Positions 1 through 64,000 of a stretch of DNA of 64,000 nucleotides are shown here, piece after piece. The position numbers and the translations under genes were made by a program. The notes under the pieces are model-generated. The model did no database searches. It was given only the letters and a program-made list of their open reading frames with translations, and had not been told where the DNA came from. Within the stretch, counting starts at the first letter, position 1; every line of letters begins with the position of its first letter. The stretch is from Candidatus Helarchaeota archaeon (lineage in GTDB: Archaea; Asgardarchaeota; Lokiarchaeia; Helarchaeales; RDOG01), in the NCBI GenBank assembly GCA_019058315.1, contig JAHPZH010000002.1:160001-224000 (forward strand), given 5' to 3'.

Positions 1-450
1 CGAAACAGCATCGTTGGTTTTAATTGTTTCTTCATTAAATTTACCAATTTGAGTATTTACAGCTGAGGCAACATCTTCTTTTAATTGTAGAACTTCTTTT
101 TTCAAAGTTTCTATATGACCTTTAATATTTTTATCTAAATCAGTTCGGTAAGTCGCTATCGTATTTTGAAATGTGTCAAGGTAACCTGTAAATGCACTCC
201 AAGGTACTACTGGCATATATCTAGGAAGGCCTTTTACTACCTCAGAGACTTCAATAGCAATACCCTTTTCTATAAATCTTTTTAATGTTTTTTCTGCATC
301 TTCTAAAGAAATATTTGCAAGACCAGCAATCCTACTAGAAGTAACATATCCGCGTGCATATAACCCAATAAATGCACGTGCTTCATCCTCTGATAAACCT
401 AAACTGTCTTCAATTATCTTTACCATATTTGGTTTTTCATCTATCGACAT
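1..450 (-). CDS. TrmB-like N-terminal wHTH protein with a coiled-coil extension (runs off the window edge)
   Basis: Manual translation MSIDEKPNMVKIIEDSLGLSEDEARAFIGLYARGYVTSSRIAGLANIS...RYMPVVP. The LGLSEDEAR...Y pattern fits the TrmB HTH. SD GGTGA at 456-460. Confidence 0.6.
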   Translation of the reverse strand, partial: MSIDEKPNMVKIIEDSLGLSEDEARAFIGLYARGYVTSSRIAGLANISLEDAEKTLKRFIEKGIAIEVSEVVKGLPRYMPVVPWSAFTGYLDTFQNTIATYRTDLDKNIKGHIETLKKEVLQLKEDVASAVNTQIGKFNEETIKTNDAVS

Positions 451-462
451 TATCGTCACCTA

Positions 463-2331
463 TTATCCTAATTTAATTGCAAATGTATCTGTTAATTTTT
501 CTTGGAATTTATTTTGTTTGGCTGTTTGAAATTTTTTCAAAGATGCATTATAAATACTTGAAGCTTCACTCGCTTGATCTTTTTCAAGAAATATATTGAT
601 CAAACGCGAATAAAATTGCCAAGCATAATAATATTCACCTTTTTCAAAGAATGCATCTGCAGCTTCATTGAGTAAATCAATTGCTTTCTGTTCTTCTCCT
701 AATGAGGTATATGTCCGTTCAGCACGAGTGTAATTTGCTCTAGCCAATGGCATGTCTCCCTCGCCTAAACTTTGTTTAGCTTTATTTGCACTATTTTCAG
801 CTATTTCAAAATTTAATTCATTGACCGTTTCTGTATCGCCAAGTCGTTCGTAAATTTCGACAGCTTTTATTAATAAATTTCTAGAATAATCTCCTTTACC
901 TTTTTCTTTATAGTTCATTGCTGCTTCATTGAATAGAGAGGCAGCCTTTTCTATTTCATTGACTTTTAAAAAAGAATCACTTGAAAGAACATAAAATTTA
1001 AAAGCCTCTGCATAATAGTCATAATTCAGGGAAGAATTAGCAATTCTCTCGTAACCTCTAGCGATTGATTCCACAGGTTTCACTAAGCCTGCAGAAATAG
1101 AATCCGCTCTTAATTTTTCCAACTCATTAAAAAGGTTTTCGTCTATAACTCGTCCATTTTCTGCATCAAATGCCGCAATGTCAATTAAAGTTCTTGCTTG
1201 GGCTGTTATAGCAATATCTCCAAAACTATCCCTAAGAAATTCCCAAAAAGACGTCATATTAATGAAGTAAGTTTCTCCTTCGTTTGCCACATATCCTTTT
1301 TGTGATAGTCCATTTAAAGTATTAATTAATTCATCTCTTGCGATTTGGGTTGCACGTTCTAACATTCCCAAATCTGAAAAATTCGCGGGTTCCATTGCAA
1401 ATGCATGTAATATCTTCCTTTCATTGTCCGAAAGTTCAGATAATTCACGAGCAAATCCATCTTTAATTGAACCTTCACTATTTTTCCAAGCATCGACGCC
1501 TAATTCACCTTGACCCTGGTTTTCTTCAATAAGGGTGTTTGTATTATATATGATAAATTGTGGAATTCCTTGTGAGTTCTCGAAAATTTTATTCTTAACT
1601 TCATCATCTAATGAAATTCCAGCTATGTTTTCTCTTTTAGTAATCAATTGTGCAGACTGTGCAGAATTTAATTTAGGAAGACCGATTTCTTCAAAATTAT
1701 TTACAGAATATTTGATCTTAGGAGCATATCTCTCTTCCCCAACCAGAACAAACATAATTGGAATTCTAGGTTGCTTGGGGGTTTCTTCTTCAAACTTTTT
1801 ACTAAATAAATTAAATAAATCAAATGCGAAATCGTATCCTTGATAAATAAATCTCTCAGCATTATCAATAAAAACTGCAATTCCTTTTTTAAATTTCTTC
1901 GGAATCTCCTTTCCCATTTTCCCTGCAAATTTCATGAATTTTTTTTCAAATTCTGGTAAATATTTGGGATCTGCACTTATTTCATAAGATCTTTTGATGA
2001 GTGGACAATTTTTACCAAGTTTCTTTTTTCCACCCTTTTTTGGAGGTTTTTTTGGTTTAAAAATATCTTTAATTTCTGGTCCTAATTCATCAAAAAATGC
2101 CTCAGTTTCTATTAATGGAACAGGCTTATCTATTACTAAAAAGCCTTCTTTCTTTGCTCTATCTATCAGAATTTGTTTTAAACTAGTTTTTCCAATACCG
2201 GGTCTTCCATGAATGAATACCGATTTTTTAATATCGCCTTGTAATAACTTTGTAAATTCTTCTATCACACGCTCTCTTCCAACAAAAAGATCTGAAGAGC
2301 ATGGTTCATAAAAGTTAAATCCTTTTACCAT
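463..2331 (-). CDS. STAND-like AAA+ ATPase with wHTH and C-terminal TPR/alpha-SNAP-like repeats
   Basis: FVGRE motif, Walker A GRPGIGKT, Walker B AVFIDN, SQGIP (GxP) motif, wHTH (LSDNERKILHAFA...LSQKGYV), helical repeats (AASLFNEAA...KAVEIYERLGD). Confidence 0.75.
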   Translation of the reverse strand: MVKGFNFYEPCSSDLFVGRERVIEEFTKLLQGDIKKSVFIHGRPGIGKTSLKQILIDRAKKEGFLVIDKPVPLIETEAFFDELGPEIKDIFKPKKPPKKGGKKKLGKNCPLIKRSYEISADPKYLPEFEKKFMKFAGKMGKEIPKKFKKGIAVFIDNAERFIYQGYDFAFDLFNLFSKKFEEETPKQPRIPIMFVLVGEERYAPKIKYSVNNFEEIGLPKLNSAQSAQLITKRENIAGISLDDEVKNKIFENSQGIPQFIIYNTNTLIEENQGQGELGVDAWKNSEGSIKDGFARELSELSDNERKILHAFAMEPANFSDLGMLERATQIARDELINTLNGLSQKGYVANEGETYFINMTSFWEFLRDSFGDIAITAQARTLIDIAAFDAENGRVIDENLFNELEKLRADSISAGLVKPVESIARGYERIANSSLNYDYYAEAFKFYVLSSDSFLKVNEIEKAASLFNEAAMNYKEKGKGDYSRNLLIKAVEIYERLGDTETVNELNFEIAENSANKAKQSLGEGDMPLARANYTRAERTYTSLGEEQKAIDLLNEAADAFFEKGEYYYAWQFYSRLINIFLEKDQASEASSIYNASLKKFQTAKQNKFQEKLTDTFAIKLG

Positions 2332-2574
2332 TTTTTTATATCACCTTTTTTCGCCTTTCTTCATAGGTTTTTTTGATCCCCTATCAATCTAATATTAGTA
2401 TTTTATGTTTATTTTTCATTAAAGTTAGTTTAATCTTAATTATTTATAACTCTTTTTATTTTACAACTTCAATCGAAATTGTAATAGGGTTATTTAATTT
2501 CAAGAGGGGTTAGAATTTTTATTTAGAATTAAATTTCATCAAATATATTTTTTGTCCCCATATAGATGAAAATT

Positions 2575-2946
2575 TTATGTTTTCTTCTTTTTCTTGTATT
2601 TTCTTTTCTTTTTATCAGATGTTTGGGGTTTGGCGAGTTTAACCTTTGTAATTTTTTTAGGTAGCTCTTTTCTAATTTCAGATAATATTTCTTCTTTAAA
2701 ATTAGTCTTAAAAAGGGAAAAAACTTCTTTTAATGAGCTTATTTGACTTTTCGAAAAATCGTCCAATTTTGAAATATCAGCTTCAGGATGAAAAATTAAC
2801 CTTAAATATTCGTCAATTTCCGATCTAATGCCTTCGACAGCTTCTGATATTAATTCTTCAACTAAATTACTAGTTACTTGATAAATTTCTTCCTTAGTTT
2901 CCTCTGAAAGTATTCCATTTGTATTTTTTTTACTTTCATCATCCAA
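2575..2946 (-). CDS. hypothetical helical protein with a basic C-terminal tail
   Basis: 123-aa ORF co-oriented with its neighbours; ends in KKKRKYKKKKKT. Confidence 0.55.
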   Translation of the reverse strand: MDDESKKNTNGILSEETKEEIYQVTSNLVEELISEAVEGIRSEIDEYLRLIFHPEADISKLDDFSKSQISSLKEVFSLFKTNFKEEILSEIRKELPKKITKVKLAKPQTSDKKKRKYKKKKKT

Positions 2947-2958
2947 TGCAACTAACCC

Positions 2959-3531
2959 TCAAGCTGTTTTATACATATTGAACTTTAACTTAAATAAGGG
3001 TTCTCCATATAATTGACAACCAATTTCACTTGCTTCAATCTTATAGGGTTGTTTGTGTAGCGTCATAATATAATTTGTGGCACCTTCTAACATTGATAAT
3101 AATATACATGCATAACCATCGTCATGTTTTTTTAATTTATCTAATGGTAAAACATTAAAATAACTTTCTTTATCTAATCCTGAACATAGCGGGCACTTTT
3201 TAATCTTAATAATTATACTTTGTGTATCTTTTACATCATTTTCGATAGTCTCATGCTCAAATTCGATTTGTTGCCCAAAAACAACATACCATATTAAAGT
3301 TATTGTATTAACTAGGTCACCAGGTTTTAGTTTGATTAATTTTAATAATGTTTTGTGCTGTTTACAACTTGTTTCAGCAGCAATGATACCTAATCTTTTT
3401 AAAATTGGGAAAGGATCTTCAAATTCTTGTGTAACTTTTAGTGTTATCTCTCGATAAAGTAACATAAAGAATAAATTTTCAATATTTCGACTAAATTGTT
3501 TTATTAATTTTGCAGTTGTTCCTATAGACAT
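2959..3531 (-). CDS. V4R / Bet3-like domain protein
   Basis: CPLC...C...LEG...EIGCQLYGEP..KF pattern typical of V4R. Confidence 0.6.
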   Translation of the reverse strand: MSIGTTAKLIKQFSRNIENLFFMLLYREITLKVTQEFEDPFPILKRLGIIAAETSCKQHKTLLKLIKLKPGDLVNTITLIWYVVFGQQIEFEHETIENDVKDTQSIIIKIKKCPLCSGLDKESYFNVLPLDKLKKHDDGYACILLSMLEGATNYIMTLHKQPYKIEASEIGCQLYGEPLFKLKFNMYKTA

Positions 3532-4035
3532 TTAAGATCCCCTCAAAGTGTATTCATGAACACATTTTTTATCTCCAAATGTTTTACTTGATATTACCTT
3601 CCCATCTAATTTATTTAATTGATTATTTTCGCAATATTTTTCAATTACACCTAGAATTATGTTACAACCTGCAATTCCTACATCAGATCTTTCATATTTG
3701 CAAAATGGACAATTTTTTTGAGTTACTTGGAGGGTATTGGTTTGAAGATTAACCTTTACTTTCTTATAAAAGATAAATTCATAAATCTCCTTTAAAATAA
3801 TGTCTAGTTCCCTACCTTTAGGGTTCCAAAATTTAAAGTAATTATCAGCTATATTGCGACCCATCATTTTTAAAGTAGTTAAAATCAGCTCATTATTATA
3901 ATTTCTTTCATTTTTTAAAACTAATATTAACTCATAAATAGCATTTCTAAATTGATTTATTGCTACACTTCCACCAATAAGGTTTTCATCTCTTGACAAT
4001 AAATGATCCTCATTTATATTTAAAATCTTAAGCAA
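3532..4035 (-). CDS. V4R / Bet3-like domain protein
   Basis: LKMMGRNIA, CPFC, GCNIILGVIE, SKTFGDKKCVHEY. Confidence 0.6.
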   Translation of the reverse strand: MLKILNINEDHLLSRDENLIGGSVAINQFRNAIYELILVLKNERNYNNELILTTLKMMGRNIADNYFKFWNPKGRELDIILKEIYEFIFYKKVKVNLQTNTLQVTQKNCPFCKYERSDVGIAGCNIILGVIEKYCENNQLNKLDGKVISSKTFGDKKCVHEYTLRGS

Positions 4036-4180
4036 ATATTGTTCTTTAGAATTAAATAATTTACTCTTAAATTATTCTATTTAATAACTTACAAAAAAGA
4101 TAAAATAGAAATTATCAAATGTAAAAATCTTAAATAATTTTCTAAAAATATTGAAGTTATTCAAAATAAAGGTGCTAGAA

Positions 4181-5134
4181 ATGGGTGAATTACGCTGGAA
4201 CCCAGTATTTAAAGAATGGATAATAGTAGCTGCACATCGACAAGCAAGACCTCAACTTCCAGAGGATTTCTGTCCTTTTTGTCCCGGTGCTCCAGAAGTT
4301 CCAACTTCTGATTGGAAAGTCAAATTTTTACCAAATAAATTCGCATCTTTAAGTATGGACCCTCCAAATCCAATATCTAAAAATGAATCTCTATTCCAAG
4401 TAAAACCCGCAAAAGGACAATGTGAGATAATTTTATACACTCCTGAGCACAATACCACTCTTGGAAAACTACCAGTAGAACATATTCATACATTAATTGA
4501 TTTTTGGGCAGAACGATATGAAATAATTGGCTCTCAAGATTTTATTAAATATGTTCTAATATTTGAGAATAGAGGACGAGAAATTGGTGTTTCTTTGGAC
4601 CATCCTCACGGACAAATTTACAGTTTTGGATTTATCCCACCTAATATTCAACAGGAAATAAATAGTGGTAATGAATATTTTCAAGAAACAAATCGTTGTC
4701 TCTTTTGCGATATTGTTGATAGAGAAATAAAAGATGGAAGCAGAACTGTTCTCGAAAATTCTGATATTATTTGTTTTGTTCCCTTTTATGCTACTTGGCC
4801 ATATGGAGTTCATATTTATCCCAAACGGCATGTTCAAAGTTTATTAGATATGAACGAGACAGAACGGAAAAATCTAGCACAAATATTAAAAGAAATTCTT
4901 TTAAAATATGATAAGCTTTTTGATATGCCGCTTCCTTATGAGATGATATTCCATCAACAACCCTCAGATAATAAGAAATATCCTAATTATCATTTCCATA
5001 TTGAATTTTATATTATCCATAGAGCTAGAAATAAGATAAAATATCTTGGGGGCTGTGAACAAGGAGGAGGAGTTTTTGTGAATCCGATAACTCCAGAAGT
5101 AACTGCGGCAGAGTTAAGAGATATTAAAATATAA
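4181..5134 (+). CDS. galT: galactose-1-phosphate uridylyltransferase
   Basis: ELRWNP, RQARP, CPFCPG, FENRG..IGVSLDHPHGQ catalytic motif. Start moved to the ATG at 4181, after the GGTG SD. Confidence 0.95.
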   Translation: MGELRWNPVFKEWIIVAAHRQARPQLPEDFCPFCPGAPEVPTSDWKVKFLPNKFASLSMDPPNPISKNESLFQVKPAKGQCEIILYTPEHNTTLGKLPVEHIHTLIDFWAERYEIIGSQDFIKYVLIFENRGREIGVSLDHPHGQIYSFGFIPPNIQQEINSGNEYFQETNRCLFCDIVDREIKDGSRTVLENSDIICFVPFYATWPYGVHIYPKRHVQSLLDMNETERKNLAQILKEILLKYDKLFDMPLPYEMIFHQQPSDNKKYPNYHFHIEFYIIHRARNKIKYLGGCEQGGGVFVNPITPEVTAAELRDIKI

Positions 5135-5237
5135 TTTTTATCATATTTTATTATAAAACTAAAATTATTACTTTGAAAAGGAACCAAATTCTTAATTAAA
5201 AGAGAAAAAATATATCTTTTTCTACCGCATTATTACT

Positions 5238-6368
5238 CTAGTGTTGATTTTTAAAGTAATTTAGAACCTTAATCATACAATCCTGAGAACTTTTCATCTT
5301 TTCTAATTTAGCTAAATAAGTCACATTACAAAGAATTATATGTTTTAAGCCCAATTTAGCATATTTTTCTATTTGACTAATTATTTCATCAGGAGTTCCT
5401 AAAATGAAAATATCTTCCAGCATTTTTAACGGGACTTTATCAAGTGCACTCAATATAGTTTCTCGATCAAATCTTGTTGGAACGAAATCACGCATACCAA
5501 CGAAATTTTCTCCTAAAGGATGATTAGTTCCGTAAGGCTTGAAATCCTCATCAGTTTTTGGGAAAGCGAAATTTTTGATTAACGGGGTTTGTAGAATTTC
5601 ATGACATTCTTCTGATTCTTCATCCAAAATTGCCATGGCATATAGAGATGGAGTTATTTCATTAGGATCACGTCCAGCCTTTTTAGCTGAATCTCTTATA
5701 ATTTTTAATTTTTCTCTATAAGAATTTGTATCTATTATAACAGGCAGCCAACCATCTCCCAGTTTCCCAGTCATTTCAAGCATTCTCTCTCCATGAGCTC
5801 CCATCCAGATTGGGGGATATTTTTGTTTTTTATATGGTTTTAAAGAGAGTATAGCATCCTTCAATGTCCAAAATTTGCCATTAAAATCAACTTTTTGATC
5901 GTTTTCCCAAAGTAATCTAATTATTTTAATCGCTTCTTCATATCTACTGACTGGTTTATTCCATTCAATACCATAAGGAAGGGTATTTGCTGCTATACCT
6001 GCCCCTATTCCTAGAATAACTCTCCCTCTAGACGCATGATCAAGTGTCAAAAAAGTATGAGCAAGTGTGGCTGGAGGTCTCCTAAAAGGCTCAGTAACAG
6101 CAGTTCCCAAATAAATTTTTTTTGTGTTCCAAGCTGAGATAGCTATATTGATAATTGCATCATAGAGATCATGCGGGCTCTTGACGAGAGAAGCAAGTTT
6201 AGTGATATCTGGGGTCCAGATTGATTCAGGTATCCAGTTCATTATGTGATCGAACCACCATACTGAATCAAAACCTACTGATTCAAATTGTTTTATAGAA
6301 GCAATTCCGGCTTTATAAGGAGGAACAAAAGTTCCCTCTATTCCAATTTTTAACTCACTTATATCCAT
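5238..6368 (-). CDS. LLM-class (probably F420-dependent) oxidoreductase
   Basis: GFDSVWWFDH, LGTAVTEP, TLDHASRGRVILGIGAG, PPIWMGAHG...GDGWLP. Confidence 0.9.
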   Translation of the reverse strand: MDISELKIGIEGTFVPPYKAGIASIKQFESVGFDSVWWFDHIMNWIPESIWTPDITKLASLVKSPHDLYDAIINIAISAWNTKKIYLGTAVTEPFRRPPATLAHTFLTLDHASRGRVILGIGAGIAANTLPYGIEWNKPVSRYEEAIKIIRLLWENDQKVDFNGKFWTLKDAILSLKPYKKQKYPPIWMGAHGERMLEMTGKLGDGWLPVIIDTNSYREKLKIIRDSAKKAGRDPNEITPSLYAMAILDEESEECHEILQTPLIKNFAFPKTDEDFKPYGTNHPLGENFVGMRDFVPTRFDRETILSALDKVPLKMLEDIFILGTPDEIISQIEKYAKLGLKHIILCNVTYLAKLEKMKSSQDCMIKVLNYFKNQH

Positions 6369-6378
6369 TAAATTTCCC

Positions 6379-7731
6379 TCATTTTTTATTATTTAACTTA
6401 TTTTCTATGATATCTGCCATACGATACCCACTTTCAACGGATCCTGTAGTTCCTATAAGTCCAAGTGCCACGCACGCATCCCCTACGTTATACAAATTGG
6501 GTATTGGTGTCTCTAAAGGTAAACCATATCCAAGCCATGTCCATCCCTCAGGACACTGATTTTCACTAAAACATGCTTTAATTTTTAGAATTCGCCCATG
6601 TTTTTTAAAGTCATGAAACATTTCATTCAAGTCTCGCTTTATTTGCTGGATTTCACATTTTGCATCAACAGGATGGATACAAGAAATGGGTTCTACTGAA
6701 GAATAAAGGAGATGCTGGTCACTAGGAGCAAGTTCAGGACAAATATTGCTAATAGGTACAACTGTTCTAATTCTTCGTCCTCCCATCATAATTTCTATTC
6801 CGTCATTTATTCCCTCTAAAACTAAAGGCCTATCGCTAGCAACAAAAACTAAAAGTGACGGGCTTGGTCTTAGTCTAACACGCAAATCCTCAAGATATTT
6901 ATCATCAAAATTTTTTTGACCTGCCAAATCTACTGTCATCTTGGGTCCAGTATCACTTACAACAACTTTGCTTTTTACCTCAATTTCTTTTCCATCCTTT
7001 TCCACGACAACTCCTGTAGCCTTTCCATTTTTAATCGCAATCTTCTTTACAGGACAATTAGCCCACACATCACCATTTTCCTTAACCACTCCAGCCAATT
7101 CATTCGCGACACTTATATTGCCTTTAGATGAGACATAAAATTTCTTAATTTCTTTGAATTTGAAAAATTTTAAAACAGGCAATTCCCAAGAGTGAGCCAT
7201 CATTAAAGCAGCACATAGATTGTCAATTACTTCATGTACTTTTTCATTTTCAGTAAACTGGAGGAGCCAATCATGGACAGTAAAAATTTCTTCTCTTTTT
7301 ATCCCTCTTTTTCCCCTCAAATAACCATTTATAATATTCTTTAAGTTTACTGGTTTTATTTTTCTCCCGTCTTTCTGTTCCTTTTCCTTCTCAAGTTTAT
7401 CAATTAAGTCAAGAACCATTGGCAGTCCTATGTCAACATTTACTTCATAATCCTCACCATTTATTCTATAATATACGCGTGAAACTGGACGTAAATAAGA
7501 CATATCGATTCTTAAATCCTTAAGAAGTTTTATAGTCCAGCTGTCAGGAATGATAATAGCACCAGTTGGTAACTTAAAGCCTTTATATTCAACGGTGGAA
7601 AAACGCCCACCTAAACGTCCTTTCCTTTCCACAACCAATGTTTTGAAACCTTTACGAGATAGGAGAGTTGCTGCCGCTAGTCCACCTAACCCGGATCCGA
7701 TTATTATAATATCATATATTTCATTTTCCAA
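6379..7731 (-). CDS. FAD-dependent oxidoreductase, phytoene-dehydrogenase-like
   Basis: IIIGSGLGGL...VVER..LGGR Rossmann motif; C-terminal TPIPNLYNVGD. Confidence 0.85.
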   Translation of the reverse strand: MENEIYDIIIIGSGLGGLAAATLLSRKGFKTLVVERKGRLGGRFSTVEYKGFKLPTGAIIIPDSWTIKLLKDLRIDMSYLRPVSRVYYRINGEDYEVNVDIGLPMVLDLIDKLEKEKEQKDGRKIKPVNLKNIINGYLRGKRGIKREEIFTVHDWLLQFTENEKVHEVIDNLCAALMMAHSWELPVLKFFKFKEIKKFYVSSKGNISVANELAGVVKENGDVWANCPVKKIAIKNGKATGVVVEKDGKEIEVKSKVVVSDTGPKMTVDLAGQKNFDDKYLEDLRVRLRPSPSLLVFVASDRPLVLEGINDGIEIMMGGRRIRTVVPISNICPELAPSDQHLLYSSVEPISCIHPVDAKCEIQQIKRDLNEMFHDFKKHGRILKIKACFSENQCPEGWTWLGYGLPLETPIPNLYNVGDACVALGLIGTTGSVESGYRMADIIENKLNNKK

Positions 7732-7967
7732 GATAGCTACCTCATATAATTACTCTTAATAAAAAAGACTTAAAGGTATTTATATTATTAAAGAATTGAT
7801 TTGGGAGGAAAATAAGATAAATAAAATCTTTATCATATTCCTGCAAATTTCTGTAATTTATCCCTCTAGATTAAAATGTAATATTGAATCAGATATATTA
7901 TTATTCTCATTTCCTTTAGGTTTAAATATAGTTTATGTTCGAAACTGAAAAATAATGGTGCATTCTT

Positions 7968-8813
7968 ATGTGCGAAATCTGTTTAAAACATGGAACGGGT
8001 AAATATTGGTTTAAATGGGCTAGTCGTTACGCTAGAGAAATGTATTTCAGGAAAAGAACAGAAAAAAGAGCAAAAGTTGGTGGCAGTTTAGAAGGTCAAG
8101 TAGCAGCTTTGGCTTTTCAGGCTATGGAAGCCAAAAATTTAAAACCTGCTAAATATCCAGAATTAATTAAGAAAGCAAATCGGTTAACACGTGAAACTCA
8201 CGGCGGGCAAGTACTAACCCTGGAAGATGCTGAGACTTTAATCGATCTAGCACATCCAATTGCATTTATAGCATGTGATTGTCGACGTCAAAAATATGGT
8301 TATATTGAAAAAGATAGATCTCGAATGACCTGTTTAGGTCTAGGGATAGGAATGTATAGATGGGAACAATTTCCTGCCCGATATGTTGCTGGTGCAGAAT
8401 TCGTCTCTGATAAAGAAGCAAAAGAATGGCTTCGTGATTGGAATAAGAAGGGATTAGTTCAAACATTAATGACCTTTGGAATGAGAGAAGGTGCTCCATA
8501 CATCGGTGGACTGTGTAATTGTTCTTATGCAGATTGCTTGTCTATTAGATGGCGATTAGACTATGGATTTAAGCAGTTATTAAAAGGCGAAAGAGTTGCA
8601 ATTCTAGATACATCCAAATGCAAGGGTTGTTTCAAATGCATAACCAGGTGCCAATTTGGAGCTATTACTGCTGATGTTCGTCAAGAAAAAGCTCATATTG
8701 ATTTGATGAAATGCTTCGGTTGTGGACTCTGTGAAAATGCCTGTCCCCAAAATGCAATTCAATTAGTAGATAGACAAAAGTTTGAAGTCTTAAAACACCC
8801 TTCATCATTTTAA
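7968..8813 (+). CDS. Cys-rich Fe-S protein with a C-terminal 2[4Fe-4S] ferredoxin domain (copy 1)
   Basis: N-terminal CxxCxxHG, CDCRR, LCNCxxxxC, two CxxCxxCxxxC(P) motifs. Confidence 0.85.
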   Translation: MCEICLKHGTGKYWFKWASRYAREMYFRKRTEKRAKVGGSLEGQVAALAFQAMEAKNLKPAKYPELIKKANRLTRETHGGQVLTLEDAETLIDLAHPIAFIACDCRRQKYGYIEKDRSRMTCLGLGIGMYRWEQFPARYVAGAEFVSDKEAKEWLRDWNKKGLVQTLMTFGMREGAPYIGGLCNCSYADCLSIRWRLDYGFKQLLKGERVAILDTSKCKGCFKCITRCQFGAITADVRQEKAHIDLMKCFGCGLCENACPQNAIQLVDRQKFEVLKHPSSF

Positions 8814-8819
8814 AGATAG

Positions 8820-9146
8820 ATGGTGATAAATATGATGGAAATAGAAGAAATTCCAAAAGTTAGAATAAAAATTTCAGAAAAAAAATGCCCAACACCGTTC
8901 GTTTGTCAAAAATGTCTTAATAGGTGTCCTACAGGAGTGTTTATGGTAATTGCAAATCCAATGAAAACAGGGGCAAAGTTCATCCCAATTGACGAAAATG
9001 AGCCAGGTTCATATATGTTAATGGCTCCAATGGCATCTAAATGTATTGGATGTATGAAATGTGTTGATATTTGCCCCAAACAAGCAATAAAAGTTAAGAT
9101 AAAATATCCAGTAGAAGAATCATCCGAGGAGGAAACTGCAGCATAG
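8820..9146 (+). CDS. 2[4Fe-4S] ferredoxin (copy 1)
   Basis: CPTPFVCQKCLNRCP and CIGCMKCVDICP; likely start at 8832. Confidence 0.9.
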   Translation: MVINMMEIEEIPKVRIKISEKKCPTPFVCQKCLNRCPTGVFMVIANPMKTGAKFIPIDENEPGSYMLMAPMASKCIGCMKCVDICPKQAIKVKIKYPVEESSEEETAA

Positions 9147-9695
9147 GTGATATATATGGTAACGAAGTATAATTATAAATTATCAGAAGATCTATTTGTT
9201 GCAATCGAAAGTGAATTTGATGGGGATGCTATAGCAAAAAAATATATCGAAACAAAAGATAAATCGATTTTTAATGATTTTGGGAAGAATTGGATGAAAA
9301 AATCGCTTGAATTAGGGAATAAAGAAGAATATATCGATCATACTTATGAAATGATAAAGAAAGTAGGAGAAAAAACCGGACAAGGATTATTTCCAAATAG
9401 TCCTCAACGATTTCTCGAAATAGCTTATCTTTCTGTTCATTTAATGAGTAATGTAAATATCCATACATCAAATTTATTCGAACTCAGTTTTAAAGTCTTA
9501 AAGGATCAATGTAAAATCTATAAAAATTTAGAATCGGAACTTCCTACAGAGGAATTAAAGGACCTTCCTTGTAAAGGAGCTTGTATAGAAGCATTAAAAA
9601 CCTTATTCGAAGATTTTAAAATCGCTGTAGACCTCTCAATGCCTCATATGATGCCAGCTGACGGTGAATGTTTCTTTATGATTAAGAAAAAATAA
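9147..9695 (+). CDS. V4R/ATC-hydrolase-like Cys-containing protein (copy 1)
   Basis: CKIY...LPCKGAC...MP.DGECFF; paralog of 11063-11638; likely start at 9156. Confidence 0.55.
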   Translation: MIYMVTKYNYKLSEDLFVAIESEFDGDAIAKKYIETKDKSIFNDFGKNWMKKSLELGNKEEYIDHTYEMIKKVGEKTGQGLFPNSPQRFLEIAYLSVHLMSNVNIHTSNLFELSFKVLKDQCKIYKNLESELPTEELKDLPCKGACIEALKTLFEDFKIAVDLSMPHMMPADGECFFMIKKK

Positions 9696-9920
9696 AAAAC
9701 TTTACTTAAATTTATACCTTTTTTTATTATTTATTTCATTTTTATCTAATTATATTGAAAAACAAAAGAATACAAATTCTAATTATTTTTGGGGTAAATA
9801 TTTTTATGAAATCACATTCTTAATTTGAATTTGAATCAATATTGAATTTATTTCAAATTATTTGATATTTTTCATTTTTGATAAAAAAATATTAATCAAT
9901 ATGACAGGTGAAAAGAAAAA

Positions 9921-10760
9921 ATGTGTCAATTTTGTGTCCAGCATGGCGAAGGCAAGATATGGTATAAACATGCAAAGAATTATGCAAGACATCAATACAA
10001 AAAACTACGTCAAAAACGTCATGAAGGTCCATCACTAGCAGCACAAGCTAATGCGGCAGTTGCACAAGCGATCATGACCAAAAATTTGAATCCGAAAAAA
10101 TTTCCTGAATTAAAAGCTGCAGCTGAAAGGTTGGCATTAAAACAACATGGAGGTCAAGTACTTCCATTTGAACATGCTGAAATAATTATAGAATTATCTT
10201 CACCAATCGCTTTAATTGACTGTGTATGTAGACGGGCGAACCGAGCTACATTAGAGACCACTTCTGAATTTAAAGATGACGAGCTTACTAGATCGTGTAT
10301 GGGACTTGGAGTAGGAATGCTTAAATGGGAAGAATGGCCAGAACGGTATAAAGGTGGAATCGATATACTAGATCAGAAAGAAGCAAGAGATTGGTTGAAG
10401 GTTTGGAAAAAACGTGGAATGGTTCCGACTTTAATGACATTTGGAACACCTTATATCGGTGGACTGTGCATGTGTGATTATCCTATATGTATGATTATTC
10501 GAAATCGTATGGACTATGATATCAAACAATTACTGAAAGGCGAATTTGTAGCTGTATTGGACCAGGAAAAGTGCAAAGGATGTTTAAGATGTATGCAACG
10601 TTGCCACTTTGGCGCAATCACTCACGAGGTGGTCCGAGGGAAAGCTTATATTAATATGAAGAAGTGTTTTGGGTGTGGGTTGTGTCGAGATGTATGTCCG
10701 GAAAATGCAATAACATTACAACCGAGAATGAATTTTCCATTATTAAAAAATATGTGGTGA
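9921..10760 (+). CDS. Cys-rich Fe-S protein with a ferredoxin domain (copy 2)
   Basis: Colinear paralog of 7968-8813 (HGGQVL, GLGVGM..WE..P.RY, TLMTFG..PYIGGLC, KQLLKGE). Confidence 0.85.
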   Translation: MCQFCVQHGEGKIWYKHAKNYARHQYKKLRQKRHEGPSLAAQANAAVAQAIMTKNLNPKKFPELKAAAERLALKQHGGQVLPFEHAEIIIELSSPIALIDCVCRRANRATLETTSEFKDDELTRSCMGLGVGMLKWEEWPERYKGGIDILDQKEARDWLKVWKKRGMVPTLMTFGTPYIGGLCMCDYPICMIIRNRMDYDIKQLLKGEFVAVLDQEKCKGCLRCMQRCHFGAITHEVVRGKAYINMKKCFGCGLCRDVCPENAITLQPRMNFPLLKNMW

Positions 10761-10765
10761 GGTTT

Positions 10766-11050
10766 ATGACAATAGTTAAAGTTAAATGGAATCAATCAAA
10801 ATGCCCAACCCCATTTGCCTGTAAGAAATGTTTACAAATATGCCCTCAAGCGGTTTTTAGGGTTGATTGTGTGAAAACGGAGAGATTTAAAGAAACAGAT
10901 CCAAATGAACCGAATGTATATGTTATAATACCATTTTATGTATCCGAATGTGTAGCTTGTAATAAATGTGTCGAAGTTTGTCCTAATGGTGCCTTGAAAA
11001 TAAAAATAAAGGAACCCACTCCAGCACCTGAGGCAACGGCAAAGGCTTAA
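10766..11050 (+). CDS. 2[4Fe-4S] ferredoxin (copy 2)
   Basis: CPTPFACKKCLQICP and CVACNKCVEVCP; ATG at 10766 follows GGTGAGG. Confidence 0.9.
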   Translation: MTIVKVKWNQSKCPTPFACKKCLQICPQAVFRVDCVKTERFKETDPNEPNVYVIIPFYVSECVACNKCVEVCPNGALKIKIKEPTPAPEATAKA

Positions 11051-11062
11051 GGAGGTTTAAAT

Positions 11063-11638
11063 ATGAGTCATTTAGAAATACAAGAACGGTTTGGAAGAAA
11101 AGCTTATTATCTTAATGAGGAAATGCTCAATATTATTGGTCAAGAATTCGAGGCTTCAAAGATAGTTGAAGCTTTTAAATCAGACAAAAAACCAGCTATA
11201 TTTAAGAATTGGGGAAATAAAGCTGCAAAACGAACAATTGAACTAAGCACTGATCCGAAATACACTGACCGTACTTATGAAGTAATGCTTGAAATGTTTA
11301 AAAAGAAAGGAATTTTAAAATTTCCTAATATTATACAGCGATTTTTCGAGATATTATACATGGCTACAAACCCACAAGAGGAATACCAGCACTTGAAATG
11401 CTTGGAAAATAATAGTATGGCATTAAGATACCAATTAAAAAAGGGACAATGCGCAATTTTTGAAAAGTTGATAGAAATTTGTGGAAAAGATGTGGCTTCG
11501 CAATTACCATGTAAAAATTATTGCCTAGAAGTGGCAGAAACAATCTTAAAAGATAATGATATTGCAAATTACATTGTAACCCAGGATTTAGAAATGCCTA
11601 AGGACGGAGTATGCAAGTTTAATATTGTAAAATCTTAA
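11063..11638 (+). CDS. V4R/ATC-hydrolase-like protein (copy 2)
   Basis: D.TYE.., FPN..QRF.EI.Y, LPCKNYC, MPKDGVCKF shared with 9147-9695; SD GGAGG. Confidence 0.55.
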   Translation: MSHLEIQERFGRKAYYLNEEMLNIIGQEFEASKIVEAFKSDKKPAIFKNWGNKAAKRTIELSTDPKYTDRTYEVMLEMFKKKGILKFPNIIQRFFEILYMATNPQEEYQHLKCLENNSMALRYQLKKGQCAIFEKLIEICGKDVASQLPCKNYCLEVAETILKDNDIANYIVTQDLEMPKDGVCKFNIVKS

Positions 11639-11664
11639 TCTTTTCCTTTTTCTTTTAAATAAAA

Positions 11665-12906
11665 TTAAGCTTTTTTACGTGACCAATAAAATAAAGCACC
11701 AAAAGCACCGCAAATCGCAGCAATTCCAAAAATAAGGACCCAGGAATATATATTATTATACTCTTCTATATATGCAATTTTTAATACAAGTGCTAAAGTT
11801 ATTGAATAAATTAAGAAGAGAATTAAATATTTAGTTCTATCAAGGAACAGAAATTCCTGGTCTGTCTTTTCATAACCTTTAATCAATAGAATAAAATAAC
11901 CAATAAAAGTAGAAACATTCCAACGCATTAGCGCAATTTCATATTGATGTCCAAAATAAAAAACATGTTGAACAACTATCCAAGCTAAAATAAATATGTT
12001 AATAACTTCTTTTTTGAAATCTAACATTTCTTTAATAATAAAGGGTAAATAAATTAAAATTGGAATTAAAATGGTCACTAAATATAAAAAAATATACCCT
12101 GCTGAACCATAATTAGGTTGAAAGAAACCTATATTCCAAAATATTGTTTGAAGAAGGATGCTTATTGGATTTACACTATTGATAATGGAATAGACTAATA
12201 TTGGAATTAAAGAAATAATCCCAAATAATATAATAACAATAAATTCTTTTATAAATAAATTCAGAGAATCTTTATCTGTAAATTTTTCTCCCTCATAATA
12301 AAAAATTAAAAAAATAACTCCTAATACATAAATTAAACCAAAAGTTATCCTTATACTAAGAGTTATACCCAGTAAACCTGCAATAATTAAATATTTATAC
12401 TTGAAATTTTCAGATTTTTCAGTTTCTAGTAATACTTTTCGAGTATGCGTTGTATTTATATGTTTAAAGAAGAAAGCTAAAATTAAAGGTGCTAAAGGAT
12501 AATAAAGATTTTCCGTAACAATAAAAGAAGAGTAATATAAAGCAAGACAATTGAAATTATATAGAATTGTAGAAACTAAAATAATATTTTCGTTGTTGAT
12601 GAAGTTTTTCATTAAATAATAAACAGTAAATACTCCAAGAGAAGAAATTAAAGCTAGAAAAATTCTTACTCCAAAAATATTAAAAGTATAATAAATCGGT
12701 GCGAGAATGACAGTAAATCCGATGAATTTAGGAACATATCCAGCGTATTTCCATATTAAATCATACCCTAAAATATCAATATTAATGAAACCTTGTTCAT
12801 CGAGAAATATTCTATTTGGCCATATAAAGCAAAGCAAAATACGTATTAATAAAGTAATAGCCCATATTAGAATGATTTTTTGAGTTGTATTATTCATATA
12901 ATTCAA
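11665..12906 (-). CDS. GT-C fold (GT39/PMT-like) integral membrane glycosyltransferase
   Basis: Multi-TM protein; DE motif in the first loop (FLDEQGF); ..TE.. and ..R.. motifs. Confidence 0.65.
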   Translation of the reverse strand: MNYMNNTTQKIILIWAITLLIRILLCFIWPNRIFLDEQGFINIDILGYDLIWKYAGYVPKFIGFTVILAPIYYTFNIFGVRIFLALISSLGVFTVYYLMKNFINNENIILVSTILYNFNCLALYYSSFIVTENLYYPLAPLILAFFFKHINTTHTRKVLLETEKSENFKYKYLIIAGLLGITLSIRITFGLIYVLGVIFLIFYYEGEKFTDKDSLNLFIKEFIVIILFGIISLIPILVYSIINSVNPISILLQTIFWNIGFFQPNYGSAGYIFLYLVTILIPILIYLPFIIKEMLDFKKEVINIFILAWIVVQHVFYFGHQYEIALMRWNVSTFIGYFILLIKGYEKTDQEFLFLDRTKYLILFLIYSITLALVLKIAYIEEYNNIYSWVLIFGIAAICGAFGALFYWSRKKA

Positions 12907-13153
12907 CTTCCATTATAAATTTTAGTTAAAAAAACAAAATATATTTTGTAATATTCCTATTTTTTAATTACAATTATGATAATTAGTCAAAAATTTAAAT
13001 TTTCCTAAATAAAAATAGTTTTATAATAATTATCAAATAAAAAGATATAATATCAAATCATTTAGCCAAATTTATTTATCAATTTAATAATATTTAATTG
13101 AATTAATATCTTTATAATAAGAAAATAATAAAGAGCTTATTAACAGAATTAGG

Positions 13154-13759
13154 GTGAAAAATTTGATCCAAAATGTCTACGTTATTCGAAGTGCTAGTGG
13201 TCTTTGTCTTTTATCTAGGAGATATGGCGAAATACAATTTAATGAAGATTTAATATCAGGTTTTCTAACCGCTTTAAGGGACTTCAGTAAAGAAGTTACT
13301 GGTGGAGAAGGAATCATTAGAGTATTAGATATGAAATCTTACAATGTTATTTTAGTATTTAGGGAAAATTTAATGATAGCAGCGGGGGTTGATAAACACG
13401 ATAATAAAAATGTTGCAATGACAGCCCTTGGAAAGGTTTTAAATCAGTTTATGGAAAAATATAATCTCGAAGGATGGGATGGAAATATATCACAGTTTAA
13501 AGGATTTGAATCAGATATTGATGAAATTTTAGAAAGTGGAAAAATTTCAGATATTCCTGTTCCCTATCCAAAATTAAAGAAAAAATTGCCCAAAATGATT
13601 TTAAGAATGGGTGAAATTAATCAATTCGAATATGATGTCGCTCATCTATGTGATGGAAAAAGAATTATTGAAGATATTGCAGAAAAAATGGGGAAGACAG
13701 AAGAAGAAATCTATCACGTGCTTGAGAAGTTAAAGAACTTAGGATTGGTCGATTTTTAG
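13154..13759 (+). CDS. longin-like domain plus C-terminal wHTH protein
   Basis: YVI...SGLCLLSR...EDLISGFLTAL..F..EV (Asgard longin signature); CDGKRIIEDIA...LKNLGLV (wHTH). Confidence 0.75.
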   Translation: MKNLIQNVYVIRSASGLCLLSRRYGEIQFNEDLISGFLTALRDFSKEVTGGEGIIRVLDMKSYNVILVFRENLMIAAGVDKHDNKNVAMTALGKVLNQFMEKYNLEGWDGNISQFKGFESDIDEILESGKISDIPVPYPKLKKKLPKMILRMGEINQFEYDVAHLCDGKRIIEDIAEKMGKTEEEIYHVLEKLKNLGLVDF

Positions 13760-13772
13760 AATTTAAGATTTT

Positions 13773-14492
13773 TTATCTCGTTGAAAAGGCAAAAATTATC
13801 AATGATAATATTACTAAGCTTGATGCAATTATACTAACTAAATCACCTGGTAGACCTAAAACTGCTTTTGCACCTTTTGAATAAATTCCTCGTCCAATAA
13901 ATAAAATTAAAAATCCAATAGTATTTAATATGCTTTTTTTTCTGATATCCCCTGGAATTTGTAATGCCAAATAAACAAAAAGAGCCATAACTAAAATCCC
14001 ATAGGCAGGAAGTACGATGCCATTGAATAGTATATATAAAAAGCTTCCAGCAGCTAAAGCTTCTGCAGGTATAAATGGATAAATAAATCCTATTATAACT
14101 GGGGGAACGGCAATTATTGTTGCGACCAAATTAGATACTTTATCGTTATCTATTAACATAATACCAGCAATTGCTGCAAGACAAGCCATAGAAAACCAAT
14201 TGATACCCACACCTAACTGATCGTAAAATGAGTTCGGAACATAGAAATCATATATTATATTAGCTACACGACCAATTCCAAGGAATAAAAAGAAAAAAGA
14301 AAATATCAGCCAATAAAAAAGTTTACTTTCCTTTAATAAAAATCTATAAAAGAATATATAAGCAAATAATAGAAAATAATAGCCAACTGCAATAAACCAA
14401 AAACCAATGGCTAATGATTTTAACCAATATCCCTTAAAAAAATCAAATAAAATAACAATGTCAACCCAATTCACAGCCATAATGCTCACCAA
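13773..14492 (-). CDS. 6-7 TM membrane protein of the Asgard 7TM family
   Basis: Hydrophobic helices; FFLFLGIGR and IRKKSILNTIGF resemble the TM part of 60874-62001. Confidence 0.6.
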   Translation of the reverse strand: MVSIMAVNWVDIVILFDFFKGYWLKSLAIGFWFIAVGYYFLLFAYIFFYRFLLKESKLFYWLIFSFFFLFLGIGRVANIIYDFYVPNSFYDQLGVGINWFSMACLAAIAGIMLIDNDKVSNLVATIIAVPPVIIGFIYPFIPAEALAAGSFLYILFNGIVLPAYGILVMALFVYLALQIPGDIRKKSILNTIGFLILFIGRGIYSKGAKAVLGLPGDLVSIIASSLVILSLIIFAFSTR

Positions 14493-14619
14493 TTAATGAA
14501 GATAATATTATTTTAATTTATTATATTTTTTTGATTAATAGTATTTTATTATTTGTAACTGATTTAAAATAATTTTGTTTTTCTTCCAAATAATTAATTT
14601 CAACTAAGAGGTAATATTT

Positions 14620-15633
14620 ATGGAGCCAGAATTTGTTATAGGAGTAGATATAGGGGGTACAAACATTAGAGCAGGGACAGTTGACCAGAATGGAAAAATT
14701 ATGCATAAATCACATATGCCCGTTGAACATGATAAAGGTCAAAAAGGTTTTGAAAAAAATTTAATGGATTGTATTAAAGAAGTAGTTGATAAATTAGATA
14801 TAGACGATATACGAATTGGTATAGGTGCCCCAAGTCCAATGAATCCATTTACTGGTTTTTTAAATTCGCCACAAAATGTTGGATGTGGAGAATATCCATT
14901 AAAAGATAGGGTTATGGAAAAATTTGATACAAAATATGTTGAAGTTCGGAATGATTTAGATGCTATAGCGCTTGGTTATTATCATTTTGGTGAAGATTCT
15001 AGCCAAGGACGTGGAATTCCTTATTTAGCAGTGATTGCACCAGGTACAGGGTTGGGATCTAGTATGTTAATTAAAGGAAAACCTTATTTCGGAAGTTCGA
15101 GATCAGGTTATTTAGCTCTTGAACACCATAAAAGCCCTTATTTTGGGAGCACTTTGGAAGAATTTAAAGCGGGAATTGGAAAAGATTTTGAAGACTTTAC
15201 AGCGGGTAAAGGTGTAATAGCAATTTATTACAAATTATTTGGTAGCTCAAAAAATCCAGAAATAGCTAAAATAATTGAAAATTCTAAATATGAAGAAAAA
15301 GCTTGGATAATTAATAATTTCGCATCAGATTCTAAGGATAAGAAATTTATTCAAAAATATCCAGATTTTATTAATATCACAGATGAAATCTGTAAAAGAA
15401 CATATGAAAATGTAGGTAAACATTTAGGTTTTGCAATTGCATCCTTTGTTACTAATTTTAATCCAGATATTGTAATTTTAGAAGGTTCTATAAGTAATGC
15501 TTATGATATAATGAAAATTGAAATGTTAAAAGCGTATAAAGAATCCGTCTGGCTTGCTCATAAAGATATTCCAATTACAGTGGGCACTCTAAAAGACGCA
15601 GGGATAAAGGGTGCCTCCACTTTAGTTCGATAA
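14620..15633 (+). CDS. ROK family sugar kinase (glucokinase-like)
   Basis: IGVDIGGTN, NDLDA, GTGLG, NPDIVILEG, AGIKGA. Confidence 0.9.
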   Translation: MEPEFVIGVDIGGTNIRAGTVDQNGKIMHKSHMPVEHDKGQKGFEKNLMDCIKEVVDKLDIDDIRIGIGAPSPMNPFTGFLNSPQNVGCGEYPLKDRVMEKFDTKYVEVRNDLDAIALGYYHFGEDSSQGRGIPYLAVIAPGTGLGSSMLIKGKPYFGSSRSGYLALEHHKSPYFGSTLEEFKAGIGKDFEDFTAGKGVIAIYYKLFGSSKNPEIAKIIENSKYEEKAWIINNFASDSKDKKFIQKYPDFINITDEICKRTYENVGKHLGFAIASFVTNFNPDIVILEGSISNAYDIMKIEMLKAYKESVWLAHKDIPITVGTLKDAGIKGASTLVR

Positions 15634-15732
15634 CATTCAACAATTTAAAATTCTTTATATTTCTTTAATAAGTGAGCTTAAAATTATACTATAATATATG
15701 TAATATTACAAAGAATTAATCCTCAATATTCT

Positions 15733-15782
15733 TAAATTGGCAAAAAATTGACCCCCATCTAAATTGGCAAAAAATTGACCCC
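15733..15782. repeat. perfect 23-bp direct repeat (TAAATTGGCAAAAAATTGACCCC), 27-bp period
   Basis: Copies at 15733-15755 and 15760-15782, between convergent genes. Confidence 0.9.
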
Positions 15783-15884
15783 TTTTTATTTATATTAGTA
15801 TACCAGTAAACATAGTAATAAGGTTAAAAAGTAAAGGGTGAAGCCCTTCCTCTTGAAATAAAGGGGGAATGTAGGCTTTTTTTT

Positions 15885-16682
15885 CTATTTTATTATTTTT
15901 TTTAATTCATTTTTATTAATTTCAATAAGGTTGATTATATTGGGGTTAATGAGATGGGTTAAAGAGTGTGGCTCTAATACAAAAAATTTAAAATTTGTTA
16001 ATTTTATCAGCTTTTCAATATATGAGGTATAATTTTTAACAAGACCTATATGACTAGATAATAATTTGTTATTAAAAACCTCAATAATTTTACCGACGTA
16101 TGTTTTACTTCTTAATATTGCGTGATCAATATCTAATGTTAATTTTAAATCTGGTATTTCTTGAAAAATTCTTTCTAGATATTTAATTTTAGATGTCATT
16201 CTCCAATCGCTATATGACATATTTTCAATGGAAAGAGTGATTCCATTATCAGAACATATGTCATAGAAAGATATTAAGGCATCAATAGTACTATTTAAAG
16301 CTATTTTTCCATATTTTCTAGAAAATGAAGAAGCAGTTTTAAAAGAATTCTTTCCTCCATGCGTTACTACATATTTAGCACCAATATTTCTCGCAAATTC
16401 AATTGATTCTTTAATTTGATTTATCGAAAATTGTCTTATTTTTTTGTTATAGGCTGAAATATTCAAATCTTTAATTGGTGTATGGAAAGAAATATTAAAT
16501 CTGTAATTTGATAAAATATCATTAATAAAAGAAACAGCTTTATTTGGGTAAATTTTAAAGATCTCAGGATGTTCTGGTTGTAATTCTATACCATCAAAAC
16601 CCATATTTTCTGCAATTTCACAAATTTTTTTAAATTCTATTTGATAAGTTGAACGATCAATTCCTAAATGAAGTTTTTGCAT
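15885..16682 (-). CDS. sugar-phosphate isomerase/epimerase (AP-endonuclease-2 TIM barrel)
   Basis: GFDGIEL, SFHTP..DLNI, VVTHGG, IENM, LTLDIDHA. Confidence 0.8.
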   Translation of the reverse strand: MQKLHLGIDRSTYQIEFKKICEIAENMGFDGIELQPEHPEIFKIYPNKAVSFINDILSNYRFNISFHTPIKDLNISAYNKKIRQFSINQIKESIEFARNIGAKYVVTHGGKNSFKTASSFSRKYGKIALNSTIDALISFYDICSDNGITLSIENMSYSDWRMTSKIKYLERIFQEIPDLKLTLDIDHAILRSKTYVGKIIEVFNNKLLSSHIGLVKNYTSYIEKLIKLTNFKFFVLEPHSLTHLINPNIINLIEINKNELKKIIK

Positions 16683-16700
16683 ATCTATACCTATATCCTA

Positions 16701-17447
16701 TTACAAACCACCAATTCTATGTTTCCATTCATCTATCTTATCAAATAATAAGGCAATTATATCTGGATCCATTTTCATATTTTGTGGATACTTCTTTAAT
16801 TTCCGTGCAAACGTCCCTAGTTCATAGATTGCGGGATGAAACTTGTAGATTCTAACTATTTCATCCCTTACAAATTCCATATAGTCAGCAAATTTTACTG
16901 CAGGGGTTTCAATCTTAGATTTTAATGAGTCTAAAAGATCTAGAACTTCAACTGGAACTGTTTTACCAACTTTTATTGGAATTGGAGCTCGTCTTGAAGG
17001 AGCAGGAATGTCAACACGAGTAACTATCGGCTTTTTAGAGGGTTCAAGAGGCTTTAAGGGCTTTGGGGTGGGCGTAATAACTTTAGCTAAAGGAACTGTT
17101 TTGGCCGGAGATTTAGTAATAGTTCGGATTGAATCTATTTTAGAATCCATAAAATTTTTAATTCTACTCGCTGTGTTCTTCACACCTTCAGAAATATCAT
17201 CCAATTTAGCTGTTATTGCCCCCGTATTTATGCCAGAACCAGGAACTTGTGTCTGAAATATTTCCTGCAACTCATCTAATTTATTACCCATCATATCACT
17301 AAAGTTAAGAAATCCAGAATTAACATCTTTTTTCAGGATTTCTAAGGCAGATGTGTTTCCTTGTATCAAAGTTCTCAATTCTTCAACTGCTCCCACAAGC
17401 TTTTTCATCTGTTCTTCTAATCTTTCAAAAACGGTTGCCATTATCAA
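16701..17447 (-). CDS. coiled-coil / Pro-rich linker / helical C-domain protein
   Basis: Heptad-like N-terminus, PTPKPLKPLEPSKKP linker, SD GGAGG; co-oriented with the Rab gene. Confidence 0.6.
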   Translation of the reverse strand: MIMATVFERLEEQMKKLVGAVEELRTLIQGNTSALEILKKDVNSGFLNFSDMMGNKLDELQEIFQTQVPGSGINTGAITAKLDDISEGVKNTASRIKNFMDSKIDSIRTITKSPAKTVPLAKVITPTPKPLKPLEPSKKPIVTRVDIPAPSRRAPIPIKVGKTVPVEVLDLLDSLKSKIETPAVKFADYMEFVRDEIVRIYKFHPAIYELGTFARKLKKYPQNMKMDPDIIALLFDKIDEWKHRIGGL

Positions 17448-17463
17448 TACCCTCCAATTTATT

Positions 17464-17994
17464 TTAAATGAGTTTTTCTAATTTGATTTTTGCAAGTTTT
17501 GAAAAAGCTTTATCTACATTTTTCCCAGTTTTTGCTGAAGTTTTGAAATAAAATTCAATTTTCAATTCTTTCATTAATGTTTCAATATCAGAATCTGAAA
17601 TAACAATACCATCTTTCAAATCCAATTTGTTTGCCAATAAAGCGATTGGAATATCTTTAAGATATTCACGTAAATCTTTATACCAGTTTGAAACGTGTTG
17701 AAACGCTTCTTTATTTGTAAGGTCGAAAACAATAAATCCTGCATGACTACCTTCATAATAATATCTTCGTATTATTTCAAAACGTTCTTGACCACCAATA
17801 TCCCAAACTGTTAAGACTGCATTCTTTTTATCTTCGGGGAATTCTATCACTTTGACATTAAAATCTGCACCAATAGTATGTTTATATTCATCTTCAAATT
17901 TATCATCTGCGAATCTTCTGATTAAAGACGTTTTTCCTACTGCCGGATCCCCAACAACTACAACCTTTAATTGATATTTTTTTCCTTCACTCAA
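17464..17994 (-). CDS. Rab-like small GTPase
   Basis: GDPAVGKT, TIGADF, WDIGGQERF, YYEG, NKLD, SAKT; no C-terminal Cys. Confidence 0.95.
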   Translation of the reverse strand: MSEGKKYQLKVVVVGDPAVGKTSLIRRFADDKFEDEYKHTIGADFNVKVIEFPEDKKNAVLTVWDIGGQERFEIIRRYYYEGSHAGFIVFDLTNKEAFQHVSNWYKDLREYLKDIPIALLANKLDLKDGIVISDSDIETLMKELKIEFYFKTSAKTGKNVDKAFSKLAKIKLEKLI

Positions 17995-18120
17995 TTTAAC
18001 TATACCTTCTGTAATTTAATTTAAATAATAAATACTATCCTTAACAATTGAAGAAAAATTTAATTTTAGATTTAATCTCGAATATATTTATATGTAATTG
18101 AAAATAAAAATGAGAATATA

Positions 18121-18837
18121 ATGATAAAACTTTTAGTTTCTCCCATTAATCTCGAAGAAGCTCAAAACGCAATTAATGGTGGGGCCGATATTATTGATGT
18201 TAAAAACCCAGTAGAGGGGAGCTTAGGTGCAAATTTTCCATGGGTTATAACCGAAATTCAAAAATTAGTTAAAAAATATAATGGACTTGAAATTAGTGCT
18301 ACTCTTGGTGACTTTCCTAATCTACCAGGAACAGCATCTCTTGCAGCTTTAGGAATGGCTAATTGTAATGTAGATTACATTAAAGTTGGCTTAAAAGGAC
18401 CAAAAACTAAAAAAGACGCAATATTTTTTATGAAGCAAATTATTAGAGCAGTATCTGAATATAAAGGGCAAGTTAAAATCGTAGTTGCAGGCTATGCCGA
18501 CTATAAACGATTTGGAACCATCGAACCACTCTTAATTCCAGAAATCGCAGCGGAATCAGGAGCAGATGTAGCCATGGTAGACACTGGAATTAAAGATGGA
18601 AAGAACTTATTTGATTTTATGTCAGAAGAACAAATCAAAATATTTGTCGAAAAAACTTTAAAAAATGATATAATTGTTGCTCTTGCAGGGTCTATAAGGA
18701 AAGATCATTTTCCTAAACTCAAAGAAATTAAACCTCATATCATTGGGCTTCGAGGTGCAGCTTGCGAGAAATCCGATAGATTACATGGCAAGATTAGGGT
18801 TGAATTAGTAAAAGAATTAAAATCACTTCTTAAATAG
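18121..18837 (+). CDS. mfnB: (5-formylfuran-3-yl)methyl phosphate synthase (methanofuran biosynthesis)
   Basis: KLLVSP...GGADIIDVKNP.EGSLGANFPW, MVDTGIKDGK, ALAGS, GLRGAAC. Confidence 0.92.
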   Translation: MIKLLVSPINLEEAQNAINGGADIIDVKNPVEGSLGANFPWVITEIQKLVKKYNGLEISATLGDFPNLPGTASLAALGMANCNVDYIKVGLKGPKTKKDAIFFMKQIIRAVSEYKGQVKIVVAGYADYKRFGTIEPLLIPEIAAESGADVAMVDTGIKDGKNLFDFMSEEQIKIFVEKTLKNDIIVALAGSIRKDHFPKLKEIKPHIIGLRGAACEKSDRLHGKIRVELVKELKSLLK

Positions 18838-18842
18838 AATAG

Positions 18843-20114
18843 TTATATCCTTTTAGCATATTCTTCTTCAATTTCTTTACCATATAGAATCATTTCATTA
18901 ATTTCGTCTTTTGATAAAGTCTCTGTTTCGAAAATAATATGTTCACAATCCCATAATTCAAAATTATTTTCAATGATTTTTATTCCATAGCTCTTTTGAT
19001 TCTGATGAAGATCTGAACCTGGATATGGAGTTGCTATAAAAAAATTAATTCGATCTATTCCCGGTTCAAGATTTAATGATTTTATAAAATCTTTTGTTTT
19101 TTGAAATGTTTCTTTTGTTTCTCCTGGTAATCCTATTATGAAATAGGCTTGAATACTAAGTTTAGCTTGTTTTGCATTATTAATACCCTTCTTAATCAGC
19201 TCCAAGTCTTGATTCTTATTATTTGTTTGTAACACTTTTTTACTTCCGGATTCAATACCTGTAGCTATCGCTAGGCATCCTGCACTTGTTAGATTTAAAG
19301 CTAGCTCCTTATTTAATAAATCTACTCTCAATTCGCATCCCCAAGGTAGATTTATTTGGTTTTCAATCATTACAGAACAAAGTTTATTTGTAAAAGGTCT
19401 TGAAATGTTAATATTATCATAAAGATTGAAATATTTGTAATTTAAGTCTATAATTTGATGTATTTCTTCAATAATCGATAGAGGATTCCGTATTCTAACA
19501 TTTTGGAATAATTTTTGTCTAACACAAAACGAACATTGATAAGGACAACCTCTATTTACTATAATATCCGCTACTTGATATTTTGGTTTCAATATTTCTC
19601 TTGCAGGAAGGGGAATTTCATCTAAATTTATTTCATTTGACTGATTATTTATAATAAAATCATTTCTTATTTTATATGCAACTCCCGGTGCATCTGAATC
19701 ATAATTATTTTTTAATATTTCTTTAACTAATAAAGGAAGACTCTTTTCACCTTCTCCTATTATCACATAATCTATCTCTTTTTCTGATAATGCTTCTTTT
19801 ACTTGGAAACTAACATGAGGACCTCCAATTACAGTCTTAATCTCAGGATTATTTTTTTTAATCTTCTTCAATATTCGTAAAGCGAGGGGAAAAGTGTTTG
19901 TTAAAGCTGTAATTCCAACAACTTTTGGATCGTTATTAAGAAGTTTTTTTAATTGCACCTCAGTTTCAATGGATAAATCAATGAAATCAACATTATAACC
20001 CAAATTTTTTAAAACTGAGCAAAGAATAAGAATTCCTGAGGGAGGTTCTCTATTAAATTTTCTAGATGATAGCTCTAACTCTGTTCTAGGATTAATTAAA
20101 AGAAATCTTGACAT
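18843..20114 (-). CDS. B12-binding radical SAM protein
   Basis: IGGPH, IGEGE, RGCPYQCSFC, GIESGS, FIIGLPGET, TPYPGS. Confidence 0.92.
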   Translation of the reverse strand: MSRFLLINPRTELELSSRKFNREPPSGILILCSVLKNLGYNVDFIDLSIETEVQLKKLLNNDPKVVGITALTNTFPLALRILKKIKKNNPEIKTVIGGPHVSFQVKEALSEKEIDYVIIGEGEKSLPLLVKEILKNNYDSDAPGVAYKIRNDFIINNQSNEINLDEIPLPAREILKPKYQVADIIVNRGCPYQCSFCVRQKLFQNVRIRNPLSIIEEIHQIIDLNYKYFNLYDNINISRPFTNKLCSVMIENQINLPWGCELRVDLLNKELALNLTSAGCLAIATGIESGSKKVLQTNNKNQDLELIKKGINNAKQAKLSIQAYFIIGLPGETKETFQKTKDFIKSLNLEPGIDRINFFIATPYPGSDLHQNQKSYGIKIIENNFELWDCEHIIFETETLSKDEINEMILYGKEIEEEYAKRI

Positions 20115-20253
20115 TATTATCCAAAATTAAAGTTAATTTCAAAATATATACATGTTATATAGAGACTTATTTCAAATATAATGGACGTACAGCATCGATT
20201 TAATTGAAATTTACCCAAAAAAAAAATAAAAATAAGAGAAAAAGGATGAAGAT

Positions 20254-20556
20254 TTATTCCTTTATCGCCAGAATTAAATCTTCTTTAGTAATAGTCTTTC
20301 TTTTTGCATTCTCGACTATTTTAAGTGCTTTAGTTGTTAAGTCCTTTGCTAAACCTTGCAGATGCTCCATCAAAATCTCAATTGCTGAAGAAGCAACTAG
20401 TTCGGCATCAGCTTTCTCCTTCATTAATCGTCGTAAAGCTGATTTTGTAATAATTCTAGGTTCACCAGTTGCTTTAGGTTTTGCCTTTGCTGGTTCTTTT
20501 TCTGGTTCTTTTTTTGGTTCTTTTTTTGCTGGTTTTTTAGCTTTTGCCAATTTCAT
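20254..20556 (-). CDS. archaeal histone with a Lys/Pro-rich N-terminal tail
   Basis: Histone fold (ITKSALRRLMK...VASSA...AKRKTITKEDLILA). SD GAGGG at about 20558-20562 places the start at 20556 (ATG) or 20550 (TTG), not 20706. Confidence 0.9.
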   Translation of the reverse strand: MKLAKAKKPAKKEPKKEPEKEPAKAKPKATGEPRIITKSALRRLMKEKADAELVASSAIEILMEHLQGLAKDLTTKALKIVENAKRKTITKEDLILAIKE

Positions 20557-20914
20557 TCCCTCAAAAATTATCATATAACTTTTTTTATAATTATAATAAT
20601 AATCAGATATAAAAATAATTACTATATTTTTAAAATATATGTTATGACACATGGATCTTTTTTCTAAATTATTTTTTGTCGAAGTTAGAGTTATAAGATT
20701 AATCAACAGACAAATTTATGAAAAATTTGAAATTTTGCTCTACATATAAAAAATACAAAGCTTTTTTTCCATTAGAAATATATTTCATTAATTTTTTTTA
20801 ATTAATAAAAATTTCAAGAGATTTATTTAAAATTTTATGAAATCTAATTGCTTTTTATTATATTTTTTATAATTTCATTAAACTCCTTATCATCTCTATT
20901 ATTTATTTTCTAAA

Positions 20915-20928
20915 TAAACGCGCGTTTA
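20915..20928. promoter_or_regulatory. perfect 14-bp palindrome TAAACGCGCGTTTA upstream of the histone gene
   Basis: Seen directly inside a roughly 640-bp AT-rich intergenic region; function inferred. Confidence 0.45.
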
Positions 20929-21200
20929 ATCACTTTTATTATTTCATTCAAAAAATAATCAAATAAATCATTATTTTTAAAAAAGTGACATGATTTTTTT
21001 TTTTAAAATTTAAAGAATTTAGATTCTATTTTTGAATTAAAACGGTTACATATGAATCCTTATTGGATTTTACGAATATTTTTTTTATGAAAAGTCCTTA
21101 AAAAGGATATTAGGCTTTCAAATTAACCTTAAGATTATAAAATATAAGATTTAAATAAAAAAAATTGTATAAAAAATGAATAATTCATTTTTTCTGTGTT

Positions 21201-22472
21201 TTAGGTTCCTTCATCCCAACTAGTAATATATTTTTCTTGTTCAGGCGTTAAATAATCAATTTCGATGCCCATTGATTTTAGCTTTAAATATGCAACCTTA
21301 TCATCTAATTCTTTTGGGAGCACATAAACATCAGGTTTAAGATTTTTTCCATGTTCTAACATATATTTTGCGCCTAGAGCCTGATCTGAAAAACTCATAT
21401 CCATTACTTCGCTAGGATGCCCTTCTGCAGCAGCCAGATTTACTAATCTTCCTTCAGCTAATAAATAAATTTTTCTACCATCCTTTGTTATATATTCTTC
21501 AACATTAGGTCGGATAATTTTTTTTCCCTTAGACATTGCTTCTAAAGCTGGGATATTAACTTCAACATTAAAATGCCCTGAATTAGCCAATATCGCACCA
21601 GTTTTCATCTTTTTTAAATGTTCTTTATCGATGACATTTTTGTCTCCAGTAGAAGTAACAAATAAATCTCCGACTTCTGATGCTTTTGACATAGGCATTA
21701 CCGAAAAACCATCCATAGCAGCTTGCAGAGCTTTAACTGGATCAACTTCAGTAACAACTACATGTCCACCTAAACCTCTGGCCCTAATAGCAATACCTTT
21801 TGAACAATATCCATAACCCGCAACTACCACTTTTTTACCCGCTATTAATATAGATGTAGCCCTTAAGATTCCATCCATTGTGCTTTGTCCTGTGCCATAT
21901 ACATTATCGAAATTACGTTTTGTTTGAGAATCATTTGCTGCAAGAATTGGATATTTTAATTTTCCATCTTTTGCCATAGCTCTTAGACGAATAACACCAG
22001 TAGTTGTTTCTTCACAACCCGCTACTATATCTTTCAATAATTCAGTTTTTTTTGAATGAATTGTCGAAATTAAATCTGCACCATCATCCAAAGTTATATT
22101 TGGCTTGATTTCCAAAGTTTTGTCTATACAGGAATAATATTCTTCTTTATTTTGACCCCGCCAAGCAAATACTCTCATTCCAGATTTAGCCAAAGCTGCA
22201 GCTACATGATCCTGAGTTGACAATGGATTTGACCCACATAAAGCAATTTCTGCACCACCTGCTTTTAAAGTATTCATCAAACAAGCTGTTTCTTTAGTAA
22301 CATGTAAACAAGCAGCAATTCTCACTCCTTCCAAAGGTTTAGCTGTTTCGAACTCTTTTTTTATTTCTGATAAAACTGGCATATTTTGACTTGACCACTC
22401 AATGGCTAGGTTACCTTCTGTGCTTAAGGAAATATCTTTTACTTCATATTTCGTTGTCATTTTAAAAACCAC
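21201..22472 (-). CDS. ahcY: adenosylhomocysteinase
   Basis: CLHVTKETA, NPLSTQD, EETTTG, FDNVYGTGQS, GRLVNLAAAEGHP. Confidence 0.98.
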   Translation of the reverse strand: MVFKMTTKYEVKDISLSTEGNLAIEWSSQNMPVLSEIKKEFETAKPLEGVRIAACLHVTKETACLMNTLKAGGAEIALCGSNPLSTQDHVAAALAKSGMRVFAWRGQNKEEYYSCIDKTLEIKPNITLDDGADLISTIHSKKTELLKDIVAGCEETTTGVIRLRAMAKDGKLKYPILAANDSQTKRNFDNVYGTGQSTMDGILRATSILIAGKKVVVAGYGYCSKGIAIRARGLGGHVVVTEVDPVKALQAAMDGFSVMPMSKASEVGDLFVTSTGDKNVIDKEHLKKMKTGAILANSGHFNVEVNIPALEAMSKGKKIIRPNVEEYITKDGRKIYLLAEGRLVNLAAAEGHPSEVMDMSFSDQALGAKYMLEHGKNLKPDVYVLPKELDDKVAYLKLKSMGIEIDYLTPEQEKYITSWDEGT

Positions 22473-22585
22473 TTTTTATTTCTTTTATAATAATTTTATA
22501 AGAATATTTAAATATATTTGTAATAAATTTCTTTTTAAGATTAATATAAATCACACATTTATAACAAAATAAATAGTTTTTTAAT

Positions 22586-23530
22586 ATGAAACCACTTAAT
22601 CAAAAATTAAAAGAACAAGTTCTTAAAGAACTTTTAAAAGATTATAGAATTTCTGTTAATGAATTAGCTAATAAATTAAAAGTTTCTAGAAATAAAGTTT
22701 TAACAATAATAAATTTTTTAAAAAATAATGAATATATTAATGGACATACAATTATAACTGACCCTTTTTTACTCCCACAAAGGACTATTTTCTTTGAAAT
22801 TAAAACAAATCCCAATGAACCATGGTTAATAAATGAATTGAAAAAAATTGAATGTGAAAGTCTGGATGGTATTATTGGTGAATATTCACTAATTTTAAAG
22901 ATTAAAATTAGAAATAATATTGAATTTAATGAGATATTAAGAAAAATAGATAAATTGATGGCAAAGGGATATTTTAAGAAATATCAATTAATTGATGTTT
23001 TAGAGACTTACAAAGAAAACGGAGTAAGTTTTCGAAATCAAGTAAATATTGCTGGCTTAGATGATATAGGATATGAAATTATTAGAATTTTAAAAAATCA
23101 ATCTGTAAATCCATATACAACATCTGAAATCAGTAATATATTAAAATCTAAAAATTTTTCAATTTCACAGCCTGGCACTTGGAAGAGAATCGATAAAATG
23201 GTAAAAGATGGTATTATTACAAATTTTATTCCTACTTTAAATCGAGATAAATTTCAATTTACAAAATTTTATCTAAGAATCAAGGTTGATCCTGCGCAAT
23301 ATGACGAAATTGCTAAAAATTTTCTTTCTCAACAAAAAAATATAGTTAATTTATATAGGACAGGAGAAAATTATGGTCTTCTAGCGGTTGTATTAACAAA
23401 AGGTATTTCTAATTTTAATGAATTTATTATTAGTCTCTATAATTCTGGAATAAATATAATTGATACTAACACAACACTTGTTATTGATGAGCAATTAAAA
23501 AAAATTTTAATTCCTGCTATTTTAATTTAA
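22586..23530 (+). CDS. double Lrp/AsnC-family regulator
   Basis: Two HTH + RAM repeats (GIIGEYSL; RTGENYGL); divergent from ahcY. Confidence 0.8.
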   Translation: MKPLNQKLKEQVLKELLKDYRISVNELANKLKVSRNKVLTIINFLKNNEYINGHTIITDPFLLPQRTIFFEIKTNPNEPWLINELKKIECESLDGIIGEYSLILKIKIRNNIEFNEILRKIDKLMAKGYFKKYQLIDVLETYKENGVSFRNQVNIAGLDDIGYEIIRILKNQSVNPYTTSEISNILKSKNFSISQPGTWKRIDKMVKDGIITNFIPTLNRDKFQFTKFYLRIKVDPAQYDEIAKNFLSQQKNIVNLYRTGENYGLLAVVLTKGISNFNEFIISLYNSGINIIDTNTTLVIDEQLKKILIPAILI

Positions 23531-23537
23531 AAAATGG

Positions 23538-24731
23538 CTATTTTTTTACTACACAACTTGAAATGATACTTTGTCCTTCTCTTGGTCCAGTAATAATCAA
23601 AATATCATTAGGTAAAATAATTGTTTGTTTTTTAATTTTATAAACCCAATCCCCTTTTCTTTTAACAGCAATCACTTTCATTCCAGATTCCTTGAATTTA
23701 GTATCTAACAAGCTATTATTAGCTAATTCGGATCCTTCTTCTACCTCAACTCTCAAAATTATGTCATCTGACTCAGAAATTATAATATCAACTACAGGAT
23801 GTGGTTTTAACCCTCTTAAAATAATTTCAGCAATCTCAGCAGCTGAATCAGAAATCTCTTCTATTGATTTACTAAATTGTAAAAAACCTAGTAATTTTTC
23901 AGGATCTGGAGCAGTTTTCGCAGTTGACAAAATATGTTGCTCAAATTCGATATGTTTTTTATCTATTTCGTCTTCCATTTCGAGAACATCTTCAGCAATA
24001 TCTTTTGAATTAAAAAGTATCGCAGAAAAACCCAGATCGACCATTAATCCTGATTTATTAATTAATTCTAACATATGATTTTCAATTTTCTCTAAATCTT
24101 CTTTAAAAAACACATCTAAATTATTTTCCTGAATTATTTCTCCTCTAGTACACTTTCCTCCCAATAAATCACAAAGTCTGGTGTTTCCATCTTCAGTTCC
24201 TCTGGCAATAGCGATATCATTTAATTTTAATTTTGTATTTTTACTAGGGTCGAAAATCCATGAATCTCCTCTTCTAATTGCTATTATATCACAACCTGTT
24301 TCTGTTCGAATTTTTAATTGACCTATTTTTTTATTCTTAACTTTTGGATTAGTGACAATAGCACGAATCAAAGGTTCTTCGGATTCCCTTATAGCTTTAA
24401 AAAGATAAGGGTGACTATCATATTTAATAATTTGGCTCATATCAGCAGCTGCATTTGACATACGATCAGTAGCGTTAGCAATTTTTAATATTGGTTCTAG
24501 AGCCTCAGCGTCATCAGCATCCCGAGCTGCAAGCATCGTATTCATTCCAACAAGGTAGGTCAAAGAATCAACATCTTCTTCTAATTTCATTACTTCTTCA
24601 GAAATTTCTTTATTTCTGAATAATACTGCAGAATAAGCTAAGTCTATCATTAATTCTGTTTCGTCTTTCATTTTGGTTAGAAGTTCTCTAAGACTAACAG
24701 GTTTATACTGAATGCGTTTTTTTGTTGGCAA
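23538..24731 (-). CDS. duplicated PhoU + TrkA-C (RCK-C) domain protein
   Basis: ELMIDLAYSAVLF and ETGCDIIAIRRG..W motifs, each occurring twice. Confidence 0.88.
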   Translation of the reverse strand: MPTKKRIQYKPVSLRELLTKMKDETELMIDLAYSAVLFRNKEISEEVMKLEEDVDSLTYLVGMNTMLAARDADDAEALEPILKIANATDRMSNAAADMSQIIKYDSHPYLFKAIRESEEPLIRAIVTNPKVKNKKIGQLKIRTETGCDIIAIRRGDSWIFDPSKNTKLKLNDIAIARGTEDGNTRLCDLLGGKCTRGEIIQENNLDVFFKEDLEKIENHMLELINKSGLMVDLGFSAILFNSKDIAEDVLEMEDEIDKKHIEFEQHILSTAKTAPDPEKLLGFLQFSKSIEEISDSAAEIAEIILRGLKPHPVVDIIISESDDIILRVEVEEGSELANNSLLDTKFKESGMKVIAVKRKGDWVYKIKKQTIILPNDILIITGPREGQSIISSCVVKK

Positions 24732-24888
24732 TAATAAATTAAAACTCCCAGAAGTTTTACGTTAAAATTAATACAACAAATTATAGAAATTCAGTGCATT
24801 TTAAAATTTCGCTTCTCGTGCGCGATTAAATTAAAAATAAAAAATTCAAAGAGTAACTTATAATAAAGTAAATAAATGTTGAGAAATT

Positions 24889-25797
24889 ATGATTTCAGAC
24901 TCTACACAAAAATTTAAAAAGGAAACGGCATATAAACTCTCAATTTCAGATATAGTTAGAGGCAAATTTATTAAAATCGATAATAGATCCTATGTAACTA
25001 CGCCATTTGGTCTTAATATAAATCGTGTCAGAATACTAGGAATTATAATGGATATAAAAATTTTCAAACAAGATCAAAATGAAGAAAACATCGATGTTAC
25101 AAAAAAAGATTATGCCTATCTAGTCATTGATGATGGTACTGAAACTATAAGAATAAAAGCTTGGGGAGTTGATATTAATCAACTCAAAATACCTGATTTG
25201 AATATAGGGGATAATATTGATGTTATTGGAAAGGTTCGTGAGTATAACGAAGAAATTTTTATTATGCCAGAAATTATTCATATGATTAAAGATCCTAACT
25301 GGGAACTTTTAAGAGAATTGGAGAAATTAAAGCTAATAAAATTATTTAAAAATAAAAAAATCGTCAATTTGATAGACCTTCCAAAAATTCAAGGGGAAAA
25401 TTCTGCTATTAGTTCATCAACTGATGAGAAAATATCTAAAAATGTTGATTTTGAAGGATTAGATAAAATTAAAATTAAGAATTTAACTCCAAATAGTAAA
25501 AAAATCAATTTAATTGGAAAAATTATTGAAATGGAGGATATCCGTCAAACTTCAAATAATAATAAAGTTATGGAAGCTCTAATAAGTGATGAAACTGGAT
25601 GTGTGTTCCTTACAGTTTGGAATGAGAATATCGAAAAAGTAAAGATAGGAGAAAGTTATTTAATCATCAATGGGTATGTATCTACATTTCAAAATAAATT
25701 ATACTTGAATATAGGAAAATTTGGAGAATTTAGGATTAGTAACAATAAATTGCAGGATATAAATGCTGATAATAATATATCTTTAAATTTATCTTAG
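24889..25797 (+). CDS. RPA/SSB protein with two OB folds
   Basis: RPA2-like DDGTETIRIKAW...GKVREY...DPNWEL; SSB-like DETGCVFLTVWNE...NGYV. Confidence 0.85.
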   Translation: MISDSTQKFKKETAYKLSISDIVRGKFIKIDNRSYVTTPFGLNINRVRILGIIMDIKIFKQDQNEENIDVTKKDYAYLVIDDGTETIRIKAWGVDINQLKIPDLNIGDNIDVIGKVREYNEEIFIMPEIIHMIKDPNWELLRELEKLKLIKLFKNKKIVNLIDLPKIQGENSAISSSTDEKISKNVDFEGLDKIKIKNLTPNSKKINLIGKIIEMEDIRQTSNNNKVMEALISDETGCVFLTVWNENIEKVKIGESYLIINGYVSTFQNKLYLNIGKFGEFRISNNKLQDINADNNISLNLS

Positions 25798-25949
25798 AAT
25801 TAATAAATAGAAAGTATCTTTGCGCATTTTAGATGTTTTTTACTTATAAAATACCAAAGAAACTTTTAAGAAAAATATATCAATGAACTATTAGTAAAAA
25901 ATAGTAAAAAAAAATTAAATTATATTAAACGGTGGTAATAACGGATTTA

Positions 25950-26360
25950 ATGGACTATGAAAAGCTTTTGAAAAGAGCTGTGAAATCTATCCCAAAAAAT
26001 GTATTTGAACACTCTCGATTTACTATTCCCAGTGTAACTATATATCAAGAGGGGAAAAGTACAATAGTTACTAATTTTAAGGAAATCAGTGATAAATTAA
26101 GAAGAAAACCTCAATATATCATAAAATATCTACTAGGCGAATTGGCTACACGTGGTCATTTTAAAGTAAAACAAGGTTCTGCTGCATTTATTGGTAGGTT
26201 TCAAAAGGATACTTTAAATAATTTATTAATAAAATTTACAGAAAAATTTATTCGATGTGCGAATTGTAGACGTCCCGATACTCATATTTTAAAAGAGGGA
26301 CGGTTTACATATTTAATTTGTGAGGCTTGTGGATCTAAACGTTCTATACCTGCACCATAG
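25950..26360 (+). CDS. eif2b: translation initiation factor aIF-2 beta
   Basis: YEKLLKRA...RF.IP, NFKEI...LRR, ELAT.G, CxxCRRPDT, CEACG. Confidence 0.95.
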   Translation: MDYEKLLKRAVKSIPKNVFEHSRFTIPSVTIYQEGKSTIVTNFKEISDKLRRKPQYIIKYLLGELATRGHFKVKQGSAAFIGRFQKDTLNNLLIKFTEKFIRCANCRRPDTHILKEGRFTYLICEACGSKRSIPAP

Positions 26361-26369
26361 GAGAGTCTA

Positions 26370-26666
26370 ATGCAAGTATATATGAAAATAAAAAAAATCC
26401 AGAACGATTTACTCGTTGCAATTAGCGATGCAAACCTATTAGGTAAATGTTTTAAGGATGGCAATCGAAAAATCGAAATAAAACCAAATTTTTATGGAAA
26501 TGAATTAGTAAGTATAGAAAAAGGTATAAAGGAGCTTGAAAGAGCTACAATTGGGAATTTGGTAGGAAAATATATAATAACACACGCTATAAAAGCTGGA
26601 TTCGTTCATAAAGATAGTGTTCTTTGGATTGCGGGTGTTCCCCATGCCCAGATTGTCTCATTTTAA
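26370..26666 (+). CDS. DUF424 family protein
   Basis: LVAISDANLLGK.F, FYG, ATIGNLVG, GVPHAQ. Confidence 0.9.
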   Translation: MQVYMKIKKIQNDLLVAISDANLLGKCFKDGNRKIEIKPNFYGNELVSIEKGIKELERATIGNLVGKYIITHAIKAGFVHKDSVLWIAGVPHAQIVSF

Positions 26667-26782
26667 TAAATTAATTTAGGATGCATTTTTTACATTTCTA
26701 AAACATCTTAAACCCAAATAATTCTCAAGTACAGTGCAAAAGTGACTTTATTTTAGAAATATATAAATAAGGTTAGTTCTAC

Positions 26783-26826
26783 ATAGTACCATACCATATA
26801 GTACTATACTATATAATACTATACGA
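26783..26826. promoter_or_regulatory. triple imperfect repeat, candidate MarR operator array
   Basis: ATAGTACCATAC / ATAGTACTATAC / ATAATACTATAC, including the palindrome ATAGTACTAT, directly upstream of the PNPOx-MarR pair. Confidence 0.55.
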
Positions 26827-26848
26827 TATAATATAAATTAGTTAAAAG

Positions 26849-27343
26849 GTGAGTATATTTACAATAGAAGATCATAAAGAAAAAAAAATTAAAAATACAT
26901 GCTTGAAAATAATGGAAAATGCAAATGCATGTTATCTCACAACAATAGATGAAGAAGGATTCCCAACAACTAGAGCAATGTTAAATTTAAGAAATAAAAA
27001 ACAATTCCCCAAGCTCATTAATTTATTTAATAACCATAAAGAAGATTTTTTGATCTATTTTTCAACTAATACATCTTCTAGAAAAGTAGCTCAGATCAAA
27101 GCTAATCCAAAAGCATGTGTTTATTTTTGTGATACTAAAGCTCATAAAGGGTTTAGATTGTTAGGAATAATGCAGATCGTGACTGATATGGAAGAGAAAA
27201 AAGCTCTATGGCATGATTGGTGGAAAATTTACCAATTTGATTATAATGATCCGGATTACTCAGTATTGCGGCTTTTTCCAGCATTCTTAGAATATTATTA
27301 TCAATTAGAAAATTATAGATTTGACTTAAAAGATAAAAAATAA
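26849..27343 (+). CDS. pyridoxamine 5'-phosphate oxidase-like (general stress protein 26) protein
   Basis: LTTIDEEGFP.TRAM, FSTNTSSRKV.QI..NPKACVYF, DPDY.VL. Confidence 0.88.
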   Translation: MSIFTIEDHKEKKIKNTCLKIMENANACYLTTIDEEGFPTTRAMLNLRNKKQFPKLINLFNNHKEDFLIYFSTNTSSRKVAQIKANPKACVYFCDTKAHKGFRLLGIMQIVTDMEEKKALWHDWWKIYQFDYNDPDYSVLRLFPAFLEYYYQLENYRFDLKDKK

Positions 27344-27369
27344 TCTCAATTTCAACTTAGAAGAGAAAA

Positions 27370-27819
27370 ATGAAGGATTTACCAGCAGGTGGTTTCCTAA
27401 TTGGAATGATACACCGTTTAGGGGGTCGAATTTTCGCTAAAAAATTAAAAAAATTTAATATTGATATAAATCCCGCCCAAGGAAGAATTTTATTTGTTTT
27501 ATGGAGTAGAGATAAAATATCAATTAACGAATTAGCGAAAAAAACCTCAATGGGTAAATCTACTCTAACAAGCATGCTAGATCGGCTTGAAAAGGCTGGA
27601 CATTTGCTCCGTAGACCTACTGATAAAGATAGACGCAAATATTTGATAGAACTCACTGAAAAGCATAAAAATCTTCAAAATTTATACAAACAAGTCTCAG
27701 ATGAAATGACAGAAATATTCTATAAAGACTTTCAAAAAACTGAAATTAACGAGTTCGAAGATTATTTAAAGCGAATTCTGATCAATCTTAAAGATTATGA
27801 GGAAGCAGATAAAGAATAA
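27370..27819 (+). CDS. MarR family regulator
   Basis: INPAQGRILFVLW, KSTLTSMLDRLE, DRR. Confidence 0.93.
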   Translation: MKDLPAGGFLIGMIHRLGGRIFAKKLKKFNIDINPAQGRILFVLWSRDKISINELAKKTSMGKSTLTSMLDRLEKAGHLLRRPTDKDRRKYLIELTEKHKNLQNLYKQVSDEMTEIFYKDFQKTEINEFEDYLKRILINLKDYEEADKE

Positions 27820-27931
27820 TTCGTTGAAATAAATTTACTCATTTATAAAATCGATTTTAAAAATATTTCAGTTTAATTTAAATTACCTTATTTAAGGAAA
27901 TTCCATCAGAAATTCTTTTAATTTATAATCT

Positions 27932-28792
27932 TTAATTTTTTATTCCCAAGAGTTTAACAGAATTTTTACCTAAAATCTTCTTTTTGAAACTTTTAGAAAT
28001 AGGTAAAGATTCAATAGCAGGTAGAATTTTATTCCAATGGCAAATTGGATGATCAGATGCGAATAATACTTTTTCTTCAGCATCGTATTTTGAAAAAGCA
28101 TCCCAAGGGAACCAAGGATAAAGATCTGGATGTGCTGATATATCAATATAAACATTAGGATGTCTAACTGTCACAGACCAAGCATCCCAGAACCATGGAG
28201 TGCCCATATGTCCCATTATTATTGTCATATCCTCATGACGCAGAGCTAACTCATCGATGAGCATAGGATGCCCATATTTTGCTATGGAACCTCCAGTTGA
28301 AACTTGATGCCCCGTATGAATCCAAAGCGGGATATTAAAATCTTTAATTCGCCGCCATAGCGGATCATATTGCATATCTGATATATCAAACTTCTGAACT
28401 GGTGGCACAAGTTTTACACCTTTAAGTTCTAGAGATGATATTGCATATTCCAGTTGTTCATTTGCATCAGGTGCTGGAACATCGATACATGCAAACCCAA
28501 TTAATTTTTTCGGAAATCTGGCTACAAGATCAGCTACATCATCATTAGTTACTAAGCAAACCCCATAAGCTGTAGTTATATTGAATGAAACGATGACTGC
28601 TTTGTCAATTCCGAATTTCTCCATTAAAGATATATAATCATCGATCGAAGTATTATTTGCTATGGTTTTTAAAAGTGGACTCATTAATCGGTGTTTCTTG
28701 GGGTCACTTCCCCACATCACATCCGCAATTTTATTCAAATCGCTCCAACTTACTTCTTTACAAAAAGGATGCATATGCATATCTATTATCAA
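27932..28792 (-). CDS. amidohydrolase family protein (Amidohydro_2)
   Basis: IDMHMH, GVKL.P, IHTG, GHMG.PW, LFASDHP. Confidence 0.9.
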   Translation of the reverse strand: MIIDMHMHPFCKEVSWSDLNKIADVMWGSDPKKHRLMSPLLKTIANNTSIDDYISLMEKFGIDKAVIVSFNITTAYGVCLVTNDDVADLVARFPKKLIGFACIDVPAPDANEQLEYAISSLELKGVKLVPPVQKFDISDMQYDPLWRRIKDFNIPLWIHTGHQVSTGGSIAKYGHPMLIDELALRHEDMTIIMGHMGTPWFWDAWSVTVRHPNVYIDISAHPDLYPWFPWDAFSKYDAEEKVLFASDHPICHWNKILPAIESLPISKSFKKKILGKNSVKLLGIKN

Positions 28793-28882
28793 TTTTTAAT
28801 CACTTTTTCATTTTTAGAAAACTATACAATAATCAATTGCTAAAAATTAATATAAAAAAATATGAAAAGATAAATCTAATAA

Positions 28883-30646
28883 ATGATTCATGAGTCGATT
28901 AGAATGGGAGAAAAAACTTTTTGTGATGATTGGAATTTTGACCCAAAGGAATTAGCTGATTACCAAAATTTAGGAGATTATAGACCTTATCGGGCATGGA
29001 TTGATAAAGTACCTGATGATATAGCAAAAACAGTTAATTATCCAAATTTAAAGGGTGCACATTGTATCTTAAAAAGAACTGCGAAAAAAAATCCTAATAA
29101 TTTAGCAATATATGATTATGATAATAAAGTAAAATATACATATCATGAATTAAATTACCATGTGGATCAAGTATCAACTGGTCTATTAGAGCTCGGGGTT
29201 CAAAAGCAGGATGGTATTGCATTTTATGGTTCAAATTGTCCTGAATACATGTTTTCACTGTTTGCTGCAAATCAAATTGGTGCTGTATGGGTACCCATTA
29301 ACCCTCTTTTAAAAAAGAAGGAAATATTACATATTTTGAATGATAGTGGAATTGTGAACACAATAATTACTCATGAAAATCAATATACAACTTTAAAACG
29401 TGCATTAAAAGAAAAATCTGTTAAAAATGTTATTGTTGTTCAAAAACAAAAAGAACAAAAGGGCGATTTTATCAATTTTGATGAATATTTTTTAAAATTT
29501 CCTTCAGAAAAACCAGAAATTACAATTAATACCAAAGAAGATTTGTTAGCTCTTATGTATACTGGTGGCACTACGGGACTACCCAAAGGTGTAATGCTAA
29601 CTCATTCAAATATTATAGCAAATACATTTCAAACCGCCTTTTACTTGGATCCAGCTGAAGGAATTATGGATAAATATGGACGATATGTAAACATGGCCGT
29701 TCTTCCTCTAGCTCACATCTTTGGTCTCTATCTAGTTTATGCAACAGTTAATCAAGCATATTCGAATATAATGCTCCAATATGATGCAAAAACAGTTTTG
29801 GAATTAATCCAGAAATATAAGGTCACGATGTTCTCTGGGGTCCCTACTCACTACCAGATTCTTGCAAATTATCCAGATTTTAATAAATATGATATTACAA
29901 GTCTAGAATTAATAACATCTGCAGGTGCAGCATTACCTCAAAAAGTTGCACAAATTTTCAAAGATGTGGGGAAAGTCATTGTTAAACAAGGCTATGGTTT
30001 AACTGAATGTAGCCCAGCAACTCATTTACAACCCGATTGGTTAGAATATAAACCAGATTCGATTGGAGTTCCTATTATCGATACTGATTGTCTGATTATT
30101 GATCCAGAGGACACAGAAAAGGAACAAGAATTTGGCCAAGCTGGAGAATTGATTATTCACGGACCTCAAGTCATGAAAGGGTATTGGAAAAAACCTAAGG
30201 CTACTGAAAAAGTGCTTATAAAACGAAATGATAATAAAACTTGGTTAAGAACGGGTGATATCGTTAAAATGGATGAAAGTGGATATTTCTATGTCGTTGG
30301 GCGAAGCAAGGAAATGATAAAGTATAAAGGCTATCGGATCTTGCCTTTTGAAATTGAAAATACCTTATATGAACACCCTGATATATTAGAGGCGGCAGTG
30401 ATTGGAATTCCTGATGATATTGTAGGAGAAAAAATTAAAGCTTTTGTTAAATTAAAACCAGAAAGTAAAGGAAAGGTGACAGAAGACCAAATTATCGAAT
30501 GGGCTAAAGAAAACATGGCAGGTTATAAATATCCAAGGGAAGTGGAATTTGTCGGTATTATTCCAAAATCACCCGTCGGAAAAGTATTAAGAAGGGCATT
30601 TCGAGAACAAGAGTTAAAAAAACGTGGTATAGATCGAGAGATATAA
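28883..30646 (+). CDS. long-chain fatty acid-CoA ligase (AMP-binding)
   Basis: YTGGTTGLPKG, QGYGLTE, LRTGD, PKSPVGKVLRR. Confidence 0.93.
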   Translation: MIHESIRMGEKTFCDDWNFDPKELADYQNLGDYRPYRAWIDKVPDDIAKTVNYPNLKGAHCILKRTAKKNPNNLAIYDYDNKVKYTYHELNYHVDQVSTGLLELGVQKQDGIAFYGSNCPEYMFSLFAANQIGAVWVPINPLLKKKEILHILNDSGIVNTIITHENQYTTLKRALKEKSVKNVIVVQKQKEQKGDFINFDEYFLKFPSEKPEITINTKEDLLALMYTGGTTGLPKGVMLTHSNIIANTFQTAFYLDPAEGIMDKYGRYVNMAVLPLAHIFGLYLVYATVNQAYSNIMLQYDAKTVLELIQKYKVTMFSGVPTHYQILANYPDFNKYDITSLELITSAGAALPQKVAQIFKDVGKVIVKQGYGLTECSPATHLQPDWLEYKPDSIGVPIIDTDCLIIDPEDTEKEQEFGQAGELIIHGPQVMKGYWKKPKATEKVLIKRNDNKTWLRTGDIVKMDESGYFYVVGRSKEMIKYKGYRILPFEIENTLYEHPDILEAAVIGIPDDIVGEKIKAFVKLKPESKGKVTEDQIIEWAKENMAGYKYPREVEFVGIIPKSPVGKVLRRAFREQELKKRGIDREI

Positions 30647-30711
30647 AACAATTTTTTATTTTTTTATGTTTAATTAGTTAAATTTGAAATAAATTCTTTT
30701 TTGGTTACTCA

Positions 30712-31842
30712 ATGACAAAAAAATATAAACGATTTTGTATAAATTGTGGTAAAACGGGTTTTTCAAAGGAAGAATTGGTTGAAGGTCTTTGTTTCAATTG
30801 TTATCAAGAGAAAAATCCCTTGATTACTTTAAAAAAACAGCCTATTATTCATTTATGCAAAATTTGTTTAGCTATCAAAATAAAAAAAGATTGGGTAAAA
30901 ACGGATGAATTGAATTTTTATGATAAAGTCGATAAATTACTTAATGACGAGGCTCAAACATATTTTAAAATTGATCCTGATATTACCGTTAAAATAAAGC
31001 TTGATAAGTCTTCTGGAATTCAAGATTTATTACAATATAATATAATAAATTTTGATGTAAACTATAATGGCAAAGTTCGTAATCTCTTCGAGGTAAATGA
31101 GAGCCAAATTCATTCAGCTAAAATTAAACATGATATCTGTGAAAATTGTAAAGGTTATAAATCAAGGGTTTCCAAATCTAAAATTCGAATTATTGCAAAA
31201 AAGAGAAATATTAATGAAACCGAAATTGAAGAAATAATAAAATTATTTAAGGATAGCGCAAATATCTATAAAGATCCAAATCTATATATTTTGAGTCCTA
31301 TTTTATCTAAAACGGAATTAATTTTCAGAGTAAGCTCAATTGATTTTGCTAGAACTATTGCAAATCAATTGAAAAGTAGATTTGGCGCAGTAATAAGAGA
31401 ATCGGTTAAATTTGTAGATCGAGAAAAATCAAAAGCTAAAAAACAAGATTTAAATATTTTAGTTAGATTAATGCCATTTTTTCCGAATGATATTGTTAAA
31501 TATATGAATAATTTGTACTATGTAATCTCAATACATGGAGATAATGTTAATTGTTTTGATTTTAAAGCCAAAGAGATAAAAAAATTTAAATCGAAGCAAA
31601 TAATTAATGGTGAAAGATATTTACCTAGATCAAAATTAGAAAAATTTATTATCACCGCAATTTATAAAGATGTAATTCAAATTATGGATTTAAAAACCTT
31701 TCAAACCTTTGAAATCGAAATAAAAAACCAACCACATTTACATAAAATAAATGAAGGAACAGAAATTAATGGATTTAGAGAAGGTGAAAGCTTATACTTA
31801 ATTCCCTTTATTATTCAAGGATCGGATGTAAAAAATGAGTAA
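30712..31842 (+). CDS. nmd3: NMD3 family large-subunit biogenesis protein
   Basis: FCINCG...GLCFNC, CKIC, ICENC Zn sites; C-terminal IQIMDLKTFQT OB-like region. Confidence 0.8.
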   Translation: MTKKYKRFCINCGKTGFSKEELVEGLCFNCYQEKNPLITLKKQPIIHLCKICLAIKIKKDWVKTDELNFYDKVDKLLNDEAQTYFKIDPDITVKIKLDKSSGIQDLLQYNIINFDVNYNGKVRNLFEVNESQIHSAKIKHDICENCKGYKSRVSKSKIRIIAKKRNINETEIEEIIKLFKDSANIYKDPNLYILSPILSKTELIFRVSSIDFARTIANQLKSRFGAVIRESVKFVDREKSKAKKQDLNILVRLMPFFPNDIVKYMNNLYYVISIHGDNVNCFDFKAKEIKKFKSKQIINGERYLPRSKLEKFIITAIYKDVIQIMDLKTFQTFEIEIKNQPHLHKINEGTEINGFREGESLYLIPFIIQGSDVKNE

Positions 31843-32938
31843 AATTTGGGATGTAGCAATTGTTGGTAGTGGGCCTGCAGGATCTACTGCTGCGATGACA
31901 TTAGCTAAAGCCGGATTTAAAACTGTATTAATTGAAAAGGATAAATTACCTAGATATAAGGTCTGTGGAGGAGCTATCCCCCAAGAATTTGTAGAAAAAA
32001 TGAAAATACCAAATGAAATTATTGAAAGGAAATTTGATTCCCTCATTCTCCATCATTTAGGTGATGAAATCTATCGTAAAGGTGAGGGTGCTTGTGTTTG
32101 GAGGTCAGATTTAGATAAATATATGACTGATTTAGCAGTAAATGCTAATGCTACTTTATTGGAAGGAAGTAAAATAATAAAAGCTACTTCTAAAAATCAA
32201 ATATTTACATTATTCACTTATAATTCAAAAATTCAAAGTAGAATTTTAATTGCTGCTGATGGTGTCCCTTCAACCATCTTAAAATCTTTTGGGTGGAAAA
32301 GTTTTCCTCAGAATGATATCGCTCAGACATTAACCTATGAAATAAAAATATCTGAAAAGAATATTGATAAAAGATTAGGCGAGACTAGTATGCACTTATA
32401 CTTTGGGAAAAAAGATATTTGTGATATAGGATATGCTTGGCTTTTCCCAAAGAGAGAAGTAATAAGCGTTGGCTGGGGATGCGAATTATCCAAAATAAAG
32501 AATGTTCGGGAAGAATTTCAAAACTTTTTGAAAATTGTCAAGAATGTGATTCATGATGGTAAAACAATAAAAAAAGCTGCACATTTAGTCCCTGTTGGAT
32601 TTCAAAATAAGTTTAATGATAATGGATTGGTAGCTGTAGGGGATGCTGCTGGATTTGTTGATCCTTTAAGTGGGAAAGGTATTGCATATGCTGCAAGTTC
32701 TGGAGTAATAGCCGGAAAAGTTATTAAAAAAGCTTTGGAAGAAGAAAATAAACAGATTATTTCAACAGAATATGAAAAAGAACTAAATTCAGAATTTTTA
32801 AAGGCGCTAAAAGCTAAAAAAAAGATACAACCAGATGTTTATAAGTCAGATGATAATATAAGACGATTTTTAAATCTGTGGAAAGATAATAGATCTACAA
32901 TTATTGCCCAAAAATTATGGGATTTAAAGGATAATTAA
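31835..32938 (+). CDS. geranylgeranyl reductase family FAD oxidoreductase
   Basis: GSGPAGS, PRYKVCGG, ADG, GYAWLFP, VGDAAGFVDPLSG.GI. Confidence 0.9.
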   Translation: MSKIWDVAIVGSGPAGSTAAMTLAKAGFKTVLIEKDKLPRYKVCGGAIPQEFVEKMKIPNEIIERKFDSLILHHLGDEIYRKGEGACVWRSDLDKYMTDLAVNANATLLEGSKIIKATSKNQIFTLFTYNSKIQSRILIAADGVPSTILKSFGWKSFPQNDIAQTLTYEIKISEKNIDKRLGETSMHLYFGKKDICDIGYAWLFPKREVISVGWGCELSKIKNVREEFQNFLKIVKNVIHDGKTIKKAAHLVPVGFQNKFNDNGLVAVGDAAGFVDPLSGKGIAYAASSGVIAGKVIKKALEEENKQIISTEYEKELNSEFLKALKAKKKIQPDVYKSDDNIRRFLNLWKDNRSTIIAQKLWDLKDN

Positions 32939-33004
32939 ACATACAATATTATAAAAATCTAAATTTTACTATACTATTTATTATTTAGATTCTAAGTTAA
33001 TCCA

Positions 33005-33790
33005 TTGAGGATTATTTCTATGGGAACAGATGAAAAAATAGAACGATTAGAAAGAAAAATTGATAAAAGAAGGATTAGAGAAAAACGATCGGAAGATCAA
33101 TCTGCTATTGAAGGAACTTTCGACACAGCTACGATAATGATATTATACGAATTAATAAATAAGCATGTATTAGATTACTTAGGTGGAGTAATTTCTACTG
33201 GAAAAGAAGCCAACGTTTACAAAGGTTTTGGAGAAGACGGTGAAATATATGCTGTTAAAATTTATCGCATCAAAACAGCCGATGCTAATTTTATGAAACA
33301 ATATATCATAGGAGATCCTAGATTTAAACGTGTTAGAAAAAAAACACATGATCTAGTTTATACATGGGCAGAAAAGGAATTTAAGAATTTAAAACGGGCA
33401 CATTCTGCAGGTGTGAGAGTTCCTAATCCAATTCACGTTAAAAAAAACATTTTAGTTATGGAATTTATTGGCGAAGGGGACATTTCTGCTCCCCGTTTAA
33501 AGGATTCACCACCTAAGAAACCACAAATGGTATTTAATAAAATTTATTCCTATATGAAGGGATTATACCAAAAAGCTAGACTTGTTCATGCAGATTTAAG
33601 CGAATATAATATCCTCATGTGGAAAGGACCAGTTATTATTGATATTTCTCAAGCGGTAACTCTAGAACATCCCAATGCTGAAGAATTCCTACTCAGGGAC
33701 ATTCAAAATATATTAAAATATTTTAACCAATTCAAAGGGATTAAACTTCCTACTTTAAAAAAAGCATACAAAGAGATTACGAAGGTTTAA
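33005..33790 (+). CDS. rio1: RIO1 serine kinase
   Basis: ISTGKEANVY, WAEKEFKNL, LVHADLSEYNIL, IDISQAV...HP. Confidence 0.95.
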   Translation: MRIISMGTDEKIERLERKIDKRRIREKRSEDQSAIEGTFDTATIMILYELINKHVLDYLGGVISTGKEANVYKGFGEDGEIYAVKIYRIKTADANFMKQYIIGDPRFKRVRKKTHDLVYTWAEKEFKNLKRAHSAGVRVPNPIHVKKNILVMEFIGEGDISAPRLKDSPPKKPQMVFNKIYSYMKGLYQKARLVHADLSEYNILMWKGPVIIDISQAVTLEHPNAEEFLLRDIQNILKYFNQFKGIKLPTLKKAYKEITKV

Positions 33791-33803
33791 ATGAGGCATA
33801 TTA

Positions 33804-34388
33804 TTGTCTGCTAATCAAGAATTTTTTGTTAAAATCGCTAAAAATCGCATTGCTGTGTTAATTGGACCAAATGGGGAAACCAAATCATTAATTGAAAGGA
33901 AAACTAATTCTAAAATTGATATTAATAGTAAAGAGGGGGATGTTACAATTTCTTCAACATCTAAAACAACTGATCCTCTTTCTATCTGGACTGCAAAAGA
34001 TATTGTAACAGCGATTGGTAGAGGTTTTAGTCCAGAAAAAACGTATTCACTATTAAATGAAGAAATAATGTTAGAGGTAATAGATTTAAGTATTTTTTGT
34101 GGTAAATCAAAAAGTAAATTATTACGTTTAAAGGGTCGAATAATTGGAGAAAAAGGTAAGACCCGAAGAATGATTGAAGAATTAACAGAAGCATATATTT
34201 CTGTATTCGGACATACTGTTGGGATAATTGGTGAGCAATTATCTCTGGAAACAGCTAAAAAAGCTATTATGATGTTAATTAAGGGGTCACAGCATTCTTC
34301 AGTTTACAAATTTTTAGGTAGAAAGCGAGATAAAATTAAAAAAACTAAATTCTCAATCTGGAAACCATTTCAACTAGAGGAAGAATAA
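33804..34388 (+). CDS. KH-domain pre-rRNA processing protein Dim2/Pno1
   Basis: RIAVLIG..G.TK, AIGRGFSPE, RLKGRIIGEKGKTRR, G..H..VY. Confidence 0.93.
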   Translation: MSANQEFFVKIAKNRIAVLIGPNGETKSLIERKTNSKIDINSKEGDVTISSTSKTTDPLSIWTAKDIVTAIGRGFSPEKTYSLLNEEIMLEVIDLSIFCGKSKSKLLRLKGRIIGEKGKTRRMIEELTEAYISVFGHTVGIIGEQLSLETAKKAIMMLIKGSQHSSVYKFLGRKRDKIKKTKFSIWKPFQLEEE

Positions 34389-34485
34389 TTATTTTGTGTC
34401 AGATTATAAAGTATTAATATGGATAAATAGAAAATCCACTATTTATAAGGCTTTATCATTCTTGAAATGTTCAAGATTTTTTATT

Positions 34486-34563
34486 TTACTTTTTACTTCC
34501 ACTAACTCTACCAGCAACCTTTTTCTTTTTCAATTTTATTTTTTTTGGTGGTCTTTTCTTCAT
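34486..34563 (-). CDS. 25-aa Lys-rich micro-protein MKKRPPKKIKLKKKKVAGRVSGSKK
   Basis: Manual translation; strong SD GAGGTG about 6 nt upstream of the ATG; below the ORF-track size cutoff. Confidence 0.5.
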   Translation of the reverse strand: MKKRPPKKIKLKKKKVAGRVSGSKK

Positions 34564-34677
34564 TTAAAACACCTCAATTCTTTTATATTCTTTTTAAAAT
34601 ATTCAAATTATTAATTTAGAGTTAAAGATTTATCGAATTTTATTATTTAAACATTAAGTTAAAAAAAAATGAAAAAA

Positions 34678-34758
34678 TTATTTTTCAGAATCGCCTTCAG
34701 GACTTATCTCTTCAAGTATTAAGCCATCTTCGGTAATTGGAGCCTTTCTGAGGATAAA
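34678..34758 (-). pseudogene. displaced alternative 3' end of the DUF4139 gene
   Basis: Encodes FILRKAPITEDGLILEEISPEGDSEK*, versus the active end FILNKAPVTEDDIVFEMDTEISGK*. 21/22-nt identity between 34725-34746 and 34975-34996. Confidence 0.75.
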
Positions 34759-34798
34759 AGGAGAATGATTTCAATATAATAAAGTAGAAAAAAAACAT

Positions 34799-34909
34799 TC
34801 AGAATTTATGTTTCTTTTCAAGAATAAGTGGATCATCACCGTAACGGACTTTTCTTCCTTTATAATATAGTTTCACTTTTTCATTACAAATTTGTATTCG
34901 AGGATGTAA
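34799..34909 (-). pseudogene. possible decayed GNAT/RimI C-terminal fragment
   Basis: LHPRIQICNEKVKLYYKGRKVRYGDDPLILEKKHKF* resembles RimI LxVRxSNxxAxxLYxK...GRRxxYYxDxEDAxxM; no start codon found. Confidence 0.35.
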
Positions 34910-34933
34910 AAGAAAAAAATAAAAAAAAATAAA

Positions 34934-37900
34934 TTATTTTCCTGAAATTTCTGTATCCATTTCAAAAACTATATCATCTTCGGTAACTGGAGCCTTATTA
35001 AGAATAAATTCTTCAATTTGTTTATCTAAAGGTTCGATTTTAGAATTTAATTCTTTAATTTTTTGATATAATTCTTCGATTTTTACTTCTTGAACCTCTA
35101 ACTTTCCAGTATATCTTGCTCTTGATGATTGTTCGCTAGAGTGTAAACTTTTCAAATTTTCCCTTAATCTTTTTTGGTCCTGAACAATATCATCATATTC
35201 TTTTTGTAACTCAGAAATTTCTTTTAAGATGTCCTTTTTGTTTTCTAATAAACCTACTAATTCCAAAAGGAACTCGTTCTGTTCATTATTTAAAAGGTTT
35301 CTTTCGATCCAGTGCTCTATTACTATTCTCGTTATATCTGTATAAATTATGCTAGATTCCGTTTTAGTTCTTAGCTTAAATTCATATTCTTTATTTAATG
35401 TTGATTCAGCAATTCTTGTCTTAAAACTCCAAAACTTAAATTTCTCTCGATAATCATAATCACCTGGAACAATTTCATAATTAGACTCTTTTGCATGTTC
35501 TATGATAATATCTCGAGAAAATTCATTGTGGTTTGTCATGGTGTATACATTTGTTTGGATTATGTAATATTTTTCATAAATACCGGATCTTTTAAAGACA
35601 ATTTCATGAGGTTCTTTCTGGGTTTTTTCTGATTTTCTATGTATCACATATACATTCGTATCTTGATCTACTGGAATTCGATATTTATCATTTTCTTTTA
35701 GGGTTGGTAATATGGATTCACCAATGTAATTCTTTTTGTCCCAAACCGTAACTGGACCACACATTATGGTTTTTGCTAACGTGTTTTCTATTTCAAAATT
35801 TAATATAGGGTACTCTGAACCTCTATCCAAATTAAAAACTAGATATAACTGACAATTAACTCGTTCTCTGAAAATATTCTCTATTTTCGACTGTCTCCCA
35901 GGAACAAGATCAACTCTAGGATCATCTAAATATTTTTGTATATTTGCATCGTTCATTTTGTAACATTCTAAGTTGAATCCTTCAGTTTCTTTAATCAATT
36001 TATAGGAAAGTTCTGAGTCATTGATTAATTTCATATTAGAAAATTGATTCATTCCTTCTTGTGCAAATGGTGTAAATGAGAATGGATCTCTTATTGGACC
36101 TTTGAACTTCAATACGAATGTTTTTTTCTCTTTTGGACCAATATTGATCAAAAATCTATAGAAATCTTGAAGTTCTTCATAAGGATTTGAAGAATCAAAT
36201 AGATCATACTGAATTTTGGGATGTTCGAGGATAATCGCCTTACTTTCCTCACCTTTATTCTCGAGAGAATATTCATAGATATATATTAATTCCTTTAAAC
36301 GGAAAAGTCCCCATAAGTAATAAATTAGACCAGTATCTTCGGTTTTTGTTTCAGTGTTTAATATAATTTCACAATTTGTGTCAATTGAATATGGTATGAT
36401 TGTTTTCTCTTTCTTTTCTAAGATCGGTAGCATACCTACGCTTAAAAATTTCTCATCCTGATATATTGTTATGGGACCTGATTCTATGATTTTATCCAAA
36501 GAATTGATTACTTCAACACATTTTAAAGGATAATTTCTAGTATAAGTGTAGTTAAATAAGCTAATTTTTTTGCCATCAATTTCGGATTCATATTTATTTT
36601 CTATGACATTTTGTTGAACATCATCGATTTTCTTTTCTTTTACTTCACAACATTTCAGTTTTAATGTATCCGGCTTCATAGTAATATTATATGTTAAATC
36701 TGTGCTTACAATAAGTCCTTGAGAATGTAATCTATTTACTAGATTTGGAGATATCGAATCGAGACCTGTGCCAATTTTATTTAATTTTCTAAAAGTAATT
36801 ACGAACTCTTTAACCTCTCGAGCTTTTATTTCTACTCTGAATCTAAGATAATTTGCTGTTTTTTCAATGGGTTCTTCAGTATCATAAAGATAAAAACCTG
36901 AGACTTTTGGCTGTTCTATAATAAGAGCTTTATCTAATGTTGAAGAATTAATTATTTTATAAACAAATTTTTTGATACTATAGACCATTTTATAAAAACT
37001 GCCATTTTTAAAAATAAATTGTCTCGTATCTTTTTGAATATCCTCAATTTTCTTTAGAACTCTTACCTGTAAATCAACAGAATACGGAACTCTTCTTTCC
37101 TCAGTTGGTCTTAAAAATGGTAAAACTGCTTCACCCTCAAAAATAGCTTCCGATGATTCGGGCTCGAAACCATAAAATGAAATAGGTCCACTTTCTAAGG
37201 AATATCCACTCGTGTTTTTAATGTTAACAGAAAGCATCGGGTTAATTTCTCGAACTTTTTCATTGTAAACACTCACTTTTTCTCCTTTGATTTTCTTTTG
37301 AAGTATTGGAATTAAAGCAGATTGATTTCTTTTAACAGTTACAGGTACTGGCACAACATATCTAAAAGCTAACTCTTCCGAAGATTTAGCCTCTTCAGAT
37401 ACTTTAAAATCGGAAACCGTTTTAGACGAGCTATCAGCTGAGGTACCTGATGAAAAAGCTAAACTAGATGTAGGTCCACCTCTAAAAACACTAGTAGCAT
37501 CTGCTATAGTTAATTTTGGTAGATCATCAGGTATCTCTTCTTCATCCATGTCCATTTCAAGTTCTATTGGCTCTTCTTTTCCTAATTCTCTCATTTTTCT
37601 TTTCTTTGGTGCTTTTAATTCGGACATTAATGCTGAGGTTGCTCGTGCCATTGGTGGAGGTGGTGCAGGTACCGCAGGAGGACCGCCTGGACCCGCAGCA
37701 AAACCTAATTTTTTACCTTTTTTAGGTCGTGAGGGTTTTCTTTCAACTGCACCTGCTGGCATATCTTCTGTTTCTGGAAGAAGTCCAACTTCAGCTTCAC
37801 TTTCCTCAAATTCAACAGCAGATAAACCATACTCTTTTTCTGGTTTCTTAAAGGATCGAGTTATCCAATTTGGTGTGTACAAATCGTAGACGAAAGAAAT

Positions 37901-38656
37901 AGGAAGCCCAGACACTAAAGTAAGATCCACATTTAGCCAATCTTCGTCTAGAACATTATCGACTAAGGCGTAATTTTGTAAATAAAATTCAGAATCATCT
38001 TCAAACATTCCGCTTATTAAACGATAACTACATTTCCAGCTTGGAGTATCTTGAAGGTATATTATCATTACTTCTTCGTTAGGCGAATCCCCATCAAAAT
38101 AAATCGTTAATGTTTTATTATCTTTCTTTTTGCCCAAATAGATGGTATTAATAAAAAATTCTAACTCATCTTGCATTTTTTTATCTTGTAATGTAAAGTT
38201 TGAGTCTGGACCTGTTATATCCATTAATTTAATATTTTTTATCTGTCCACCCTTCTCGCAGATTGTGACATAGGGTTCAGGTATCGCCTTTTCCTTTCCC
38301 TCTCTCAGATATTCTTGAATTCCTAAAATCTTTCCTTCAACCATATGATTTGTGAATTCTATTTTAATTTCGGTCCCAATTAATTGCTTTATAAGGGTAA
38401 TAAACGCATCAATTTGTGGAACTTTAATTAATGATCCCTCTAATGCCTTTGCTGTGTCGATATCACTTGCTTCATAGGATACACCAGCTATTTTCGCTTT
38501 CTCTGTCAAAATCGAAAGTGTTGCCAGAAGATCATTCATTGTTTTCTTTCTAAAAGAAAAAGTCACAGACTTATCTTTAGTTAAGTCAATGGCACCTCTT
38601 CTCTCAAAGTATCCAATTCCAGTCTTAAATAGTACAACTTTTTTAATATCTAACAT
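34934..38656 (-). CDS. large DUF4139-family protein with three repeated C-terminal modules and a terminal coiled coil
   Basis: VVLFKTGIGYFERRG, W.CSYRL, VDN...EDW.NV.LTLVSG.PISF.YDLY; repeats ESGPISFY / ESGPITIY / MCGPVTVW and IIE(H/Q)xK. Confidence 0.8.
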   Translation of the reverse strand: MLDIKKVVLFKTGIGYFERRGAIDLTKDKSVTFSFRKKTMNDLLATLSILTEKAKIAGVSYEASDIDTAKALEGSLIKVPQIDAFITLIKQLIGTEIKIEFTNHMVEGKILGIQEYLREGKEKAIPEPYVTICEKGGQIKNIKLMDITGPDSNFTLQDKKMQDELEFFINTIYLGKKKDNKTLTIYFDGDSPNEEVMIIYLQDTPSWKCSYRLISGMFEDDSEFYLQNYALVDNVLDEDWLNVDLTLVSGLPISFVYDLYTPNWITRSFKKPEKEYGLSAVEFEESEAEVGLLPETEDMPAGAVERKPSRPKKGKKLGFAAGPGGPPAVPAPPPPMARATSALMSELKAPKKRKMRELGKEEPIELEMDMDEEEIPDDLPKLTIADATSVFRGGPTSSLAFSSGTSADSSSKTVSDFKVSEEAKSSEELAFRYVVPVPVTVKRNQSALIPILQKKIKGEKVSVYNEKVREINPMLSVNIKNTSGYSLESGPISFYGFEPESSEAIFEGEAVLPFLRPTEERRVPYSVDLQVRVLKKIEDIQKDTRQFIFKNGSFYKMVYSIKKFVYKIINSSTLDKALIIEQPKVSGFYLYDTEEPIEKTANYLRFRVEIKAREVKEFVITFRKLNKIGTGLDSISPNLVNRLHSQGLIVSTDLTYNITMKPDTLKLKCCEVKEKKIDDVQQNVIENKYESEIDGKKISLFNYTYTRNYPLKCVEVINSLDKIIESGPITIYQDEKFLSVGMLPILEKKEKTIIPYSIDTNCEIILNTETKTEDTGLIYYLWGLFRLKELIYIYEYSLENKGEESKAIILEHPKIQYDLFDSSNPYEELQDFYRFLINIGPKEKKTFVLKFKGPIRDPFSFTPFAQEGMNQFSNMKLINDSELSYKLIKETEGFNLECYKMNDANIQKYLDDPRVDLVPGRQSKIENIFRERVNCQLYLVFNLDRGSEYPILNFEIENTLAKTIMCGPVTVWDKKNYIGESILPTLKENDKYRIPVDQDTNVYVIHRKSEKTQKEPHEIVFKRSGIYEKYYIIQTNVYTMTNHNEFSRDIIIEHAKESNYEIVPGDYDYREKFKFWSFKTRIAESTLNKEYEFKLRTKTESSIIYTDITRIVIEHWIERNLLNNEQNEFLLELVGLLENKKDILKEISELQKEYDDIVQDQKRLRENLKSLHSSEQSSRARYTGKLEVQEVKIEELYQKIKELNSKIEPLDKQIEEFILNKAPVTEDDIVFEMDTEISGK

Positions 38657-38895
38657 GTAAATCGCCCTTTTTCCAAGATTATTTTAATTTTTTCAGAAAT
38701 ATAAAAAGGCAATTCATCTAAAAAATTCTTAATATTTAAAACTTATAATTTGTAGAATAATTGTTGGATTTCAAAAACCATAAAATTAATAAAATTGGAA
38801 TCATTCAATTTCTAAAGGCTCTATTTTATTATTCGATAGCGAAATAGTAAAATCTCAACCTAAAGAGTCTGTAAATAGTAGACAAACAATAATTA

Positions 38896-38972
38896 GCCGT
38901 CGTGGCTTAGTTAGGTAGAGCATCCGGCTGTTAACCGGACGGTCGTAGGTTCGAATCCTACCGACGGCGCCA
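38896..38972 (+). tRNA. tRNA-Asn(GTT), intronless, CCA encoded
   Basis: GCCGTCG/CGACGGC acceptor stem, TCCGG-CTGTTAA-CCGGA anticodon arm, GTTCGAATC. Confidence 0.97.
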
Positions 38973-38976
38973 ATAT

Positions 38977-39113
38977 GCTCCGATGGTGTAGAAAGCCGTA
39001 AAAAATGTTACTACGGTTTGCAAATCCCGGCCAAGCATAAAGGGCTTTCGATTACTTTGCTAAGGGTAAAAAGATACCCTTCGACCCGGGTTCGAATCCC
39101 GGTCGGAGCACCA
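38977..39113 (+). tRNA. tRNA-Glu(TTC) with two introns (D-loop and 37/38)
   Basis: GCTCCGA/TCGGAGC acceptor stem, CCGGG-TTCGAAT-CCCGG T arm, CCA; insertions at about 38992-39025 and 39051-39075. Confidence 0.9.
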
Positions 39114-39227
39114 TTTTTTATTTCTGCCTTTTAAATATATAAATAAGTTATTTTATAGATTATATCAACTTTTTATCTAAAATCCAAATTCCCTAGATAC
39201 AGATGATATTAAAAAGAAGGCGAATGA

Positions 39228-39452
39228 ATGAACTTTTATAAAAAGTTAATAATCATTGGAATTATTGGGGTTGTACCTATGGCAATTATTTTCGGTATTA
39301 TCATACCATGGATAGCATACGCAGCTATGTCGCTAAAAATTGAGATGCCAGAATATGGAACAATAGAATATCTAATCTTCATGCATGTAATGTGGACAAC
39401 AGATGACGAGGACCTTTATGTTTTTTTAAGATTAATTTGGTTATTGTCATAA
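39228..39452 (+). CDS. small membrane protein
   Basis: 74-aa ORF with an N-terminal hydrophobic helix. Confidence 0.5.
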   Translation: MNFYKKLIIIGIIGVVPMAIIFGIIIPWIAYAAMSLKIEMPEYGTIEYLIFMHVMWTTDDEDLYVFLRLIWLLS

Positions 39453-39604
39453 TAACAAATGAAAAATAAAAAATTCTTAATTTCAACACTTTATTCTTGA
39501 AAATGAATTTTGACGGAACAAATTGGTCTGTAATTTTTAGAACAAAGACTTTATTTTAAGAAATGATAGATAATCTTGAAAGAATATTTGCCAAATGATA
39601 AATA

Positions 39605-40825
39605 ATGTCGAAGAATCAAGAGCTGCTGGTAATCACTGCATATGGAAAGGACCGGCCTGGTTTAGTAAAAAATATTACATCCATTCTTGGTCAAAATAAT
39701 ATAAATATTGTTGATATTGAAGCACGAATTATGCGTGGTTTATTTATTATTTTCTTAATTGTTGATTTAAGTACAGGGTCTATCTCTAAAGAGGATCTGA
39801 TTAAAAAATATAACGAATTAGCGAATATAATCGATTTTGTTATCAATATAGAACCCTACAGAGAGGGGAGAAGAAAAGTTGAAAAAGAGCTTATGTTCCT
39901 AACAATTTTAGGTATGGACAGACCAGGAATTGTATTTGCACTATCTAAGTTAATGGCAGAATATAACGCAAACATTGAAAGCATTAAAATGATTTCTCGT
40001 GGTAAATTAATTGTAATGGAAGTACTTATTGATATAAGTGACTTAAAGATAGATCCAATTGATTTCAGAAAACATTTACAGGATTTATGGCAAGAATTAG
40101 GAGTCTCAGGAGTCTTTCAAAAAGAGGATATTTATCAAAAATCAAAAAAATTAATAGTTTTTGATATGGATAGCACATTAATACAAGCAGAAGTAATTGA
40201 TGAATTAGCTAAAGTTGCAGGTGTTGGTGATCGGGTTAAAGAACTCACTTCAAAAGCGATGAATGGAGAAATAGACTATAAAAAAGCATTAAAAGAACGG
40301 GTAAGTCTTTTAAAGGGGTTAGAAGAACCTGTTGTTGAGCAATTAGCTGAAAAAATTACACTTACACCTGGAGCTGAAGAATTAATCGAGATTTTAAAAA
40401 TATTAAATTATAAAATTGCTATTATCAGTGGAGGATTTAATATATTCACGAATACCCTAAAGAAAAAATTAGGCATTGACTATACCTTTTCAAATAAACT
40501 AGTCATAGAAAATGGTATTTTAACTGGTGAATTAGAAGAACCAATTATCGATGCAGAAGAAAAAGGAAGAATTATCTCTTGGTTAGCAACAGTTGAAAAT
40601 ATCTCAAAAAATGAAATTGTTGCTGTGGGTGATGGGGCTACAGATAGGTATATGTTTAATGCCTCTGGTTTAGGAATAGGATTTAATCCAAAGGATGTCC
40701 TAAAACAATTTTCTGACGGTGTAATTTCGGATAAAAATATATTTGGTTTATTATACGCCCTAGGAATACCAGAAAAAGAGTTAAAGAGATTGATAAATTC
40801 AGTTAATAATAAAAATCACAAATAA
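39605..40825 (+). CDS. serB: phosphoserine phosphatase with two ACT domains
   Basis: G.DRPG twice, FDMDSTLI..EVIDELA, ISGGF, AVGDGATD. Confidence 0.95.
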   Translation: MSKNQELLVITAYGKDRPGLVKNITSILGQNNINIVDIEARIMRGLFIIFLIVDLSTGSISKEDLIKKYNELANIIDFVINIEPYREGRRKVEKELMFLTILGMDRPGIVFALSKLMAEYNANIESIKMISRGKLIVMEVLIDISDLKIDPIDFRKHLQDLWQELGVSGVFQKEDIYQKSKKLIVFDMDSTLIQAEVIDELAKVAGVGDRVKELTSKAMNGEIDYKKALKERVSLLKGLEEPVVEQLAEKITLTPGAEELIEILKILNYKIAIISGGFNIFTNTLKKKLGIDYTFSNKLVIENGILTGELEEPIIDAEEKGRIISWLATVENISKNEIVAVGDGATDRYMFNASGLGIGFNPKDVLKQFSDGVISDKNIFGLLYALGIPEKELKRLINSVNNKNHK

Positions 40826-40859
40826 TTAATTTTATTCTTCAAATTTTAAGAAACGTGAC

Positions 40860-42191
40860 TTACTTTAATTTGTAATAATCACTTTTTGGAATATATTTTT
40901 TAGATTTTTTTTGTTTCTTTCTTAATTGAATACGTCTTTCATAGGTTTTATCAGTAAAGTAAAAAATACTATCTAATTCTCCTGATTCTGTTGGTTCTGC
41001 CATTTCTATAGTCAATTCAATAGGATGTTTAATATCAGCATTACCAGAATTAGAAATTTTTTTACCATCTTTTTGAAGGTTTTTAACCTTTTGGGTAAAA
41101 AATGTATTAGAATATTTTCCCCCCATAATAATAATTGGCATATTTTCTTTGAGATATCCATTCGTAAGTTTAATTAAAGCTATATGAGTTTCATTATTAT
41201 AATTTAGAATACTTCCTAATTCTATTAATCGGAAATGTGATAAATTTGTTGCTGATTTATGTTGATGGTCAATTTCGGTGGGACGGTGAAAATAAAATCC
41301 TGTAGTCATTCCCCTATTATAAACCTTCGCTAATTCTTTTCTCCAATCTTTTGCTTTCTTTTTAGAAAATGTTCCATTATAATAAGCATCGATTGCTTCC
41401 CGATAGATAGATGAAACCACATGAACATAATAAGGATCTCTCATTCTTCCTTCGATTTTTAGTGCATCAACTCCCGCTTCTATTATTTCAGGGATATAAG
41501 ATACCATACATAGATCCCGTGAATTCATAAACCGGACTCCGTCATAGAGAAATTCATGACCTTCTTCATCATAAACTCTCCATTCTCTACGGCATGGCTG
41601 TTCACATCGTCCTCGATTCGCACTTTTTTTATCTGTTCCAGAGCAATATTGAGATAAATAACATCGACCTGATACTGCTGAACACATCGCACCATGGACG
41701 AAAATCTCGATATCAGTTTTTATTTTTGACTTTATTTCTTTAATTTGTTTCAAAGAACATTCTCTTGCTAGAATTAGTTTGGATGCGCCCAAAGACTCAT
41801 AAAACTTAGCAGCAATAGAATTTGTTATATTACATTGGGTCGAGACGTGAAAGGGGATATTTCTTTCTATTGCTGCTTGAATGGATGCAAAATCATGGAC
41901 AATAACAGCATCTATTTCTGCTTTTTTTGCAGCATCTAAAAGTTCTTCTAATTCTTTCAACTCATTTTCATAGATTAAAATATTTGAAGTAAGATATGCT
42001 TTAATAGAGTGCTCATGGCAAATCTTAACAACGTCTTTCATTTCTTCAATAGTGAAATTTTCACTTTTCATTCGCATATTAAATTTTTTAACACCAAAAT
42101 AAATAGAATTTGCATTAGGAAGAGCAGCTTTTACAGCTTTCATATTTTTAGCTGGACATACAAGTTCGACCTTTTTTTCGATAAGTTTCAC
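40860..42191 (-). CDS. peptidase U32 family Fe-S protein (RNA hydroxylation type)
   Basis: ELVCPA, HVSTQ, LARE, EIFVHGAMC...SGRC, NRGRCEQPCR, LKIEGRMR. Confidence 0.92.
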   Translation of the reverse strand: MKLIEKKVELVCPAKNMKAVKAALPNANSIYFGVKKFNMRMKSENFTIEEMKDVVKICHEHSIKAYLTSNILIYENELKELEELLDAAKKAEIDAVIVHDFASIQAAIERNIPFHVSTQCNITNSIAAKFYESLGASKLILARECSLKQIKEIKSKIKTDIEIFVHGAMCSAVSGRCYLSQYCSGTDKKSANRGRCEQPCRREWRVYDEEGHEFLYDGVRFMNSRDLCMVSYIPEIIEAGVDALKIEGRMRDPYYVHVVSSIYREAIDAYYNGTFSKKKAKDWRKELAKVYNRGMTTGFYFHRPTEIDHQHKSATNLSHFRLIELGSILNYNNETHIALIKLTNGYLKENMPIIIMGGKYSNTFFTQKVKNLQKDGKKISNSGNADIKHPIELTIEMAEPTESGELDSIFYFTDKTYERRIQLRKKQKKSKKYIPKSDYYKLK

Positions 42192-42346
42192 TTCCTAAAA
42201 ACAAATTTGAGCTAGAATTCGAATCCTAAAATTATAAATTCTCTAATATTAAATTAACCTTTTATAGTATTAATTTTAATGTTTAAATCTAATAAAAGAA
42301 AAAATTAAAATGCGATATAAAATAATCATTAAAAGTGTGATTTCAA

Positions 42347-42877
42347 ATGCCTCTAATTGAACTGAAAGGTAAGAGACCTAAAATCCATGAAACTGCATAT
42401 GTAAGTGATTTGGCTACTTTAATTGGTGATGTTGAAATAGGAGCGAACTCTAGTGTTTGGCCGGGATGTATTATTAGAGGAGATTTTGCAAGAGTAGAGA
42501 TAGGTGAATTTTCTCATATTCAAGATAGTGTTTTAATACATGCCCATATGGCTAATACTCCAACAAACATTGGTAATTACGTGACAATAGAGAGCTGTTG
42601 TGCTATTTATGGTTCTCTAATAAGTGATTATACAATAGTTGGGACAGGTTCTATAGTTTTTGACGGTGCTACTATTGGTGAAACAGTATTAATAGCACCC
42701 AACACAATGATCACTTCTGGTCAAGTTGTTGGAGCGCGGGTTTTTATTCAAGGAGCACCTGCCGCAACTTTGAGAAAATTATCAATGGAAGAAGTAGAAC
42801 AAAATCGTGATAGGGCTGAAAGATACTCCGAAGTATTTGAGAAATTAGGTAGATGGTTGCCTAGAGAAAAAAAATAG
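42347..42877 (+). CDS. gamma-carbonic-anhydrase-like left-handed beta-helix protein
   Basis: PKIH..AYV...ATLIGDVEIG..SSVWP..IIRGD, IQD hexapeptide repeats. Confidence 0.88.
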   Translation: MPLIELKGKRPKIHETAYVSDLATLIGDVEIGANSSVWPGCIIRGDFARVEIGEFSHIQDSVLIHAHMANTPTNIGNYVTIESCCAIYGSLISDYTIVGTGSIVFDGATIGETVLIAPNTMITSGQVVGARVFIQGAPAATLRKLSMEEVEQNRDRAERYSEVFEKLGRWLPREKK

Positions 42878-43669
42878 TGGTAAAGAAGATTCTATATCAA
42901 TAAATTCAACATCAGGACATTTTAATGCTAAAACTTTTGATAATCTACTTAACCCAATAAAAATAGAATTGTAAGTCAGATCAATAAAATTTATTTCAAG
43001 AGATTCTGCAAAGCTTGCAAGAGAAAAATCTAAACCATTTCCTAAAAATAAATCGATATCATTCATTTTGGCTCTTTTCAACCAATTTGGTTGAGCTTTT
43101 TTTCCTACCAACAAAATTGACCTTTTAACTATATCATCAGTTTCATTTACGAGAAGGTATTGAAATCCTTTTAATCCTAATTTATCTGAAATCAAGTTCA
43201 ATAATAAAGAATATCTTATTTTAGATTTAAAAGGTGAACATATTCTCCCATAAGGTTGAAAAGTATCCCCTATTCTTATTTGAAAAACTCCTTCTATCTC
43301 TAATTTTAGTATTTCAGCTAAAGTCTCATTCAATCCTCCCTTCGAATAGGTCCAACTATCTGGAATTTTATAAACGAGTATATTATTTTCTATGATATGT
43401 TTATATTTTTCCAAATTTTCATCTATTAAATTTATTTTTTCCAGATTTTCGAAATCATAAAGTAATATTAAGTCTACCTTATTTTTTAAAGCCTCAATCA
43501 ATACTGTTTTATTCAGGTTTATAGTTAAAATAGCTTTTTTTATTTTTCTTCTTTTCTGTTTTGTTTCATAACTTGGACCAGTTATTAAGCATTGATCAAA
43601 ATCATTGGGATTTATTTGACTATTAGCAACTTCTCTTAAAACTTGAATAACTTCAAAAAAGTTCGTCAT
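42845..43669 (-). CDS. Nif3/YbgI-like protein (degenerate)
   Basis: FDQCLITG...IKKAIL...EA....VDLIL, GGLNETLAEIL.L, YGRI; the metal-binding His motifs are missing. Confidence 0.65.
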   Translation of the reverse strand: MTNFFEVIQVLREVANSQINPNDFDQCLITGPSYETKQKRRKIKKAILTINLNKTVLIEALKNKVDLILLYDFENLEKINLIDENLEKYKHIIENNILVYKIPDSWTYSKGGLNETLAEILKLEIEGVFQIRIGDTFQPYGRICSPFKSKIRYSLLLNLISDKLGLKGFQYLLVNETDDIVKRSILLVGKKAQPNWLKRAKMNDIDLFLGNGLDFSLASFAESLEINFIDLTYNSIFIGLSRLSKVLALKCPDVEFIDIESSLPLFFFSRQPST

Positions 43670-44132
43670 TAATAAAATCTCTTGCGAAATTAAATATGTA
43701 AATTTAATTTTTAATAATTTAATTATTCAAGCTTTTTCAGCTTAAATTTATGCCAGAATAATTTTCTTAATTTTATTTTTCTTTTATGATCTTGATTATT
43801 AATAACATGAGGATTCTGTCTATTCCTCATCCTCTTTAATTCTACCTTCAATGAGTTTTTTGATTTTGTTCGCATGAAATGCACCAATTCTTCTAATTTT
43901 TTAAATTATATAAATTTTCTGAAGACCAAAGGAAAAATAAACTATGGTTAATTAGTTAAAAAAAATATCAAATATATTTAATAGTTTAAATAAAGAAACT
44001 ATTATTTGAATAAGTAAATGATTTAAAAGTTAAATTAATATTTGATAATAATACATAATAAAAACCAATAAAACCTTCTCCATATTGAAAGTAAAATAGT
44101 TCTACGTAAATATTTTAATCAGAGGATGCCAC

Positions 44133-45473
44133 TTGGCTGTGAATAAGGAATTAGTAGCTGGTGAAGTTTTAGATTTAATTGAAAAAAGTAACTTATCTGA
44201 ACGTCAAGCTATTAAACAAATAGTTAAGAAATATAAAATAACAGATTGGAAGATCAGAGGGGGAATTCATGCATTAGTGTTTGAAATTATAAGAAAATAT
44301 AATGGTATTGATGAAATTATTAAGTATTCTTTAAAGGATAAAAAATCATTTAAACGAATTGAAATACCAATTAAGAATTTGTTGAGAATCGGTGTATACG
44401 AATTAAAATTTATGGAAATAGTTCCAGCAAAAATAACTAATGAAATTGTAGAAATTACTAAACAAAAATTTGGTAAAAATAAATCAAAATTTGTTAATGC
44501 ATTATTAAAAAATATTGAAAAAACTGATTTAAACGATATAGAGGATCATCTAAATGAGAGAAATAGACTAAGTTTTAAATATTTTCATCCAAACTGGTAT
44601 ATCGAATATTTAGAAAAAATATTAGATAGAGATTCTGTAATTTCCTTTTTAAAAGAAAATAATAAAGTTCCTCCAATTTATATTAGAGTAAATACTTTAA
44701 AAATTCGAATAGACAGATTAATTGGAATTCTAAAAAATAATAAGGTAGAATTAGAGCAAGATCCTTATTTTCCAGAAATTCTAAAAGTTACTAAAACCAA
44801 AAAACCTATGACACGACTTAAAAGTTATAAAAAGGGCCTTTTTTATATTCAAACAAAATCTTCTGCAGTTGTAACGCATGTGTTAGATCCACAAGCTAAT
44901 GAATATATTCTTGATATTTGTGCGGCTCCTGGGGGAAAAACGACCCATATTGCTCAACTTATGAAAAATACCGGAAAAATTTTGGCATTAGATCTATCGT
45001 ACAGACGGATAATGGAATTAAAACTAAAATTGAAATTATTAAATATTAAAAATATTGAATTAATTCAAACTGATTCTCTAAATATTCCTATAAGAAAGAA
45101 GGCAGATCGTGTTTTAGTTGATCCACCATGTACTGGGACTGGTGCTTATGGCTCACGTCCTTTAGCTCGATGGAAAATAAATATTAAATACTTAAGTAAT
45201 TATACTAATTTGCAATGGAAACTATTGGCTAGCGGGGCATCACATGTAAAATATGGTGGTACATTAGTCTATTCTACATGCTCAATTTTGATAGAAGAAA
45301 ATGAGACAATAGTAAAAAAGTTTTTAGAACAATATCCCGATTTTCAAATAATTCCCGCACTCCCTCAAATTGGAATGAAAGGTTTTATGGATTGCGAAAA
45401 TTGTAAGAGATTGTTTCCCCACTTACACGAGTCTGAAGGATTTTTCATTGCTAAATTTCAAAAAATAGAATAA
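44133..45473 (+). CDS. RsmB/NOP2 RNA m5C methyltransferase with an N-terminal NusB-like domain
   Basis: RVNTLK, DICAAPGGKT, LVDPPCTGTG, VYSTCS...EENE, EGFFIAK. Confidence 0.95.
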   Translation: MAVNKELVAGEVLDLIEKSNLSERQAIKQIVKKYKITDWKIRGGIHALVFEIIRKYNGIDEIIKYSLKDKKSFKRIEIPIKNLLRIGVYELKFMEIVPAKITNEIVEITKQKFGKNKSKFVNALLKNIEKTDLNDIEDHLNERNRLSFKYFHPNWYIEYLEKILDRDSVISFLKENNKVPPIYIRVNTLKIRIDRLIGILKNNKVELEQDPYFPEILKVTKTKKPMTRLKSYKKGLFYIQTKSSAVVTHVLDPQANEYILDICAAPGGKTTHIAQLMKNTGKILALDLSYRRIMELKLKLKLLNIKNIELIQTDSLNIPIRKKADRVLVDPPCTGTGAYGSRPLARWKINIKYLSNYTNLQWKLLASGASHVKYGGTLVYSTCSILIEENETIVKKFLEQYPDFQIIPALPQIGMKGFMDCENCKRLFPHLHESEGFFIAKFQKIE

Positions 45474-45500
45474 AAATAAGTTAATCTACTATAAATTAAT

Positions 45501-45998
45501 TTAGCTTCTTCTTCCCCCAAATATATCAAATAAATTTCTTAAGGTATTTTCAAAATTCTTAACTGAATTTTGGATTGTTTGACGAATTCTTTTTCTGAAT
45601 CTATCACCCATTTCCCACAAACCCCTAATAAAATTAAGAAAAAGTTGACTAAAAAGGGAATCAAGAAGTTGATTCAATTCTTCATCATCAATTTTTGATA
45701 AGAACTCAAAGAATTCAGAAAGACTCTTAAATTCAACAGTTTCGCCATAATTAGTTGAATAAACATTGTTTGAGTTTACACCATATCTTCTCATAAAATC
45801 ATATTGTTGCCTTTTTACTGGATCACTTAAAACTCCATAGGCAATATTGATTAATTTTATTCGTTCTTCTGCATCCTTGCTAGGATTTAAATCTGGGTGA
45901 TATTTTCTAGCAAGACGTCGGTAAGAATTCTTGATTTCATCAATACTAGCGTTCGAATTTACGCCTAATATATCATATAAATCGAAATCTTTTGTCAT
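45501..45998 (-). CDS. J-domain protein
   Basis: YDILGV...[15 protein letters not shown]...AY.VLSDP.KR..YD. Confidence 0.92.
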
Positions 45999-46036
45999 TT
46001 AAATTCAAGTTTATTTTATTCAGTAATTAAATTAGA

Positions 46037-46666
46037 TCATCTATTAACTCGCGCTTCAACTATATCAAAAAAGAACTTATGTAGTCTTAAATCGCCACTA
46101 AGTTCAGGATGAAAAGCTACTCCAATTATATTATCTTGTTTTATAGCCACAATTTCTTCATTAAACTTTGCTATGACTTCTACATTAGGACCGACATTTT
46201 TTATTAAAGGGGCTCTTATAAACACTGATTTATATGGTTCGTCTCCTAAAATTGAAAGCTTTAAATCGGTTTCGAAACTTTCCCTTTGTGTTCCAAAAGA
46301 ATTCCTCTCAATATCAGCATCCAAGATTCCTAAAATTGGTTGATTTACTTTTCCAACCGTTTTATCATATACCATCTTTGCTAAAAATACAAGTCCAGCA
46401 CATGTAGCTAATGTTGGTAAGTCAGAAAGAATTTTATTCTTCAAAGCCTCCAGTAATCCAACTTTCTTAGCAAGAACTCCAATAACCGTTGATTCGCCAC
46501 CTGGAATAATCAACCCATCAATTCCTTCTAGATCATCCGGATATTTAATCCGTTTTATCACTCCATTATCAATTTTACTTTCTTTAAAAACATCCTTCAA
46601 GATTTCTTCATGAAATCTTACATCACCCTGTAATGCTAAAACTCCAATTGTAACCATTTTAAACAC
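46037..46666 (-). CDS. pdxT: PLP synthase glutaminase subunit
   Basis: GVLALQG, IPGGEST, TCAG, RNSFG.Q, FIRAP, FHPEL. Confidence 0.97.
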   Translation of the reverse strand: MFKMVTIGVLALQGDVRFHEEILKDVFKESKIDNGVIKRIKYPDDLEGIDGLIIPGGESTVIGVLAKKVGLLEALKNKILSDLPTLATCAGLVFLAKMVYDKTVGKVNQPILGILDADIERNSFGTQRESFETDLKLSILGDEPYKSVFIRAPLIKNVGPNVEVIAKFNEEIVAIKQDNIIGVAFHPELSGDLRLHKFFFDIVEARVNR

Positions 46667-46678
46667 CTTTCAGAAAGC

Positions 46679-47623
46679 CTAAATATCAGATCCCCTGACT
46701 TCCCAACGTTCACCTGTGGTAATTTCTAAATCAATTCCATCCATAGCTCTCTTTTCGAGTACCATTTTTTGTGCTTCTTTTATAATCTCAGGGTTGTCCC
46801 AGAAGCTAGTAGCTAATACTATTGCTTCTGCCCGAGTTTGAGGGTCTTCTGATTTAAAAATTCCTGATCCCACGAAAATTCCATCACAACCTAGACTCAT
46901 CATAAATCCTGCATCTGCAGGAGTTGCTATACCTCCTGCAGCAAAAATTGTAACTGGAATTCTCCCCAAATCAGCAGTTAATTTAACTATATCATAACTT
47001 ACCTTAAATTCTCGGGCATATTTTATTAATTCTTGAGGATTATTCTTTGATGCAGTAACAAGTCTTAATTGCTCTTTAATCTTATTAAAATGAATAATCG
47101 CATGTTTGACATCACCAGTACCTGGTTCACCTTTTGAACGGAGCATGCTAGCACCTTCTTCTATCCGCCTTAAAGAACTTCCTAAATCTGTACAACCATT
47201 AACGAATGGAATCTTGAAATCATGTTTCCATATATGATGTTCAGAGTCTGCTACATTAAGGACTTCACTTTCATCAATGGTATCAACACCCGCAGCTTCA
47301 AGTATTCTGGCTTCACCTATATGACCAATACGACATTTCATCATGATAGGAATAGAAATATGGGCTCTAATCTCCTCATATAACTTTAATGAAGCAGTTC
47401 TTGCAATACCTCCTGACTTCCTGATATCATAAGGAAGTTTATCTAGTAACATGACTGCAACTGCACCTGCTCCTTCAGCAATTTGTGCTTGTTCAACGTT
47501 TGTAACATCCATAATAACTCCATTTTCCTGCATGTGAGGAAATCCTTTTTTTACTGACCAAGTACTCTGAATACGGTCTTTTAAGACTAATTTTCCTGCA
47601 TTATAATCTGGCATTTTTTTCAA
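46679..47623 (-). CDS. pdxS: PLP synthase lyase subunit
   Basis: GVIMDVTNVEQAQIAE.AGAVAVM, DESEVL, KGEPGTG, AAGGIATPADA, FVGSGIFKS. Confidence 0.97.
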   Translation of the reverse strand: MKKMPDYNAGKLVLKDRIQSTWSVKKGFPHMQENGVIMDVTNVEQAQIAEGAGAVAVMLLDKLPYDIRKSGGIARTASLKLYEEIRAHISIPIMMKCRIGHIGEARILEAAGVDTIDESEVLNVADSEHHIWKHDFKIPFVNGCTDLGSSLRRIEEGASMLRSKGEPGTGDVKHAIIHFNKIKEQLRLVTASKNNPQELIKYAREFKVSYDIVKLTADLGRIPVTIFAAGGIATPADAGFMMSLGCDGIFVGSGIFKSEDPQTRAEAIVLATSFWDNPEIIKEAQKMVLEKRAMDGIDLEITTGERWEVRGSDI

Positions 47624-47747
47624 CTTCTTTTAAAATATTTTAAAATAGATTATACAATTAATTAAACCTAACTTTAATTATAAAGTTTTATGCACAAAAT
47701 CTCTTTTAAATTTACATATTTAACAATTTTGGAAAAATAACTTATAA

Positions 47748-47939
47748 TCATGAAACACTTACACTATTCTGACGAACTGTGAGTTTAACTATATATTTAC
47801 AAAAATTACATTGAACCTTTTTATTTTTAGGTTCTTTAAGGGTAACTTTATATTTTCTTCCACAGTTAGGACATCTATATTTCACGATCCAACCATTTAC
47901 TTCTTCATCAAATTCAACACTATTTTCTTCCGTAGACAT
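47748..47939 (-). CDS. small zinc-ribbon protein
   Basis: CPNCG...CNFC. Confidence 0.6.
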   Translation of the reverse strand: MSTEENSVEFDEEVNGWIVKYRCPNCGRKYKVTLKEPKNKKVQCNFCKYIVKLTVRQNSVSVS

Positions 47940-48093
47940 TTCAAGTCAATCATTATTTAATGTTAAAATTTTTCAATCCCTAAGTGATAATGAAATATTA
48001 TTCTATATATCTTTGTATCTCAAGGAAAAAAGATAAATTTAAATTTGCTTTAAACTATTTTTTCCGAACCACCAATCTTATGGTGTAATTGTC

Positions 48094-49278
48094 ATGGTAA
48101 AAGTTGCTAAACGATTAGAGAAATTTGAATATGCAATTCGAGATGTAGTTGCAGTTGCACAAGAATTGGAGAAAAAAGGGAAAAAAATTACATATTTATC
48201 TATAGGAGATACTGCAAAATATTTTGAAACCCCAGAGCATATAAAAAAAGCTTTTACTAAGGCAGCTAATGAAAATTTTAATTATTATGTTGATTCTTTA
48301 GGTATTTTAGAACTCAGAAAAGCTATTGCTGAGAGCCAAAATAAAGAATACGGATTAAATGTTTCTCCAGAAGATGTCTTAATCACAGCTGGTGTGAGTG
48401 AAGCAATTGAATTTATTTATGCAGGTTTGATTGAACAAAATGATGAAATTATCATTCCAGGTCCTTCCTACCCACCCTTCAGTTCTTACTGCCTTCTTTA
48501 TGGAGGGAAACCTGTTGAGTATAAAATGGACGAAGAAAACAATTGGCAACCTGATATCGAAGATTTAAGAAAAAAAATTACAGATAAAACAAGATCAATT
48601 GTAATAATATCACCTAATAATCCAGTTGGTGTTTTATATAACGAAAAAGTATTAAAAGAAATTATTAATATTGCTGGAGAACACGATCTCCCCATTATTT
48701 CAGATGATATTTATGAAAAGTATGTATATGAAGGCTCTTTTGTAAATACAGCTTCATTAGCAAAAGATGTAAGCGTTATTACCTTTAAAGGATTCTCAAA
48801 AACATATAAAATGACGGGCTTGCGTTTAGGTTCTATTATATACCATGACCCAAATGATAAATTAACTGATTTTAAAGAGGATATAAAGAAATTAGCAAGA
48901 ATTAGATTATGTGCAAACGCACCTGCACAAATGGCTGGAATCGCAGCCTTGACTGGACCACAAGGGCATGTAAAAGAAACAGTTAAACAACTAAAACAAC
49001 ATAGAGATTTTTGTTTAGAACGCTTAAATGAAATTGAAGGGATAGAGTGTAAAAAACCTGAAGGTGCATTTTATCTATTCCCTAAAATAAACCTTGGTAA
49101 TAGATGGAAGGACGATAAAGAGTTTGTGATCGATTTTTTAAACAAGAAACAAGTATTATTCGTTTATGGCTCTGGCTTTGGAAAAGTTTATGGTCCAAGT
49201 CATGTTAGAATCGTTTATTTAGCTCCAATCTCAACATTAAAAGATGCGATGGATAAACTAGCAGAGTTTATGAAATAA
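48094..49278 (+). CDS. class I/II aminotransferase (alanine aminotransferase-like)
   Basis: EYAIRD, ISPNNPVG, DDIY, GFSKTY.MTGLRLG, PEGAFY, GSGFG. Confidence 0.92.
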   Translation: MVKVAKRLEKFEYAIRDVVAVAQELEKKGKKITYLSIGDTAKYFETPEHIKKAFTKAANENFNYYVDSLGILELRKAIAESQNKEYGLNVSPEDVLITAGVSEAIEFIYAGLIEQNDEIIIPGPSYPPFSSYCLLYGGKPVEYKMDEENNWQPDIEDLRKKITDKTRSIVIISPNNPVGVLYNEKVLKEIINIAGEHDLPIISDDIYEKYVYEGSFVNTASLAKDVSVITFKGFSKTYKMTGLRLGSIIYHDPNDKLTDFKEDIKKLARIRLCANAPAQMAGIAALTGPQGHVKETVKQLKQHRDFCLERLNEIEGIECKKPEGAFYLFPKINLGNRWKDDKEFVIDFLNKKQVLFVYGSGFGKVYGPSHVRIVYLAPISTLKDAMDKLAEFMK

Positions 49279-49551
49279 AAGAAATGATATAAATTCAAAT
49301 TGTAAACCTTTTTATATTTCAATTTTTTTTAAATTTAATACTAAATTACTAAAAAATAAAATGAATTCTCTTTTTAACAACAAAATTAGAATAGATAAAT
49401 TAAAAAACTACCAAAATTTTGAAATTTTTTTCTTTACTTTATTCATTTTTTATTTAAAATTAAAAATTAAACTCTAATTATATATAGAATGAAATAAAAC
49501 TCTTTTTAAATTATGATGTATGAATGAATGATTTATTAAAATACGAATTAA

Positions 49552-49590
49552 AATTCCCAATGATGAAGGTGATCCCAACTGATGTGAAAT
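49552..49590 (+). ncRNA. candidate C/D-box sRNA unit 1
   Basis: C box ATGATGA at 49560-66, 12-nt guide AGGTGATCCCAA, D box CTGA at 49579-82. Confidence 0.6.
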
Positions 49591-49629
49591 ACTAACTGTT
49601 TTTAATTAATATTCATCAATACCAGGATT

Positions 49630-49673
49630 TAATTATCCCAATGATGAAGAGGTGATACTCTGAGGGATAATTA
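49630..49673 (+). ncRNA. candidate C/D-box sRNA unit 2 with a perfect 10-bp terminal stem
   Basis: TAATTATCCC-A-ATGATGA-AGAGGTGATACT-CTGA-GGGATAATTA. Confidence 0.7.
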
Positions 49674-49752
49674 GTTCTAAAATTTTGAAAAATATAATAA
49701 AAAGATAGGTTAGGATAAATTAGGAGTATTTAGGAAATAAAAAATTAGAAAA

Positions 49753-49800
49753 TCAGGTTTGAATTTTTACAACTAAATCTGGTTCCACTTCAACAGCCCA
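49753..49800 (-). repeat. displaced copy of the ilvE 3' end (direct repeat of 51787-51834)
   Basis: 44/48 nt identical; encodes WAVEVEPDLVVKIQT* versus WVVEVEPDLVVKIQT*. Confidence 0.9.
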
Positions 49801-49855
49801 GATTATATCCTCAAGTTTAAAAACTTAAATATGATAAATTTTATACCATATTAGA

Positions 49856-51738
49856 ATGGTTAATAACTATAAAGGGGAAAAAAAATCAACGATTCGATAA
49901 TATTTAAAAGTAAAGTCGGCTCTGATCAGAAGAATAATTGGTGTATCTGTTGTTTCTCTCCATTAGGGCTATTTCTCTTTATTTTAGTTGTATTCCATCC
50001 TAAATCGAATTTAATATTTCAAGTAGTAGGAGGAATTGGCTCTTTATTTTTGTTTACAAGTCTTTTTTTAGTGGGCTTTCAATCCATTCGTACATTTTTG
50101 ATAATATATAATGATGGAATAAAAATTGCGACTCCATATAGGTCTTTAGGACACAAATTCATACCTTGGCATGCTATAAAAGAAATTGAATTGTATTATA
50201 GAGGGCGTATTGGTTCAAGATATGACTCTCGAACTTATTATGAAATTTACATTTTTATTAAAAATCAACCAAAATCCTTAAAAATTTCAGAACTTTGGGT
50301 AGAAAATATAGAAACAGCATATAATTTGATAAAGAAACATATTAAACCTTTGCAAAAAACTGAAAATTGTCAAAATCATCCTAAAATTAAGACTGTAGAA
50401 CAATGTCGTACTTGTGGTGCTTATTTTTGTGAAAAATGTATTGAAAAGAAAAGTATTGAGGGGTTTAAATTTTGTGAGTGTTCCTTATGTATATATAATG
50501 TAGGATTAAATAGAATAAAGAAATGTTATTTTTTCTCTCTAATTTGTCCATTGATTTTTTTAATTTCTATAATTTTAAAACTATTGATAAATCTTGAAAA
50601 CGATTTAACACTAAATCTATACATAATTTCTTTCATTCTATCACTTCCATTTGCATTTATTACAACTCCTCATGGATATGGATTTTATTTTGCTAATGTA
50701 AAAAGGAAGGAAATATTAGAACAGTTAAATATAAGATTTGATCAATATTCATTAAAAAAACTCAAGTTTTTTGTGATTTTAATTAATTTAATTAATCCAA
50801 TCTTTTATTTTTGCTTTTTTTACCTATTATATCCAAGTTCTCACATAATTTTAAGTAGTATTTTTATGTCAATCTATCTTATTTTAACAATAATTTTTAC
50901 AAAAATTTCCTATAATATTGAAAAACCGAAAAAAACAGAGGAATGGAGTACACCTTTAGAGAGACTTATTTGTTCCAATTGTGGAGAAATATTTACTTTG
51001 AAATCTGATTATTGTTCATGTTGTGGTTCTAAAATCGATATCACTCAACCAACACATAGAGAAAATAGAAAATTTAAAAGCTTTAAATGTTATAACATCA
51101 TAATAGAAAAAGAAACTCATAATGAACTTATTCTAGTCAAAGATAACCGAAATTCTGCAGAAAAATCATCAAAAACAGAGATGAAATGCATTATAGTTTT
51201 ATTAATTCCTGTTCTATTTATTATTTTATTTTCTTTTAGCTTAGAAGCACTCCAATTTTTAGTTCTTCTTATTTTTCCATTACCTATTCTTATATTTTTT
51301 CTTATTGTATATTTTTTTGAAAGAATTGAAATAAATAAAGTTCAGAAATTGACAATCGATAAAAAAAATCAAAAAATTACTTACTATAAAAATTCTCTGG
51401 ATCCAACAAAAAAAATCGAAATATATGATATTAATACACTAAAAGTAATTGAAATAAAAGATTATAGACAAATAATTAATGAGATTAGACTTATTTTTTC
51501 AATAAATGAACTGAAATTATTTGGAATCATGCGTAAAAATAATATTATTCCAATCTATAAAAAATTAAGTTCTTATTTAGAAATTCCTATAATAGGAACT
51601 GAAGGGAAAAAAGTAATAGACTTAAATGAAGAAAAACTTTATACAGATTCTATATGCTGTCTTTATTGCGGATTTAATAATCTAATTAATGATAAAATAC
51701 AATATTGTATGAAATGCGGTGAAAAAATTTATAAGTAG
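49856..51738 (+). CDS. modular membrane protein (TM, PH-like, B-box-like Zn finger, Zn ribbons); 5' part frameshifted at an A8 tract (in-frame ORF 50050-51738)
   Basis: CQNHP...CRTCGAYFCEKC (B-box-like), CSNCG..YCSCCG, CLYCG..YCMKCG. The frame is open from 49873, but the ATG at 49856 is in a different frame. Confidence 0.65.
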
Positions 51739-51786
51739 TCAATAAAATCTGCCAATTTGAATAGATATAATAAAAAAATAAGAGAT

Positions 51787-52833
51787 TCAAGTTTGGATTT
51801 TTACAACTAAATCTGGTTCTACTTCAACAACCCACCCAAAAATATCTTCTTCTTCTTGAAGTTGAATTTTTGTAAGCAAGTCATATAATTTTTGAGTTAC
51901 TGACCCTACTTTAAAATCATTAAATACATGATCTTTACCCTTGTATAACAAGGATCCTATTGGAGTAACGACTGCAGCAGTACCAGAACAGAAAACCTCA
52001 GAAGCTTTCAATACTTCGTCAATTGTAATGTCTCGTTCTTCAACTTTCATTTTTAATTTCTTTTTAGCTATATCAATTATTGAAGCTCTTGTATTTCCTG
52101 GTAATATTGATCCAGTAAGTCTTGGTGTCATTAAAACGTTATTAACTACACAGAAAAAGTTTGCAGTTCCAACTTCTTCAATATACTTACCATTTGCTGC
52201 ATCTAGATATAATTCCTGATTATACCCTTTTTCTTTAACTTTTTTTGCTGGAAGCATCGAACCTGCATAATTACAAATGGTTTTAATACCACCAGTTCCT
52301 TTGGGGGCAGCTCTATGAAATTCTGTTATTGCTAATTTAATCGGATTAAATCCTTCTTTATAATAAGGACCCACTGGAACCACAAAAATTATAAATGTAT
52401 AACTAGGGGCGGGAGCAACTCCTAAAATTGGACCAGTTCCCCATAATACAGGTCGAATATATAACGCTCCTTTTCCATATGGTGGAATATAATCTTCATT
52501 TATTTTTACTACTTTCTTGACATCATCTACGAATTTCTTTGGATCATAGGGTGGGATTAGTAAACGTTCACAACCCGCTTTGAGTCTTTTTCCATTATCT
52601 AAAGGTCTAAAAAGCACAAGTTTATTCGCTTTTGTCCTTAACGCTTTCATACCTTCGAAAATGCCTTGTCCATAGTTTAATACACATGCAGCTGGTGAAA
52701 TTTCAAAATTTCCAAATGGAACAACTTTACCTTCATCCCAACCAGTCTTTTCTTCCCACTTCGAAAGAAACATACCCTTAGTTGGCATGAAATCGAAACC
52801 GAGATTGTCCCAGTCTATATTTACATCTGTCAT
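51787..52833 (-). CDS. ilvE: branched-chain amino acid aminotransferase
   Basis: LNYGQGIFEGMKA, LYIRP, GTGGIKTICNY, EEVGTANFF, ILPG.TR.S, SGTAAVVTPI. Confidence 0.96.
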   Translation of the reverse strand: MTDVNIDWDNLGFDFMPTKGMFLSKWEEKTGWDEGKVVPFGNFEISPAACVLNYGQGIFEGMKALRTKANKLVLFRPLDNGKRLKAGCERLLIPPYDPKKFVDDVKKVVKINEDYIPPYGKGALYIRPVLWGTGPILGVAPAPSYTFIIFVVPVGPYYKEGFNPIKLAITEFHRAAPKGTGGIKTICNYAGSMLPAKKVKEKGYNQELYLDAANGKYIEEVGTANFFCVVNNVLMTPRLTGSILPGNTRASIIDIAKKKLKMKVEERDITIDEVLKASEVFCSGTAAVVTPIGSLLYKGKDHVFNDFKVGSVTQKLYDLLTKIQLQEEEDIFGWVVEVEPDLVVKIQT

Positions 52834-53099
52834 TTCTCATCTCCTTCTAAAAATAAATTACAAAGTAGACTTTATTTGTTTGTTCAACTTATCTTCAATA
52901 ATTTAAAAATCTTTTGAGTATTTTACTAAATAAATTAGAATTTTTAGAGTATAAAATATCAAATTACGGAAAATGTACAGAATTTAAAAATATTAAATTT
53001 GTTATTTAAATTATTTATTAAATAAAAAGAAATCAATTAACAAATTAAGGCAAAAATTGAAATCAATTATTTAATATTTCAGGAAATTTCTTTAATTAA

Positions 53100-53238
53100 G
53101 GGCCTGTGGCATAGTATGGGCATATTCCTTTGACTAAAAGATATAGTATAGATAGTGCGCTGGCTTGCGGAGCCAGAAATCATGGGTTCAAAGTTAAAGA
53201 GAAACATTCTCCTTAACGAACATATCCCATCAGGCCCA
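53100..53238 (+). tRNA. tRNA-Arg(GCG) with D-loop and T-loop introns
   Basis: GGGCCTG/CAGGCCC acceptor stem, CTGGC-TTGCGGA-GCCAG anticodon arm, ATGGG/CCCAT T stem; insertions at about 53119-53150 and 53192-53223. Confidence 0.88.
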
Positions 53239-53433
53239 TTTTTCTCTTTTTAATAATGTAATTTCGTTGTACACAATCTGAAGAACTTTAATTTCTCTCT
53301 AAATAATGCTCTTTATGAGCGCGGTTATACAAATGACGAATACAAATCCTAAAAAAGAATATTTATTTTTAGAAATATTTCTTAAAATGGAAGCAATTAT
53401 CCAAAATTTTTATACTTAAAATAACCTGAAATA

Positions 53434-53556
53434 GGGTCTGTGGCTTAGGTTGGATTACATTTCCAAAGAGAGCACCTGCCTCCGGAGCAGGAGTTCATGG
53501 GTTCAAAGTTATAGAATGGACGATTCTTTAACGGATATATCCCATCAGACCCGCCA
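53434..53556 (+). tRNA. tRNA-Arg(CCG) with D-loop and T-loop introns, CCA encoded
   Basis: GGGTCTG/CAGACCC acceptor stem, CCTGC-CTCCGGA-GCAGG anticodon arm, ATGGG/CCCAT T stem; insertions at about 53455-53468 and 53507-53538. Confidence 0.88.
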
Positions 53557-53579
53557 ATTTCTTCTATTAATTGTTTAAA

Positions 53580-53894
53580 CTAAAGAACGAAGAAAAAGAT
53601 CGAAATTAATATTATAACTATTAATGCAGCTATCAAAATGTAAAAAGCTGGGCTTTTATATAACCCCCTCTTTTTCGGGCTTGGAGCAAATTTCTCATAA
53701 CATTTCTTTGAACAAAAAGCCATATATGAAATTGATTTGTTATCAGATTTGCGTACAATTTTATAGGTTTGACCTTTTTCTACCATTTGATCACAAACTA
53801 AACAGTGATAATGGGGATAAATAGAGACAGCTTCTGCTTGTTCTTGGCGTATCTTCCTTTTCCATTTTTGTAAGGGTTTCTTTGGCTCTGACAT
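53580..53894 (-). CDS. DUF2116-like Zn-ribbon protein with a C-terminal TM anchor
   Basis: PHYHCLVC...FCSKKC followed by a hydrophobic tail. Confidence 0.7.
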   Translation of the reverse strand: MSEPKKPLQKWKRKIRQEQAEAVSIYPHYHCLVCDQMVEKGQTYKIVRKSDNKSISYMAFCSKKCYEKFAPSPKKRGLYKSPAFYILIAALIVIILISIFFFVL

Positions 53895-53963
53895 TAAAAT
53901 TTCACTTTGCGTAATATTATTTGGTATATAGAAAATTTTTGTTATAAATAATTCTTAAAAAAA

Positions 53964-54419
53964 TCAGACAAGGTTTAAAATCAGATTTTCAATAAAATCT
54001 CCAAATAACTTCTTACGTTTATTAAATTCCTTTTTATCTTCATTTACTTCTTTACATCGCTCTACAGAAATAATATAACCTCGTTTTTTCTTTCTTTTTG
54101 GATCATCTGGAATTAAAAATTTCACGTAAATCTTTTTCTTCTTATTTTTAAATACAACAATATCTTTAAACGGAATATAATCTACATGTCCTCCAAAATC
54201 TGAAAAATTTGACCTAACTCCCATTTTTTTAGCATGTAATATAATAGCTTTATTCGTAATGGCTAATTGTCCAAATGCACCTGAGTGGTAACTTGTTGAA
54301 AAGCCTTTTTTTCTTACTGTACATCTGCTGGTATAAAGAATATCATCTTCGGGTGGAATTAATGCCTGTAATCCTTCTTGTAAAAGATTTAAAGGGATAT
54401 GATAATTGGTTTCATCCAA
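53964..54419 (-). CDS. PH/GRAM-like domain protein (paralog 1)
   Basis: ILYTSRC, GQLAITNKAII, YIP..DI, VERCK...F.KRK.LFG. Confidence 0.6.
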   Translation of the reverse strand: MDETNYHIPLNLLQEGLQALIPPEDDILYTSRCTVRKKGFSTSYHSGAFGQLAITNKAIILHAKKMGVRSNFSDFGGHVDYIPFKDIVVFKNKKKKIYVKFLIPDDPKRKKKRGYIISVERCKEVNEDKKEFNKRKKLFGDFIENLILNLV

Positions 54420-54453
54420 AATATATACACTTCATTTGTTTAGTGAATAAATT

Positions 54454-54912
54454 TTAATAAACCCCAAAATAAAGATTCTCAACGAATGCTCCAAATAAGT
54501 CTTTTCTTTTTTTAAAATCCTCGGGGTCTTCTCCAATATATTTACATCTTTCCACCCAAATATCATAGCCAATCTCTTTTTTTCCAGATAAATCATCAGG
54601 ATCTGAAAACTTAATAGTAACCATATTTTTCTTACCTTTTATCTCAGTTATTTCTCTGATAGGAATATAATTAATATTCCCTTTCATTGCTCCTACCTTA
54701 GTACCCATTCCAATCTTTGTTGCTACAAAAATAATTGCTCTATTAGTGATAGCTAACTCACCAAATGTCTTTCCACCTTCTCTTCGAGATTTCTTTGCTA
54801 CTGCACATCTACTAGTGTAGAGAACTTTCTCTCCAGATGGAATTTTTACTCTTAATTTAGGATCTAAATTAGTTATTGGAATATATATTTTTGATTCATG
54901 CAGTTTTTTCAT
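54454..54912 (-). CDS. PH/GRAM-like domain protein (paralog 2)
   Basis: GEKVLYTSRC, GELAITNRAIIF, YIP..EI, VERCK...FKKRKDLFG. Confidence 0.6.
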   Translation of the reverse strand: MKKLHESKIYIPITNLDPKLRVKIPSGEKVLYTSRCAVAKKSRREGGKTFGELAITNRAIIFVATKIGMGTKVGAMKGNINYIPIREITEIKGKKNMVTIKFSDPDDLSGKKEIGYDIWVERCKYIGEDPEDFKKRKDLFGAFVENLYFGVY

Positions 54913-55122
54913 CTCCCTAATTCATTTTTTTAAGATAAATTTGGAAATTTATTCCTTTAATCTGTTAAATATTTTAGATCAAAAAAAATATAAATCATAT
55001 CATCTGAAAAAATTAAAATTATCACTACTTCATCCTACTTATTCATTCCAGTTTAAGTCTAAAGCCTTTGGGTTGATTAAGATTTTAATTTTATTTGACA
55101 TTTTCTACTTAAATCGTCAAAT

Positions 55123-55608
55123 TTACATAACCGAATCACTTGTTTCAGGATCTTTATCTGTTTTATTCCTTTCATATATTTTAGATAGTATATCGAAGAA
55201 ATTTTCTTCTCTTTGTTTCCAGTGAGATTTATCCTCACCCTTATTTTGATTTATTGTTAGTTTCCATTTTTTTGTTATAGGATTGCCTTTTTTATCGACT
55301 TTTAAAATTCCTCCTTTTCGAACTTTTATCTCTACTAATACTTGACCCTTCTTTTTTAGGTTTAAATTAGCTACATCATACCATCTTATCCATTTACTCT
55401 TCCCAGATGACATATAACCATAAAAGCCAGATCCTCCTGTCCTTATTCTCCAAGCAAAACCGTTTTCACTTACTACTAATAAACCATATTCTTTATCAAG
55501 TTTGCACCTAGAAGTAATTATCGGATCATCTATTGGATATTCTGACATAATTTTCTCAAATTGTTTAAATCTGTCAGGAGATACGTCCCAACCTTCTATT
55601 ATTGGCAT
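55123..55608 (-). CDS. PH-like domain protein (paralog 3, divergent)
   Basis: IITSRC, GLLVVSENGFAW, WIRWYDV, GEDK..WKQR...F. Confidence 0.55.
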   Translation of the reverse strand: MPIIEGWDVSPDRFKQFEKIMSEYPIDDPIITSRCKLDKEYGLLVVSENGFAWRIRTGGSGFYGYMSSGKSKWIRWYDVANLNLKKKGQVLVEIKVRKGGILKVDKKGNPITKKWKLTINQNKGEDKSHWKQREENFFDILSKIYERNKTDKDPETSDSVM

Positions 55609-55704
55609 ATAAAACTACCTCCAAATTTATTATATTTAAAATATAATCATTTTGATACATACTAGAAGTTGAATATTAATTTTATTTTATATCTATATTT
55701 TCTC

Positions 55705-56760
55705 CTAAATTTCTAAAAAACTCTTTATTTTTTGAAAAAAAATTAGACTTACTATCCTTTGCTGATGACCATGATTTGAGCATTTTATACAAAATAAAAA
55801 ATATTGAGATTTTTTAATTGTATCCTTCAATATTGCTGATTGACCACAAATTTCGCATTTGAGAATATTATTTGCAATAATTCTATATAATTTTGGAGAT
55901 ATTTCTTCTGGAGATATATGACTAGGGAAAATAATTTTCAAAAATATATCGTGTAATATGCACTTTACAATAAGAATTATTCTATTATTTCCTATATAAC
56001 GTTTCTCGAACAAAAATTTTTTAATTATATTAAATTCCCCATTTAATGGACATGCCAAGGTAATTCCATGTCTTTGCAGAATATTTAATTTTTTGAACTC
56101 TATATTATTTTGAATTTTACCACCACATTCAGCACAATAATCTGAATTATCCTCTTTTTCAATTCTAGCACCACAATAAAGGCAATAAAAGAAATGCGTA
56201 AAAAAATCTTTATTAGTAATTACATTCTTCGCTCCAAATTTCTTCTTCCCTATGAAATGAACACTTAGATATTTTAATAATTTATTGCAAATTATAATAG
56301 CTTGTTCTTTACTACATTGAGCAAAAATCTCTATTTTATTAGTCTTAAAACTAAGAAGTATTTTGTAGTAAGTTTCACCATACCATCTTACCTTAAAATT
56401 TATTAATTTAATAGCTACAAGAGTATTAATGGCATATTCTTTTACTTTATGAGGCTTTAAATAATTTTTATAGTATATTATTTTTTGATTTTCTTTATCA
56501 ATAATCAATTTCTTTACTTTATTCGTATTCCATAGAGTAGATAAAAATATTGTAAATGCGAAGAATAGTATTATTAAAAATAAATATTCCGGTGATTTAT
56601 AATATAACATAACAATTGTGGTAATTATACAAATTAATATACAAATTAAACTAATAATATAAGAAAAAATATAAGTTTTATTAGAAACCACCCTTGTATC
56701 CTTTGTTAGGGTTAAGCGATTATCTGATTCCTCTTCAATATCGATTTCTAATCTTCGCAT
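55705..56760 (-). CDS. 2TM + PH-like + Zn-ribbon membrane protein
   Basis: Paralogous to the C-terminal part of 50050-51738 (NKVKKLIIDKENQKIIYYKN; CLYCG...YCAECG), with extra Cys/His motifs. Confidence 0.65.
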   Translation of the reverse strand: MRRLEIDIEEESDNRLTLTKDTRVVSNKTYIFSYIISLICILICIITTIVMLYYKSPEYLFLIILFFAFTIFLSTLWNTNKVKKLIIDKENQKIIYYKNYLKPHKVKEYAINTLVAIKLINFKVRWYGETYYKILLSFKTNKIEIFAQCSKEQAIIICNKLLKYLSVHFIGKKKFGAKNVITNKDFFTHFFYCLYCGARIEKEDNSDYCAECGGKIQNNIEFKKLNILQRHGITLACPLNGEFNIIKKFLFEKRYIGNNRIILIVKCILHDIFLKIIFPSHISPEEISPKLYRIIANNILKCEICGQSAILKDTIKKSQYFLFCIKCSNHGHQQRIVSLIFFQKIKSFLEI

Positions 56761-56870
56761 TTGTATTAAAAATCCATCAAATTATTTTAACTTTAAAAAA
56801 TAATAATCCCTATTAAATTCTCTCTGTAATTATTATTTGGATTTATTTTAAATAATCTATTATTAGTGAC

Positions 56871-57794
56871 TTAAAAAAATGATGTTAATTGTAATTTAGC
56901 CACATTACTATTGATTGCCATATTAAGCTCCTCCGCAATTGACCTGCACTTAATTTTAAAAAGATAAGCAATCGAAGTTGATAGTTGTTCTTCAGATAAT
57001 GATTCATAATATCCCATACCTTTAGCTATTATCAAATCTGCTGTATTGAAAATGTCAAGAAATTCTTCTGGAGTCTCAGAAAGGATTATTCCAACATGAT
57101 CAGTCCCAGTTGTTATAATTTTAACTTTAGAATTAGTATTTACAGATAATTCCAATAGACCTGCAGCTTTTGCATCCTCCATTGTAGCATCATTTAACAC
57201 AGGTTTTTCTTTAACAGCAACTATGACTTCTTTTCCTAAGTTGTATAATTCATTAATTAGAATATAATCAAGAACGATTTCACCAGCATTATCCGTTAAA
57301 TAAAGAACTTTATTTTCACTTTTAAGTAAATCATATAGATCTTGAATATCGTCTTTAGCCAAATTTTTTTCGGCATTTTCAAATGATTCTTCAAGAAGTT
57401 GTTCTAACGAATCCAAATCTATTTTTTGGTCTTCTATATGAAATTCGATGCTATTACCCACAATAGATGCTAAAAGAGCAAATCTAAATCGTTCATAAGG
57501 ATCCTTTATGGTATTCAATTTTTTTTGGAGAAATGGTAAAAATTTTAATGCAATCTTATTCGAAAGTCGTTTTTGTTCAGCGTATGGATCCTTACATCCT
57601 GAAAGTTGTTTGATTATTCGATCTCGATAGGTTCCAAGGTGAGCTGAGATGCAATTTTCAGTAAATTTCTCTTCAAACATCTTAATTAATTCATATACTA
57701 TTTTAAATTGTAAATTGATGTCTGAAGTAGCTAATTCAACTTCTTTTATACCTCTATTTAATAAACAAAATCCGCAATAAGGTTTAACTTTCAA
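56871..57794 (-). CDS. ARMT1/DUF89 damage-control phosphatase
   Basis: C..CL, DPY...K..SN, GNSIEF, YLTDNAGE, LNDAT, IIAKGMGYYE, KC. Confidence 0.92.
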   Translation of the reverse strand: MKVKPYCGFCLLNRGIKEVELATSDINLQFKIVYELIKMFEEKFTENCISAHLGTYRDRIIKQLSGCKDPYAEQKRLSNKIALKFLPFLQKKLNTIKDPYERFRFALLASIVGNSIEFHIEDQKIDLDSLEQLLEESFENAEKNLAKDDIQDLYDLLKSENKVLYLTDNAGEIVLDYILINELYNLGKEVIVAVKEKPVLNDATMEDAKAAGLLELSVNTNSKVKIITTGTDHVGIILSETPEEFLDIFNTADLIIAKGMGYYESLSEEQLSTSIAYLFKIKCRSIAEELNMAINSNVAKLQLTSFF

Positions 57795-57817
57795 ATATTA
57801 TCACAGAAATAGAGAGT

Positions 57818-58507
57818 TTATTTGAATCTTAATACTCCATCAACTAATTCATTAAGCTTTTTTTCTGGATCTGAAGCTTTAGTAAATGCTGATGCTACTA
57901 ATACTCCTTTAGTGCCCAATTTTAAAGCCGCATAAACATCCTCACCAGAGGAGATTCCCGCTCCGCATAAAGGAATGACATCAGGATTTGCTTCTAATAT
58001 TTTTTGAACGCTTGATTCAACTAATTTTGGTTCTGTTTTTGAAATAGAAATTCCTGAACCAATTAATTCAGGTAGTTCAAATGCAACATAATCTGGCTTA
58101 AATTTTGCGAGTTTTGCCGACTCTTCTGGACTCGGAGCGCAGACACAGATTTCTAATCCTAATTTTTTTCCAATTTCTATTGATTCTCTTACTACATCAT
58201 TTGCTAGTTGTCTTTCAGAATGGTTTAATAAAGTGCCAACTGCTCCTGCTTCTTTCACATTTTCAGGCAAAATATGTGCCGTATGGGACCCTGGAGAAAT
58301 AGCATCGATGTGTTGTGAGAATATGGGAACTTTTAACTCACGTTTTATACGATAAATATCAGCAAATTGAGGTGCGATGACTATATTAACTTTTGTCTTT
58401 TTCATAATCTTATCTGCAATTTTAGAAAGTTTTAAAGCATTTTCCCCAGATGCTTGAGAATATGTTTTATAATTCAAAATGATAATTGGTGTCTTCAAAT
58501 TTCCCAC
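57818..58507 (-). CDS. tpiA: triosephosphate isomerase (archaeal type)
   Basis: ILNYKTY, QHID, GTLLNHSE, E.PELIGSG, LCGAGI, GVLVAS. Confidence 0.96.
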   Translation of the reverse strand: MGNLKTPIIILNYKTYSQASGENALKLSKIADKIMKKTKVNIVIAPQFADIYRIKRELKVPIFSQHIDAISPGSHTAHILPENVKEAGAVGTLLNHSERQLANDVVRESIEIGKKLGLEICVCAPSPEESAKLAKFKPDYVAFELPELIGSGISISKTEPKLVESSVQKILEANPDVIPLCGAGISSGEDVYAALKLGTKGVLVASAFTKASDPEKKLNELVDGVLRFK

Positions 58508-58648
58508 AAACTATGTAATTTTTTAAAATAATATTTAATTTAAAATTCTATTCAAGGTGAATATAAAGAATTTTATAATTAAAGGTCTAATGTAAAATAT
58601 AAATAAATTCTTACATTCTCACGATTAAAAAGAAAAAGATGTGATAAT

Positions 58649-59761
58649 TTGACCAAATATGAAGCTATTCCTGGCTCAGAGGTTTATTCAGCATTAAAAG
58701 ATCAATCTTCTATAATTTTAGCATGTAATCCAAGAATAAATATTGGTATTTTAGATGGATTGTTTGAAGCTGCCAAAAAAATGAATTCTGTTATTATTTT
58801 GGAATTAGCTAAATCGGAATGTAATTTGTCGGGAGGATATACGGGATTAACTCCAGAAATGTTTGCAAAAAATGTTAAAGAGGCAGCTGAAAGAGCGGAT
58901 TGGCCTTGGTTTATTATTCATGGGGATCATTTAACAATGAAAAAAGTCCCTGAAGATGCAAATGAGGTCAAAGAATTAATTCTGTCTCAAATTAAAAATG
59001 GATATTCCAGTTTTGCTATTGATGCTTCATTTCTATTTAATCATGAAGGTAAAAATGCTCGAGAAGAATTAGAAAAAAATATTGAATTCACTACTGAAAT
59101 TGCTCATTTTATTAAAAGTAATATGAAAGGCAAAGAGTTTGGTCTCGAAGTCGAAGTAGGCGAAATTGGAAAAAAAGATGAGCATGGTCTTGTTCTTACT
59201 ACAGTAGATGAAGCTGTTACATTTATTAACGCATTAAAAGAAAATGATGTTCATCCCAATTTGCTAGCAATTGCAAATGGTTCTAGTCATGGACAAATTT
59301 TTGATGATGCCGGCAACCCAATTGAACAAATTTCTATTAATATTCCGAGAACTATTGAAATTGCTAAGGCAATTGATAAATTTGGGGTGAGAATTGCACA
59401 ACATGGAATTACAGGAACACCAATTAGTTTGATTGCTACAGAGTTTCCAAAAGGGAACGTTTTACTTAAAGGAAACGTAGGTACTTATTGGATGCTGATA
59501 GCTTGGGATGTTCTAAAAGTTTTTCAACCAGATTTATACAAAAAAATATGGGATTGGGTTATCAATTTTAAGCAATCCAAAGAAAAACTCATTCAAGTAT
59601 TTGGTAAAAATTCGAAATATGCAATAAAACAATACTTTGATAATATCAATGCGGTCGATGAAGATACTCAAGAAGCTTTAAAGGCTATCGCGTATTCAGA
59701 GGGGCTAAAGTTTTTAAAGGCTTTTAATTCAAAAGATACGGTCAAACATCTTAAAAGATAA
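58649..59761 (+). CDS. fba: class II fructose-bisphosphate aldolase
   Basis: GYTG, IHGDH, SFAIDAS, EVEVGEIG, AIANGSSHG, QHGITG, KGNVGT. Confidence 0.92.
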   Translation: MTKYEAIPGSEVYSALKDQSSIILACNPRINIGILDGLFEAAKKMNSVIILELAKSECNLSGGYTGLTPEMFAKNVKEAAERADWPWFIIHGDHLTMKKVPEDANEVKELILSQIKNGYSSFAIDASFLFNHEGKNAREELEKNIEFTTEIAHFIKSNMKGKEFGLEVEVGEIGKKDEHGLVLTTVDEAVTFINALKENDVHPNLLAIANGSSHGQIFDDAGNPIEQISINIPRTIEIAKAIDKFGVRIAQHGITGTPISLIATEFPKGNVLLKGNVGTYWMLIAWDVLKVFQPDLYKKIWDWVINFKQSKEKLIQVFGKNSKYAIKQYFDNINAVDEDTQEALKAIAYSEGLKFLKAFNSKDTVKHLKR

Positions 59762-59793
59762 TTTAAGAATTATAATATAGCAGAGGGATTAAA

Positions 59794-60798
59794 ATAGAAG
59801 AAAGAAATATTGTTTTGGATCTAATTAGAGGAACAGAAGCTGCAGCTTTAGCGGCTGCAATTGAAAGGGGTCGGGGAAAGAAGAAATTAGCGGATGAAAA
59901 TGCATTTGGAAATATGTCTAGGGTGTTTAGAGGATTACCTATCGAAATAAGAATAGTTGGTTCCGAAGGAGAAAAAGATAAAGTAAATTCATTTAATTAC
60001 GGTGATATTTATGGAGATCCCGAGGCTAAGATGAAATTGGACTGCGCTGTGGATGTGATAGATGGGACAGAAATGACAGCAAATTGGGAAGACAGCGGGG
60101 CTATAAGTGTAATCGGAATAGGATTAAGAGATAAGTTGATGAGAGTTCCAACCGATAAAATATATTTGAAAAAAATTGCTGTAGGCCCTGCAGCAGCGAA
60201 AGCAATTGATCTAAAGCAAGATTTCAAAGAAAATATATATAGAATAGCTCTTGCTTTAAAAAAAGATCCTGAAGAATTATGTGCAATGGTGTTAAAACGG
60301 AAAAGACATGAAAAATTTATTAAAGTATTGCGAGAAATGGATATAAGAGTTAAATTAATTCAAGATGGGGATGTTGTTGCAGCTCTAGCTCCATGTTTTC
60401 CGGAAACTGATATTGATTTTTATTTTGGTTGCGGAGGTCCACCTGAAGGAATTATTGCAGCATGTGGTATAAAAGCTCTTAAGGGAGCTATGCAAGTCCA
60501 ATGGGATATAGATGCATATAAGACTTCTAAACAAAGTGAAATTGAAGCTGAGCTCAAAGAAAAGAAAAAATTAAGTGAAGAATTAGGAATAAATATGGAT
60601 AAAATTTATTCATTAGAAGATATCGCCAAAGGACCCGTTCAATTTGTAGCAACTGGAATAACAAATGGACCATTTCTACAAGGTGTTGATTTTTTACCAG
60701 ATGGTGCATGGACTTATTCTATAGGAATAAGAAGTAAAAGTGGCACTATAAGATATCTAAGAACTCGGCATTTCTTCGATAGGAGACCAATCTACTGA
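59794..60798 (+). CDS. glpX: class II fructose-1,6-bisphosphatase
   Basis: TEAAALAA, GRG.K..AD, EGEKD, VD.IDGT, DGDV, GGPPEG, ATGIT.G..L.GV. Conserved N-terminus suggests an ATA start at 59794 (track start is 59815). Confidence 0.92.
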   Translation: MEERNIVLDLIRGTEAAALAAAIERGRGKKKLADENAFGNMSRVFRGLPIEIRIVGSEGEKDKVNSFNYGDIYGDPEAKMKLDCAVDVIDGTEMTANWEDSGAISVIGIGLRDKLMRVPTDKIYLKKIAVGPAAAKAIDLKQDFKENIYRIALALKKDPEELCAMVLKRKRHEKFIKVLREMDIRVKLIQDGDVVAALAPCFPETDIDFYFGCGGPPEGIIAACGIKALKGAMQVQWDIDAYKTSKQSEIEAELKEKKKLSEELGINMDKIYSLEDIAKGPVQFVATGITNGPFLQGVDFLPDGAWTYSIGIRSKSGTIRYLRTRHFFDRRPIY

Positions 60799-60873
60799 CC
60801 GCTCCTTTTATTTCAGGAAATTATTAATGAGCATAATTCTGAATATAAGTCTTACTAAGAGGTATAAAAGATA

Positions 60874-62001
60874 TTGTATCCAATAAGATTGATTGATTAT
60901 TTATGGGAATTAGAAATAATCCTTTGGGTTATTACCCTTATGATTCTTTATCTATTGGGAGCCTACTTTGTTAAAAAATATTTTAAAGAACCAATAGAAT
61001 CTAAACCTTTTAATTTTGGAATAAGTCTTTTTTTATTTGGTTACGGGACTGCTAGATTGATTGAATTTATTCGAAGTTACTACATAGCCTATGAATATTC
61101 TCTTTTTGGTTATTATGATATTGTAATTACAAATTTCCAAATTACTGGAATTGATCTCCTTATGCGATTATCATATATAATAATCTCTTATTTTGTAATA
61201 ACTGTGGTATGTTTCAGCATAGAAAAATATATTTTAAGAGAGTTAGGGTATAATACACGTTATTTTATAACGATTACTTCAATAATCACGGGTATTATTT
61301 CTGTTTTATTATATTTTAACATGTTATGGTTATTACCAGTGTTAACAGTCACATTCTTCATTATTGTAGGATCAATTGTTTCTTTCTTCCTATTTTTCGG
61401 ATTTCGATCCGAAGGAAGACTAAAAAGATCATTCATTTTATGTGCAATTGGCTTTTCTCTATTTGTATTTGGACTTATAATGACTTTACCAGATACTCAC
61501 ATAATGATGACAGAATTTATAACATCGATAGAAACTTTTGTTCATTTAGGTTCACCTCTATTTCATATTGCTGGCGGAATTATTGTAACATTTGGATTCC
61601 AACTAGAATTATTCAATTGGTCCCAAAAAATTCAATACTTATATGTATTAATGCCAAATGGTGTATGTGTTTTTGATTATAATTTCAGACATAAAATAAT
61701 GGATGAAAATTTAATAAGTGGAACACTTGTTGCAATAACGGAGATAATTCAGGAAGTTACAAAAAGTAAAACAAAATTAAAAACAATACAACAAGAAGAA
61801 GCAATTTTTTTACTTGAATATGGGAAAAATGTTATGGTTGCCCTTCTCACAACAGAAAATCTGTCTGTATTGCGAAATAAGTTAGAAATTTTCTTGGAGG
61901 AATTTGAGACATTTTTTATTGATATATTTCCAGTTTGGAAAGGTGATACTACCGTATTTCTTCCTGCAAATGTATTAGTCGAGAGAATTTTCAAGACGTA
62001 A
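60874..62001 (+). CDS. 7TM membrane domain fused to a C-terminal longin-like domain
   Basis: About seven hydrophobic helices, then YVLMPNGVCVF...DENLISGTLVAI..II.EV...FLEEFETFF...WKGD..VF. Confidence 0.75.
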   Translation: MYPIRLIDYLWELEIILWVITLMILYLLGAYFVKKYFKEPIESKPFNFGISLFLFGYGTARLIEFIRSYYIAYEYSLFGYYDIVITNFQITGIDLLMRLSYIIISYFVITVVCFSIEKYILRELGYNTRYFITITSIITGIISVLLYFNMLWLLPVLTVTFFIIVGSIVSFFLFFGFRSEGRLKRSFILCAIGFSLFVFGLIMTLPDTHIMMTEFITSIETFVHLGSPLFHIAGGIIVTFGFQLELFNWSQKIQYLYVLMPNGVCVFDYNFRHKIMDENLISGTLVAITEIIQEVTKSKTKLKTIQQEEAIFLLEYGKNVMVALLTTENLSVLRNKLEIFLEEFETFFIDIFPVWKGDTTVFLPANVLVERIFKT

Positions 62002-62081
62002 ACACTGAATCTATTATTCAATAGAATTAAAAGTAATGTATTCTTCTATTTATAGTAATTAAAGAAATTTGTTGATTATTT

Positions 62082-62504
62082 TTGTCTGATTTAGAAAAAG
62101 GTCGTTCCGCATTTGTTCCGAAGATTTATTTCAAATTCTTTTGGTTACTTGGTCAAAAAGTTCAACATTCTCTTCTTTTAAGAGAAGGTATTAATATACC
62201 CTCTCCAGATGAATTGCGAGGCAAATTTAAAACAACTTCAGATATGATAAATTATCGCCAGTCTAAATTTGGGTGTAAATTTGATTGGACCTCAAAATTA
62301 TTTGTCACATACAAAGGAAGATCTTATAATATTTTTGAGGAAATAAAGGAAATCATAACTGAATGTATAAAGGGAGATATTAAGGACGCAATTGGTTTTG
62401 ATGTTAGGGGTATTGACTTTCCAAGGGCGTGTAAAATGGCAAATTCTAGAATAATCGAAAAAATAATTAGCGATGGTTCAGAAAAATCGAAAATATATGG
62501 ATAG
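62082..62504 (+). CDS. hypothetical protein
   Basis: 140-aa ORF filling the gap; no motif recognised. Confidence 0.45.
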   Translation: MSDLEKGRSAFVPKIYFKFFWLLGQKVQHSLLLREGINIPSPDELRGKFKTTSDMINYRQSKFGCKFDWTSKLFVTYKGRSYNIFEEIKEIITECIKGDIKDAIGFDVRGIDFPRACKMANSRIIEKIISDGSEKSKIYG

Positions 62505-62558
62505 ATGCTTAATTCTTTAATTTTTTCTGTAAAATAAATGAATTAGAAAAATAAAGTG

Positions 62559-62948
62559 TTAAATTTTTAATATTTCACCAATCATTTTTGAATAATCACG
62601 AAGGACAGAAACCGTCATTCCTAAATCAGAAGTAGCTGGACCGGCTCCAATCATTAGGAATCCTTCTCCGGCACATGATACGATAGTATACCCTTGTGTA
62701 CCCCGAACTACAATCTCACCCAATTCACCTTGTTGCATTTGTCTGATTGTCTGTTCACCCATTGCGAGTATTGAAGCAACCATAGCTGATAAAAGGTCTG
62801 CATCAACATTCATTTGAGAGTAATAGGCAATTCTTCTCCCCTCCTTTGTGACTAAAGCTAAAGTGTGTAATTGAACCTCATTAGCTACTCTTCGTAAAAT
62901 AATAGATATCTTTTTTTCTATTTCTTGCATATCTGACAAAGCAACCAC
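62559..62948 (-). CDS. roadblock/LC7 domain protein
   Basis: ALVTKEG, D.LSAMVASILAMGE...GEL.EIVVRG..GY, LGM. Confidence 0.92.
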   Translation of the reverse strand: MVALSDMQEIEKKISIILRRVANEVQLHTLALVTKEGRRIAYYSQMNVDADLLSAMVASILAMGEQTIRQMQQGELGEIVVRGTQGYTIVSCAGEGFLMIGAGPATSDLGMTVSVLRDYSKMIGEILKI

Positions 62949-63200
62949 CTAACCATACTTTTTTTTAATGATAAGAATGGTAGATTATTATTCTTTCTGA
63001 TTTAAAAATATTATTTTATGTATCTTATATCTTTTTATTTTTAACAAATTTAAATTAAATTTAAAAAATCAAATTTAATTCTTGTTAATTTTTTTAACGC
63101 GCAAAATTCTGCAAAATTAAAAAGAATTAAACATGTGTATTTTCTTTTGGAATGTATATTATAAATTAACATCAAGTAACATTAATTGAGCGTTTTAATT

Positions 63201-64000
63201 ATGTTGGATGAATTATCAAGAAAATTACGAAATGCCCTAAATAAATTTAAAAGAAGGGCAGATAAAAAAGCAATCGAAGAATTAAATAGAGACATCCAAA
63301 GAGCCTTATTCGAGGCTGATGTGAACGTAGAACTCGTGTTAGAACTTACAAATCGAATTGAAGAACAAGCTTTTAAGGTAAAACCTCCACCAGGACTAAC
63401 AATTGAGAAATATATAATCAAAATTGTTTATGACGAATTAACGAATTTTCTTGGTAAAACTGCTTTTAGTTTAAAAATTATTCCCAATAAAACTAATATT
63501 ATACTCATGGTGGGCATTCAAGGCTCCGGTAAAACTACAAGTACTGGGAAATTAGCTAGATATCTCCAAAAAAGAGGAAGGAAAGTAGGTATTGTATGTG
63601 CGGATACATGGAGACCAGGAGCTTATGACCAATTAAACCAATTAGCCGAACAAAATCAAATTTCATTTTATGGCGAAAAAGACAATAAAAATAGTATTAA
63701 AATAGCCATGAATGGGGTTAATCATTTTATTAAAGATAAAAAAGAAATTATTTTAGTTGACACCGCTGGCAGACATAAAGAAGAAAAAGGTTTAATGAAT
63801 GAAATGAAACAAATCGCATCCAAAATTAACCCTACAGAAATTATATTAGTTATTGATGGAACACTAGGACAACAAAGCGCTGCTCAAGCTTATGCTTTTA
63901 ATAAAGTGACTGATATTGGATCAATCCTAGTAACTAAATTGGATGGTTCAGCTAAAGGAGGAGGTGCTTTATCAGCAGTCACAGCAACCGGTGCACCAAT
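63201..64000 (+). CDS. srp54: signal recognition particle protein SRP54 (partial, runs off the window edge)
   Basis: Manual translation: [59 protein letters not shown]. Confidence 0.97.

Follow-up and report, generated by a model that had tools for sequence, protein, structure and literature searches.

The minus-strand open reading frame at positions 20254-20556 of the window (the whole stretch of 64,000 nucleotides that was analyzed) encodes a genuine archaeal histone of 98 to 100 amino acids, equipped with a disordered, Lys-rich N-terminal tail of about 30 residues; our translation matches the earlier reading. The combined evidence favors a nucleosomal-type archaeal histone paralog with a disordered and likely modified tail, which polymerizes weakly with itself and takes part in mixed assemblies, and we assign this reading a probability of about 0.8. 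Tailed Asgard histones bear on the origin of eukaryotic, modification-regulated chromatin, and the gene adds a further well-supported case, from a Helarchaeota-like lineage without a cultured representative. The tailed Asgard histone class, its abundance, its modifications, and its correlation with residue His49 have already been published. The first-pass annotation suggested that the tail can be modified and that the four-helix bundle may be altered; both suggestions match existing proposals for sister families and are not new. Alone, the gene raises no new question, and its one mildly novel aspect is that the tail may have arisen separately, again together with loss of the interface His.

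A histone of the archaeal nucleosomal type

Pfam assigns residues 40 to 98 to PF00808 (CBFD_NFYB_HMF; E = 3.7e-11, 43.6 bits against a gathering cutoff of 21.4), and the core histone family PF00125 matches as well (E = 1.1e-6). When the PDB is searched with phmmer, the archaeal histones HPhA (5e-6) and HMfB (1e-4) score best, followed by H2B and H4 chains at 0.002 to 0.008. A search of 5.8 billion proteins returned 17 homologs, all belonging to PF00808, of which 14 are full-length tailed members; the close homologs were labeled Helarchaeota, Promethearchaeota, or Hodarchaeota by their submitters. Residues K85-R86-K87-T88 and D93, which align to GRKT and D59 of HMfB, are invariant in all 17. 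From its family membership, the region spanning residues 34 to 100 would be expected to form a handshake dimer that wraps DNA and contacts it through the conserved KRKT motif of loop L2 and the alpha-1 Arg residues. A Foldseek search of the PDB with the AlphaFold2 monomer model gave zero matches at E <= 0.001, and this search is uninformative because in the model alpha-1 and alpha-2 run together as a single long helix.

PF00808 spans both NF-Y subunits and archaeal histones, and NCBI names one homolog (P0007) an NFYB/HAP3 family subunit, as would suit a histone-fold transcription factor subunit (NF-YB/HAP3-like) and not a chromatin histone. We regard such an identity as very improbable. NCBI assigned that name automatically by family. 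Among solved structures the closest relatives are archaeal histones and H4; the L2 motif is the archaeal KRKT, the length is that of a single fold, and the protein groups in one clade with archaeal nucleosomal-type paralogs.

The structures of HMfB, HPhA, and HHoB (PDB 1a7w, 1ku5, and 9QV6) share with the window protein the histone fold, the L2 RKT motif, and the Asp59 equivalent; unlike it, they are tail-less, keep His49, Gly16, and the stacking pairs, and form compact hypernucleosomes. Eukaryotic H4 and H2B likewise combine a histone fold with a basic, disordered N-terminal tail, and AKRKT is identical to the H4 L2 region. However, there is no tail homology to either, the alpha-C helix of H2B and the tail motifs of H4 are absent, and H4 keeps the His. 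H4 chains give weak phmmer matches (E = 0.003 to 0.008), and one H2B chain aligns over its full length, tail included (E = 0.002). HPhA and HMfB outscore the H2B chain, which ranks level with H4, and the protein ends right after alpha-3. The EPAK motif, which had been likened to the H2B N terminus, occurs in only 4 of the 14 homologs and, with archaeal HPhA and HMfB as the best solved relatives, is a chance resemblance; as the motif is not conserved, a relationship to H2B through it was rejected. The tail resembles those of eukaryotic core histones in composition.

The gene and its start codon

The 100-codon open frame reads MKLAKAKKPAKKEPKKEPEKEPAKAKPKATGEP, then RIITKSALRRLMKEKADAELVASSAIEILMEHLQGLAKDLTTKALKIVENAKRKTITKEDLILAIKE, and offers two candidate start codons, ATG 20556 and TTG 20550; a start at TTG makes the product two residues shorter and leaves the tail unaffected. 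The two closest orthologous loci match the start-region block TTTTTGAGGGAATGAAATTGGCAAAAG letter for letter. In the locus alignment its GAGGG element is likewise identical in these two, reads AAGGG in the more distant L043 and L044, and also occurs upstream of three further histone genes of the same order (L012, L013, and L016). In L043 and L044, an ATG (ATG GCA AAA) aligns with TTG 20550, and their upstream ATG is out of frame. The 51%-identical ortholog from a sister genus (L012, genome G001) has GAGGGATGAATA-TTG with an in-frame TGA just before it and an out-of-frame upstream ATG, which limits its start to the TTG or an adjacent ATA, 4 to 7 nt after GAGGG. A paralog in the same genome as the window (L008) has TTG at the matching start position, its next in-frame start falling within the fold. 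Two NCBI protein calls begin in the same manner, P0007 with MAKAKKK and P0008 with MAKSKKK.

Conservation of the GAGGG(A)ATGA block, the alignment of an ATG or TTG in the orthologs, and the GAGGG spacing together make TTG 20550 the probable start, rather than ATG 20556, which follows GAGGG by only 1 nt and was judged less likely. The resulting 98-residue product would begin MAKAKK, like the rest of the family. The A/T blocks upstream of the gene contain many invariant columns in the alignment of orthologous loci. A promoter and terminator scan with bacterial models, which are not applicable to archaea, returned promoter-like sites at shuffle expectation and zero terminator-like sites. Coordinates of these and the other features are collected in Table 1.

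Table 1. Features of the tailed histone gene and its flanks (window coordinates)
Feature	Position	Strand	Details
Oligo-T tracts	20217..20243	-	Directly 3' of the stop codon; probable archaeal termination signal, as judged from sequence
Longest plausible CDS	20254..20556	-	100 aa from ATG 20556; stop TAA 20254-20256
Probable true CDS	20254-20550	-	98 aa, TTG start
Histone-fold domain, residues 34-100	20257..20457	-	RIITKSALRRLMK...AKRKTITKEDLILAIKE; Pfam, phmmer, pLDDT 76-96
Asn83 codon (AAT)	20308..20310	-	At the HMfB His49 position of the dimer-dimer four-helix bundle; phmmer alignment
Asp50 codon	20407..20409	-	At the HMfB Gly16 position (stacking loop L1), beside a one-residue L1 insertion; alignments
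30-aa tail coding region	20458..20547	-	AKAKKPAKKEPKKEPEKEPAKAKPKATGEP; 11 K, 6 P, 5 E, 6 A; net charge +6; pI 9.9
12-nt tandem repeat, ~3.3 copies	20486..20528	-	Tandem Repeats Finder; encodes KKEP-KKEP-EKEP
Probable start codon TTG	20548..20550	-	Product MAKAKKPAKK...; comparison with orthologous loci
GAGGG Shine-Dalgarno-like block	20558..20562	-	7 nt upstream of TTG, 1 nt upstream of ATG 20556
Conserved A/T blocks	20579..20616	-	TTTTTATATCT ... TTATAATTATAAAAAAAG; upstream of the gene; candidate TATA/BRE promoter elements

The Lys-rich tail

A recount bears out the tail string, its length of 30 residues, and its 11 Lys exactly as first described, giving a Lys fraction of 37%. The window has a GC content of 29.7%, and background Lys in its 47 other open reading frames of >=150 aa is 9.9%. 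Not one of the 13,940 thirty-residue windows in these frames reaches 11 Lys plus 6 Pro, and the Lys/Pro content of the tail thus exceeds what AT richness would lead one to expect.

At this GC content an A-rich leader would read as poly-Lys, and either ATG 20556 or TTG 20550 could be the exact start, which leaves room for the tail to be an untranslated 5' leader that is open by chance, the protein starting further downstream. The chance of this is negligible. A start after the tail, which the first-pass annotation had named as an outcome that would undo its proposal, is ruled out by the reading frame: the next in-frame ATG, GTG, or TTG after codon 3 is Met45, within helix alpha-1, so that an intact fold cannot be made without the tail. 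An in-frame tail of 25 to 34 residues, rich in K, P, and A (and E), is kept in the 14 homologs despite indels, the Shine-Dalgarno-like block lies upstream of the tail, and the K plus P content is unmatched in the control windows. By the arrangement of start codons, then, the tail must be translated.

Identity to the 14 tailed homologs is about 40 to 73% in the tail and 75 to 97% in the fold; what appears to be conserved in the tail is composition and length, not sequence. AlphaFold2, run with the homolog alignment, gives pLDDT values of <50 for residues 1 to 27 and 76 to 96 for the fold. The model therefore predicts a disordered stretch of about 30 residues, and the tail is genuine and conserved.

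A contig from a sediment metatranscriptome library (run X19), <90% identical to the window, carries an in-frame 12-nt deletion at 20522, within the tail repeat. Natural tail-length variants thus exist, and as the deletion falls exactly in the repeat, slippage probably drives the variation in length. Logan contigs from two metatranscriptome libraries of relatives (two studies) cover 20328-20527 (95 to 99% identity) and 20333-20568 (<90%), spanning the tail-coding region. These contigs come from relatives, may include DNA carry-over, and are silent on transcription start, strand, and expression level, and the stretches that they leave uncovered are uninformative; they are a weak hint that the tail is expressed.

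Substitutions at the assembly interfaces

The first-pass annotation had noted a replacement of the His in the HAGRKT motif. In agreement, phmmer aligns ...venakrkt... with ...arhagrkt... of HMfB (PDB 1a7w), which places Asn83 at the His49 position. Asn occupies this position in all 14 members of the tailed subfamily and in L012, whereas the short-tailed sister paralogs retain His. At the four-helix-bundle positions 46, 49, 59, and 62, the protein has I, N, D, and L, where HMfB has L46, H49, D59, and L62. The HMfB stacking pairs K30-E61, E34-R65, and R48-D14 correspond to E64-I95, G68-K99, and E82-E47, and none of the three is kept. The L1 insertion is common to the same-genome paralogs L003 and L004 and to P0018 to P0020, and none of the HLoA-like, HLoB-like, and HMf-like sequences compared has it. 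As the insertion and, mostly, the Asp at the Gly16 position are common to the short-tailed sisters, they are not specific to the tailed form.

Residues L46, H49, D59, and L62 together with G16 serve as criteria for hypernucleosome formation (Henneman 2018, PMC6136690), and H49N in the tailed HA of Heimdall LC_3 is predicted to weaken the interface (PMC6136690). In the solved HHoB structure, H51 and D61 sit in the dimer-dimer interface (10.1101/2025.05.24.653377). Applied here, the Henneman 2018 criteria rate the first as weakened ('+/-'; His49 to Asn), and the other two fail. The proposal of an altered four-helix bundle is thus in keeping with published sequence criteria, given I/N/D/L and the Asp at Gly16. 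From His49 to Asn, Gly16 to Asp with the extra L1 residue, and the loss of all three stacking pairs, we infer that the protein would polymerize poorly into compact homotypic hypernucleosomes. The Asn may still hydrogen-bond to the retained Asp59 equivalent, and since I46, D59, and L62 fit a four-helix bundle, tetramerization may be intact.

Capstone paralogs have been proposed in Methanobacteriales. By extension, H49N and G16D could bar homotypic growth altogether and make this an obligately heteromeric histone, which terminates hypernucleosomes or takes defined positions in them. Several observations are in accord with this: Asn49 is found in every member as against His in the short-tailed sister paralogs, Asp at the G16 position is joined by the L1 insertion, and nine other paralogs are available as partners. 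Further, the best AlphaFold3 models in the 2026 preprint combine six untailed with two tailed subunits (10.64898/2026.07.02.735847), and tailed histones tend towards altered interfaces (Henneman 2018, PMC6136690). However, I46, D59, and L62 are retained, and G16D with the L1 insertion also occurs in tail-less sisters and is not specific to the tailed form; a strict capstone is therefore rather unlikely. Under the preferred reading of a weakly polymerizing paralog, the protein would enter mixed assemblies with the nine tail-less paralogs and loosen or delimit them.

Relation to known tailed histones

Lys-rich, eukaryote-like tails have been described on the histones of Heimdall LC_3, along with H49N in the tailed HA (Henneman et al. 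2018, PMC6136690), and in most tailed histones the dimer-dimer or stacking interface is changed as well (Henneman 2018, PMC6136690). Lys-rich N-terminal tails are frequent on Asgard histones, above all in Lokiarchaeota and Heimdallarchaeota (Grau-Bove 2022, Schwab 2024; PMC11390915, 10.1101/2021.11.30.470311). That tailed archaeal histones are reported only sporadically, as the first reading had it, is at odds with this literature, in which Asgard histones are 'often' tailed (PMC11390915; 10.1101/2021.11.30.470311).

The tailed families HLoB (Loki) and HMpB (Hod) were defined in a July 2026 preprint by Cho et al. (10.64898/2026.07.02.735847). Both are abundant and co-localize with DNA; tandem mass spectrometry of cultured Loki and Hod strains found Lys methylation and a single instance of acetylation in their tails, and the writer and eraser enzymes LoHAT2 and LoSIR2 are active on tail peptides in vitro (10.64898/2026.07.02.735847). 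The tails of this class are disordered, about 16 to 32 residues long, and >30% Lys, with a pI of about 10.5; the His49 position is occupied by Asp in HLoB.1 to HLoB.3, which have MAKKK... tails and RRLMK in alpha-1 (Supplementary Table 2), by Asn in HMpB.1, and by Gln in HMpB.2 (10.64898/2026.07.02.735847). By these measures the tail of the window protein belongs with the class, being 30 residues long and 37% Lys with pLDDT <50; its pI of 9.9 is somewhat lower than the HLoB value of about 10.5 owing to five Glu.

Compared with HLoB.1 to HLoB.3 of Ca. Lokiarchaeum ossiferum B35, the protein has the same single-fold architecture, a similar size (88 to 100 aa), and an origin in the same archaeal class. 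Both also have a disordered tail of 20 to 35 residues that starts MAK(K/A)K and holds >30% Lys with Pro and Ala, RRLMK in alpha-1, KRK in L2, and loss of the His49 equivalent. In contrast, fold identity is only about 40%; in HLoB, position 49 is Asp or Glu instead of Asn, Leu62 is lost, Gly16 is retained, and loop L1 has no insertion. HLoB tails also lack acidic residues. The HA of LC_3 and HMpB.1 of Ca. Margulisarchaeum peptidiphilum share the Lys-rich tail of about 25 to 30 residues and H49N. However, they come from another Asgard order, their fold is HMf-like (ANAKVE.LIR...GRKT or NRRT), and the Arg cluster of their tail, KKRRTSRSR, has no counterpart here. The tail of LC_3 HA and HMpB.1 and that of the present protein very probably arose independently.

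Histone complement of the genome

The genome is a sediment metagenome-assembled genome of 5.8 Mb in 12 contigs, 94% complete, from an AT-rich Asgard archaeon of the same class as Lokiarchaeum-type genomes. It contains 10 PF00808 loci, among which the tailed gene is the sole long-tailed one and the sole one with Asn at position 49. The others comprise one HMf-like gene, five of the MAKKRYFAWSP type, which match HLoA of Ca. Lokiarchaeum ossiferum, two short-tailed genes, and one divergent gene. The short-tailed L003 and L004 (MAKKAKVITKTALRRLMK...KHAKRKT) are nearly identical and are the closest paralogs of the tailed gene. An HLoB-type gene (IAKAPIRRLMK) was not found among the 10 loci. In L012 (G001:C112:128378-129043), the tailed Asn49 histone is convergent to a short-tailed, His-bearing sister paralog about 190 bp away.

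Phylogeny and origin of the tail

A maximum likelihood tree was generated from 66 fold columns of the homologs, 50%-identity representatives drawn from a scan of 1.8 billion proteins, and the paralogs of the genome. The 14-member tailed subfamily is recovered with support of 97/98 and is nested in a clade (95/97) with short-tailed, His-bearing ITKTALRRLMK paralogs. HLoB-type representatives (P0038, P0047, P0021, and others) form a separate clade (96/69). A tree that forces the tailed subfamily and the HLoB type into a joint clade is not rejected by the AU test (p = 0.081), on 66 columns in which the deeper branches are weak; the grouping with the short-tailed paralogs is independently backed by their common L1 insertion. 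Among 40 related species-representative genomes, the tailed Asn49 ortholog is found only in the same-family genome G001. Genomes of the same order have short-tailed sisters, and other genomes of the class have HLoA-like and HLoB-like genes.

On these relationships the tail may have an origin separate from that of HLoB. Tentatively, and with the odds somewhat against it, the subfamily could be a third long-tailed Asgard lineage beside HLoB (Lokiarchaeales) and HMpB (Hodarchaeales), derived from the short-tailed, His-bearing clade with the L1 insertion. The assemblies of the homologs are absent from the supplementary tables of the 2026 preprint (10.64898/2026.07.02.735847). Were there such a third lineage, Asgard archaea would have acquired Lys-rich tails on three or more occasions, always with loss of the His of the four-helix bundle, which would amount to a convergent route to tail-bearing, weakly polymerizing histones, comparable to the step from hypernucleosome to defined nucleosome. 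Loki HLoB and Hodarchaeal HA/HMpB likewise combine a Lys-rich tail with an interface that has lost its His, and if the tail studied here arose separately, this recurrence would suggest a functional coupling of the tail with looser histone polymerization.

Possible roles of the tail

Residues 2 to 33 are predicted to project from the particle as a disordered tail of Lys, Pro, Glu, and Ala. By analogy with HLoB and HMpB, the tail would most likely contact DNA and be a substrate for lysine methylation and acetylation; a modifiable tail is thus plausible. Its net charge of only +6 with five Glu counts against a strongly basic tail and makes it less basic than HLoB tails. Candidate modification enzymes were sought in the 94% complete genome, which yielded three SIR2 loci, in favor of a modified tail, and, as points against it, zero SET domain matches and for MOZ_SAS only a sub-threshold match.

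The lack of a SET or clear MOZ_SAS enzyme in that genome would also be in line with a tail that is a DNA-binding, charge-neutralizing extension, comparable to linker histone or HU tails, whose PAKK/KKPAKK repeats raise affinity or bridge DNA in cis or in trans, with any modification incidental. The tail is a K/P/A-rich region of low complexity whose length varies through the 12-nt repeat, its composition is conserved over its sequence (about 40 to 73% identity as against 75 to 97% in the fold), and stabilization by DNA contacts has been proposed as an alternative tail role (Henneman 2018, PMC6136690). Such an extension is compatible with our preferred explanation and not exclusive of it. That modification is merely incidental seems doubtful, as related tail classes are modified at specific lysines, with modified peptides enriched (10.64898/2026.07.02.735847), and the five tail Glu lower the charge available for DNA binding. 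We continue to favor a tail that both touches DNA and is modified.

Genomic neighborhood

The neighborhood is kept in four orthologous loci (L041 to L044), whose histones are 74 to 90% identical. Gene order runs from an AsnC-type regulator through adenosylhomocysteinase, the histone, a radical-SAM/B12 protein or arginase, and 4HFCP synthase to an Arf/Ras-like GTPase. The spacer between adenosylhomocysteinase and the histone measures about 480 to 650 bp across the window and the four loci, and a promoter of its own is therefore probable for the histone gene.

The adenosylhomocysteinase gene (21201-22472, minus strand) lies directly upstream on the same strand, and does so likewise in L041 to L044, down to 74% histone identity. 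Adenosylhomocysteinase removes the by-product that SAM-dependent methylation leaves. Its position next to the histone gene may reflect no more than synteny among relatives. The Arf/Ras/Roc-type small GTPase (17464-17994, minus strand) is followed by a gene without Pfam matches (16701-17447, minus strand), in the same neighborhood as in L041 to L043. The extremely AT-rich spacer upstream of the histone holds a perfect palindrome, TAAACGCGCGTTTA, at 20915-20928, about 365 nt upstream of the histone start; an exact match to its core, AACGCGCGTT, was not found in L041, L043, or L044 and is present at the matching distance in L042 (3626-3635).

Follow-up and report, generated by a model that had tools for sequence, protein, structure and literature searches.

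A tandem box C/D locus with guides complementary to the 16S rRNA tail in an Asgard archaeon: a candidate atypical sRNA

Box C/D guides directed against the 3' end of 16S rRNA have been reported in archaea. [quoted passage not shown] 2017, PMC5389701). The N. equitans sites were assigned to the C/D sRNAs sR25 (Um1528), sR20 (Gm1530) and sR13 (Am1534, in the anti-Shine-Dalgarno, or anti-SD, sequence), and a chaperone-like role in 3'-end maturation was proposed for these tail guides (PMC5389701). Guides that mimic the Shine-Dalgarno (SD) sequence have therefore already been described.

Other described systems touch on single parts of such a design. Duplicated sRNA families with guide cores offset by 2 nt, and a target shifted by 2 nt, were described by Lui et al. 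2018 (PMC6009581), and lineage-specific duplicates, pseudogenes and MITE-like copies of archaeal sRNAs are documented as well (PMC6009581). A single-site C/D RNP was found to be active in vitro with its site specificity lost (Hardin & Batey 2006, PMC1635284). K-turn hairpins that overlap the SD in the 5' UTR of l7ae are known L7Ae operators (PMC5539422, PMC6298567). A natural half-mer sRNA was not found in the literature searched. Herein, a tandem C/D locus is compared with these systems.

The C/D modules of the spacer and their conservation

The window is the whole stretch of 64,000 nt that was analyzed (G000:C5:160001-224000), from an archaeal assembly of 5.8 Mb with 30% GC; positions given without a contig are those of the window. 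The tandem C/D modules sit within a 770-nt intergenic spacer of 15-25% GC, and no ORF of at least 40 aa was found in 49279-50049. The spacer is flanked by a class I/II aminotransferase gene (48094-49278, plus strand) on one side and by a 562-aa gene without a Pfam match (50050-51738, plus strand) on the other. Beyond the latter lies a class IV aminotransferase gene (51787-52833, minus strand). An orphan copy of the last ~16 codons of this class IV gene was confirmed by alignment at ~49753-49803, and the orphan copy and the real gene end (51787-51834) bracket the 562-aa gene, which has paralogues elsewhere in the genome. Because the orphan gene end precedes it, the 562-aa gene is a lineage-specific inserted cargo. 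The original setting of the locus is a convergent spacer between two gene ends, and such an ancestral spacer suits an independent sRNA gene and not a 5' UTR. A mobile element or repeat was ruled out as the identity of the locus, which is single-copy in the genome. In the same spacer, between the hairpin described below and the orphan gene end, TTAGGA occurs three times at an exact 10-nt period (49710, 49720 and 49730). This triplet (49710-49739) may represent a short tandem repeat or a set of protein-binding sites in helical phase, and a weak Rfam SscA match of 20.4 bits, below threshold, overlaps it.

All features of the modules lie on the plus strand. Unit 1 starts with a TCCCA flank (49555-49559), identical to the unit 2 flank (TCCCA, 49636-49640). 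It is followed by box C (ATGATGA, 49560-49566), the 12-nt guide 1 AGGTGATCCCAA (49567-49578) and box D' or D (CTGA, 49579-49582), which overlaps the ATG of a start-stop at 49582-49587. An AT-rich linker (49583-49629) contains a T5 run (49599-49603) and TTCATCA (49612-49618). In unit 2, the 5' arm of a perfect 10-bp stem (49630-49639), the C helix of the K-turn, is followed by A49640 and box C or C' (ATGATGA, 49641-49647; together 49640-49647), the 12-nt guide 2 AGAGGTGATACT (49648-49659), box D (CTGA, 49660-49663) and the 3' arm of the 10-bp stem (49664-49673). Counting the 5' stem arm and A49640, the D'-to-C' linker is 58 nt.

A preliminary description of this DNA had reported two TCCCA-ATGATGA-12 nt-CTGA copies 81 nt apart, a perfect 10-bp stem that closes unit 2 into a 44-nt single-guide K-turn RNA, and a GGTGA (49568-49572) 9 nt ahead of the ATG-TGA start-stop. 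Each of these is present in the sequence, and its coordinates are exact except for the locus start, which at 49552 was placed 3 nt too early. The wording of two minimal units fits unit 2 but fails for unit 1, which has no closing stem. That these are genuine C/D-type K-turn modules is supported by the following results.

The window contains two matches to RTGATGA-N12-CTGA, whereas 0.04 are expected from its shuffles, which never gave two. The 5.8-Mb genome holds 46 RTGATGA-N10-14-CTGA strings, 6 of them in the N12 form, and most of those inspected fall in coding sequence. The unit 2 44-mer folds at -13.6 kcal/mol (z = -3.2), and its stem ends 1 nt ahead of box C and directly behind box D. When the bulge is assigned by the K-turn rules set out in PMC6298567, an AAU bulge (A49640, A49641, U49642) is followed by G-A, A-G and U-U pairs and then by G-C, which is textbook geometry. 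A relaxed hairpin scan of the whole 5.8-Mb genome (at most one box C mismatch, NTGA accepted as box D, spacers of 10-14 nt and stems of 6 bp or more) recovered unit 2 as the sole single-guide K-turn hairpin; with shuffled genomes, 0-2 were obtained at the 6-bp threshold. Unit 1 alone has no stable fold (-0.6 kcal/mol), and its box C (49561-49567) is complementary to TTCATCA 49612-49618 and paired with it in a 135-nt fold. When both units are taken as one RNA, the outer ends form only a 4-bp terminal stem, TCCC with GGGA (49664-49667). The strongest helix closes unit 2 on itself, through the flanks of C' and D and not through those of C and D.

The two units share a 24-nt stretch at 83% identity, with 4 differences in the first 10 nt and the next 14 nt identical; these 14 nt are TCCCA, box C and AG. 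An AGGTGAT guide core is also common to both, offset by 2 nt through indels and then followed by CTGA. Across the duplicated core of 38 nt, no difference is seen at the 18 positions of the flank and boxes (TCCCA, box C, AG and box D), while 4 of the 10 stem-arm positions differ. That unit 1 kept its boxes while its former stem arm diverged is weak evidence, from the pattern of substitutions, that the boxes may still be under constraint. Guides 1 and 2 share their core by descent, and the two therefore count as one event statistically.

The box C/D identity was examined at the level of boxes, fold and machinery. The boxes agree perfectly with the C/D consensus in both units, and their order at the locus, C-guide-D'-linker-C'-guide-D, is canonical. 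The guide spacers, for which ~12 nt is usual, are exactly 12 nt in both units. A C/D K-turn with a terminal stem is found in unit 2 and is lacking in unit 1 alone. L7Ae, Nop5 and fibrillarin are all encoded in the genome. The layout departs from the compact bipartite form (~50-75 nt, short linker), as the linker of 58 nt brings the total to ~110-112 nt. Rfam gave only sub-threshold C/D snoRNA matches. The best was snoZ5 (RF01226), whose 24.8 bits fall short of the gathering threshold of 60, and this match covers both units as a single RNA. Its score comes from the boxes and nothing else, and therefore no homology is claimed.

Further C/D candidates were found elsewhere in the genome. C5:129448-129502 has the same stem-CCC-A-ATGATGA...GA-GGG-stem design with a 7-bp stem (AAAACCC/GGGTTTT), and a second candidate near C5:532 kb has a terminal stem of ~10 bp with a 1-nt bulge and a variant box C. 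The former, a canonical double guide, carries a variant box D (UGGA). A further C/D-like RNA of 78 nt with a variant box C (ATGAAGA), at C5:132056-132133, lies 2.6 kb from it, and the AAAACCC/GGGTTTT terminal stem is common to the two. Most C/D sRNAs of this genome escape strict regex scans, owing to box variants and bulged stems, and such scans are unusable for counting them. C11:380008 (GTGATGA-TTGGTGATACAC-CTGA) was considered as a third unit and was ruled out; it encodes a conserved HAD hydrolase motif. A ~65-nt repeat with 11-12-bp terminal inverted repeats (CTTCCAAAAAT...), which begins with ATGATGA and ends with ATGA, has at least 3 genomic copies (C2:988-1052, C1:24482-24545 and C11:732000-732064). 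Either a MITE-like element or a conserved gene start could account for it.

Conservation, which the preliminary description had proposed as a check, was not found: no homologue turned up among 160 related genomes of the class. In pattern searches over 161 genomes of the class, every match was coding sequence or an ordinary SD; the class-wide hairpin pattern was limited to G/C closing pairs and to certain end letters, which makes its coverage partial. All class-wide matches to C-box + AGGTGA + D-box, to GAGGTGAT-N2-5-CTGA and to GGTGATCC-N1-5-CTGA were rejected as coding or as ordinary SDs before starts. The nearest look-alike was G122:C15, whose 12-nt guide forms 9 bp with the 16S tail; it was ruled out because it lies antisense within an ORF. 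Beside the orthologous aminotransferases of the order (55-63% identity) there are other downstream genes and no C/D motif. Exact-pattern scans of two public collections, of genome and of metagenome contigs, gave no match; the best aminotransferase identity was 55% in the metagenome collection and 62% in the genome collection. Closer aminotransferase relatives, at 79-80% identity, exist in NCBI Helarchaeota MAGs; the public names borne by the nearest protein relatives are Helarchaeota / Promethearchaeota. The nearest genome searched for the locus belongs to a different genus, and the absence therefore means "not conserved beyond genus" and not "not conserved". During these searches, several genomes of one genus (G075, G084, G097, G101, G110, G119 and G146) were seen to conserve GAGGTGATGAAATCTGACAGAGAGTAA, which reads as a strong SD ahead of a 6-codon ORF (MKSDRE-stop) and may be a conserved leader peptide.

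Guide complementarity to the 16S rRNA tail

The 16S 3' end of this genome is ...GCGGCUGGAUCACCUCCU. The 16S gene is split over contig ends, with model positions 1-877 on C12:1-900 and 1135-1478 on C5:1-388; ~260 nt of 16S (E. coli 930-1190) are absent from the assembly. The rRNA genes are unlinked, with the 23S gene at C5:105496-108654 on the minus strand, 105 kb from the 16S and on the opposite strand. An orphan second copy of the last ~38 nt of 16S (helix 45 and the anti-SD tail, with one C-to-T change) was also seen. It carries ~65 nt of the downstream spacer (C5 ~5065-5175, compared with ~350-460) and lies 4.7 kb past the real end. This orphan looks like a further case of the displaced spare end seen with the class IV aminotransferase gene, here at an rRNA gene.

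Pairing of the guides with the 16S tail over 9 and 8 nt had been proposed in the preliminary description from the conserved tail, and it was confirmed against the organism's own 16S. Guide 1 pairs with GGAUCACCU (16S G1529-U1537; 9 bp, -15.2 kcal/mol), which places G1530 at D'+5. Guide 2 pairs with AUCACCUC (16S A1531-C1538; 8 bp, -13.1 kcal/mol), which places U1532 at D+5. For both guides the pairing with the tail begins at D+4, and the 3 guide nt proximal to box D are unpaired. A D+4 onset is poor geometry for methylation, and duplexes of 8-9 bp are at the lower limit for guides. Guides 1 and 2 compete for one site, so they cannot serve as a double guide. Compared with the at least 9-10 bp, with D+5 inside the duplex, that a guide would be expected to show, 9 and 8 bp with D+5 paired were seen, in a set whose 16S is ~260 nt short and in which 26-28 tRNAs were detected.

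The genome uses SD-led initiation, and GGAGGTGAT-type motifs peak at about -12 to -8. The guide core is therefore a real SD mimic. The fraction of genomic 12-mers with at least 8 nt complementary to the 16S tail is 4e-4, and with at least 9 nt it is 8e-5. Shuffled guides matched the same run length in some rRNA or tRNA in 6% of cases for unit 1 and 23% for unit 2.

Perfect targets of 10-12 nt in rRNA or tRNA, which according to the preliminary description would mark these as ordinary guides, do not occur in the stable RNAs tested. No perfect target of at least 10 nt was found in the 23S, the available 16S, the detected tRNAs and the full 16S of four relatives, and the 16S genes of relatives offered no better guide site. 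Genomic guide matches of at least 10 nt are all inside long ORFs or antisense to an SD. Perfect 12-mer targets of the two guides number 1 and 2 in the genome, against ~0.24 and ~0.57 expected from a composition-based estimate, and all are in long ORFs. Two canonical sRNA candidates identified in the genome served as a positive control, and no clear rRNA or tRNA target was found for them. This indicates that target prediction is weak in this assembly.

For guide 1, two alternative sites of better geometry were found. One is 16S ~1293-1302, with 8 Watson-Crick and 2 G-U pairs over D'+1 to D'+10. The other is the anticodon loop of tRNA-Pro(UGG), with 9 Watson-Crick pairs over D'+1 to D'+9 and G37 at D'+5. 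Unit 2 has no comparable alternative site, and its next best match is mismatched at D+5.

Readings of the locus

We tentatively read these modules, with a little less than even confidence and on the strength of sequence features, as a lineage-specific, atypical box C/D sRNA locus derived from a short local duplication. It is probably one transcript that has two protein platforms and whose two guides are redundant in targeting the 16S tail. The K-turn that box C (49641-49647) forms with box D (49660-49663), on top of the 10-bp stem that closes it, would be the binding site of L7Ae, and Nop5-fibrillarin would join after L7Ae. The upstream module (C at 49560, D' at 49579) would be a second protein platform on the same transcript. 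We infer that transcription yields a single RNA bounded at ~115-125 nt, which carries both 12-nt guides and whose D'-C' linker, at 58 nt, is unusually long. The AGGUGAU cores, shifted by 2 nt via indels, would then pair with the single-stranded 16S tail at nt 1529-1538 (E. coli numbering), with predicted 2'-O-methylation of G1530 by unit 1 and of U1532 by unit 2. The job would equal that of Neq sR20, sR25 and sR13 in Nanoarchaeum. Some features count against this arrangement. The strong 10-bp stem favours folding of unit 2 alone, with its guide shut in a 12-nt loop, and TTCATCA 49612-49618 can pair with the box C of unit 1 and mask it. The single-site RNP of PMC1635284 is site-unspecific, which argues against unit 2 alone as a precise guide.

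The same two copies may be evolutionary debris, a recently duplicated and rearranged C/D sRNA gene that left one intact-looking hairpin and one stemless copy, neither a working guide, and whose match to the anti-SD is a coincidence or goes back to a single chance ancestor. This is unlikely, but it has a substantial share of our belief. The locus is a singleton conserved nowhere searched, and its 770-nt spacer of 15-25% GC adjoins a recombination scar. Unit 1 has lost any stem, the guides are not independent since their core is common by descent, and pseudogenes, duplicates and MITE-like copies of archaeal sRNAs are on record (PMC6009581). Decay alone would fit poorly with all boxes and both 12-nt spacings standing intact in both copies while the adjoining stem-arm positions diverged; a perfect 10-bp stem is also unlikely to outlast decay, and the complementarity to the anti-SD is rare among random 12-mers (4e-4). 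If the boxes do serve an ordinary methylation guide, its target could lie elsewhere, with unit 1 directed to 16S ~1297 or to the tRNA-Pro(UGG) anticodon loop and its SD likeness incidental. Both alternatives pair from D'+1 and straddle D'+5, which is canonical geometry, and the 16S ~1297 site is partly kept in the 16S of relatives. We nevertheless give this a low probability: the 16S site needs its two G-U pairs, the D'+5 position in tRNA-Pro falls on G37, unit 2 is left without a comparable alternative, and shuffled guides often score equally well. To our knowledge, tRNA-Pro G37 is not a known ribose-methylation site.

The remaining readings concern the hairpin rather than a guide. Unit 2 might be a natural "hemi" RNP, a 44-nt L7Ae-bound hairpin with or without Nop5-fibrillarin. 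Its 12-nt loop would expose an SD mimic that docks on the anti-SD of pre-16S or of a free 30S tail, and the RNP would chaperone assembly or serve as a translational decoy, without site-specific methylation. The hairpin is stable by itself, and its loop carries GAGGUGAU, a full-strength SD for this genome. A putative TATA-like run that precedes the stem start by ~23-31 nt and a short T run behind the hairpin would agree with this reading, although this DNA is very AT-rich; the site-unspecific activity of a single-site C/D RNP in vitro also agrees (PMC1635284). Such an RNP is nonetheless very improbable, being one copy in one genome with no second example among 161 genomes and without known precedent. 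An 8-bp duplex within a closed 12-nt loop would be sterically strained, and a single-copy RNA must be very abundant to titrate ribosomes. Least credible of all, and only marginally entertained, is an L7Ae-responsive translational operator, in which the K-turn hairpin would occlude the SD of a small or lost ORF or of the ATG-TGA start-stop. SD-overlapping K-turn hairpins are known operators (PMC5539422, PMC6298567), and GGTGA does stand 9 nt before ATG-TGA. By an eye reading, the l7ae leader of this genome (C5:286930-287010) may form a K-turn-like hairpin, GAUGAAGGC-loop-GCCAGAU, just upstream of the SD and ATG; this leader hairpin would fit the published design of L7Ae autoregulation. At the present locus, however, only a start-stop stands behind unit 1 and nothing behind unit 2, with the spacer free of ORFs of at least 40 aa. 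The GGTGA starts at -14, outside the SD optimum of the genome (-11 to -9), and among the upstream regions of all its genes no further C-box-plus-SD operator was detected. The known operators are weak hairpins whose folding depends on L7Ae, but unit 2 folds alone at -13.6 kcal/mol. Thus, of the features of an l7ae-type operator, the SD-like loop is present, the downstream ORF is lacking and the hairpin is stable without L7Ae.

If the modules are expressed as an atypical C/D sRNA, the modification or chaperoning of the anti-SD tail by C/D RNAs would extend from Nanoarchaeum and Ignicoccus to an SD-using Asgard archaeon. The locus would then also be a natural test of whether a C/D RNP can function on one K-turn or across a long, eukaryote-like D'-C' linker. 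At present it is one unconserved locus, chiefly useful as an annotation and as a candidate.

Comparison with described systems

The preliminary description had put the locus forward as a strong candidate for an undescribed RNA system. This is not supported, as C/D-guided methylation of the same 16S tail nucleotides has already been measured (PMC5389701) and the locus is a singleton. With no homologue in 160 genomes, it is therefore not yet callable a system.

The nearest relatives in function are Neq sR20, sR25 and sR13 and the Ignicoccus guides, which are likewise C/D guides complementary to the last ~15 nt of 16S, anti-SD included. The site measured for Neq sR20, Gm1530, is the predicted D'+5 site of unit 1, and the U1532 predicted for unit 2 falls between the sites measured in Nanoarchaeum and Ignicoccus. 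The published RNAs are canonical double guides of ~55-60 nt with measured target methylation, whereas the pairing here is 8-9 bp from D+4 and the sites are predicted. The N. equitans guides were also proposed as a stand-in for a missing RsmA/Dim1, whereas this genome has a Dim1 homologue.

The duplication has its counterpart in the Pyrobaculum sR56/sR57 families, in which modules are duplicated, indels offset the core by 2 nt and the predicted target moves by 2 nt. Those families are separate full-length genes, genus-wide and backed by RNA-seq, whereas the duplicates here lie 81 nt apart, one is stemless and none is found in the relatives searched. Unit 2 alone resembles the synthetic "hemi" box C/D RNP in having one C/D K-turn and one guide, but that RNP is an engineered construct (PMC1635284). 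The l7ae 5' UTR operators share a K-turn hairpin at or over the SD with L7Ae as the ligand; they stand directly upstream of a real start and are intrinsically unstable, whereas here there is no ORF and the stem is 10 bp. The layout as a single RNA is the same as that of a eukaryote-type C/D snoRNA with a long D'-C' spacer (snoZ5), at ~110 nt. What sets the locus apart is its architecture, that of a half-mer hairpin or that of a single RNA whose internal linker is 58 nt long, and its predicted function is of a known kind.

Follow-up and report, generated by a model that had tools for sequence, protein, structure and literature searches.

Background

Displacement of the C-terminal (3'-end) part of genes at rhs, CDI and T6SS effector loci has been attributed to homology-facilitated illegitimate recombination (HFIR; Jackson et al. 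2009, Kirchberger et al. 2017, as cited in PMC5361080), and so have the orphaned 3' regions of rhs and T6SS loci (PMC5361080). In these systems, as proposed below for ilvE, the anchor lies in a conserved part of the gene, a new 3' end is supplied together with one or more downstream genes, the old end is orphaned downstream and no integrase takes part; repeated events at these loci build strings of orphans. The rhs, CDI and T6SS systems differ in being bacterial and under diversifying selection, with displaced ends that are different toxin domains accompanied by immunity genes, whereas the present locus pairs near-identical tails of a housekeeping aminotransferase with an unrelated insert gene in an Asgard host. 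HFIR itself has been described in transformable bacteria (de Vries & Wackernagel 2002; Prudhomme et al. 2002; Meier & Wackernagel 2003, cited in PMC5361080) and in E. coli conjugation (PMC3240628); its frequency in bacteria falls orders of magnitude below that of ordinary homologous recombination (PMC5361080). The bacterial process shares with the one proposed for this locus a one-sided homologous anchor, an illegitimate far join and the insertion of foreign DNA without a dedicated recombinase; it was shown experimentally with defined donors, whereas at ilvE it would be deduced from the scar alone. We know of no demonstration of HFIR in any Asgard archaeon.

Some integrative elements bring with them a replacement for the 3' end of the gene they enter; phage 21 and e14 at E. 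coli icd are examples. There, as here, a diverged 3' end on the insert keeps the gene intact and leaves imperfect direct repeats whose differences are mostly synonymous; however, phage 21 and e14 encode an integrase and an excisionase and span 15-40 kb, whereas the ilvE insert is 2 kb long and carries one gene and no recombinase. The acquisition of accessory genes by Asgard archaea is poorly understood; the routes described involve viruses, integrons and elements that bear an integrase. Yucahu-i relies on a tyrosine integrase and an 11-bp att motif, with mini-Yucahu as a 2.6-kb circularising sub-element (PMC11529989), and aloposons integrate at tRNA genes (PMC8813620). These resemble the ilvE insert in being DNA integrated in Asgard chromosomes, in one case a very small sub-element; duplication of a protein-gene 3' end has been reported for neither Yucahu-i nor aloposons, unlike the ilvE locus.

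The orphan ilvE tail

The window (the whole 64,000-nt stretch of DNA that was analysed, from a Helarchaeota archaeon of the Asgard group) contains an insertion scar that is real and lacks a recombinase of its own. The features discussed below are, by position in the window:

48094-49278, plus strand: class I/II aminotransferase, aspC-like, the conserved left frame of the gap (Pfam Aminotran_1_2, 2.6e-62)
49552-49673, plus strand: two C/D-box-like units (C box ATGATGA, 12 nt, CTGA), 81 nt apart (repeat families D2/D11)
49736-49800, minus strand: left repeat copy, the orphan ilvE tail (last 15 codons, TGA at 49753-49755 and a 14-17 nt trailer)
49801-49855, plus strand: AT-rich leader of 55 nt from the orphan to the cargo ATG, with TATA-like stretches (read from the sequence)
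49856-51738, plus strand: cargo gene, its reading frame open for 621 codons from 49873
51769-51834, minus strand: right repeat copy, the resident ilvE tail and trailer (last 48 coding nt, stop at 51787-51789, and 18 nt with a T7 run)
51787-52833, minus strand: ilvE, branched-chain amino acid aminotransferase, intact, 348 aa (Pfam Aminotran_4, 1.2e-38)
34660-35008, minus strand: DUF4139 case, the tail and T-rich trailer of a 1,240-aa gene, repeated ~250 nt downstream (alignment)

A repeat search returned a direct repeat pair of 62 nt each (49739-49800 and 51773-51834; 55/62 identical), and a gapped alignment extends the copies to 49736-49800 and 51769-51834 (66 columns, 88%). The sequence-only reading had reported 48-bp direct repeats 2034 bp apart that end exactly at the stop codon. 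The repeats are real and the start-to-start spacing of 2034 holds, but their actual length is 62-66 nt, and similarity continues for 14-18 nt beyond the stop, through a T7 tract, with three mismatches and one indel. The repeat thus comprises the final 48 nt of ilvE including the stop codon plus a T-rich trailer of 14-18 nt, and the homology, counted from the end of the stop, spans -48 to +18, with an abrupt edge at -48. BLAST of the region found only two copies in the whole 5.79-Mb genome (second copy E 2.7e-16). The 62-nt repeat contains an identical run of 22 nt, which any two 89%-identical copies would also be expected to share. Beyond the repeat, strict and soft local alignments found no flank homology above shuffles (right, 14 vs 13.2 +/- 2.3; left, 17 vs 17.7 +/- 3.0), and the repeat folds no better than shuffles (z 0.47 and 0.33), with neither an attC-like nor a terminator hairpin.

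The right copy is the genuine ilvE 3' end. The orphan tail remains open in frame for ~24 codons without a start codon and is therefore not a gene. Four differences separate the copies over the 48 coding nt: three are synonymous third-position changes (GTA/GTG, ATC/ATT, ACT/ACC), exactly as first counted, and the fourth is V->A in the orphan. Since V occupies this position in the resident ilvE of this genome (G000) and in the P0002, P0003 and G001 ilvE, the A of the orphan is the derived state. The pattern had been taken to mean that both copies evolved as coding sequence, i.e. as two alleles; the counts are right, but random placement would put three of four differences at third positions with p about 0.11 (9/81), so that four differences are not significant by themselves and shared coding evolution of the two tails is suggestive only. 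The nearest ilvE proteins, P0002 and P0003, are 95% and 88% identical, the latter labelled Helarchaeota by its source, and their tails, compared at the protein level only, do not discriminate a resident from an orphan origin. Amino-acid differences to both relatives are evenly spread, with no recombination break visible inside ilvE, and a scan of metagenome and genome contig collections with ilvE gave no match closer than 69% identity.

The insert and its setting

The 1,968 nt between the repeat copies hold a single gene, on the strand opposite to ilvE, with margins of 55 and 30 nt. It had been described as a modular membrane/Zn-finger gene on the opposite strand, and its transmembrane (TM) and zinc-ribbon modules and its orientation bear this out; its start needed revision, as the frame is open from 49873, upstream of the TTG at 50050, and not only from that codon. 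A one-base frame offset at an A8 run (49878-49885) separates the probable ATG at 49856 from this frame. The 55-nt leader presumably acts as the cargo's own promoter. The encoded architecture reads as two TM segments, a PH-like region, a Cys-rich Zn module, four TM segments, a zinc ribbon, two TM segments, a second PH-like region and a C-terminal double zinc ribbon.

In a Pfam search with the cargo no family reached threshold, a 5.8-billion-protein database yielded no homologues at near or shorter lengths, and a protein atlas search gave nothing usable. Relatives were found only as paralogues in this genome, at C5:872665-873717 (40%, N-terminal half) and at 55705-56760 of the window (38%, C-terminal half). 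On these comparisons the cargo is an ORFan, a predicted lineage-specific membrane/zinc-ribbon protein with no assigned function. It has no DNA-level copy elsewhere in the genome and is thus not a recent intragenomic duplicate; direct repeats of the same kind do not flank its paralogues, which argues that the family is not itself mobile in this way. The insert, with its one ORFan gene, contains no integrase, transposase, replication or structural genes and has no inverted repeats at its ends. The proposal of a 3'-end-duplicating insertion without a recombinase accordingly stands, no integrase or transposase being present in the 2 kb.

The aspC-like gene and ilvE are convergent. The C/D-box-like units, which the Rfam model for the C/D snoRNA snoZ5 matches weakly (24.8 bits, E 0.37, short of the gathering cutoff), are located in the old ilvE-aspC spacer, left of the orphan. 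One genome of the same family, G001, keeps the order pdxT-pdxS-aspC-> ... <-ilvE and has other genes in the gap (one for a Zn-ribbon protein, two tRNA-like ones and a HEPN/MNT pair), which makes the slot variable; this gap contains no orphan ilvE tail. In G000, G001 and G003 the p104/tRNA block lies on differing sides of ilvE, and these genomes are too distant for the steps to be reconstructed.

Proposed displacement of the 3' end by incoming DNA

The explanation that best accommodates these observations, and to which we give about an even chance, is that the locus is a 3'-end displacement scar left by homology-anchored, one-sided recombination with DNA of a close relative. The ancestral layout would have been aspC-> (a ~460 nt spacer with the C/D-box-like units) <-ilvE. 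On the incoming DNA, an ilvE allele would have had another gene, that for the TM/PH-like/Zn-ribbon protein, as its downstream neighbour. Homology within ilvE would have anchored one end of this DNA, and the other would have joined without homology 48 nt before the resident stop, i.e. by HFIR; an equivalent route would be a single crossover of a circular molecule of tail and cargo made by the host recombination system. The incoming tail and trailer would now complete ilvE, while the old ones would have been displaced 2,034 nt downstream, to decay as an orphan. Such a displacement would need no element-encoded recombinase. The donor, the identity of the native copy and the recombination pathway are all as we infer them. 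A lineage-specific cargo family fits a closely related donor; as the cargo has no detectable homologue outside this genome, that donor is only postulated.

Recurrence across the genome

The genome-wide search for displaced gene ends that had been proposed as a check was run and found at least eight further loci with the same anatomy, their copies 77-89% identical (the cargo-free DUF4139 pair included). Repeat lengths range from 66 to about 300 nt. At the seven loci with an insert the proximal boundary varies between -48 and -284 and the distal one invariably falls 13-35 nt beyond the stop, a pattern that fits two copies diverged as functional genes in different contexts; exceptions to this distal limit are C11:210323 and C3:721939, with repeats that continue for about 300 nt beyond the stop. 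The stop sits close to the distal end in all eight tabulated short-repeat loci, where only 4-34% of the repeat follows it; the probability that all eight fall below 0.35 under uniform placement is about 2e-4, for probes that are biased to coding homology.

Copies of 110-nt probes outside called genes were found for 42 gene 3' ends, 25 gene 5' ends and 15-17 interior segments, and strict stop-spanning orphans outside called genes lay downstream in eight cases vs upstream in one; the counts are small, ORF calls are crude (>=110 aa) and some 'non-genic' matches may be tails of small paralogues. Orphans of 5' ends showed the opposite direction (five upstream vs two downstream), and a paralogue control for direction was roughly balanced (68/83 and 68/47). 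With the recurring anatomy, the excess of 3' ends and the 8:1 downstream bias, the earlier suggestion of a recurrent route anchored on protein-gene 3' ends is supported in part. Its two elaborations fare worse. An integrase acting in trans is unlikely, as no motif common to targets or boundaries was seen across the loci, where a shared one had been looked for, and the 5.8 Mb contain only two PF00589 tyrosine recombinases (C5:822820 and C7:268825), both distant from the locus. Nor does the route feed membrane proteins specifically: inserts at the other loci are often ordinary metabolic or cellular genes, and include a thiolase/HMG-CoA-synthase-like cluster, a radical-SAM gene, a geranylgeranyl-reductase-like gene and a 2,543-aa giant gene.

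The DUF4139 case had been counted as a second such event within about 17 kb. Its repeat is real: the tail and trailer of the gene at 34934-38656 (minus strand), about 35008-34920, recur at 34758-34660, with 77% identity over an ungapped 48-nt core and a score of 52 vs a shuffle mean of 25.5 (sd 3.3, max 40). The case is nevertheless the weaker of the two, since no gene lies between its tail copies; the repeat runs from about -75 to +14 relative to the stop.

Alternative origins

The insert may instead be the remnant of an integrative element, or a non-autonomous rider, whose attP carried a substitute ilvE 3' end and whose integrase and other genes were later deleted or act in trans. We regard this as unlikely, even though the layout is attL/attR-like, with imperfect direct repeats of the 3' end and trailer around a gene that is kept intact, and though the 22-nt identical run could be a core. 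Small circularising sub-elements do exist in Asgard archaea, e.g. the 2,644-bp mini-Yucahu (PMC11529989), and the G001 gap, with tRNA-like genes and a toxin-antitoxin pair, has typical island content. The insert itself, however, is one gene with margins of 55 and 30 nt and has no integrase, replication or structural gene, the genome's two tyrosine recombinases are both far away, and the ilvE-tail pattern had no matches in viral contigs (0). The at least eight loci of the same anatomy also involve unrelated targets, no common motif and often housekeeping-type cargo, whereas the Asgard elements described integrate at tRNA genes or by way of an 11-bp att motif.

Duplication in situ is a quite improbable second alternative. 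A staggered break, or a template switch during replication, would have let the cargo in and copied 62-66 nt across the ilvE stop, in effect a long target duplication; selection would spare only those events in which a gene end was duplicated, and the copies would have diverged later. This accounts for the direct orientation and the intact gene, survivorship accounts for the bias of 3' orphans to downstream and of 5' orphans to upstream positions, and the sole polarisable difference (V->A) is derived in the orphan, as for a neutral copy. Against it, the stop falls near the distal end at 8/8 short-repeat loci (p about 2e-4, again with probes biased to coding homology), repeat lengths vary between 66 and about 300 nt, and a source copy of the cargo is absent from the genome.

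A second ilvE, whether a tandem or a horizontally acquired paralogue, could have lost its body and left the last 48 nt. That relics of genes survive in this genome is clear from whole-gene pseudocopies at C7:239307, C10:199651 and C5:685685, and upstream of the orphan there is a faint, non-significant in-frame resemblance (E-D-I-I-W vs E-D-I-F-G-W). We nonetheless consider this origin very doubtful: homology ends sharply on both sides, which is not what a decayed second ilvE would leave, and beyond the repeat it does not rise above shuffles. The deletion would have to be nearly exact, with only 55 nt from the orphan to the cargo ATG, and tandem-copy decay predicts a direction ratio of about 1:1 rather than the 8:1 downstream bias. 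The sequence-only reading had named a decayed full second ilvE in relatives as the outcome that would speak against it; flanks like shuffles and a single ilvE match in each of the 6/6 same-family or same-order genomes searched point the other way.

An assembly artefact, in the form of a chimeric join of two strain haplotypes, is scarcely credible: the genome is a MAG with 6.6% estimated contamination and the A8 frameshift hints at homopolymer errors, but such a join would have to connect non-homologous sequence at -48 of ilvE, whereas assembly errors arise at repeats; moreover, at least eight loci with 77-89% identity share the anatomy, and the orphan has unique flanks of its own. An RNA-mediated (cDNA) origin of the orphans, prompted by repeats that often end just after an oligo-T run, was rejected since nearly all orphans keep the orientation of their source gene and lie <=10 kb downstream of it, and since two loci have no T run. 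A transposon with target-site duplication (no transposase, no terminal inverted repeats, a repeat length that is not fixed but runs from 66 to about 300 nt) and an integron gene cassette (no attC-like fold at z 0.47 and 0.33, no integrase nearby) were likewise rejected.

Implications

Orphan tails of this kind are neither genes nor att sites and should be annotated as neither. Under 3'-end displacement, recombinase-free scars at ordinary gene ends like that of ilvE suggest that host recombination with diverged relatives adds genes at conserved boundaries. The orphan tails would be datable scars, by which gene gain could be counted and timed in metagenome-assembled genomes. A bolder and quite improbable extension is that gene ends in this Asgard lineage serve as general docking sites without a recombinase, where tail and cargo would loop out via the repeats and host homologous recombination would bring them back into the same gene end in a relative. 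Gain, exchange and loss of many accessory genes (at least nine loci in our scan) would then proceed in cassette form, with no need for mobile-element machinery, and the archaea closest to eukaryotes would have a distinct path for gene flow.

Duplication of the ilvE 3′ end

In the genome under study (5.79 Mb, 12 contigs, roughly 30% G+C), the window spans positions 160001-224000 of contig C5 and carries an ilvE gene whose closest named relatives are from Helarchaeota MAGs. Between it and the neighboring aspC-like gene lie a spare ilvE 3′ end (the orphan, as opposed to the resident tail) and a single further gene, the cargo:

48094-49278, plus strand: aspC-like class I/II aminotransferase gene, convergent with ilvE
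49739-49800: direct repeat, left copy (orphan)
51773-51834: direct repeat, right copy (resident tail)
51787-52833, minus strand: ilvE, 348 aa, Aminotran_4 at 1.2e-38

The repeat search returned 62 nt at a spacing of 2034 and an identity of 55/62, extended by gapped alignment to 49736-49800 and 51769-51834, with just two copies genome-wide (E 2.7e-16). Read along the gene, and counted from the end of the stop codon, the repeat spans -48 to +18 and takes in 15 codons, the TGA and a trailer that includes a T7 run; its fold is no better than that of shuffles (z 0.47 and 0.33). Across the 48 coding nt, orphan and resident tail differ at four sites, three of them synonymous third-position changes and the other V to A in the orphan. 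The A is the derived state, because V occupies this position in the ilvE of this genome, of relatives 95% and 88% identical (P0002 and P0003) and of the same-family genome G001. The sequence-only reading had regarded the copies as two alleles; the third-position pattern holds, but as evidence it is a hint and not proof, since random placement would put three of four differences at third positions with p about 0.11. Immediately to the left of the orphan, the aspC-ilvE spacer contains two C/D-box-like units (ATGATGA, 12 nt, CTGA) at 49552-49673 (+), 81 nt apart, for which the sole Rfam match, to snoZ5, was weak, its 24.8 bits (E 0.37) lying under the gathering threshold.

The cargo gene

The two tail copies are separated by 1,968 nt containing one plus-strand gene, with no integrase or transposase and with ends lacking inverted repeats, so the earlier description of a 2-kb insert without an integrase was borne out. 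From 49873 onward the cargo has an open frame of 621 codons. Its paralogues start M-(T/S)-x-I-L-F-K-S-K, which aligns to ...I-N-D-S-I-I-F-K-S-K in the cargo, upstream of the first in-frame ATG/GTG/TTG. The likely ATG, at 49856, is one base off the 621-codon frame, and one extra A in the A8 run at 49878-49885 would join them; the offset is either a real frameshift or an assembly homopolymer error. The database gene call (555 aa) begins within the second transmembrane helix. In the protein, about seven hydrophobic segments can be recognized together with eight CxxC pairs, laid out as two TM / PH-like / zinc modules. Pfam gave no family at threshold, the protein atlas gave nothing usable, and no homologues at near or shorter lengths were found in a 5.8-billion-protein database. 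The relatives found were paralogues within this genome only:

C5:872665-873717: 40% to the N-terminal half
55705-56760 (window), on the opposite side of ilvE: 38% to the C-terminal half

None of the paralogues is flanked by a similar repeat, and the cargo has no DNA-level copy elsewhere in the genome. The region C5:860784-863634, near two short paralogues of its N-terminal module, contains two copies of a 256-nt repeat, 93% identical (860872-861127 and 863379-863634), along with a perfect 21-nt repeat (860784-860804 and 862586-862606) over the stop of gene C5:859097-860788.

Orphan gene ends across the genome

ORFs called at ≥110 aa gave 4,548 genes, a crude set of calls. Using 110-nt BLAST probes genome-wide, copies outside called genes were found for 42 genes with 3′-end probes, 25 with 5′-end probes, and 17 and 15 with two interior probes, which is consistent with the proposed recurrence of orphan 3′ ends. 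A search with 48-nt probes over ±15 kb found short copies beyond the called genes in 6 cases for 3′ ends, in 8 for 5′ ends and in 0 to 2 for each of three interior probes. A strict set was restricted to local, direct, stop-spanning matches, dropping loci with interior matches. Its orphans lay downstream at 8 of the nine 3′ loci and upstream at one; the seven 5′ loci were upstream in five cases and downstream in two, and a paralogue control for direction was roughly balanced. Our scan puts loci of this kind at nine or more.

Loci with orphan 3′ ends (repeat limits counted from where the stop codon ends)
C5:971345; -60..+20; insert, 214-aa Zn-ribbon membrane gene
C11:743828; -102..+35; insert, 217-aa membrane gene and 169-aa double-zinc-ribbon gene
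C5:36683; -56..+29; insert, radical-SAM gene and 440-aa gene
C1:101642; -153..+18; insert, geranylgeranyl-reductase-like gene
C11:456714; -284..+13; insert, thiolase-like cluster
C7:30373; -48..+23; insert, 2,543-aa gene and 557-aa gene
DUF4139 gene (window); about -75..+14; no insert, copies 250 nt apart
C5:696465; -82..+25; 599-aa gene and the gene's own body between copies, orphan upstream

Repeat identities were 77–89% (gapped alignments). The distal boundary falls 13–35 nt past the stop at all these loci, just after a T4-T7 run in five of eight short-repeat loci compared, and the proximal boundary is variable; the two larger duplications C11:210323 and C3:721939 are exceptions to the distal rule. 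The suggested look for a boundary motif found none shared among the loci. The neighboring DUF4139 gene, put forward as a second event, does have a repeated tail but no inserted gene, and the radical-SAM, geranylgeranyl-reductase-like and thiolase-like inserts do not agree with a route feeding specifically membrane proteins.

The tail of C11:743828-744274 (148-aa gene) has, besides its orphan 1.6 kb downstream, two copies on C10 (194958-195004, 96% over 47 nt; 197897-198000, 83% over 106 nt), so that it behaves like a boundary sequence present in several copies. The tails of C1:24577, C11:232467 and C11:731294, and those of C3:15655 and C3:789274, each match as a set one distant spot outside called genes (C6:29054-29111 and C3:986481-986531, respectively); they may represent orphan ends from paralogue families, with no source gene nearby.

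Origin of the duplicated tail

The pattern fits two gene-end copies that diverged while part of functional genes, each in its own neighborhood, and were later united. We give about even chances to a one-sided, homology-anchored event with a close relative's DNA as the source of the ilvE scar. The incoming DNA would pair inside ilvE, supply its own tail, trailer and downstream neighbor, and be joined illegitimately at its other end, at a point 48 nt short of the resident stop; a circular molecule of tail and cargo entering by a single host-mediated crossover would have an equal outcome. [quoted passage not shown]

A decayed or trans-mobilized integrative element is unlikely. The targets are unrelated and without a shared motif, for which a single site-specific integrase cannot account, and the only PF00589 (tyrosine recombinase) matches in 5.8 Mb, C5:822820-823377 and C7:268825-269295, are both far from ilvE; the suggested integrase acting in trans is unlikely on the same grounds. 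The Asgard elements described so far differ from the ilvE scar: Yucahu-i relies on a tyrosine integrase together with an 11-bp att motif, and aloposons insert at tRNA genes.

In-situ duplication is rather improbable. Target duplication at a staggered break leaves unexplained the steady place of the stop near the distal repeat end: the part of the repeat after the stop is 4–34% in 8/8 loci (all below 0.35, p about 2e-4 under uniform placement), although the probes favor coding homology.

There is only a slim chance that the orphan is the relic of a second ilvE. The downstream bias, on small numbers and crude gene calls, is as insertion models predict and unlike the decay of tandem copies. The 160 nt flanking the repeat on either side align no better than shuffled sequence (right, 14 versus 13.2 ± 2.3; left, 17 versus 17.7 ± 3.0), the orphan is open in frame over only about 24 codons and lacks a start codon, and ilvE matches were one per genome in 6/6 same-family or same-order genomes searched, fragments in G001 and the related G003 being truncated by contig ends; these results give no support to a decayed second ilvE. 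An assembly artefact is very improbable.

Relatives and age of the event

Other Helarchaeota ilvE stop shortly after a conserved G-W-V motif, and the repeat begins exactly at that W codon (51787-51834). The C-terminal extension of about 10 residues in the ilvE of this genome is common to the 95% and 88% relatives and absent from other Helarchaeota; it could derive from an older tail rearrangement. Against the resident tail, the orphan has 1 difference in 15 residues and the 88% relative 4. Given this closeness and the clade-limited extension, the event falls within the genus-level clade.

G001 (ilvE identity 76%, too distant to serve as an empty site) retains the order pdxT-pdxS-aspC-> ... <-ilvE. 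Its 1.8-kb aspC-ilvE gap has no orphan ilvE tail and is occupied by a Zn-ribbon membrane gene, two tRNA-like genes (about 7240-7500 on G001:C89, locus L158) and a HEPN (135 aa)/nucleotidyltransferase (152 aa) pair at 7613-8463 that directly adjoins ilvE; read at its longest, the nucleotidyltransferase ORF overlaps the ilvE stop by 19 nt. In our window the counterpart block, two intron-bearing tRNA-Arg-like genes at 53101-53556 (+), sharing a 72-nt repeat, 79% identical (53168-53237 and 53483-53552), and a Zn-ribbon gene at 53580-53894, is inverted and on the far side of ilvE relative to G001. With the order kept, the filling different and this block across ilvE, the aspC-ilvE gap is therefore a variable slot within a conserved frame.
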